Origin: an uncultured virus (IMG/VR IMGVR_UViG_3300050343_000139)
Lineage: Duplodnaviria; Heunggongvirae; Uroviricota; Caudoviricetes
DNA length: 28,712 nt
Strand: one strand, 5' to 3'
IMG/VR virus record: IMGVR_UViG_3300050343_000139
The position numbers were made by a program, and so were the translations under genes. How positions within the stretch are numbered: the stretch's first letter is position 1; each line of letters begins with the position of its first letter. This document shows positions 1 through 28,712 of this stretch, piece after piece. The notes beneath the pieces were generated by a model that saw only the letters and a program-made list of their open reading frames with translations, was not told the origin of the DNA and searched no databases.

Positions 1-1739
1 TCGTCTTTTAAAAATTGTGTAGAACCAGACAAACTGTTTCTATCCATATCTTTTTTAAATTTCTTGCTATTCATTAAGATACCAAGGTCAGAACCACTCA
101 TTCTAAATTTTTGACCTCTTGATACTCCTTCTCCTAAACCTATTGTTTTTGCTGCATTCATTGCACTCCTATAGATAAACAAACTGGGAACAAAAGTAAA
201 CATATCTGTTCTTTCATGTAATGAACCTCTTTTATCTGTAGCAGGTCCTCCGAACTCTATTTGATAAGCATCTCTTTGATTGTCAGCATATTTGGATTTG
301 GCTGTCTTGCCACCAAAATCAACATAAAAAGAGATAAGACTTTTCTTATTTTTTAAATCTGGCTCAAGTGAATGTATAGCTCTTTGTATGTGACTTCTGG
401 TGGGTACGTAATTATGACGTTGTCTATTTGCAGTAAATGTGGTGCTAACAGTACCACTTATATTTATGTCTGAATTAGGTATTTCAACTTTTTTACTTTG
501 GTATTTCTTTTTTTTAATTTGTGTAGTTTCTACTAGTTCTACTTTTCCTGGTTTAGACCTAGAGGATGGTCTAAAAGACTTTAAGTCTTCATCTGATATA
601 TCTCCATCTACAAAGCCATCTCTGACCCATCTTCTTCTTTTGGTTGTACCCTGAACAATTAAGTCACCTCTAAGTTTTCTTGCAGCTTGTCTAACTTTAC
701 CACTCTTGCTTAAATCAGTTCCGTTTCTAGCTTTCTCTAAAAGTGTGCTTGCAATTATATATTGAATTTGACCTGACTTCAATTCTGCATGATTAGTTAA
801 TGGTGTATTTTTTATAACTTCTGACGCAGCTTTCATCATTTCTCCTGCTGCTCCAACTAATTCTTCATGAGTAGCATTTCCCGCTGCACCAAAACCATAG
901 GTCACTCCTTGTCCTTCTACTAAAAAATCAAAATACTCCTCGTCAAGTGAATCTACAAGGTTGTCTAACTCTTTTGCTGTCGTTGTTGCTGCTGATGATA
1001 CAGTTACTTGACCCTCTTCAGATGTGTAAGATGTTGTTTTTATATTGTCTGGATGATGTATTTGCTCTATGTTTTGAGGCTTTCTTACTTTTGATGACAT
1101 AATTTCATCTAAGTCAGCCTTTTGTATTAACTGGTCTATTTCTTCAGGAGTGTAATTTTTTGTAGAATAAGCAGAAAGTATATCATCATGTTTTCTTAAA
1201 TCAGCAAAACTTTCATCTCCTCTTAAAGCTTTTTGAGCTCTGGCAGTAGCATATGGGTCTGGAGCATTTGCTACAGCAAGTGCATGTGTACTTCTTTGCC
1301 ACTTGGTTAATGGACTATTAATTTTTGTTAACTCTCTCTGCATAGCCATGTCCATTCTTTTAGGATTAATTTCTAACTTGGCTCTAAATAAAACTCTATC
1401 CATATATGAAAGAGCTCTCTTTGAAGCTCTACCATAGGCTACATTCATAGCCCTACCGCCAAGTCCACCAATGTCAGGAGCAAGGGAACTAAATGCACTA
1501 TTCATAACTTTAGCTGCACCCTTGAAAGAAAAACGTCTAGCTACAGATTGACCTTCTCCATTCATTTGTCTTATAACTGCATCTTTGGTGTTACTTGTAT
1601 CTAAAAAGTCATAACCAACACCACGTATTTTGCTAGTTTTAATTCCTGTGGCTGCCCCTATGTCACCACCAATTTTAAGACCCCTATATAGTTTTTCTTT
1701 AGGTTGTTTTAATTGTCTTGAAGAGCTAAACAAAGCCAT
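1..1739 (-). CDS. Large virion morphogenesis protein, possibly an expanded HK97-gp10-like neck/tail-completion protein (runs off the window)
   Basis: Not in the ORF track. ATG at 1739 (MALFSSSRQLKQPK...) lies 2 nt after the head-closure stop, and the same frame is still open at the window edge (...MDRNSLSGSTQFLKD), so >579 aa. Contains AYQIEFGG...FVPSLFIYRSA, resembling gp10 YVEFGT...PFLRPA motifs, and sits at the gp10 position. Confidence 0.6.
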   Translation of the reverse strand, partial: MALFSSSRQLKQPKEKLYRGLKIGGDIGAATGIKTSKIRGVGYDFLDTSNTKDAVIRQMNGEGQSVARRFSFKGAAKVMNSAFSSLAPDIGGLGGRAMNVAYGRASKRALSYMDRVLFRAKLEINPKRMDMAMQRELTKINSPLTKWQRSTHALAVANAPDPYATARAQKALRGDESFADLRKHDDILSAYSTKNYTPEEIDQLIQKADLDEIMSSKVRKPQNIEQIHHPDNIKTTSYTSEEGQVTVSSAATTTAKELDNLVDSLDEEYFDFLVEGQGVTYGFGAAGNATHEELVGAAGEMMKAASEVIKNTPLTNHAELKSGQIQYIIASTLLEKARNGTDLSKSGKVRQAARKLRGDLIVQGTTKRRRWVRDGFVDGDISDEDLKSFRPSSRSKPGKVELVETTQIKKKKYQSKKVEIPNSDINISGTVSTTFTANRQRHNYVPTRSHIQRAIHSLEPDLKNKKSLISFYVDFGGKTAKSKYADNQRDAYQIEFGGPATDKRGSLHERTDMFTFVPSLFIYRSAMNAAKTIGLGEGVSRGQKFRMSGSDLGILMNSKKFKKDMDRNSLSGSTQFLKD

Positions 1740-1741
1740 AG

Positions 1742-2083
1742 TTATTCTCTATGAAGCAAGCTTAAATTTTTATAATATATTCCGCCATCTCTTTTTCTAG
1801 CTTCTGTAACACTTTGTATTTCATAATATTTAGTTCCGTCAAATATTCTATCTGAAGCTTTTACGTCAGTATTTCCAGGAACTACACATCCAAAAGTTTG
1901 TACTACTGTGTTTCTTCCGTCTCTATTTTCTGATTCACTTGTTTTAATTAACCTACATTTGACAGCTGAAGAAGTATTTACCCAAGAATCTGATTCAACA
2001 CCTCTTTCATCTACAGTTACTCCAGCAGTTCGCTGTATCGTTATTGTGTCTATTAAATGTCTTGTATTGAAATGTGCTGGCAT
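1742..2083 (-). CDS. Head-closure / head-tail joining protein (SPP1 gp16 / HK97 gp7-like)
   Basis: TITIQR...DERG...W and DVKASDRI...YYEIQSV pattern; follows the adaptor gene. ATG 2083 preferred over the track start at 2092. Confidence 0.8.
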   Translation of the reverse strand: MPAHFNTRHLIDTITIQRTAGVTVDERGVESDSWVNTSSAVKCRLIKTSESENRDGRNTVVQTFGCVVPGNTDVKASDRIFDGTKYYEIQSVTEARKRDGGIYYKNLSLLHRE

Positions 2084-2084
2084 A

Positions 2085-2741
2085 TCATACAAAAAACTGT
2101 CTTCTAAAAGGAGCTAACAAAGACATGTCAGTTCCTGTGAGAACAGCTGTAGAGTTGAGATTTAAAGAACCTGGATATTGTATAGAATAGTCACCTATTC
2201 TTTGACTATCTCCTAGTGTGAAGTTAGAAACTTCTGTTGAAGATTGTCCTTGTACATCCCCAGCTTCTTGTTGTGATGCGATTATTAAAGATGATTGTAG
2301 TAGTCTTGCAGATGCTCTTTCAGATACTGCTTTAAACTGTATCGGTAACTCTGGTGAATTACCTGAGCCTCGTGGATAATATCCAGCATTATAGGTAACT
2401 ACTATATTTTGAGGTTTAGCATAAGACCATCTCATGCCTACTTTTTGAAGTCTTCCATTTGAAAAAGATACAAAGTCTTCTTCATTACCAGCTGTTAGTG
2501 TAAAACCATCTTCAACGACTGATGTTATTGAGTTAACAGGAAGATGAGTTAAAAATAATTCTTTAGTTTGGTCACCTGTAAAAGTTTCAACTTGAGTTGT
2601 TTGTTCTACGTCATAACCGACGTACTCTTTAATTACAGAATCAGCTAATGGAATTATATTATTAGTAAGATGAGACTCTAAATCAGAATCAATATCAAAC
2701 TGCATATATGCTTCTACATTAGTAGCAGTACAGAAAGCCAT
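2085..2741 (-). CDS. Head-tail adaptor/connector (HK97 gp6 / SPP1 gp15-like)
   Basis: FCTATNVEAY start, IKEYVG, LTHLPVNSITSV, VVTYNAGY, IGDYSIQY and LAPFRR end; position downstream of the capsid gene. Confidence 0.85.
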   Translation of the reverse strand: MAFCTATNVEAYMQFDIDSDLESHLTNNIIPLADSVIKEYVGYDVEQTTQVETFTGDQTKELFLTHLPVNSITSVVEDGFTLTAGNEEDFVSFSNGRLQKVGMRWSYAKPQNIVVTYNAGYYPRGSGNSPELPIQFKAVSERASARLLQSSLIIASQQEAGDVQGQSSTEVSNFTLGDSQRIGDYSIQYPGSLNLNSTAVLTGTDMSLLAPFRRQFFV

Positions 2742-2758
2742 TTTCTAGAGCTCCTGTT

Positions 2759-3037
2759 TTACTTGTCTGTTGATTTAGTGTCTGTTACTTTGACGGATTT
2801 ATTCTCAACTGGTTTTTGTGCTTTTTTAGCAGGAGCTTCTTTGTTTTCAGAAGCTTCTTTTTTAGCAGGAGCTTTCTTAACTTCTAAAGCACCTTGTTCT
2901 TTAAGCCACTCTGTTGGATATTCCTTACCAGCTTTAGCAATTAAGTCTGCTTGTGCTGTAGGTAAATCAGCAGGTGAACCTTTCCAGATTTTTCCGTCAG
3001 GTAATTTATAAACGTTTTGTTCTAATACTTTGTACAT
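2759..3037 (-). CDS. Small Lys/Ala-rich virion-associated protein with duplicated APAKK
   Basis: 92-aa ORF between capsid and adaptor. An 18-bp direct repeat at 2821-2838 and 2857-2874 encodes APAKK twice. Confidence 0.75.
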   Translation of the reverse strand: MYKVLEQNVYKLPDGKIWKGSPADLPTAQADLIAKAGKEYPTEWLKEQGALEVKKAPAKKEASENKEAPAKKAQKPVENKSVKVTDTKSTDK

Positions 3038-3078
3038 AATAATTAATCCTACCTTATCTCTTGCGAATTTTTGGTTTT

Positions 3079-3234
3079 TTATTCCTCTTCGGTTTCGGCT
3101 TGTTGTAACTCATTTATATTCTCCGTTGTTGGTTTGATTTTAACTCTAAAAGATTCAATAATATCTTCAGATGTTTTAAAAAATTCTTTACTTCTTTTTA
3201 TAAGTCCAAAAGGTTGTAAATCTCTTTCAAACAT
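3079..3234 (-). CDS. Hypothetical 51-aa protein (MFERDLQPFGLIKRSKEFF...ETEEE)
   Basis: Read manually. GGAGGAG RBS at 3238-3244; fills the gap in the operon. Confidence 0.7.
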   Translation of the reverse strand: MFERDLQPFGLIKRSKEFFKTSEDIIESFRVKIKPTTENINELQQAETEEE

Positions 3235-3246
3235 TTTCTCCTCCAA

Positions 3247-3285
3247 TTGTTTTTGGGGTTAGTACGAACTAACCCCAAGAAACAA
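3247..3285 (-). terminator. Strong hairpin after the capsid gene (terminator lacking a U-tract, or mRNA stabiliser)
   Basis: TTGGGGTTAGT-acga-ACTAACCCCAA perfect 11-bp stem just after the capsid stop; no U-run follows. Confidence 0.6.
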
Positions 3286-3295
3286 ATAATCTCAA

Positions 3296-4531
3296 TTACA
3301 TATTTGTAATTGTGCAGAATGCGGTTGGTCTATAAATTGCAAAACCCATACGCATTGTTAATCTAATTGCCAATTGATTCTTCGCAAAGAAGTCTGAATG
3401 GCTATCAGATACAGCAAGGTCGACGTTTTCTCTCATTATTACTTGAGCAGCGTCGCCTCCGCCAAATTTACCCACAAGTACTGTTCCAGCAGCAATAGCT
3501 GTTGAAGGTACTACTTGAAGACCCCAAATTCTTGGAGCTGGGTTATCACCAAATCCGCCAGCTACTACAAACAATGGGTTCTTTGAACCGCTTGTTGTAA
3601 CATCTGAAACTGATGTGACAAGGTCATACCAGTCTGATGGATGTAAGACGATTGCATCTGGTTCTACAAATGCATCTTTCCTAATTTCAGTGATAGCTTG
3701 ATAAATTTGACCTAATTTTCCAAGTTCCCCACCATATGGGTCACCTGTATAGTCAAATGTATTAATTCCTGACTTGTTTAAAACACCTGTCAAGTTAGGT
3801 GCGGAACCATTTCCGTTAAGGAGTTGGTTGTCCATGTTTAACTTCATCATTGTTGACAATCTGGAGTTAACATAACCTTGGATTCCAGCAACATCACTTA
3901 GAAGCTCGTCAGTTACAGGCAAGAATGTAGCCATCTTTCTGATGGATTCTGTTCTTTCTGTAAAAGCTAAAGCACCTTCATTAGATGTACTAATGTCTGC
4001 GGCTTCAGCAACTGAACCAGCATTGTTTGTGAATGTTGTTTCTTCAAGATAAACATATGCATTTTGTGTTGTTTGAATTTGGTCAAACAATCCAATAACG
4101 CTGTCTGGATTTCTTAAAGCGGTTTCCAGGATACCAGGAGCTCTTAAGCTCTCTGGAGCGTAACCTGTTGTATTCAAAGTTGTTTTAAATTCAACATTTG
4201 AATCTACACCTTTAACACCATTGTTTACATATGCTTCATAAGCATTTGTATTTACTAGGTGTTCTCCAATAGATTTTGGAGCTTCCATTCCTGATACTTC
4301 AGGTTGTGGAACAGTGTTGACAGGTTCGTTAGCAATTTCCATTGCTTTTTCGTTTGAAACTTTAGCTTCTTCGACTTTTAAATCATCAACAAGTCCAGCT
4401 AGTTCAGAGTTGAGACCTTTGATTTTCTCTTTGGCCTCAGGTGTGTACTTGCCGTCCTGAGATGCGTCGAATACGCCTTTAAGTTCTTCACGAGATTGAG
4501 CGATTTGCTCTTTTATCTCATTTGATTTCAC
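3296..4531 (-). CDS. Major capsid protein, HK97 fold, with N-terminal delta/scaffold domain
   Basis: Coiled-coil N-terminus, probable cleavage VEFK/TTL, and motifs VTDELLSD, LLNGNGSAPNLTGVL, IVLHPSDW, RIWGLQVV, FAKNQLAIR, RPTAF. Confidence 0.97.
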   Translation of the reverse strand: MKSNEIKEQIAQSREELKGVFDASQDGKYTPEAKEKIKGLNSELAGLVDDLKVEEAKVSNEKAMEIANEPVNTVPQPEVSGMEAPKSIGEHLVNTNAYEAYVNNGVKGVDSNVEFKTTLNTTGYAPESLRAPGILETALRNPDSVIGLFDQIQTTQNAYVYLEETTFTNNAGSVAEAADISTSNEGALAFTERTESIRKMATFLPVTDELLSDVAGIQGYVNSRLSTMMKLNMDNQLLNGNGSAPNLTGVLNKSGINTFDYTGDPYGGELGKLGQIYQAITEIRKDAFVEPDAIVLHPSDWYDLVTSVSDVTTSGSKNPLFVVAGGFGDNPAPRIWGLQVVPSTAIAAGTVLVGKFGGGDAAQVIMRENVDLAVSDSHSDFFAKNQLAIRLTMRMGFAIYRPTAFCTITNM

Positions 4532-4553
4532 GATATTCTCCTGTGATATTAAT

Positions 4554-5810
4554 TTATACTTCTATTTCGATATCCACAGTTTCAGCTAATAATTGTTGAC
4601 TCTCTATCCACTGTGCGTCAAATTCCTCATCAACTAAGTCTTCTTCCTCTTCAGCAGTTTCAGTAGTTTCAGCTACAGGAACTAGTTCTTCAGTTTCGAC
4701 TACTTCAACTTCAACAGCTTCAGTAGCTTCTTCTTCTATAACTTCTTCCTCAACTTCGACTTCAACAGTTTCAACATCGGGAGAACCCTCTGCTTCAACT
4801 TCAACTTCTGATGAGATAGTCTCTTCAGCTTCAGCTATTTCATCATCAGAATAATTTCCAATAAATGAATCAATTTCTTGACTAGCCTCTGTAAGGTATT
4901 CTTGCACTGCGCGTAAAGCGTCAGTAGCTTTTATTCCCATTTTCCTTCCATCCTTAGCACGTAACATCGCAATGGCGTTAGCTCGTGCCATTAAGTCGTC
5001 CAATGCAGCAAGCACATCTTTGACTTGTTGTGAGAAAGTTAATTTCTCAACATCTTTTTCCTCTACTTCAGCAGAATTCTTTTCCTCTTCTTCTCTCATA
5101 GATTTCTCTATAGAAGCAAGGTAAGCTGGGTGGTCTTTGCAAGGCATGTACAAAACTGTACCATCGTGCTCATGCTCGTGACTACCAGAACAACCTAATT
5201 CTTTAGCTCGTTCTTCAGCTTCTTCCGCTGTTTTGAATAAATCTTTTCCTGAATATTTTTCTTCAGGCATTTCGTCCTCAGACTCAGAATTAACTTCATC
5301 CTCTGGTTCTTTTGAAATTTCTTTTAGTAAATCATTGTTAGACTTTATAGCCATAGTATAAGTTTCTTGATTTGCTCCTACTAAAACTGGTGATACTTCA
5401 AAGACTGTAAGTCCTTTTAGATATCGAGCATCAATTTCTTTTTCGCCATCTTGAAACGTACCTCTTTCACTATCATCTACTTTATAACCAAATGACCATT
5501 GCTGTAAGTCGCCCATATTTTTTACAATGTTGTATGCTTCTTTTCCAGATTCAGTGTCCATAAAGAACTCTCCTTCAAAAGTAGCTTTACTACCATCTTC
5601 TATTATTTTTCCTTTTCCGATTGGCATGTCCCACTTGTGAGCCCATACCATAGGAACTGAACCTGATTTAAATCCTGATTCTATTGCACCCGGAAGAACA
5701 ATATCACCATCTGAATCTAAGTTGTTAAATACTGAAAATACAGCACTTACTTTCCCTTCTGATTCTTCTTTAAACTCTAGGTCTATACTTTTTAATTCTC
5801 TATTTGACAT
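4554..5810 (-). CDS. HK97-family prohead protease (S78) with a DUF3721-like Cys/His insert and an acidic scaffold-like tail
   Basis: VFNNLDSDGDIVLPGA, WAHKWDMPIG (His), QWSFGY (Ser), FEVSPVLVGAN; lies between portal and capsid. Confidence 0.95.
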   Translation of the reverse strand: MSNRELKSIDLEFKEESEGKVSAVFSVFNNLDSDGDIVLPGAIESGFKSGSVPMVWAHKWDMPIGKGKIIEDGSKATFEGEFFMDTESGKEAYNIVKNMGDLQQWSFGYKVDDSERGTFQDGEKEIDARYLKGLTVFEVSPVLVGANQETYTMAIKSNNDLLKEISKEPEDEVNSESEDEMPEEKYSGKDLFKTAEEAEERAKELGCSGSHEHEHDGTVLYMPCKDHPAYLASIEKSMREEEEKNSAEVEEKDVEKLTFSQQVKDVLAALDDLMARANAIAMLRAKDGRKMGIKATDALRAVQEYLTEASQEIDSFIGNYSDDEIAEAEETISSEVEVEAEGSPDVETVEVEVEEEVIEEEATEAVEVEVVETEELVPVAETTETAEEEEDLVDEEFDAQWIESQQLLAETVDIEIEV

Positions 5811-5849
5811 GTCGTTAGAATACTCCTACTAAGTTATGTAACTATAATA

Positions 5850-8492
5850 TCAACTAGAAGCCAAATTATGTGTCTTTTCCTTGGTAATATCTTTTATAAC
5901 TCTAAGCATAGATATTGGCATCACAACACTTCTATCTGTTCTTTTATGTGAACCATCTTCCATTATTGCCCATACCATCATAGTTGCAGTTTGTTTTTCA
6001 TTATTAACAGAAGTTACAATACCATGAACTGTAGAAGGTGGGTCTGGGTCCTTTTTTATTGACCAAGAAACAGATTGACCTACTTTAACACTAGAAGCTT
6101 TCATCCCACTCTTTTTAGATGAGAGAGGGTGAGAAGAAGGCAACAAGTCTGTATCGTAAGGCTTTCTCTTAAATCGTCCTGTACGCAAAGCGTGTAAGAA
6201 CCCATTAACTCTCGCTACTCCCCACTGTTCAGGACCAGTAACATTACCTCTCACTGAACCAGGGTTTGTTCGATAAGCACCGACACCTCTATTAAAAACC
6301 CTTATAAGAGTACTTAACCTTACGGTGTACTTTGGATTTTTAGCATTGTGTTCCTTAAGTTTATTAGTGAGTGTTTTTTTAATAGTCCCACTAACTTTAG
6401 AAAGGTAGAATTCATCAATCATTTGTTTTTGATATTCTAAAGATTTCTTTCGTCGTTCTCTGACTAATTTCTTTCTTTCATTAATTTCTGCTTTCATTTT
6501 AGGAACACCTATATTTAGAACACCACCCCATTTGATTGCTGCAATAACACCATTTAATCTATTATCATTTTGATGTCTGCCCATGTAACGTTCTCTTCTT
6601 TTTACCCAGTTAAGTACTGATTCACTTCTGTCTCCAGATTGATATTTAGACCATCTACTGTAAGCATCATTACCTGTAAAAGATGTTGGCGGATTACCAC
6701 CGTTACCTGCTAGTCTCCAAATTTCTGGCCAGTTTTCTTTTAAATCTTTTGCATATGAATATGAAAATTGTTTGTATTTAGAATTTGAAATCCTTATCGC
6801 CATATCATCTCCAGAGCTAGGGAAATTAGTTCTATCTTTTTTAGGTTTTTCTTTCTTTTCTGAAGGATTAAACATTTCAGATTCTTTTTCATATAAAACT
6901 TCAGCTTCTTCAAGTGATACTTTTAATTCATCTACAGGTTCAAAATCTTTTTTCATAGAAGCTAAAAACTTTTCTGCCTCTTCTCTAGTTTTAAAACATT
7001 CTACAACTTTGTTATCTTCGTGTTCTAATACACAGTAAGCACCACTAGGCATTTGAGCAATATATTTTTCTTCCCCCCTAGGTTCTTCTGTTCTTTGTAC
7101 TCGTGGCTCCCTAGAAGATTCAGGAGGTACAGCAGTTGAATCTAATATTGCTTTCGATTTAGGGTCTTCTCCGTCATACATGACTCTATCTCTTTCTAAT
7201 AAAGGTTGACCCTCTTCGTTTATTTGAATCATATTAAGAGGTCTTAAGTAAATATCATGCCTATCATCTGTTTCAAGACCCACAACTCTTCTTGCTTCTC
7301 CTATTGTTATCCATCCACCTTGAACACCTGTATTAACTCTTTTATAAAGTTCGTCCATGTCTTCCTGCAAAGCTCTAACTTCTTTTACATCGTATTCACA
7401 TATGTATTCTTTTTCACCAAAGTCTGGTAAGAGTAATTGATGTGTTAGTTCATTTGCAACAGTTTTCCATAAAGGAATAAGTTTTTGTTCAGTAAAGAAT
7501 TCTCTTAATTCACTTGTATTATTATACGTGGCCGAATCCAGTCCAGCTCCGAGTCCAGCGAGAATTGCTGGGACACCTAAAACTGCTGATATTCTCTCTT
7601 CTGGGAGTCTTCTTAGTTCTTGTAGTTTCATTTGGTCTGGAGAGAAAGATACAACATCTACATTCATAGAACCCGATAAGACCATTGGCTGTCCTCTATT
7701 TGCACCACCAAATTTTTGTTTATAAGACTCAGAAATAGCTTCAGCTTCTTCTCTTGTTGGTCCACCCATGGCATCGTTTCTAGGGGAAAGTACAACTCCT
7801 GGTACAGCCATATTGTGTAATAAAGCAGCTGACCATTGTCCAGCAGCTTCGTCTCCAAGAATTTCTCTTAAAACACCTTTAAGTGGAGCATGTCCTCTTC
7901 TATGGTCATTAGGGTCAATACCTTGTCTTATGTGAACAACATCATCATATGGTAAATCTAATGCATTACCACTTCCATGAACAAAATACTCATAGTGCGT
8001 TATTAATTCTTTATCGTTGCCTCTTACTTGAACTAAACTTGGCATTAGTGGTACTAATTGAACTACTTCTCCTTTTGTATTTCTATTCTTGTAGAGAAAA
8101 GCATCTCCTACTGTGTTTAAAGCTAAAACAATATAATGACTAATAAGTCCAGATGACATATAGGGATTAGGCCTTCTCCATAAATCAAATAAAGGGTGTT
8201 TGAAGTCTACATCTCTGTTACCAGCTTCGTCCATTTTAACAATTTGTAACATTGGCTCTGAGAAAGCTGTTGATAATACATTTAGACAAGCAATAACAGC
8301 TGAGTTTGCAGAACCATCACCAATTTCTTCTAATTGTTTTGTTTCCCAAAATCCAGAAGTAGTATTGTAACCATATACTGATGAATCCAAACCGTAGTTC
8401 TGATTATATCTACCCTGTGCTTTTTCTCCACCAGAGTTAGGTCTAATTATATCTACAATTCTTTGAAATCTACTTTTATTTTCTTGTTCCAT
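5850..8492 (-). CDS. Portal protein (HK97-like) with a ~455-aa multi-domain C-terminal extension
   Basis: HPLFDL..RPNPYM, GDAFLY, QLVPLMP, DVVHIR, ISAVLGVPAIL, ATYNN, WITIGEAR; the portal core ends near aa 425. Confidence 0.95.
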   Translation of the reverse strand: MEQENKSRFQRIVDIIRPNSGGEKAQGRYNQNYGLDSSVYGYNTTSGFWETKQLEEIGDGSANSAVIACLNVLSTAFSEPMLQIVKMDEAGNRDVDFKHPLFDLWRRPNPYMSSGLISHYIVLALNTVGDAFLYKNRNTKGEVVQLVPLMPSLVQVRGNDKELITHYEYFVHGSGNALDLPYDDVVHIRQGIDPNDHRRGHAPLKGVLREILGDEAAGQWSAALLHNMAVPGVVLSPRNDAMGGPTREEAEAISESYKQKFGGANRGQPMVLSGSMNVDVVSFSPDQMKLQELRRLPEERISAVLGVPAILAGLGAGLDSATYNNTSELREFFTEQKLIPLWKTVANELTHQLLLPDFGEKEYICEYDVKEVRALQEDMDELYKRVNTGVQGGWITIGEARRVVGLETDDRHDIYLRPLNMIQINEEGQPLLERDRVMYDGEDPKSKAILDSTAVPPESSREPRVQRTEEPRGEEKYIAQMPSGAYCVLEHEDNKVVECFKTREEAEKFLASMKKDFEPVDELKVSLEEAEVLYEKESEMFNPSEKKEKPKKDRTNFPSSGDDMAIRISNSKYKQFSYSYAKDLKENWPEIWRLAGNGGNPPTSFTGNDAYSRWSKYQSGDRSESVLNWVKRRERYMGRHQNDNRLNGVIAAIKWGGVLNIGVPKMKAEINERKKLVRERRKKSLEYQKQMIDEFYLSKVSGTIKKTLTNKLKEHNAKNPKYTVRLSTLIRVFNRGVGAYRTNPGSVRGNVTGPEQWGVARVNGFLHALRTGRFKRKPYDTDLLPSSHPLSSKKSGMKASSVKVGQSVSWSIKKDPDPPSTVHGIVTSVNNEKQTATMMVWAIMEDGSHKRTDRSVVMPISMLRVIKDITKEKTHNLASS

Positions 8493-9712
8493 TAAAAAGC
8501 CTGCCAGGTTCTTTTGTTTTGCAGATGTTGTGCTCCTAAAGCTAATGCATCTACCATATCATCATGAGCACCAAGCGGGAACGTCAAAAGTTCCCTCTCT
8601 AAATCAGGTACCCATGCTGCATCAGCTCGAAACAACACATCTCCTGCCTCCATCCTAGCCGATAATGGCAAAGCCTTTGTTATTTTATCCTTATCAGCAG
8701 AAACTTCTATAACTCTCAATCCACTCCTTTGAGCCATTTGCGTAAAGGGTTTTGATAAACCTTGTTTTTCTAATAAAACATGTTTCCAATTATATCTTCT
8801 GTACATGTCTCTAATTGCTGGAACAACATCAGGTCCTTCAACTTTTATTCTTTGAACGTCATTAACAAATATTCTCATATCTGGTGTCTGAGCGAAGCTC
8901 ACAATTGCTGTGTAGTCAGAAGCATCTGCTGTTGTAACTGCAATATCTGCAGCACCAAAAAAACTTAACTGTTCTGGATTCCATTGAGTTCCACCACCTA
9001 TCCATAAATTGTTTGATTTAATTGAGTAGTATGCAAACCACTCTGGTTTAAACATGGCTTGTCCAGATTCAACAAACTCTGCCATATACTCTTGAGCAAA
9101 AACAATAGAACCTACTTCTGCTTTAGCACTCTCTAATTCCTCTGGGTCAATACTAGGGTTATCTAAAGTTGAAAATTTAAATCTTTCCCAGTTTGGTAAT
9201 TCGTTTGCTGTTTCCCACAAATCGTAAAACCAATTACCAACGCCCATAGGAGTACTAATAAATAACGCTCCACCTTTTCTTTCAGTCAGTGTTGGTCTTA
9301 ATACTTCTCTCCATACTTCTGGCTTTATAAATGCAGCTTCGTCCATAACTAAAAAGTCAAGACCTTCACCTCTTAGACGTTGTGGATTATCAGCAGATTT
9401 AGCACCTATATATCCACCGTTCGGAAAATGAACTTCCATATTAGCAAGTGATATTTTAGGTCTTATTTCTTCGGGAAATGAATAGGCTGCATTTTCTATT
9501 GCTCTCCAGCCAACTCTAGCAATTGCAAAAGTAGGTGCAACCCACCAAGCTCTTTTTCCAGCTAAGGCATTTTCTAAACACAGTTGTACGCCTAATCTAG
9601 TTTTACCAAATCTTCTTCCTGCACAAAGAATTTTCCAACGACTATCAGATTGTGCAACTTTTTTCTGCGCTTCATGCAAAGGAGGTAGTTGTGCTACATA
9701 TTCGTTTGACAC
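8492..9712 (-). CDS. terL: Terminase large subunit
   Basis: Walker A AGRRFGKT, Walker B LVMDEAA, ISTP coupling motif, RNase H-like AADIA...DYTA and HDDMVDA. Confidence 0.97.
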   Translation of the reverse strand: MSNEYVAQLPPLHEAQKKVAQSDSRWKILCAGRRFGKTRLGVQLCLENALAGKRAWWVAPTFAIARVGWRAIENAAYSFPEEIRPKISLANMEVHFPNGGYIGAKSADNPQRLRGEGLDFLVMDEAAFIKPEVWREVLRPTLTERKGGALFISTPMGVGNWFYDLWETANELPNWERFKFSTLDNPSIDPEELESAKAEVGSIVFAQEYMAEFVESGQAMFKPEWFAYYSIKSNNLWIGGGTQWNPEQLSFFGAADIAVTTADASDYTAIVSFAQTPDMRIFVNDVQRIKVEGPDVVPAIRDMYRRYNWKHVLLEKQGLSKPFTQMAQRSGLRVIEVSADKDKITKALPLSARMEAGDVLFRADAAWVPDLERELLTFPLGAHDDMVDALALGAQHLQNKRTWQAF

Positions 9713-9940
9713 TTAATTTAAGTACTCTGCTTTTCTTCTTTTTAAATTAGTCATAGCTTGTTCTAGTGTCGTTATGTTTTGTTGCCAAGCTAAATGTTCT
9801 TCGGGATTCTGAAGTTTATGAGGTTCCATTAAACACAAAGCCCAATGTTGAGCTTCTAGTTTTTTAATCTCGTTGTTAATAATATTTTCTTTTTCTTCCT
9901 CAGTAATAAGTTCGTAATTGTATTCTCTCATTGTTACCAC
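9713..9940 (-). CDS. Hypothetical helical protein
   Basis: ORF abutting TerL; the true start may be the ATG at 9931. Confidence 0.7.
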   Translation of the reverse strand: MVTMREYNYELITEEEKENIINNEIKKLEAQHWALCLMEPHKLQNPEEHLAWQQNITTLEQAMTNLKRRKAEYLN

Positions 9941-10179
9941 CTAAATTTCTTTTTCTTTGCTTTCTGATACTTTTCATAAGAACTAACAGATAAATCAGAG
10001 GGGTCTTTTTCCCACTCAACATCCACAGGGGTTTCAAACATAACATTTTTTGATATCTGTCTTAACATGACTGACTGACATTTAGGACAATTAATCTCTG
10101 GATTAATGTCTATCTTGTGAATAATTTCACTAACTAGTCCACAATGTTCAGCTAAACATTTATAATCGTATCTAGGCAT
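9934..10179 (-). CDS. FmdB-like zinc-ribbon protein
   Basis: MPRYDYKC..HC...CPKC...MLRQIS pattern. Confidence 0.8.
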   Translation of the reverse strand: MPRYDYKCLAEHCGLVSEIIHKIDINPEINCPKCQSVMLRQISKNVMFETPVDVEWEKDPSDLSVSSYEKYQKAKKKKFRW

Positions 10180-10555
10180 ATCTCCCCAAGTAAGCTCTTA
10201 CAAATTTAGTGTACTCTCTTTTTGCTCCAGATATAGTTTTACCATCAAAAATATCGTGATGATACTTACAAAATATAGCTACATTACCTTCACTGTTTGA
10301 AATATCCCTGTTCATACCACCCATACCAATACCTGTAATATGAGCCATTTCTAACCATTGAGTTGTATCACATTCTGGCCATTCACATTTATTTTTAGCA
10401 CGTTTTAAAGATTTTTCTCTGAGCTCTGATTTATTAATTTTACCAGTGCCTTCTCTTTTTTTTTGACCCATTCCAGATACGCCATGTGATTTAGAACGAC
10501 GTTGTTTGAATTCTTTATAACTTTCGTTTTCTGGGTCCCATTCCACTCTAGGCAT
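10172..10555 (-). CDS. HNH endonuclease (probably packaging-associated)
   Basis: CEWPEC...LEMAHI...N...FCKYHHDIFD; close to TerL. Probably leaderless: TGTTAGAAT -10 element 6 nt before ATG. Confidence 0.75.
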   Translation of the reverse strand: MPRVEWDPENESYKEFKQRRSKSHGVSGMGQKKREGTGKINKSELREKSLKRAKNKCEWPECDTTQWLEMAHITGIGMGGMNRDISNSEGNVAIFCKYHHDIFDGKTISGAKREYTKFVRAYLGRYA

Positions 10556-10585
10556 TTAAATATTCTAACAGCTCTTTGTTATAGA

Positions 10586-10640
10586 TACAGCTCTCCTAAG
10601 AGAGCCGATGATGGGAGGAGGTCGGTGTGGATGCCGACTG
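10586..10640 (-). ncRNA. Candidate sRNA-C: two hairpins around an anti-SD-like linker
   Basis: -10 TAATAT (10646-10651); hairpin GUCGGCAUCCACACCGAC; linker CUCCUCCCAUCAUC; hairpin GGCUCUCUUAGGAGAGCU. Confidence 0.45.
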
Positions 10641-10679
10641 ATTTAATATTACCTCTTTAGCCTCTGTCTAGTGGTATTG

Positions 10680-10721
10680 AAAAAGAGAAAGCCACCTCAC
10701 AGGATGGCCTTATTCTCTTTT
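10680..10721 (-). terminator. Intrinsic terminator downstream of AIPR / sRNA-B
   Basis: AAAAGAGAA-UAAGGCCAUC-CUGUGA-GGUGGCUU-UCUCUUUUU on the minus strand. Confidence 0.75.
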
Positions 10722-10761
10722 GAAAAGTATTCTCACTACAGCGTTAGCCGTAGACGAATAT
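10680..10761 (-). ncRNA. Candidate sRNA-B (promoter + hairpin + terminator)
   Basis: TATAAT at 10768-10773, hairpin UAUUCGUCUACGGCUAACGCUGUAGUGAGAAUA, then the terminator; no ORF. Confidence 0.45.
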
Positions 10762-10766
10762 AGTTA

Positions 10767-10810
10767 CATTATAACTTTATTATGAAGCTAACTTATTCTG
10801 TTTTAGACTT
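10767..10810 (-). repeat. Copy 1 of a ~42-bp imperfect direct repeat (promoter-bearing) flanking AIPR
   Basis: cattataactttattatgaagctaacttattctgttttagactt versus copy 2 at 12017-12060. Confidence 0.85.
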
Positions 10811-11943
10811 TTTAATTCTAAACGAGTTGCTTCAAACATCTCTTCCCACATTGGTTGGAAATAACCTACTGGTCTCAATTGGTCATATTGTCTAGCTATT
10901 CTTACAGCTTTCTGCATTAATTTAAATCCAATATTATCCCAAACTTTTTTAGCAAGGTGATAATTAAATTTTCCTTCCATTGCAATTATTGTTCTAAACG
11001 AAGCTATAACTGGAACGAGTACTGCCTGATGTAATACATATTCCATTTCTTTATCTTCATCAATAAACAATGTTTGATTCTTATTGTTTTTCCATGCAGA
11101 AAATATAAACGGATTGTCATCATTAGTTTCCCCTGTAGCATCGCACCACATTGGATAAGCAGTTTCTTGTACGTAGTCTTTAAATCTATAAATATCTTTT
11201 AAACTAGATTTAAATTTCTTGTAGTTGTCATATTGTTCTTCATACTTATCTACAATTTTATTCTTACCACCATAGGCAAGCATCTTTGTATTAGGTTCAA
11301 TCATAAGTTCTGTTCCATCTTTTATCAATGAATAAACTGTTGATATGATATCTCTAACTTTTACAGTTCCATCATCTCCTTGAAAATAAACTATTGCATC
11401 TTCGTATGGAGTATTTTTAAAAGCGTCTTTAATCCACTGAAATTGTCCTTTATGATTTAATAATGATTCATCACTAACTTGCAAAGAATTATTTAAACCA
11501 ATAGAAATATTTAATCTAGTTGACTCATCTTTGACACCAGTCATTATGAAAACTCTTACAAACCTATCTTTTGGTATTGTATTCAATTCATCTCTTATAG
11601 CACCGTAGAGATGTCCTCCGTTAACAATGCCGTCTTCATCTGACAATGTAATGGTTATGGAATCATCCTCGACAACTGCGCTATCAGCTAGTATATGAAT
11701 ACCTAAAGAGGCAAACATAAATAAGTCTGGTATTTGTTTTTTTTCTGTAATAGCATTTACTAGTTCTTGATATGAACTTTTATCAGCTACTTTCTTTCTA
11801 GGGTTTGGTGTATCTGGTAATTCTTCAGCCTCTGCCAAATCTTTACAGCTAATATACCCATAGTATTCTTTAACATTCTTATCAGTTAAGGAAGTTAATG
11901 TACGAATTGCCTGAATAGGCAACGTGATTTTAGTATTACTCAT
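10780..11943 (-). CDS. AIPR-family (abortive infection phage resistance; ParB-like fold) protein
   Basis: PNPRK, LFMFASLGIHIL, DGIVNGGHL, ISIGLNNSLQV motifs. ATG 11943 with a purine-rich RBS preferred over the track start at 12000. Confidence 0.85.
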   Translation of the reverse strand: MSNTKITLPIQAIRTLTSLTDKNVKEYYGYISCKDLAEAEELPDTPNPRKKVADKSSYQELVNAITEKKQIPDLFMFASLGIHILADSAVVEDDSITITLSDEDGIVNGGHLYGAIRDELNTIPKDRFVRVFIMTGVKDESTRLNISIGLNNSLQVSDESLLNHKGQFQWIKDAFKNTPYEDAIVYFQGDDGTVKVRDIISTVYSLIKDGTELMIEPNTKMLAYGGKNKIVDKYEEQYDNYKKFKSSLKDIYRFKDYVQETAYPMWCDATGETNDDNPFIFSAWKNNKNQTLFIDEDKEMEYVLHQAVLVPVIASFRTIIAMEGKFNYHLAKKVWDNIGFKLMQKAVRIARQYDQLRPVGYFQPMWEEMFEATRLELKSLKQNKLAS

Positions 11944-12016
11944 TTTATTCTCTTTCTTTATTGAGATATCTTTCTGATAATCTCTCTTAACACACAACAT
12001 TTGTTGGTGTAATCTA

Positions 12017-12060
12017 CACTATAACTTTATTATGAAGTTAAGTTACTTTGTTTTAGATTT
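12017..12060 (-). repeat. Copy 2 of the ~42-bp direct repeat; probable AIPR promoter (-10 TATAGT)
   Basis: cactataactttattatgaagttaagttactttgttttagattt. Confidence 0.85.
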
Positions 12061-12228
12061 TATATTGTAATGTCTTTCTAAATATCTTTCTAAAAAATAT
12101 GTAATGTTAGAGTTTCTGAATTCTGATGGTACAGATATGTATTCTACAATTTGTTTCTTTCTGTACATAGCCAAAACACTTTCTTTTAGCTTAAATCTGA
12201 AACCTTTGTAAATAATATCTTGAACCAT
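12043..12228 (-). CDS. Hypothetical 61-aa protein (MVQDIIYKGFRF...)
   Basis: The track's longer ORF crosses a terminator. ATG 12228 lies just downstream of it, after a TGGTATATT -10 element. Confidence 0.65.
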   Translation of the reverse strand: MVQDIIYKGFRFKLKESVLAMYRKKQIVEYISVPSEFRNSNITYFLERYLERHYNIKSKTK

Positions 12229-12262
12229 TGTTATATAAATATACCATATCTGTTTGGTATTT

Positions 12263-12300
12263 AAAAAAAACGAAAGCCGCCTCGAAGGGCGGTCTTTTCG
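12263..12300 (-). terminator. Intrinsic terminator
   Basis: CGAAAAGACCGCCC-UUCG-AGGCGGCUUUCG followed by U8. Confidence 0.9.
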
Positions 12301-12331
12301 CTCTCTTAACATCAGGGCAATGATGTGTAGA
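12263..12331 (-). ncRNA. Candidate sRNA-A (loop complementary to the whiB start region)
   Basis: Extended -10 TGTTAAAAT (12338-12346), hairpin ACAUCA-UUGCCC-UGAUGU, then the UUCG terminator. Confidence 0.55.
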
Positions 12332-12402
12332 AATATAATTTTAACATATTTGAAACATATAATATACTTTTTATACAAAATGTATGATAAAGTATTTAAC
12401 TT

Positions 12403-12582
12403 ATGTACGATTTACAAAGTTATTTAGGGAAGATGTCTTCTGGTTTTGTTACTGAAAAAAAAATAAAACAATCGAAATTCGGAAAACCTAAAAAGAAAAA
12501 AAGAAATAAAGTTTCCTCACAAGCAAACTTTCATCAACAGTTTCACGTTAGCTGGAAAATAACGGAAGACGACTTACCTTAA
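12403..12582 (+). CDS. Hypothetical basic 59-aa protein (MYDLQSYLGKMSSG...KPKKKKRNK...EDDLP)
   Basis: Read manually. Fills the gap between sRNA-A and the whiB unit; TATGAT -10 at 12383-12388. Confidence 0.55.
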   Translation: MYDLQSYLGKMSSGFVTEKKIKQSKFGKPKKKKRNKVSSQANFHQQFHVSWKITEDDLP

Positions 12583-12804
12583 GCTTTTAAGTCTTTTAAA
12601 TTGATGCGGAATAAAATTATATTCTTCATCTAACCAAGTAAAAAACTCTTCCAATGTGTATTTACCTACAATAAATGGAAAGTCATTTTCTTCAGGTGTA
12701 ACCTCCCAGTAATATTTACGCTTTTTCTTGAAACTCCGTCTGTAATCGTTGTTCTTTGCGTATTGCTCTTCGTTCTCGTTCAGACTTACCACCCCAAATA
12801 CCAA
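12574..12804 (-). CDS. Hypothetical protein overlapping the whiB 3' end; start uncertain
   Basis: Protein-like C-terminal half (YWEVTPEENDFPFIVGKYTLEEFFTWLDEEY), but the start that would include it is a TTG 89 nt inside whiB. Confidence 0.45.
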   Translation of the reverse strand: MVFGVVSLNENEEQYAKNNDYRRSFKKKRKYYWEVTPEENDFPFIVGKYTLEEFFTWLDEEYNFIPHQFKRLKSLR

Positions 12805-12997
12805 ATCTTTCTTTTCTTTCTACTGCGAATTCTAAACATACTTTTTTAACTTTACAAGAATTACAAATTGCTTTTGCTTTTACTGTAGAACCACCTCTGT
12901 CTGGAAAAAACAAGTCCTGGTCGTGTTTCTGACACTCTCCGTCCTTATACCAGTCAGGTACACTTAATAATTCTTGCAGCGGAATGAAATTACTCAT
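12716..12997 (-). CDS. whiB: WhiB-family Fe-S transcription factor
   Basis: W...GEC...DLFFP...AKAICNSCKVKKVCLEFA...FGIWGGKSERER: four Cys plus the G[IV]WGG turn. Confidence 0.97.
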   Translation of the reverse strand: MSNFIPLQELLSVPDWYKDGECQKHDQDLFFPDRGGSTVKAKAICNSCKVKKVCLEFAVERKERFGIWGGKSERERRAIRKEQRLQTEFQEKA

Positions 12998-13179
12998 TGC
13001 CCTTATACTATATAGCTTTCCTAAATCATAATAGGACTAACAATAACCATATAATGACCAACCTAAAGGCCCTTGTTTTTAGTGTTTTTCCACCTTTAGT
13101 GTAGTTGGAGGCGTAAAAATTTTTTTATTTCATGCCTTGTTGAACGCCCGTTGTTTTTGGAGATATTTGTGTGGGGAGC

Positions 13180-13635
13180 TTAGTCGCCGTACTCAACGCT
13201 AAACTTGATTGGCTCTCCACCCTCCCCGCCTATCTCTATGGCTGACCTCTTACCCCATTTCTTAGGAAAACTTCGCTCTAACCACCACGCACTGGCTTGC
13301 CAGCTGCCATTATCTGCAGCTCGCCTGATATTACGTATGTGAGCACCCTCGGCTTCAGCTCGCGCTCGCTTTACTGCCTCCGAAAACTCCGAGTACATGT
13401 TAACAACCTCAATCTTTACAGCCTCCTGTGTTGCTGGTAAGGAAGAGTCTGGAGACGGTAGGGCTTTATCTTCCTCTATAATGTCGTCCATTTCGTCACC
13501 CTTCTTCATCCATTCATAGAAGGTAGAGGGGGAAATACCAGCCATAACAGCTGCATCTTCCTGATAATAGCCTAATTTAAGCCAATTACACACATCCTCT
13601 ATAAGATTGGGGGATATTTTACTTTTTCTACCCAT
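13180..13635 (-). CDS. terS: Terminase small subunit (HTH)
   Basis: MGRKSK start, HTH AAVMAGISPSTFYEWM, FSEAVKRARAEAE, WQASAWWLER...WG, GGEPIKF tail. Confidence 0.8.
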   Translation of the reverse strand: MGRKSKISPNLIEDVCNWLKLGYYQEDAAVMAGISPSTFYEWMKKGDEMDDIIEEDKALPSPDSSLPATQEAVKIEVVNMYSEFSEAVKRARAEAEGAHIRNIRRAADNGSWQASAWWLERSFPKKWGKRSAIEIGGEGGEPIKFSVEYGD

Positions 13636-13642
13636 AATGAGG

Positions 13643-13655
13643 TAATTTTAACATA
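13643..13655 (-). promoter_or_regulatory. terS promoter core TATGTTAAAATTA (extended -10), identical to 12336-12348
   Basis: 13-bp exact match upstream of both terS and sRNA-A. Confidence 0.6.
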
Positions 13656-13800
13656 AGTGCCTAGTTGAAATGGCATTCAAAACGAGAAAATTTGTGCACG
13701 GTGCTTGGGTTTACCCTTGATAGTTGTTTTTTGATTTGGAACCCCCCCTAGGGTCTCACTCATTACAGCTAGACAAGTAACAGTATCTAATAATTAGATA

Positions 13801-13822
13801 TTGTATAATTATATAAAAGGAG
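13801..13822 (+). promoter_or_regulatory. Promoter -10 (TATAAT) and RBS (AAAGGAG) of the first plus-strand unit
   Basis: TTGTATAAT at 13801-13809 and AAAGGAG before ATG 13829; no canonical -35. Confidence 0.6.
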
Positions 13823-13828
13823 ATACTA

Positions 13829-14059
13829 ATGACTATGCCTAACATAATAAATAATAATAAAGAAGTGCTTATTGATACCGAGGAATTGGAGAAAGCATTT
13901 ACAGTAGTGGCTAAACTGTTGACTCTTAAAGATACAGAAGAGTTGCATAACAAGCTTGTTGTTTCAGTCAAGAGAAGAATGAATGACAATATCTACTCTA
14001 CAACAGTAGAGCTAAATAACATGCTTGATTCTGCATATAAGCCAGAGAGTCAATTATAA
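13829..14059 (+). CDS. Hypothetical early protein
   Basis: ORF with a strong RBS. Confidence 0.8.
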   Translation: MTMPNIINNNKEVLIDTEELEKAFTVVAKLLTLKDTEELHNKLVVSVKRRMNDNIYSTTVELNNMLDSAYKPESQL

Positions 14060-14081
14060 ATAACTAAAGAAAGGATATCTT

Positions 14082-14198
14082 ATGGATATGCAATTAATAC
14101 AAGCAATTGTGATTACTGCTGTGTCAGTGTTCATGGTTGTACAGTTACTTAATAATATATTTCCTAAATGGAAAGAAGTTATTGGGTTAACTAAGTAG
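14082..14198 (+). CDS. 38-aa single-TM microprotein
   Basis: AAAGGA RBS; MDMQLIQAIVITAVSVFMVVQLLNNIFPKWKEVIGLTK. Confidence 0.7.
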   Translation: MDMQLIQAIVITAVSVFMVVQLLNNIFPKWKEVIGLTK

Positions 14199-14264
14199 AT
14201 AGATAGACAGCATGCAAATGAATAGTGTGCTGTCTGGTGTGTCTATATATAGAAAGGAACAGAC

Positions 14265-14963
14265 ATGAATGGTGCCCAACTTTATGAACTATGGAAAGCA
14301 GAGAAAGATAAGGTTATGGAAGGTAGGATAGAAAGTATGAGTGAATCAGTAGAACAGAAAGGTGTAGTAATACTAGACTTTGAAACAACTGGTGCAAACA
14401 TTACTAATCACCCTGACAAGAAATGGGGTTACTTTAAGGGTAAGACTTGGTATGACGCTATACAAATAGCATTAATAGATACATCAGTACTAGATAGCTC
14501 AACCAAATCTGGTTACAAAGAATACTCATGGAGACTTATGCCTCATAAGGATTATCACTCAAGAAAGGACTGGGCTACATCAATACATGGTCACTCAAGA
14601 GATGAGTACCTACTAAGAACAGACTTAGTTAACTTCACAGATATATATCCAGAACTAGCAAGAATACTCAATGATAAAACAGTAGTGGCACATAATGCCT
14701 TTGGATTTGATAAATCAGTACTAGAACAGATGGCTGAGAAGTACAATGTAATCTTACCAGTATTCAATTGGAGAGATACTAAAGATGAATTAGTCAAGAT
14801 GTATCCACAAAGAAAGCATTCACAAAAAGCAGTAGCAGCTTGGATGGGATTTGATAATGACTTTGAGGGGCATGATGCATTAGTGGATGTACAAATGCTT
14901 ACTAAAATCTATCACAGAATAGAAGAGATTAAAACTAAATCAGATGACTTTTACTTTGTTTAA
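14265..14963 (+). CDS. DEDDh 3'-5' exonuclease (DnaQ/epsilon-like)
   Basis: ExoI LDFETTG, ExoII VAHNAFGFD, ExoIII HDALVD. Confidence 0.92.
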   Translation: MNGAQLYELWKAEKDKVMEGRIESMSESVEQKGVVILDFETTGANITNHPDKKWGYFKGKTWYDAIQIALIDTSVLDSSTKSGYKEYSWRLMPHKDYHSRKDWATSIHGHSRDEYLLRTDLVNFTDIYPELARILNDKTVVAHNAFGFDKSVLEQMAEKYNVILPVFNWRDTKDELVKMYPQRKHSQKAVAAWMGFDNDFEGHDALVDVQMLTKIYHRIEEIKTKSDDFYFV

Positions 14964-14970
14964 TTAGTCG

Positions 14971-14999
14971 ATGTCCTGAGCAAGACATAAAACTGCTTA
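14971..14999 (+). ncRNA. Compact H-type RNA pseudoknot
   Basis: S1 AUGUC/GACAU, loop CUGAGCAA, linker AAAAC, S2 UGAGCA/UGCUUA. Confidence 0.6.
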
Positions 15000-15007
15000 C
15001 ATACTAT

Positions 15008-15034
15008 GAGCTCACCAAATTGGTGGGCTTTTTT
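15008..15034 (+). terminator. Intrinsic terminator
   Basis: GAGCTCACCA-AAT-TGGTGGGCT followed by a T-tract. Confidence 0.85.
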
Positions 15035-15061
15035 ATTGACATAAAGAAAGGAAGGTAACTC

Positions 15062-15199
15062 ATGAGTCCATGGAAACTATTTCTATCTAGTTTCTTTCAG
15101 GTATGCGTAACTATGGTTCACCCCAATAACGAGTTTGGTGAAGCAGTAGGTTGCGAATGTTATGAGATTAATGGAATACCAGTATTCGACGAAGCGTAA
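15062..15199 (+). CDS. Hypothetical 45-aa protein
   Basis: AAAGGAAGG RBS; MSPWKLFLSSFFQVCVTMVHPNNEFGEAVGCECYEINGIPVFDEA. Confidence 0.65.
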   Translation: MSPWKLFLSSFFQVCVTMVHPNNEFGEAVGCECYEINGIPVFDEA

Positions 15200-15215
15200 A
15201 AGAAAGGTAGGACTT

Positions 15216-15308
15216 ATGTTCCCACTATACGTTGGGCTAGCAGGACTCTGTGTTCTAATAGCCTTATTAAAAACTATGAAAGACGAGCCATACAATGGCA
15301 GAAGATAA
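15216..15308 (+). CDS. 30-aa single-TM microprotein
   Basis: AAAGGTAGG RBS; MFPLYVGLAGLCVLIALLKTMKDEPYNGRR. Confidence 0.6.
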   Translation: MFPLYVGLAGLCVLIALLKTMKDEPYNGRR

Positions 15309-15358
15309 ATGTACATGTGCGCCAGTGCATGTATGCAAACTACTAAGGAGGTAAAGAA

Positions 15359-15445
15359 ATGAAACCATGTCCAATATGTGGTATACCGTTTCATTATATT
15401 ATGGTTCCTGCTTGTCAGGAATGTTGTAGAAAGGAAAGAGAATGA
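15359..15445 (+). CDS. 28-aa CxxC-CxxC zinc-finger microprotein
   Basis: AAGGAGG RBS; MKPCPICGIPFHYIMVPACQECCRKERE; ATGA overlap with the next gene. Confidence 0.65.
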   Translation: MKPCPICGIPFHYIMVPACQECCRKERE

Positions 15446-15654
15446 AACCAAGGAAGGTTGAGCAATCTCGCTTAACTTTGTTAGGAGTCGAAGTTGATAA
15501 GAAAGAATTGAACAAGAAATTGTTTAGCAATTTTGCTTATGATGCGACACTCGACAAAGTGAGTAAAGAAGAAATAACTAAAGAAGACATAGCAAGTGAG
15601 TTGATGAAAGATGAATCTTTTCTAGACGAACTGCTTACTGAATTCTCTAGTTAG
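15442..15654 (+). CDS. Hypothetical protein
   Basis: ORF with AAAGGA RBS. Confidence 0.75.
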   Translation: MKPRKVEQSRLTLLGVEVDKKELNKKLFSNFAYDATLDKVSKEEITKEDIASELMKDESFLDELLTEFSS

Positions 15655-15710
15655 TAAACAAGGCTTTGGGAAGTGCCTTCAAACTTCCCATTACTCAAGG
15701 GAGGAATTAC

Positions 15711-15953
15711 ATGAGTAATGTTAAACGTACCTTTACTTGCAGGTGGAATATAAAAGGATTCCCATGCAATCGTAGAGTATCAGAAGCCGACAGTATCTTA
15801 TTCGAAGAAGAGATATTTCCACGTTTGTTTAATGCTCAGGTGTGTGATGTACACATTAATGAGTTTGACAGAAGAGTGGGTGAACTTCGTAGGATTAAAA
15901 ATCTTATGAAATTTACAAGACACACAAGCAAGTTAGTAAAGCACATAGCATAG
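15711..15953 (+). CDS. Hypothetical protein with possible Zn ligands (C-x8-C...CxxH)
   Basis: GGGAGG RBS before ATG 15711 (the track uses an upstream TTG). Confidence 0.75.
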   Translation: MSNVKRTFTCRWNIKGFPCNRRVSEADSILFEEEIFPRLFNAQVCDVHINEFDRRVGELRRIKNLMKFTRHTSKLVKHIA

Positions 15954-15964
15954 GAGGAATAAAC

Positions 15965-16138
15965 ATGATGCCATTACTTAACCAAGGCGGCGACGGAGGT
16001 AGCAACACTATCACATTGACAGCAGTCAGTGATGATGATGGAGATAACTTTGTTGAGATAGTAGAAAGAAGCTTTGGACCAGAGGACTTCTGGCCAGCGC
16101 TTGACTCTCTATTCGGCGAGGATATTGAATACATCTAG
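15965..16138 (+). CDS. Acidic 57-aa protein
   Basis: AGGAGG RBS; MMPLLNQGGDGGSNTITLTAVSDDDGDNFVE...LFGEDIEYI. Confidence 0.7.
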   Translation: MMPLLNQGGDGGSNTITLTAVSDDDGDNFVEIVERSFGPEDFWPALDSLFGEDIEYI

Positions 16139-16214
16139 TAGCTCGGAGCTCATCACTATGTGGTGGGCTCTAGGGTGTTAGGAAAGTCCTATCAACCATA
16201 AGAAAGGAGTAGAA

Positions 16215-16436
16215 GTGGGAAACCAGAATCTACTTATCGAACAGAATCAATTAGCAATTGATTTAGCTAAAGCAGAACTGAGAGAAGAAATATCTCAGAA
16301 AGATATCACTACCAAAGAAGAGGTTAGTGAATTAGTAACAGAAACAGCTGATAGATACTATATCAGCTTTGAAGAAGTCGTAAACGAATTAGCAGACTTT
16401 GCTAATGAATTTATGGATACAACAGAGGAGGGGTAA
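16215..16436 (+). CDS. Acidic helical hypothetical protein
   Basis: AAAGGAG RBS, GTG start. Confidence 0.8.
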   Translation: MGNQNLLIEQNQLAIDLAKAELREEISQKDITTKEEVSELVTETADRYYISFEEVVNELADFANEFMDTTEEG

Positions 16437-16768
16437 TGAATAAGCCTACTTGTAACTGGTGTGAAGTAGAAATCTCACCAATAGTATTGGGACACTATCC
16501 AAACGGTACAGAGTTTATTAGTACGTTCTGTACTACATTTTGCGAAATGGAAAGCATGACAAACGGACTGTTTCGTAAGAGGAGCTTACTTAAAGATTTA
16601 TTCACAAAAAGTGACTGTGATGAATTCTTTAAATTTAAGAGACTTGGATTCATACCTGCTAAAGGAAGCAGAGCTGAGTCCGTTCATATAGGTGTAGAAC
16701 CTATGGCTCTATGGGATGATAACTCAAGTTGGAATATATTTGAGCAAGAATTTGTTCCTATAACATAA
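16436..16768 (+). CDS. Hypothetical protein with an N-terminal Zn finger (CNWC...CTTFC)
   Basis: TAATG coupling, GAGGAGG RBS. Confidence 0.8.
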   Translation: MNKPTCNWCEVEISPIVLGHYPNGTEFISTFCTTFCEMESMTNGLFRKRSLLKDLFTKSDCDEFFKFKRLGFIPAKGSRAESVHIGVEPMALWDDNSSWNIFEQEFVPIT

Positions 16769-16783
16769 AATATAAAATTGTTA

Positions 16784-16812
16784 GTAACCTTTTGTACAGC
16801 TTATAAGTCTAA
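16784..16812 (+). promoter_or_regulatory. ECF-sigma-type promoter 1 (GTAAC-N18-GTCTAA), overlapped by a palindrome
   Basis: One of four copies, each upstream of a gene on the coding strand. Confidence 0.7.
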
Positions 16813-16879
16813 GTTGTACAAAGGCGAAAGCAACAGACATCTGTATATCAGTAATGAGTACAGAAGAGGAGGAAGGTAA

Positions 16880-19015
16880 ATGAGACAAAAACTCATTTTT
16901 CATGAGGACTTAGAGTCCTTAAAGAATAGAATCCCTAACTTCACCGAGCGAATACCAAATAGACTCGATGATGGTACGAGATTCAATACAAATCTAACAG
17001 ACTCGTTAGAGATTATAGAAATACCAATAGGTCAAATTGTTTGGCTCTTCAGTAGGTATAGAGGTTGGGATGATGCAACAAGACAAGTTACACAAGATAT
17101 CCGAGCCAATATACAACAGTGGAGTGACCATAGATACATGTACGAGAATCATGTATGGAACATTGACGATGATGACCTTTACGAAGTGATAAGCGTTGTT
17201 TCACGTAAGTTAAAGTTAGACAACATATCATGGGGTAATCAATCAGACTACAGGGACTTAAATATGAACAAACATAGTTTGTTTATTATGGTTCTTGCAG
17301 ATGATGAGTCATGGGCACAAACTCAGGACAACTGGTTTGTATTACTAAATGGTATTCCAAAATTGTTGTGCAGAGATAGGTTCCATAGACACTCAACAAT
17401 GTGGTCTTTTTCTAGACCTGATGGTCACTTCTACCTTACAAGCTACAGTGGACGAAGTGCACTGTCTGAGGATAGGAACTATACAAGATGCTACAACTGT
17501 AGTTTGTATGACAAACCTAGGTCAAGAATGGTACCTGTCAAGGATATGAGACCAAGACAGAACTATAAGAACTGGAGTCGTGCAAAGAACCTTTGTGACG
17601 CATGTGTCAATCACTTAGCGGTACAAGATATAGCACACTTTGAAGTACCTATAGATGAAACCAACGCATCTAAGTTTGATTACTTAATAGTCAGACCAGG
17701 TGTACAAGAATCTGTAGATAGTCAGCGTGTAATGCAAGAAGATAAAACTTCTTGGGGTAGTAATAATGTAGGTAGGTTCATGAGAAGAAACATGGACTTA
17801 GTTATATACCTAATAGATGGAGAGAGTCTAACTCTAGGTGAATCAATTAACTTCGAGTATCCATTCGAAGTACATTCACATAGTTGGAATTACAGACCAT
17901 CGTTTTACTACACACACAATGCTGGTCACCCTGGTTCTGAGCTTCAGTCAGTCAGCACAACTGCTGATGCTGGTATGAATTTCCAAACGAGATGCGGACC
18001 GTTCTTGGGTATGGAATTAGAAGTAACTATCAGAGAAGATAGAGCAGACCAAAGTAACATACAAAGTGTGATGGAGAAAGCAGTAAGACTGTTTCATCCA
18101 ATGGATTATCCAAACAACTATAGACAACAAGGACCACACCAACTCTTATTTAGGAAAGATGACGGTAGCCTTGATAGTTATAAAGGTACTGAGTATGTTT
18201 CAATGCCATTGTCTTTAGATTATTGGAATAACGAAGTCCCAGATGTATTCTGGAATTATCTTAAGGATAACTTTCGAGCACTGAATGATGACAGATGTGG
18301 TATCCATATACACGTACCATGGGAATCATTGATAGTTGTTGAACGATGGATATTCCTTGAGTTGCTTGACACAATGGTTAACCACCCACTTTACAAGCCT
18401 CTATTCCAAACTATAACCCAAAGACCATCTGTGAGTTATGCAAGATGGGATAGGATAACTTATGAAGATAGAGTGGCAGACGATGAGGGTAGCTTGTGGA
18501 AAGCAAAGCATGCTGTATTTAATGTAGGTCTTAATGAGAAACAAACAAGTCCAGCATATAACGCTAAGTACATGGGACTCAATACACTCCATGACGAGAC
18601 TATGGAGTTGAGATACTTCCAAGGTAACACAGGACGCAATGGTATCTTAGGCAAAGCACAATTCGTAGGTGCTATGTGGGATATAGCCAAAGCGTATGGA
18701 CATCCATTTAAAGATTGGGATTATGAAAATGATAAACCACCCTTTGCATTAGTTGATATCATTAACGAGATTCAATGTAATGCTGGGGACATCTTACTTG
18801 GGTGGATTACAGTAGCAAGCACAACAGATGAGTTTGCTAGAAAACATAGTCATAAAAGATATGACCAACTTCGTAACTTAATTGCTGCTGCAATAGAGCG
18901 CGAAACATATAACTATGACTTTACAAAGAGTACAAAAGCCTGGTATGACTTGAATGGCATAGCACGCACTTATGTACAAGAAACAACAAACGACAAACAA
19001 GAAAGGACAGGATAA
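16880..19015 (+). CDS. Carboxylate-amine ligase (Amidoligase_2 / COOH-NH2 ligase, GS-GCS fold) with a ~370-aa N-terminal extension carrying CxxC pairs
   Basis: FLGMELEV, KDDGSL, GTEYVSMP, CGIHIHV, TMELRYFQG catalytic motifs. Confidence 0.88.
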   Translation: MRQKLIFHEDLESLKNRIPNFTERIPNRLDDGTRFNTNLTDSLEIIEIPIGQIVWLFSRYRGWDDATRQVTQDIRANIQQWSDHRYMYENHVWNIDDDDLYEVISVVSRKLKLDNISWGNQSDYRDLNMNKHSLFIMVLADDESWAQTQDNWFVLLNGIPKLLCRDRFHRHSTMWSFSRPDGHFYLTSYSGRSALSEDRNYTRCYNCSLYDKPRSRMVPVKDMRPRQNYKNWSRAKNLCDACVNHLAVQDIAHFEVPIDETNASKFDYLIVRPGVQESVDSQRVMQEDKTSWGSNNVGRFMRRNMDLVIYLIDGESLTLGESINFEYPFEVHSHSWNYRPSFYYTHNAGHPGSELQSVSTTADAGMNFQTRCGPFLGMELEVTIREDRADQSNIQSVMEKAVRLFHPMDYPNNYRQQGPHQLLFRKDDGSLDSYKGTEYVSMPLSLDYWNNEVPDVFWNYLKDNFRALNDDRCGIHIHVPWESLIVVERWIFLELLDTMVNHPLYKPLFQTITQRPSVSYARWDRITYEDRVADDEGSLWKAKHAVFNVGLNEKQTSPAYNAKYMGLNTLHDETMELRYFQGNTGRNGILGKAQFVGAMWDIAKAYGHPFKDWDYENDKPPFALVDIINEIQCNAGDILLGWITVASTTDEFARKHSHKRYDQLRNLIAAAIERETYNYDFTKSTKAWYDLNGIARTYVQETTNDKQERTG

Positions 19016-19019
19016 TAAT

Positions 19020-20003
19020 ATGTGTGTAATAGCAAGTATTCCTGCAGGAAAAACAATAGACGACAAGACGTTCGAACAAATGTGGAGTAGAAACCCAGAC
19101 GGTGGCGGTATCGCTTACATTACAGACTCAGACAAGATTGAGGTATTCAAATCTATGGATGAGAAAGAACTGTTAGCACAATACAAAGTGATAAGTAAAA
19201 AGCATGGTAATCATGACATGCTTATCCACATGCGTATTGCGACTCACGGTTCTGTATGTATGGATAACAATCATCCATTTTGGATTGACCCACATACAGT
19301 GTTCGCACACAACGGTATATTGCCTAACCACTTTCATCCATCTGCTAAGTCAGACTTGTCTGACACAAGATACTTTAACCAAGTATATTTGCAGTATGTG
19401 AAGCCAGTGGCGTTCGATGACGAAGGATTCCGTGAGCAATTGGGTGAGATTATTGGCTTCAACAAGCTGGTAATACTATCAACCAATGCTAAGTTACGTA
19501 AAGAATCTTACATAATCAACGAACGACAAGGCAGTTGGGAAAATGGTGTATGGTATTCAAACACACATCACCTACCAACGCAGAGTTTTGTATTCGGTGG
19601 TGGCAAAACAAACTACAAGACAACTAAAAGAAAGACCAAGTCTTCATCACGATATCAGTTAGACCTAACAAGTAGTACTGATAAAGGGTACATGGTCAAT
19701 CCAGAACTGTATACTGACCCGACCTTTGTTGAGTCAGTCAATGCAATGCTAGATTACACTGGGTTCAAGGATGTAGAAGACATGCTTATTGAATATGAGA
19801 TGGAAGTCAATCCAGTAACAGGTGACTTTGTTTGCTTAGCTTGTGGTGAGGCAGTAAGTACAGACACAAAAAGAGCGTGTCTAAGTGACTGTTGGGCTAC
19901 AGAAATGTTAGGACTTGGTTCAGAGTATGACGACCAAGAATGGCAAATGGATTCATGCGATGTAAGAATCGATGTAGATAAAATAGCTAGGGACTCTAAG
20001 TAG
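19020..20003 (+). CDS. Class II (Ntn) glutamine amidotransferase with a C-terminal Cys4 domain
   Basis: Start re-set to ATG 19020 (AAAGGA RBS), giving M-C2-VIA; RNPDGGG, HMRIATHG, NNHPF, AHNG, SDTR; CLAC...CLSDC tail. Confidence 0.92.
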   Translation: MCVIASIPAGKTIDDKTFEQMWSRNPDGGGIAYITDSDKIEVFKSMDEKELLAQYKVISKKHGNHDMLIHMRIATHGSVCMDNNHPFWIDPHTVFAHNGILPNHFHPSAKSDLSDTRYFNQVYLQYVKPVAFDDEGFREQLGEIIGFNKLVILSTNAKLRKESYIINERQGSWENGVWYSNTHHLPTQSFVFGGGKTNYKTTKRKTKSSSRYQLDLTSSTDKGYMVNPELYTDPTFVESVNAMLDYTGFKDVEDMLIEYEMEVNPVTGDFVCLACGEAVSTDTKRACLSDCWATEMLGLGSEYDDQEWQMDSCDVRIDVDKIARDSK

Positions 20004-20026
20004 TCTCTAGCGGAAAGGATATAAAT

Positions 20027-20413
20027 ATGGCAGTTCCAAAATGGAATTTAGAATTAGTAAAACGTGATATAGAAGGAATAAAGTTATTAGCAGATGGCAC
20101 AATAAATGTTGAAGTACGTGACGAGGGTACAGCTACCTACGTTAGACATGGTCATCTCGATATAACTTTAAGTGATATATTTCCAGACATAGAATCGGAT
20201 ACGGATGACAACCCTCAAAACTACACTGATATGCAGGATGCAATACTCCAGTACATATATGACGAAGGTATTGTATACGACTATGAACTTACTGAAGAAG
20301 ACTTTCACGACCACGATAGTGAGGACATAACCATGAACGAAATTAATCTATACAACAGTCAGGGTGCAAGTGTTACACCTGAAGAAGTAGACAACATGCT
20401 CGAGGGAGCATAG
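20027..20413 (+). CDS. Highly acidic protein, paralog of 20932-21303
   Basis: About 32 D/E versus 6 K/R in 128 aa (hand count); MAVPKWN start. Confidence 0.85.
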   Translation: MAVPKWNLELVKRDIEGIKLLADGTINVEVRDEGTATYVRHGHLDITLSDIFPDIESDTDDNPQNYTDMQDAILQYIYDEGIVYDYELTEEDFHDHDSEDITMNEINLYNSQGASVTPEEVDNMLEGA

Positions 20414-20424
20414 AAAGGAGCCCA

Positions 20425-20556
20425 ATGGGTTACTTAATAAACTTGTTCAAAGCAGAACAAAAAATAAACAATATCAAAAGTCAAGGGTACGATGATACCT
20501 TTGACTCAGTCATAGACGAATCGTTTATGAATAGAGATAGAAAGGACAATGAATAA
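20425..20556 (+). CDS. Hypothetical 43-aa protein
   Basis: AAAGGAG RBS; TAATG coupling to the next gene. Confidence 0.65.
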   Translation: MGYLINLFKAEQKINNIKSQGYDDTFDSVIDESFMNRDRKDNE

Positions 20557-20789
20557 TGCCTATGAGTAGATATCTAGTACAGGAAGAATACCGTGAAGAC
20601 GTTAGAGGTGTTCGTGTAGTACTTGTAGAAGCAGAAAGTAAAGAAGCCGTTATTGAAGATGGTGAATACGAAGTGCTTGATATAGTAGAAGAACTTGATT
20701 CATCAGCTGATTGTTATTCGACTAGTTTAGTTGATGACGTTCAGTTCTTACAATCTGGATGGACAGAACTTATAAAGGAGGATAAATAA
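20556..20789 (+). CDS. Acidic hypothetical protein
   Basis: ORF with RBS and TAATG coupling; VLVEAESKEAV motif common in small phage proteins. Confidence 0.8.
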   Translation: MPMSRYLVQEEYREDVRGVRVVLVEAESKEAVIEDGEYEVLDIVEELDSSADCYSTSLVDDVQFLQSGWTELIKEDK

Positions 20790-20932
20790 TGCCTAAGTTA
20801 TTTTACGCAAGTATATCAAAAGATATAACTGTTTATGCTGATGATGAACAAAACGCATTATACGAAATAAGAAAGATGTATCAAAACTTTGGAGAAAATC
20901 TTGAAGTTGAGATATTTGATGAGGAGGAATAA
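20789..20932 (+). CDS. Hypothetical 47-aa protein (MPKLFYASISKDITVYADDEQNA...FDEEE)
   Basis: AAAGGAGG RBS; TAATG coupling on both sides. Confidence 0.75.
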   Translation: MPKLFYASISKDITVYADDEQNALYEIRKMYQNFGENLEVEIFDEEE

Positions 20933-21303
20933 TGGCAGTACCAGATTGGAACAAGCCTAATTTTGTGATAGACGAAAGAGAAATAGCAGTCGACGAAGAT
21001 GGTCATACCTTTAGACAGATAGATGAAGGTAACTTACCTTTTGAAACTGGCACTACTGTGAGGGTAACTGAAAGAGTTAGTGGTATCGCAATGTACAGTG
21101 AGACCAGGTCTTTGGATTTACCTATATCAGAGATAATCGAGCATGCTAATTATATAGAGTACGAGATTAGAAATAGATATGACCTTGAAAGTCTTGCAGA
21201 AGATATGGCAAGAGAGATGGAATTCGACGACTATAACGACGATATTGAATACGACGACCACGATGCTAATGATTTTGAAATTGAATCAGCAGTAACTATA
21301 TAA
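20932..21303 (+). CDS. Highly acidic protein, paralog of 20027-20413
   Basis: About 34 D/E versus 9 K/R in 123 aa (hand count); MAVPDWN start. Confidence 0.85.
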   Translation: MAVPDWNKPNFVIDEREIAVDEDGHTFRQIDEGNLPFETGTTVRVTERVSGIAMYSETRSLDLPISEIIEHANYIEYEIRNRYDLESLAEDMAREMEFDDYNDDIEYDDHDANDFEIESAVTI

Positions 21304-21315
21304 AGAAAGGACGAT

Positions 21316-22425
21316 ATGTTATTAGAAAATAGACTAAGTGAAGATAGAAAAGCACAAATACAAAGACAACTAACCTATAACAGTGATACTTCAATTCACG
21401 GTTATAGTTACAGACCAGACTACTTCTTTGTTGGTGGAGAACAGATGCTAGAAAGCTGGACCTCTCCGACAAAAGTAAACAGTAAGTTCATAGATACACA
21501 AGGAGTACCTATGGGTTTCGAGTTAGAACTTGAGAAGAGGCACGATTGTTATGATGTTGATGAGAGAGTAGAAGAATTTCTCTACGAGCAAAATAAAACA
21601 ATGGGCTCTAAGTATTACGTCCATAGATTGAATACCTATGCAAACGACGTAACAGCGAAGATAAACAATCTAGTACCACACTTGCTATATGCAAAGACTG
21701 ATAGTTCTCTTGATAATGGTGTGGAGTTTGTTACTCAGCCAATGACATTGGAAGTACACAAAGGTGTTGGTTATGTATTTGACAAGTACAATGATGCTTT
21801 AGCTGGGTATCAAAGAAGCACTACAGGTATGCACATACACATACCAAAAGGTGCATTCACAAATGCTCAGCTATATCTATGGATGTTCTTCATGGACATG
21901 TTAGGTACAGCAAGTGTCAGACATCAGAAGTTCGGAAACGTGCTTACACTTATTGGACAACGTGAGTTCAACAGTTGGGCAAGATTCGAAAAACCATCAT
22001 ATGGTACAGGAGCTAAACATCAGTTAGCACAGGTAGCAATTGATAGAGTGGACCATGGTGGTACTAGATACAAGTATGTCAACTATCAGAACAGACCTAC
22101 TCTAGAGTTAAGGTTCTTCAAGGCCAACATGCTTGAGCATAGAATACTTAAGAACCTAGAGTTTGCTGACTCTACGTTTGAGTTTGTAAAGTATATAACA
22201 AGCAATGATTACGATGCTTCTGATATGCTGCACTTAGCAACATCACTAAGTGATTACTTTGGGTTCCTTGTTTCAAAAGGTGACAGGTATTCAAATCTTA
22301 AGAGTTATCTTGACAGATACAGAGATAGAATAAATATTCAAGGTCCAGTACTTGACGAAGAAGATACTGATGCTTTGGAAAATATTCTAACCGACGAATT
22401 GATAAGCGTAGTGGAAGGGGTTTAA
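21316..22425 (+). CDS. Second carboxylate-amine ligase (Amidoligase_2-like)
   Basis: PMGFELELE, KTDSSLDNGVEFVTQP, TTGMHIHI, TLELRFFK. Confidence 0.88.
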   Translation: MLLENRLSEDRKAQIQRQLTYNSDTSIHGYSYRPDYFFVGGEQMLESWTSPTKVNSKFIDTQGVPMGFELELEKRHDCYDVDERVEEFLYEQNKTMGSKYYVHRLNTYANDVTAKINNLVPHLLYAKTDSSLDNGVEFVTQPMTLEVHKGVGYVFDKYNDALAGYQRSTTGMHIHIPKGAFTNAQLYLWMFFMDMLGTASVRHQKFGNVLTLIGQREFNSWARFEKPSYGTGAKHQLAQVAIDRVDHGGTRYKYVNYQNRPTLELRFFKANMLEHRILKNLEFADSTFEFVKYITSNDYDASDMLHLATSLSDYFGFLVSKGDRYSNLKSYLDRYRDRINIQGPVLDEEDTDALENILTDELISVVEGV

Positions 22426-22544
22426 TGCAAGAACTAGTACTTAGTTATATAACTGTAGTACTTCTTACGCTACTACTACCTTTTGCATTCATCATATTTA
22501 TGGGTGTATTGCTTTTCTGGGAAGTAGAACGTAAAGCTAAGTAG
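22425..22544 (+). CDS. 39-aa single-TM microprotein
   Basis: TAATG coupling; MQELVLSYITVVLLTLLLPFAFIIFMGVLLFWEVERKAK. Confidence 0.7.
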   Translation: MQELVLSYITVVLLTLLLPFAFIIFMGVLLFWEVERKAK

Positions 22545-22545
22545 A

Positions 22546-22594
22546 TTAAACTATATAGGCGGTGTATGAAAGTGCACCGCTTGTTATAGCTTAA
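22546..22594 (+). terminator. Long GAAA-tetraloop hairpin closing the ligase operon (terminator or processing site)
   Basis: TAGGCGGTGTAT-GAAA-GTGCACCGCTTG with extended TTAAACTATA/TATAGCTTAA arms. Confidence 0.6.
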
Positions 22595-22603
22595 GCTAAT
22601 AAT

Positions 22604-22682
22604 GTAAGGCATAAGTAGGCAGACCAGCTTACATAACTAGACAAGGATTTCGTGGCGACAAAACGTAAGGCATAAGTAGGCA
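22604..22682. repeat. 18-bp perfect direct repeat GTAAGGCATAAGTAGGCA (22604-22621, 22665-22682)
   Basis: Exact match, 61-bp period, in a non-coding region. Confidence 0.9.
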
Positions 22683-22939
22683 AAAAAGGTTGAAAACGTT
22701 GAGGTTTCCTTAGTTCATTTCTATATAAAGATTTGGTAAATGAGTTATGATGCCCATCTGGTCAGGCATCTGCTAAAACTTACACACAAGCCAGTTTTTA
22801 TAGGGTTTAGGTATTTTGCACTCTTCCATCCTGGCTGGCTTAACAATTACACATTCATCAATAAACACAATATGTTGTGGTGTCTTCTCCCTTCTCTCAA
22901 TCACTACACATTAAATAGTCTTATTAATTAAATAAGTGT

Positions 22940-22968
22940 GTAACCTTTTTGCTCACCCTGCTGTCTAA
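22940..22968 (+). promoter_or_regulatory. ECF-sigma-type promoter 2 (GTAAC-N18-GTCTAA)
   Basis: TGTAACCTTTTT...GTCTAAGTATTG; near-identical to promoter 3. Confidence 0.75.
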
Positions 22969-22995
22969 GTATTGCAAGCAACAGAAAGTGTAAAA

Positions 22996-23205
22996 ATGTA
23001 TAAATTGTTTAGAGTATCTGGTTATTATACGCCCGAAGGGGAAGATTACCCATTTGAAGATTACCTAATCTTTGAAGGCGATGATACTGACGACTTACCT
23101 AAAGGTTATGAAGATGATGACATATTCTACTATGGGATTAATCCAAGTAATGTAGACAAAGAATATGACGGATTTGTAATTACAGAAAGTGTAGAGGTAA
23201 AATAA
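22996..23205 (+). CDS. Acidic 69-aa hypothetical protein
   Basis: ATG 22996 downstream of promoter 2; D/E/Y-rich. Confidence 0.8.
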   Translation: MYKLFRVSGYYTPEGEDYPFEDYLIFEGDDTDDLPKGYEDDDIFYYGINPSNVDKEYDGFVITESVEVK

Positions 23206-23303
23206 TGTTAGTAATACTATTAATATGCATAGCAATTGTTTTTGCTAGCGCGGAAGATTTGTGGAGTGATATAAAACAAGATAGAGAGGATACTTGGTTA
23301 TAG
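23205..23303 (+). CDS. 32-aa microprotein with a hydrophobic N-terminus
   Basis: TAATG coupling, GAGG RBS; MLVILLICIAIVFASAEDLWSDIKQDREDTWL. Confidence 0.55.
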   Translation: MLVILLICIAIVFASAEDLWSDIKQDREDTWL

Positions 23304-23924
23304 TCTTTCTATTTCAAGCTGTTGTGTAATCCAGTCAAGTATATCTTCCTTATCTTTACCTACTTGGCTTTGTACTAAAATACACCATTCTTCGTATGCT
23401 TCTTGAGAAACTTTAAATTTGTATTTACCAACTCTGATTGGTACTTCGGTTACTTCTTCTGTATCGTCTTCCTCATCAAAAGTTTGCATTAAGTCATCTA
23501 TGTCTTCTAAGTCCCATCCGACACCATCAAGACTACCTGTTTCTTCAACTATGTCTTTTAAGGAGATTAGTAACTCATCATTCTTCCAACCGCCAAGTTC
23601 AGTAAGTCTATTGTCAGCAATCAAATATGCTTGTGCCTCAGCATCATCTTTTATGTCTATTAAATACACAGGGACTTGCCATTCCGCACCTGTGTCTACT
23701 ATTCTGTCTGGAGCTGGGTCTCCTGCTTGTTGCATTTGTAGAAGCGTAATTAATCGACCATGACCTGCTAATAATTTATTAGTAGCTTTATTAATTAATA
23801 GAGGATTGGTAAATCCAAATCTGTTAATACTGTTGTAAAGAGTACCTATATCATGGTCTTTAGGGTTTAAATCAGCACCAGAAATTTCTTTAATGTTCCT
23901 GTACTCAATGTGTATTTTAGTCAT
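23298..23924 (-). CDS. ParB/Srx-like N-terminal-domain protein
   Basis: NPKDH, SINRFGFTNPLLI, LLAGHGRL, AYLIADNRLTELGGW; ATG 23924 overlaps the upstream stop. Confidence 0.9.
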   Translation of the reverse strand: MTKIHIEYRNIKEISGADLNPKDHDIGTLYNSINRFGFTNPLLINKATNKLLAGHGRLITLLQMQQAGDPAPDRIVDTGAEWQVPVYLIDIKDDAEAQAYLIADNRLTELGGWKNDELLISLKDIVEETGSLDGVGWDLEDIDDLMQTFDEEDDTEEVTEVPIRVGKYKFKVSQEAYEEWCILVQSQVGKDKEDILDWITQQLEIERL

Positions 23925-24618
23925 TACAGTCTCCAGATGAACAATTGCATTCACCCTCTTCATCTATCATACCTTGTTCAAACAAGTTTTTACTAAAATC
24001 TGGACTCATTCCTATTTTAAATCCTAATTCAGTTAAAGCATCAAAAGTTTGTTGAACAAGCATTTTAGAATCAAAATCATCTTCCTTTCTCATTTCATCC
24101 ATAATTTCTCTACCTCTATTAAATGAATGCAAAAGTATTTCTGACATGACACCACCTTGATTTTTATTATCTTTCTCTAATTTAGATTCAGTATAGAGTA
24201 GTTTACCATTATCATCTCGACCATACTTATCAAAAGATGAATATACGATACCATCTTTATTTAGCAACATTCCCATTACCAACTCTTCAGAGTTTATGTC
24301 TTCTGATAAAGACTCAGTAAGATTTTGCACATCTTCATCTTTATCAAACTTTCGTACAAAAGCGTCGCTAAAAATTGACAGGTAGTCAAATTCAAAAATT
24401 ATATTAGCCATAGCGCCACTTGCATAAAGTGATTCTTTTTTGTCTTTATCCATATCATTTGGAAATATAATTACTAAATCAGACTGAGATTTATTTTTTT
24501 TGTAAAAAGAAATTAAAGGAGATGGGGAGACCCCTATATTGTCATTCATTTCTTGAGTCATGTGCTTGTAAGATTCTCTGTCTTCTTGAAAACTTTTAAC
24601 TAATCGTTGTTTGTTCAT
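23917..24618 (-). CDS. Hypothetical protein
   Basis: 233-aa ORF coupled to its neighbours. Confidence 0.8.
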   Translation of the reverse strand: MNKQRLVKSFQEDRESYKHMTQEMNDNIGVSPSPLISFYKKNKSQSDLVIIFPNDMDKDKKESLYASGAMANIIFEFDYLSIFSDAFVRKFDKDEDVQNLTESLSEDINSEELVMGMLLNKDGIVYSSFDKYGRDDNGKLLYTESKLEKDNKNQGGVMSEILLHSFNRGREIMDEMRKEDDFDSKMLVQQTFDALTELGFKIGMSPDFSKNLFEQGMIDEEGECNCSSGDCND

Positions 24619-24803
24619 ACTTCTTCTACCTCTCCGTTTCTTACATAGTCGTAAGGACTGTAGTTATTTAAAGACCAAAAAAGTTTATTAAAAATTTTTG
24701 TAGTCACTTTATAAATTATTACTTTTGCAATACTGTCTCGTGAGTCATACTTTTCTAATATCGTTAGACAAAGCTCACTAGCTTTACGTTTTATTTTATT
24801 CAT
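24615..24803 (-). CDS. Hypothetical protein
   Basis: ATGA/TAATG coupling. Confidence 0.7.
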   Translation of the reverse strand: MNKIKRKASELCLTILEKYDSRDSIAKVIIYKVTTKIFNKLFWSLNNYSPYDYVRNGEVEEV

Positions 24804-24994
24804 TAATCTGTTTCCTCTCTAGTTGTCCACATATCAAAACTGTATTCAACTTCTTTACCTACTTGAACAAGTAAAGACATTACATACGCCTCAGCATCAG
24901 ATAATTCAGTATCATCTGCAAAACGAAACGTCACTGCTAAGTCGTTTGTTAATTGTTTTCTATCGGGATTTTTATATTTGTATATTTCTTGCAT
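24803..24994 (-). CDS. Hypothetical protein (MQEIYKYKNPDRK...)
   Basis: AGGAAGG RBS before ATG 24994; the track's TTG start lies inside promoter 3. Confidence 0.75.
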   Translation of the reverse strand: MQEIYKYKNPDRKQLTNDLAVTFRFADDTELSDAEAYVMSLLVQVGKEVEYSFDMWTTREETD

Positions 24995-25014
24995 TAAATT
25001 CCTTCCTACAATAC

Positions 25015-25043
25015 TTAGACTATGCAATCTATAAAAAGGTTAC
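25015..25043 (-). promoter_or_regulatory. ECF-sigma-type promoter 3 (GTAAC-N18-GTCTAA)
   Basis: Minus strand TGTAACCTTTTTATAGATTGCATAGTCTAAGTATTG. Confidence 0.75.
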
Positions 25044-25075
25044 ATAATTTAAATAATATTTCTATCACTTACCAG

Positions 25076-25155
25076 TGGACTCGGAGGGACTCGAACCCTC
25101 GTTACCTAACACAATGTACACCATACAAGTTTAAGTCTATTCCAATAACGAGCCC
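25076..25155 (-). ncRNA. Minimal tmRNA-like RNA (tRNA-like domain only, Ala identity, no tag ORF)
   Basis: Acceptor GGGCUCG/CGAGUCC with G3-U70 and discriminator A; T-arm GAGGG-UUCGAGU-CCCUC; 13-nt stemless D-loop UUAUUGGAAUAGA; short closed helix 2. Confidence 0.75.
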
Positions 25156-25162
25156 TAGTTAC

Positions 25163-25264
25163 TTATAATCTTTTTTTGATTTCATTACGAAACCATTTCA
25201 TTCTAGCTTCATATCCATAAGTAATGTCGACTAAATACCATAAAAATTTTCTTATTCTTTTCAT
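25163..25264 (-). CDS. Basic 33-aa protein (MKRIRKFLWYLVDITYGYEARMKWFRNEIKKRL)
   Basis: TAATG coupling; stops 7 nt before the tmRNA-like RNA. Confidence 0.55.
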   Translation of the reverse strand: MKRIRKFLWYLVDITYGYEARMKWFRNEIKKRL

Positions 25265-25461
25265 TATAAATCCAGAGTAGGGTCTTTCCATCCTCTGTTT
25301 CTTCCATAACTTATAGGAGTATGTGTATAGCAATACTCTTTTCTGTTATAGATGCTAAGAGTTTTATTACATGATTCATCTTTGCATAATCTACCTTTTG
25401 CGTATACCTTACTTTTTCTTGAGTTATATGATTTAGTACCAGTTTGATATAAATTACTCAC
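25264..25461 (-). CDS. Small CCCH-type Zn-finger protein
   Basis: GRLCKDESCNKTLSIYN...YCYTH; GTG start with GGAAGG RBS. Confidence 0.75.
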   Translation of the reverse strand: MSNLYQTGTKSYNSRKSKVYAKGRLCKDESCNKTLSIYNRKEYCYTHTPISYGRNRGWKDPTLDL

Positions 25462-25624
25462 TGTTTGTTCCTTCCTTTAAGTCTTTTGCATAATCCGTAC
25501 CAAGAATATTATCTAACTCTTCTTGTTCAGAAACCCAAAGCAACTCTTTACTTTTTTTTAATTCGTATGCTCTTATTTCTTTATATGATGTGTAACGATT
25601 TTTTATCTCTTCTAAAAATTTCAT
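25454..25624 (-). CDS. Hypothetical 56-aa protein (MKFLEEIKNRYTSY...)
   Basis: Read manually; ATGA overlap with the upstream gene; fills the gap. Confidence 0.65.
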   Translation of the reverse strand: MKFLEEIKNRYTSYKEIRAYELKKSKELLWVSEQEELDNILGTDYAKDLKEGTNSE

Positions 25625-25941
25625 ATCTCTCTTCCCATAAATTTATATAAATATTGAGGACTTTGATGATTGTGTTCCTCTTGACTACATCTTATCTTGT
25701 CAATAATCCAGTTTTTTTCATGTCGAAGCTTCCATATTAATGCTCCGAATCTTGGTATGTAATGAGCCATAAATTCATTATGACAAACGCCTACAGGAGA
25801 AGTAAGCAATAAATACTCTACCTTCTCCTGTTGGTTAAAATGTGTAAACTTTTCTGCTTGTGTAGAGACAGTAGGACGCTTTGAAACATCTATCTGCTCC
25901 TCGTCTTCTAGCCAATCACTAAGTTTACTACTCATTGTCAT
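25621..25941 (-). CDS. Winged helix-turn-helix DNA-binding protein
   Basis: IPRFGALIWKLRHEKNWII...YLY pattern typical of phage wHTH proteins. Confidence 0.65.
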   Translation of the reverse strand: MTMSSKLSDWLEDEEQIDVSKRPTVSTQAEKFTHFNQQEKVEYLLLTSPVGVCHNEFMAHYIPRFGALIWKLRHEKNWIIDKIRCSQEEHNHQSPQYLYKFMGREI

Positions 25942-26426
25942 TAGAATGGTGCTTCCTGTACCTCTCCTGTATTAGGATTTGTACTAACATCACTCATAGG
26001 CTTTGCAACAGGTGCTGCACCTAAAATGTCTGCCGCCATTTGAGTTTTGTTTGCATAAGAAACATTATCTTTACCTGTTTCTCCTTGATACTGAATACCA
26101 CTCACAGTCTGCCAGTCTAAACAAACTGCTACATTGTCAGCAGTCACAGTCATCTGTGTTTTTTCATTGCCTTCTTTGTCAGTCCATTTTTCTTCTGTCA
26201 GTCTGCCTGTAACAGAAACTCTCATAGTTTTTGTTCCAGTTGGGAATGAGTTAGCTACATTAGTTGCTAGATTCTCCCACATTTTAACTGTTACCCACAT
26301 ATCTTCTTTATCTCCATAAGTTTTTACAACCATGCGAGCTGAAGCTATTGATTTACCAGTTGATGTATTTCTTACTTCTGGTTCCATCATGTTACCAGTA
26401 ATTGTTATTGCATTGTTACTTGCCAT
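25941..26426 (-). CDS. ssb: Single-stranded DNA-binding protein
   Basis: ITITGN..PEVR.T..GK, WENLA.NV, V.VTGRL...W...EG, C-terminal EAPF. Confidence 0.95.
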   Translation of the reverse strand: MASNNAITITGNMMEPEVRNTSTGKSIASARMVVKTYGDKEDMWVTVKMWENLATNVANSFPTGTKTMRVSVTGRLTEEKWTDKEGNEKTQMTVTADNVAVCLDWQTVSGIQYQGETGKDNVSYANKTQMAADILGAAPVAKPMSDVSTNPNTGEVQEAPF

Positions 26427-26964
26427 TTGAATCCTCCTGTGATTCTGATTTTGCTTTTAGTTGTTCGACTGTTCTGTTCCATGGAAACTCAAACCATTTC
26501 TGTGCTGATTCCCAAGGTTCGTCTGGGTCTATAATCTCTGATTCATTACCCACTGCTTTACCACTCTTGACTCTCTGTTGTGAGAAGTCATAAGCAGCAT
26601 GCCTTACACTATCGTAACCATTGATTAGTAAGAATTGCAGTAAGCCATTTGCGTTAGCATCAGCAACTTTACCCATAGGTAAAGCTTTGTTGCTTTCGCC
26701 TTCTTTTTCAAGTCTTAGCCAAGTCTCATGACACAACTGAAAAAACTTAGGAGAGTTAAAGAATTCATGCCCTCCATTTAAATAATTAAATAAAGATTTC
26801 CAAACTACATCTTTGGGGAACACTTTATAATCTTCATATAGACTTACGATGTCATCATCTGACCAATTTACGGGCCACCTTACGGAGACCCATTGTACTA
26901 CAGTTACCCAATCTTGCTTGGATAGTATGACATCTAAATTTACTTCATTACCATTTGTTTCCAT
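26416..26964 (-). CDS. Hypothetical protein, possibly helicase loader/inhibitor-like
   Basis: Adjacent to SSB; the helical N-terminal pattern is only weakly suggestive of function. Confidence 0.6.
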   Translation of the reverse strand: METNGNEVNLDVILSKQDWVTVVQWVSVRWPVNWSDDDIVSLYEDYKVFPKDVVWKSLFNYLNGGHEFFNSPKFFQLCHETWLRLEKEGESNKALPMGKVADANANGLLQFLLINGYDSVRHAAYDFSQQRVKSGKAVGNESEIIDPDEPWESAQKWFEFPWNRTVEQLKAKSESQEDSNGK

Positions 26965-27059
26965 AATCTATTTTATCCTTATACCAACTAATAAAATGAC
27001 CGAATTATCTCGACTATAACCTGCGATTAAATTATTAGTCCTATTAATACTGTTACCTT

Positions 27060-27087
27060 TTAGACTCTTAAGCTTCATAAACGTTAC
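27060..27087 (-). promoter_or_regulatory. ECF-sigma-type promoter 4 (GTAAC-N17-GTCTAA)
   Basis: Minus strand TGTAACGTTTATGAAGCTTAAGAGTCTAA, upstream of the 26964/ssb unit. Confidence 0.65.
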
Positions 27088-27416
27088 ACATCATTTCCAT
27101 AATTCTTCATTAAATCTGAAGCTAATTGACTTTCACCAAACATAGCTTCTGTAAATAAAAATGTATATATACTTATGACAGTATCAAAGTAAACATTAGA
27201 ATCAAATTCTCTTTTTAAACTTTGTGAATCTGTATCTATAGACATTTCTTTAAATATATTTGCACTAGATATAGCTATTTTTTTGGTCTCTTCTTCTGAA
27301 AGACCTGCATTTAAACAAGCCATTGCTATGTGTGTAGCGTTATTTCTAGTATTAGCATTCAAAGGTATCTTGTTTGCTCTAGAAAAATCTCTAATAATGT
27401 CCCATCTACTTGTCAT
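27084..27416 (-). CDS. Hypothetical protein
   Basis: ATGA coupling to the DUF932 gene. Confidence 0.75.
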   Translation of the reverse strand: MTSRWDIIRDFSRANKIPLNANTRNNATHIAMACLNAGLSEEETKKIAISSANIFKEMSIDTDSQSLKREFDSNVYFDTVISIYTFLFTEAMFGESQLASDLMKNYGNDV

Positions 27417-28399
27417 ACCAACAACTCCATTGAGTTCAACATTTTGTATGTTGTATCTAACTTTGGAGATTGTGTTCCATTAATAGTTTTATTAGCAATT
27501 CTTTCTTCATGTGTAATTTTACGAACTGGTGCGACCCACTGTTCATAATTACTTACTGCATTTATTAAAGCCCATGTTGAATATTTTTGTTCTTCAAACT
27601 CTGGATTCATAAATAAGTGTTCAACTTTGTTTCTACTTTCAGCTGACCTTGCTACTGCTAAACTATTCTTACCATCTGAATTTAATTCAACTAATGGATA
27701 AATAGAATCAACAATAGTATCGAACTGTTGTCTAGTTAATAATGTATCAACCATTTTTTCAACCTCGATTTGAAAGTCATCAATATATTTATAGTTAATT
27801 TCTAAAAGCTTTCTAGCTTCATCTACTCTAGTAACTGCATTTGCTGTATGTCTAAAGCTAAAACCTGTATTGTAGTTTTTTATAGCTAAAGATAATGTAT
27901 TAGCACATACAACTCTAATTGGTGTTGTAATTCCTTTTATTGAAGAACTACCATCATGACTGTTTGTTAATAGTAAATATGGTAATGTAACGTCTTCGCC
28001 AACAACTATATCTTTATTTAAGTTGAGCAACATCCAAACAACCTTACCATTATGTAAACTACCTGCTGTTTCATACTTAGCTCTTGAATCATCTACTACT
28101 TTATCTAAAAAGTTAAAACATTCCATATTTTGTATTGGTGTGTATCTACTTCCGACAACACCTAGTACGCTATCATCACTATCTCTTACGCTTGCGTAGT
28201 AGTTTGGAACATCAATAAGACTTGATACATCAGTATTGTTATCTTCTTGAAATGTTGCCAGTCCTCTCAAACTTACAGTCCAATCAAGTCCTGCTTGGCT
28301 AAGAGCATCTCTAGAATTTAAAGCATCTTTGGTAACAACGCCTAGCTTATGCCAAGGTGTTTGTTTTGCACTAAACATAGTTTCTACTGCATGAGGCAT
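27413..28399 (-). CDS. DUF932 / TIGR03299-like phage-plasmid protein
   Basis: TPWHKLG, AGLDWTV, LGVVGSRYTPIQN, ETAGSL.NGK.VW, NSHDGS, TPIRVVCANTL, WALINAV. Confidence 0.92.
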   Translation of the reverse strand: MPHAVETMFSAKQTPWHKLGVVTKDALNSRDALSQAGLDWTVSLRGLATFQEDNNTDVSSLIDVPNYYASVRDSDDSVLGVVGSRYTPIQNMECFNFLDKVVDDSRAKYETAGSLHNGKVVWMLLNLNKDIVVGEDVTLPYLLLTNSHDGSSSIKGITTPIRVVCANTLSLAIKNYNTGFSFRHTANAVTRVDEARKLLEINYKYIDDFQIEVEKMVDTLLTRQQFDTIVDSIYPLVELNSDGKNSLAVARSAESRNKVEHLFMNPEFEEQKYSTWALINAVSNYEQWVAPVRKITHEERIANKTINGTQSPKLDTTYKMLNSMELLV

Positions 28400-28599
28400 T
28401 ATTTATCTCCAATCTTTTCTATTGTCCAACTCAATGCTTCTACCCATCCAATCATGTTTGCTTTCATAGAATCATCTATTTTATCTAACTCAACTGTTCT
28501 TATATCTAAATCTCTTGGTATTCCATAGTTGTGTTCAAGCATTTCTCTTGTTTCCCACAACTGTTTTTTTAAAACTCTATCATCTAAATTTTTTTTCAT
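28399..28599 (-). CDS. Hypothetical protein
   Basis: AGGAG RBS; TAATG coupling. Confidence 0.75.
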   Translation of the reverse strand: MKKNLDDRVLKKQLWETREMLEHNYGIPRDLDIRTVELDKIDDSMKANMIGWVEALSWTIEKIGDK

Positions 28600-28712
28600 A
28601 ATTCTTTTACTTCTCCTATATCTAATTTTTGTAAATATTTAGGAGCTTTATCTTCTGGTAGAATGCTTACTTCATTTGTAAGTACAGTTTCAAATAAAGA
28701 TTCCACTATTAC
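28596..28712 (-). CDS. 3' end of a hypothetical protein entering from outside the window
   Basis: Open frame ...VESLFETVLTNEVSILPEDKAPKYLQKLDIGEVKEL-stop with ATGA overlap. Confidence 0.6.
   Translation of the reverse strand, partial: VIVESLFETVLTNEVSILPEDKAPKYLQKLDIGEVKEL

Follow-up and report, generated by a model that had tools for sequence, protein, structure and literature searches.

Trans-translation is the main ribosome-rescue pathway of bacteria, and what it does during infection by phages is poorly understood. It has a natural probe in any phage gene whose RNA retains just the portion of tmRNA that binds SmpB and AlaRS, and the question raised by the present locus is whether it is such a gene and, if so, what its RNA might do. 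The locus lies in an uncultured viral contig of 28,712 nt (the whole stretch of DNA that was analysed, hereafter the window). An earlier note, made from the letters of the sequence, had proposed that 80 nt of its minus strand encode the tRNA-like domain of a tmRNA from which the message and the pseudoknots are missing; the letters quoted there matched the minus strand exactly, from 25155 down to 25076.

Anatomy and genomic setting of the RNA

The source is a tailed phage. The window encodes the small and large terminase subunits, a portal, a protease, an HK97-type capsid protein, an adaptor and an SSB, as well as a ParB-like nuclease and a DUF932 protein, and the RNA sits between the SSB and ParB-like genes, among small minus-strand ORFs with no assigned function. 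The upstream ORF (56 aa, 25163..25333, minus strand) stops 7 nt before the RNA, which is the spacing given in the earlier note, and the next downstream ORF on the same strand encodes 74 aa (24803..25027, minus strand); neither showed a PHROG or Pfam match. Of the window ORFs, 37 were scanned (27 with PHROGs and 10 with Pfam), and none of these proved to be an integrase. The GC content was about 35% for the window, 31.5% for the surroundings of the element and 46% for the element itself.

No record of the phage collection has a capsid protein more than 33.5% identical to that of this phage, and a 1-kb region compared by blastn to 50,697 phage records gave no match, while a 91-nt query containing the element yielded only T-arm-sized matches to tRNAs and tmRNAs. 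In viral contigs, the exact 25-mer of the 3' end matched only an ordinary tRNA-Met, and neither the exact 21-mer of the 5' end nor a two-anchor pattern was matched. The nearest record (G001) stops about 1.8 kb short of the element. The 2.5-kb stretch around the element was complete in 14 DNA runs from viral and seawater metagenomes belonging to at least 10 studies, showing that the element is not an assembly accident.

Expression was looked for in four marine RNA-library runs (Logan contigs). A 3251-nt contig of a relative about 96% identical spanned the element in two of them, both from one study, and the element was not covered in the other two; a separate short contig carrying a related element (L149 type, see below) had a depth 4-5 times that of the 3251-nt contig. 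Contigs of this kind cannot show RNA ends, DNA carry-over is possible, and the extra depth may come from a repeat collapsed from several phages. Promoter-like matches were not above those in shuffled sequences (3 vs 4.7 expected), and no terminator was found.

The mini-tmRNA, consisting of the tRNA-like domain only, occupies 25076..25155 on the minus strand, 80 nt from G1 to the discriminator A, and all its parts are on that strand. The acceptor stem has 7 bp, GGGCUCG/CGAGUCC, with G3-U70 and A73; its 5' strand lies at 25149..25155 (G3 at 25153) and its 3' strand together with the discriminator at 25076..25083 (U70 at 25079, the A at 25076). The trailer following the discriminator is CUG, and CCA is not encoded. 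The acceptor is followed by a stemless D-loop, UUAUUGGAAUAG (25137..25148), which holds the GG dinucleotide, was aligned to the tmRNA consensus and was unpaired in the fold, and directly after it AC (25135-25136) completes the GAC signature. The central arm (25104..25136) is a P2-like helix, ACUUAAAC/GU-UUAGGU, capped by the hairpin UGUAU-GGU-GUACA. The linker AAC (25101..25103) forms, together with the preceding GGU, the GGUAAC junction typical of the subgroup described below, and leads to the T-arm GAGGG-UUCGAGU-CCCUC (25084..25100), which was recognised in the sequence, in the alignment to the tmRNA model and in the fold.

The minimum free energy fold had -24.0 kcal/mol, with a z of only -2.1 against shuffles. 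In this fold positions 8-19 of the element, the 12-nt D-loop, were unpaired and there was no D-stem, and positions 20-52 formed one interrupted hairpin of 33 nt with a 3-nt loop, there being no anticodon arm. The anatomy claimed earlier (a 7-bp acceptor with G3-U70 and A73, a perfect T-arm, and no D-stem, anticodon arm or encoded CCA) was thus seen in both the sequence and the fold. ARAGORN found neither a tRNA nor a tmRNA in the whole window, as had been anticipated, and with no 7-nt anticodon loop or D-stem in the fold the RNA does not qualify as a canonical tRNA.

Nothing was reported for the element at the gathering thresholds of Rfam. When E-value thresholds were applied to 501 nt, the best match was the tmRNA family RF00023 (32.9 bits, E 1.2e-11; gathering score 47), aligned at both ends only (model positions 1-374), 34 nt standing where the model has 326 positions; a tmRNA match restricted to the two ends was what the earlier note had predicted. 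Both the T-arm (5 bp, UUCGAnU loop) and the GG...GAC of the stemless D-loop corresponded to the RF00023 consensus. The central arm occupies the place of the tmRNA message and of the pseudoknots PK1-PK4. Just 34 nt, most of them paired, separate the two tmRNA-like ends, and an mRNA-like domain with resume codon, tag frame and stop is absent. No reading frame was conserved across the five clade variants of the window element, and frames ending at UAG, as read from the sequences, differed in phase and peptide between the window and L209 types.

The E-value search suppressed lower-scoring matches of the same clan, the tRNA score of the window element among them, and both scores were available for three relatives: 35.9 bits for tmRNA vs 25.1 for tRNA in L149, 33.2 vs 29.5 in L125 and 37.6 vs 20.9 in L126, the tRNA gathering score being 29 and thus just passed by L125. 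We also built a covariance model (R1) from 14 viral-contig copies, leaving out the window and the Mycobacterium phage DS6A. R1 scored the window element at 38.1 bits (E 2.4e-6 in 84 kb), the DS6A element at 61 bits and an ordinary tRNA-Met at 28.4 bits. True tRNA-Ala genes ranged from 28.8 to 32.9 bits, minis with the GGUAAC junction from about 28 to 47 and the main family from 44 upwards, so that the margin of the window over true tRNA-Ala is modest, about 5-9 bits. Over the first 100 listed loci of the viral-contig scan described below, 54 matches reached at least 44 bits (the 14 training sequences included), two GGUAAC-type copies scored 40.2 and 37.6, and tRNA-Ala 32.5-32.9. The both-ends match to RF00023 and the match to R1 together supported the proposal that the element is the tRNA-like domain of a tmRNA without message and pseudoknots.

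Selection on the element and its phage family

Five distinct sequences make up the clade of the window element: the window type, the L149 type, L250, L209 and L239. Two contigs, L212 and L213, carry 80 nt identical to those of the window. The L149 type has 77 nt, with L234 and L284 identical to L149 and L250 differing by one base, and the L209 and L239 elements have 78 nt. In pairwise comparisons the element changed far less than its flanks: window and L213 had 0/80 differences in the element at a flank divergence of 10.4% (P 1.5e-4), L149 and L250 had 1/77 at 21.6% (P 1.7e-7), and L149 and L234 had 0/77 at 16.0% (P 1.5e-6).

Beyond the element nothing could be aligned between the window, L149 and L209 types, and the L149 homologue lies 5 nt after a different, unrelated ORF. 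The L149 acceptor stem, GGGCGUG/CACGUCC, shows compensatory changes with respect to the window, U-A to G-C at pair 5 and C-G to U-A at pair 6, and pair 5 is U-G in L209 and L239. Because all 80 nt were kept at a flank divergence of 10.4% and compensatory acceptor changes occurred in unrelated flanks, the element is a gene under strong purifying selection.

The wider family was searched in viral contigs with a degenerate pattern in which only GGG, GAC, UCCA and the core of the T-loop were fixed and the middle could span 20-50 nt. This gave at least 118 loci, and 183 regex matches were present in those listed. A perfect 7-bp acceptor and 5-bp T-stem were present in 68 of the matches listed, one per locus. 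Their lengths concentrated at 78-80 nt (45 of these 68), whereas those of the discarded regex matches were spread evenly over 63-92 nt. ARAGORN called two of the 68 listed matches tRNA-Ala, none tmRNA, and made no call for the other 66. Among the same listed matches, the base after the discriminator was C in 66/68 and CCA was encoded in 17/68. In any of the scan sets, GGG, GAC, the T-loop and UCCA are conserved by construction, unless the pattern left them free.

After the two tRNA-Ala calls and three duplicates were removed, the alignment comprised the window and DS6A elements and the 63 distinct sequences left. Since MAFFT misaligned the 5' end and the central arm when subgroups were mixed, we used a clean 14-sequence subset and constrained folds of single sequences. 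RNAalifold on the subset gave 20 pairs, with compensatory changes in 15 of them, and 97.7% of the cells of the named structure could pair, vs 67.8% in shuffles and 40-51% when the partners were slid. The sequences had been chosen for pairing in the acceptor and T stems, but not in the connecting helix; in the main family this helix showed compensatory changes at 6/7 pairs and 93.9% pairing.

Cultured phages carry the RNA as well. A blastn search with one mini found full-length matches in three Streptomyces phage records, LuckySocke, Shaeky and BRock, and partial ones in others. In these three phages an unannotated copy lies in a gap inside the tRNA array; the copies scored about 73 bits with R1 and kept G3-U70 and A73 in 3/3. 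Some tRNA arrays also contain, or begin with, other family members, and one member adjoins a Tad2-like anti-defence gene. The homologues kept G3-U70, A73 and the stemless D-loop; conservation of G3-U70 and of the D-loop was a check proposed in the earlier note.

The window copy is a member of a divergent subgroup with the GGUAAC linker, which differs from the main family in having GGUAAC in place of GGAC at the junction and in its apical hairpin. Two scans were designed around this junction. The first, of the 3' half in viral contigs, fixed only GGUAAC, the T-arm and UCCA and gave 39 loci, in 28 of which a 5' strand of perfect complementarity lay 55-110 nt upstream (lengths 69-107 nt). Although the 5' side was absent from the search pattern, GGG was the start in 28/28 loci having an acceptor partner. 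The remaining 11 include tRNAs and longer forms, R1 finding forms of 111-146 nt among them.

The second scan, of metagenome contigs, fixed AGAC, GGUAAC and the T-loop and neither acceptor strand, and gave at least 120 loci. Among the matches listed, 53 passed the stem filters and 67 failed, the passing ones corresponding to 22 distinct sequences, 10 of them minis. GGG...UCCA was found in 10/10 of these distinct minis from the matches listed, again with neither acceptor strand in the pattern. Ten of the 12 non-mini sequences (74-75 nt) read by eye as ordinary tRNAs, probably tRNA-Glu, and the other two among the matches listed had 84 and 86 nt.

Constrained folds, one per sequence, of 24 subgroup members and DS6A followed nearly all one plan: acceptor stem, D-loop, central arm and T-arm. 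The D-loop was unpaired in most of them, with 2-5 weak extra pairs there in a few, and the central arm started at the AC of GAC and ended at GG(U). We considered bacterial tmRNAs with a GGUAAC junction, and none of the six candidate loci (0/6) reached the Rfam gathering score; at looser E-values three of the six gave sub-threshold matches only. L172 looks like a permuted tmRNA (35.3 bits) and L171 has a tmRNA match of 30.9 bits, both being sub-threshold. A scan of genome contigs gave 21 loci (tRNAs, possible tmRNA 3' ends and five minis, the latter on short MAG contigs) and no close homologue of the window element among them.

The ORFs near 29 minis and the window element, 130 in all, were searched with Pfam; they included no adjoining SmpB, Pth, ArfB, RtcB or integrase, no recurrent neighbour gene, and no neighbour tying the RNA to trans-translation, RNA repair or defence. 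The suggestion in the earlier note that the RNA counters RNase-based defences therefore found no support in the gene neighbourhood.

Proposed function and alternatives

We propose, with moderate confidence, that the locus is a phage gene for a tag-less mini-tmRNA acting as a competitor of, or decoy against, the tmRNA of the host. The mini-tmRNA would be transcribed with the early-region operon and excised in the manner of a tRNA, with RNase P cutting the 5' end and the 3' end being trimmed and given its CCA, a processing route suggested by the family members that lie in or head tRNA arrays. It would then be charged with alanine through G3-U70 and A73 and bind host SmpB at the elbow formed by the stemless D-loop and the T-loop. 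In this way it would draw SmpB, and probably AlaRS and EF-Tu too, away from the tmRNA of the host, so that during infection there would be less ssrA tagging and less of the SmpB-dependent decay that goes with it. The data show the anatomy of the RNA, its family, the presence of the AlaRS identity elements and the selection on the gene; processing, alanylation, SmpB binding and the effect on the host are predicted.

Three considerations point to competition. An RNA with no message cannot finish trans-translation, and its main effect would then be to compete with host tmRNA. The part retained is the one bound by SmpB in the crystal described in PMC3985003 (as far as the available excerpt goes), together with the AlaRS identity pair. 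Lastly, inhibition is what citing papers report, in the passages available, for a molecule of the DS6A type. Were titration of SmpB the whole function, charging would be dispensable according to the cited experiment, and yet alanine identity is conserved, which suggests a role that needs charging. This argues that charging matters, either because the RNA would be a better competitor when engaging EF-Tu and ribosomes or because it would be a genuine tag-free rescuer.

Tag-free rescue is a possible though rather doubtful alternative. It supposes that the alanylated RNA, with SmpB and EF-Tu, enters ribosomes stalled on broken mRNAs of the phage or the host and accepts the nascent chain. Drop-off with peptidyl-tRNA hydrolase, ArfB or another round of rescue would then resolve the peptidyl-RNA, and the ribosomes would be set free while the proteins stay without a degradation tag. 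G3-U70 and A73 were conserved where the patterns did not force them (28/28, 10/10 of the minis in the matches listed, and 3/3), as expected if charging matters, the C after the discriminator in 66/68 of the pattern matches listed fits completion of CCA, and the jakobid message-less tmRNA that accompanies SmpB offers a precedent (PMC11915505, in excerpt). However, no Pth or ArfB release gene was present among the 130 neighbouring ORFs, a ribosome rescued with no message would again be left with an empty A site, and the only experiment cited on such a molecule resulted in inhibition (PMC4131195 and PMC11915505, in the portions available).

An improbable alternative is an aberrant tRNA-like element working independently of SmpB, whether as a signal, at the end of the upstream cistron, for RNase P/Z processing or for stabilisation or as a decoy for a tRNA nuclease or a tRNA enzyme. 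It would agree with the location of the RNA 7 nt past an ORF stop (5 nt past an unrelated ORF in the L149 homologue), with the tRNA scores of L149 (25.1) and L125 (29.5) near the Rfam threshold of 29, with the R1 margin of just 5-9 bits over true tRNA-Ala and with the Tad2-like neighbour of one family member. Nevertheless, G3-U70, A73, the GG/GAC signature and a central arm conserved at 100% would be superfluous in a processing signal, the tmRNA model outscored the tRNA model in 3/3 relatives tested, and anticodon nucleases would find no anticodon loop to cleave.

A non-functional remnant (a piece of attP or ssrA carried off when a prophage excised imprecisely, a full tmRNA in decay or a deletion made during assembly) is very unlikely and already largely refuted, for although ssrA is a frequent phage integration site whose fragments are carried along (PMC9004378 and PMC11590407, in excerpt) and the Rfam score is under the gathering threshold, both halves are present and perfectly paired with compensatory changes among relatives, purifying selection is strong, no integrase occurs among the 37 window ORFs scanned, the element is complete in the 14 DNA runs and in an independent contig of a 10%-diverged strain, and lengths peak at 78-80 nt (45/68 of the pattern matches listed). 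As to the attP/ssrA 3' fragment in particular, it was ruled out by the paired 5' and 3' halves and the lack of an integrase in the scanned ORFs; the earlier note had named an attP remnant and an assembly deletion as the findings that would undo its reading, and neither was found.

Returning to the mini-tmRNA as a competitor, the survey changes how common the form appears. In the published record it is a curiosity of one mycobacteriophage, and here dozens of distinct viral-contig copies were found among the matches listed, besides those of a marine phage (14 DNA runs, at least 10 studies) and of cultured Streptomyces phages; the TLD-only form (tRNA-like domain only) is common in phages. Since ARAGORN misses the element and its Rfam scores are sub-threshold, phage annotation and tmRNA censuses overlook it. 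An ARAGORN-based census of phage tmRNAs (PMC9004378) and the pipeline of the tmRNA database (PMC11915505), as described in the sections available, would both miss such RNAs. The cultured carrier phages give a direct route to tell a block of tagging from tag-free rescue.

A bolder and, in our opinion, somewhat unlikely proposal is that the phage TLD-only tmRNAs form a large class of viral RNA effectors, so far overlooked, which depend on alanylation and act on stalled ribosomes rather than being mere SmpB sponges, so that in host trans-translation 'rescue and destroy' gives way to 'rescue and keep'. If this were true, phage proteins made from cleaved mRNAs could be protected, for example under RNase-type defences, and the marine GGUAAC subgroup would be matched to the SmpB of a different host or to some other partner.

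Relation to known systems

The earlier note supposed that no such RNA had been described in phages. This was not the case: Hudson, Lau and Williams listed Mycobacterium phage DS6A as having a "TLD only" tmRNA in 2014 (PMC4131195, in excerpt), and a 2025 paper on the tmRNA database repeats it (PMC11915505, in excerpt). In our literature search DS6A was the sole phage case named, with no wider phage family described. Mao et al. (2009) are credited in the available text of both papers with showing that the DS6A form inhibits E. coli tmRNA, and according to the excerpt of PMC4131195 a TLD-like molecule strongly inhibits tmRNA whether chargeable or not, perhaps by titrating SmpB. The DS6A element (JN698994, 28478-28557; entry tmID 11587 / Phage__Mycobacterium.9 of the tmRNA Website) scored 43.2 bits with the Rfam tmRNA model, below threshold as the window element is (32.9).

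The two RNAs are closely alike. Both have 80 nt to the discriminator, a 7-bp acceptor with G3-U70 and A73, no encoded CCA, 15 nt from GGG to GAC and 38 nt from GAC to GUUCGA, a stemless D-loop with GG and GAC, a message replaced by a short capped helix, and a 5-bp T-arm, and both lie a few nucleotides (about 10) past an ORF stop in the early or replication region of a phage. The window RNA is, as the DS6A type is, a phage-borne tRNA-like domain closed by a short capped helix, within about 63-100 nt. Nonetheless, DS6A is an actinophage with 70% GC, whereas the window belongs to an unrelated marine phage with 35% GC whose host phylum is probably different too. The junction before the T-arm is GGUAAC in the window, GGAC in the consensus of the main family and GGCAC in DS6A, and the apical hairpin of the window lacks the CCGCAYGCGG-type motif that DS6A and the main family share. 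To judge from these sequences and from the R1 score of only 38 bits, the grip of SmpB on the window subgroup may differ from that on the main family. The window RNA is a new, divergent marine member of the kind published for one phage.

Standard tmRNA (RF00023) shares with the window RNA the acceptor with G3-U70, A73, the GG...GAC of the D-loop and the UUCGAnU of the T-arm, but it has about 326 positions of message, tag frame and pseudoknots where the window has 34 nt. Other phages carry ssrA homologues of full length or in two pieces, such as those of the mycobacteriophage Bxz1 group and of the OM43 phage Melnitz (PMC4131195 and PMC9004378, in the parts available), often near tRNA genes according to the same sources. 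These encode a tag and are detectable by ARAGORN, in contrast to the window RNA, with no tag and no ARAGORN call.

Message-less tmRNAs are also found in organelles. The available part of PMC11915505 describes CDS-less tmRNAs from jakobid mitochondria and from Mallomonadaceae plastids (about 65 bp), the jakobid ones co-occurring with SmpB and being thought to help with incomplete mRNAs. Like the window RNA, they are natural tmRNAs cut down to the tRNA-like domain and presumed partners of SmpB; however, the organellar forms are reductive relics that replace the resident tmRNA, whereas the window RNA is a viral extra beside the full tmRNA of the host. The closest engineered counterpart is the 63-nt TLD fragment co-crystallised with SmpB (PDB 2CZJ; PMC3985003, in excerpt). 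It keeps the same parts as the window RNA, about 25 nt of the 5' end and about 34 nt of the 3' end joined by a short loop, but it was made artificially from T. thermophilus tmRNA, and the central arm left in the window RNA is longer (33 nt).

Genomic surroundings of the window mini-tmRNA and its close homologues

ARAGORN called no tRNA gene anywhere in the window (1-28712, 28.7 kb), so the tRNA-like domain was the sole tRNA-type gene seen there. In the region 8492-13635, the large terminase gene (8492-9712) was separated by about 3.4 kb from that of the small subunit (13180-13635), and a 406-aa ORF in this interval (10780-12000) gave no PHROG match. Phages bearing the L149 type, a 77-nt close homologue of the window mini-tmRNA, had a gene for a gamma-glutamyl cyclotransferase-like protein (GGACT, PF06094) about 125 nt downstream of the mini-tmRNA, on the minus strand (L149, 1025-1375; its one-base variant L250, 514-864). 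The window had no GGACT gene.

Short contigs of the L149 type were found in two marine RNA-library sequencing runs of one study (X15 and X16; window 25075-25140), being 86 nt long in one run and 218 nt in the other. Their depth was 4-5 times that of the 3.25-kb contig spanning the window-type element. A small RNA that is stable could account for this extra depth, as could the collapse of a repeat shared by several phages.

Mini-tmRNAs in tRNA arrays, cultured phages and MAG bins

On viral contigs (L131, L135, L160 and L162), a 75-nt mini-tmRNA stood directly at the start of a seven-tRNA array. Behind this array came an ORF containing PF11195, a Tad2-like (anti-Thoeris) domain (L131, 2677-2886). 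Unannotated mini-tmRNAs were also present in a gap of the tRNA array of the cultured Streptomyces phages LuckySocke (OR725497, 17977-18054; L313, 2501-2578), Shaeky (MT701595; L314, 1491-1569) and BRock (KX925554; L315, 1491-1568), with thioredoxin and RNA ligase genes close by in LuckySocke and BRock. The corresponding place in GiJojo bears a hypothetical protein annotation.

Some short contigs assigned to MAGs from phyla unrelated to one another (L165, L173, L174, L176 and L177) carried mini-tmRNAs, too, and one of these bins was archaeal; most likely, these are mis-binned phage contigs.

Central arm and apical motif

The subgroup with a GGUAAC linker before the T-arm also included forms of 111-146 nt (L127, L132, L141, L142, L143, L150 and L155), and in those of its 92-107-nt forms that were folded, the additional nucleotides lay within the central arm. 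Unlike the main family recovered by the degenerate scan of viral contigs, the window clade (window, L149 and L209 types) lacked an apical motif. Among the matches listed (L007-L124), this motif, approximately GUAAAGCC-GCAYG-CGGAA, was common to the main-family mini-tmRNAs, where it follows the connecting helix, forms a hairpin of 3 bp closing a 4-nt loop, with A-rich strands on either side, and is kept across members whose sequences differ otherwise. Examples are those of L057 (301-379), L101 (301-379) and the published mycobacteriophage DS6A (L005, 28478-28557).
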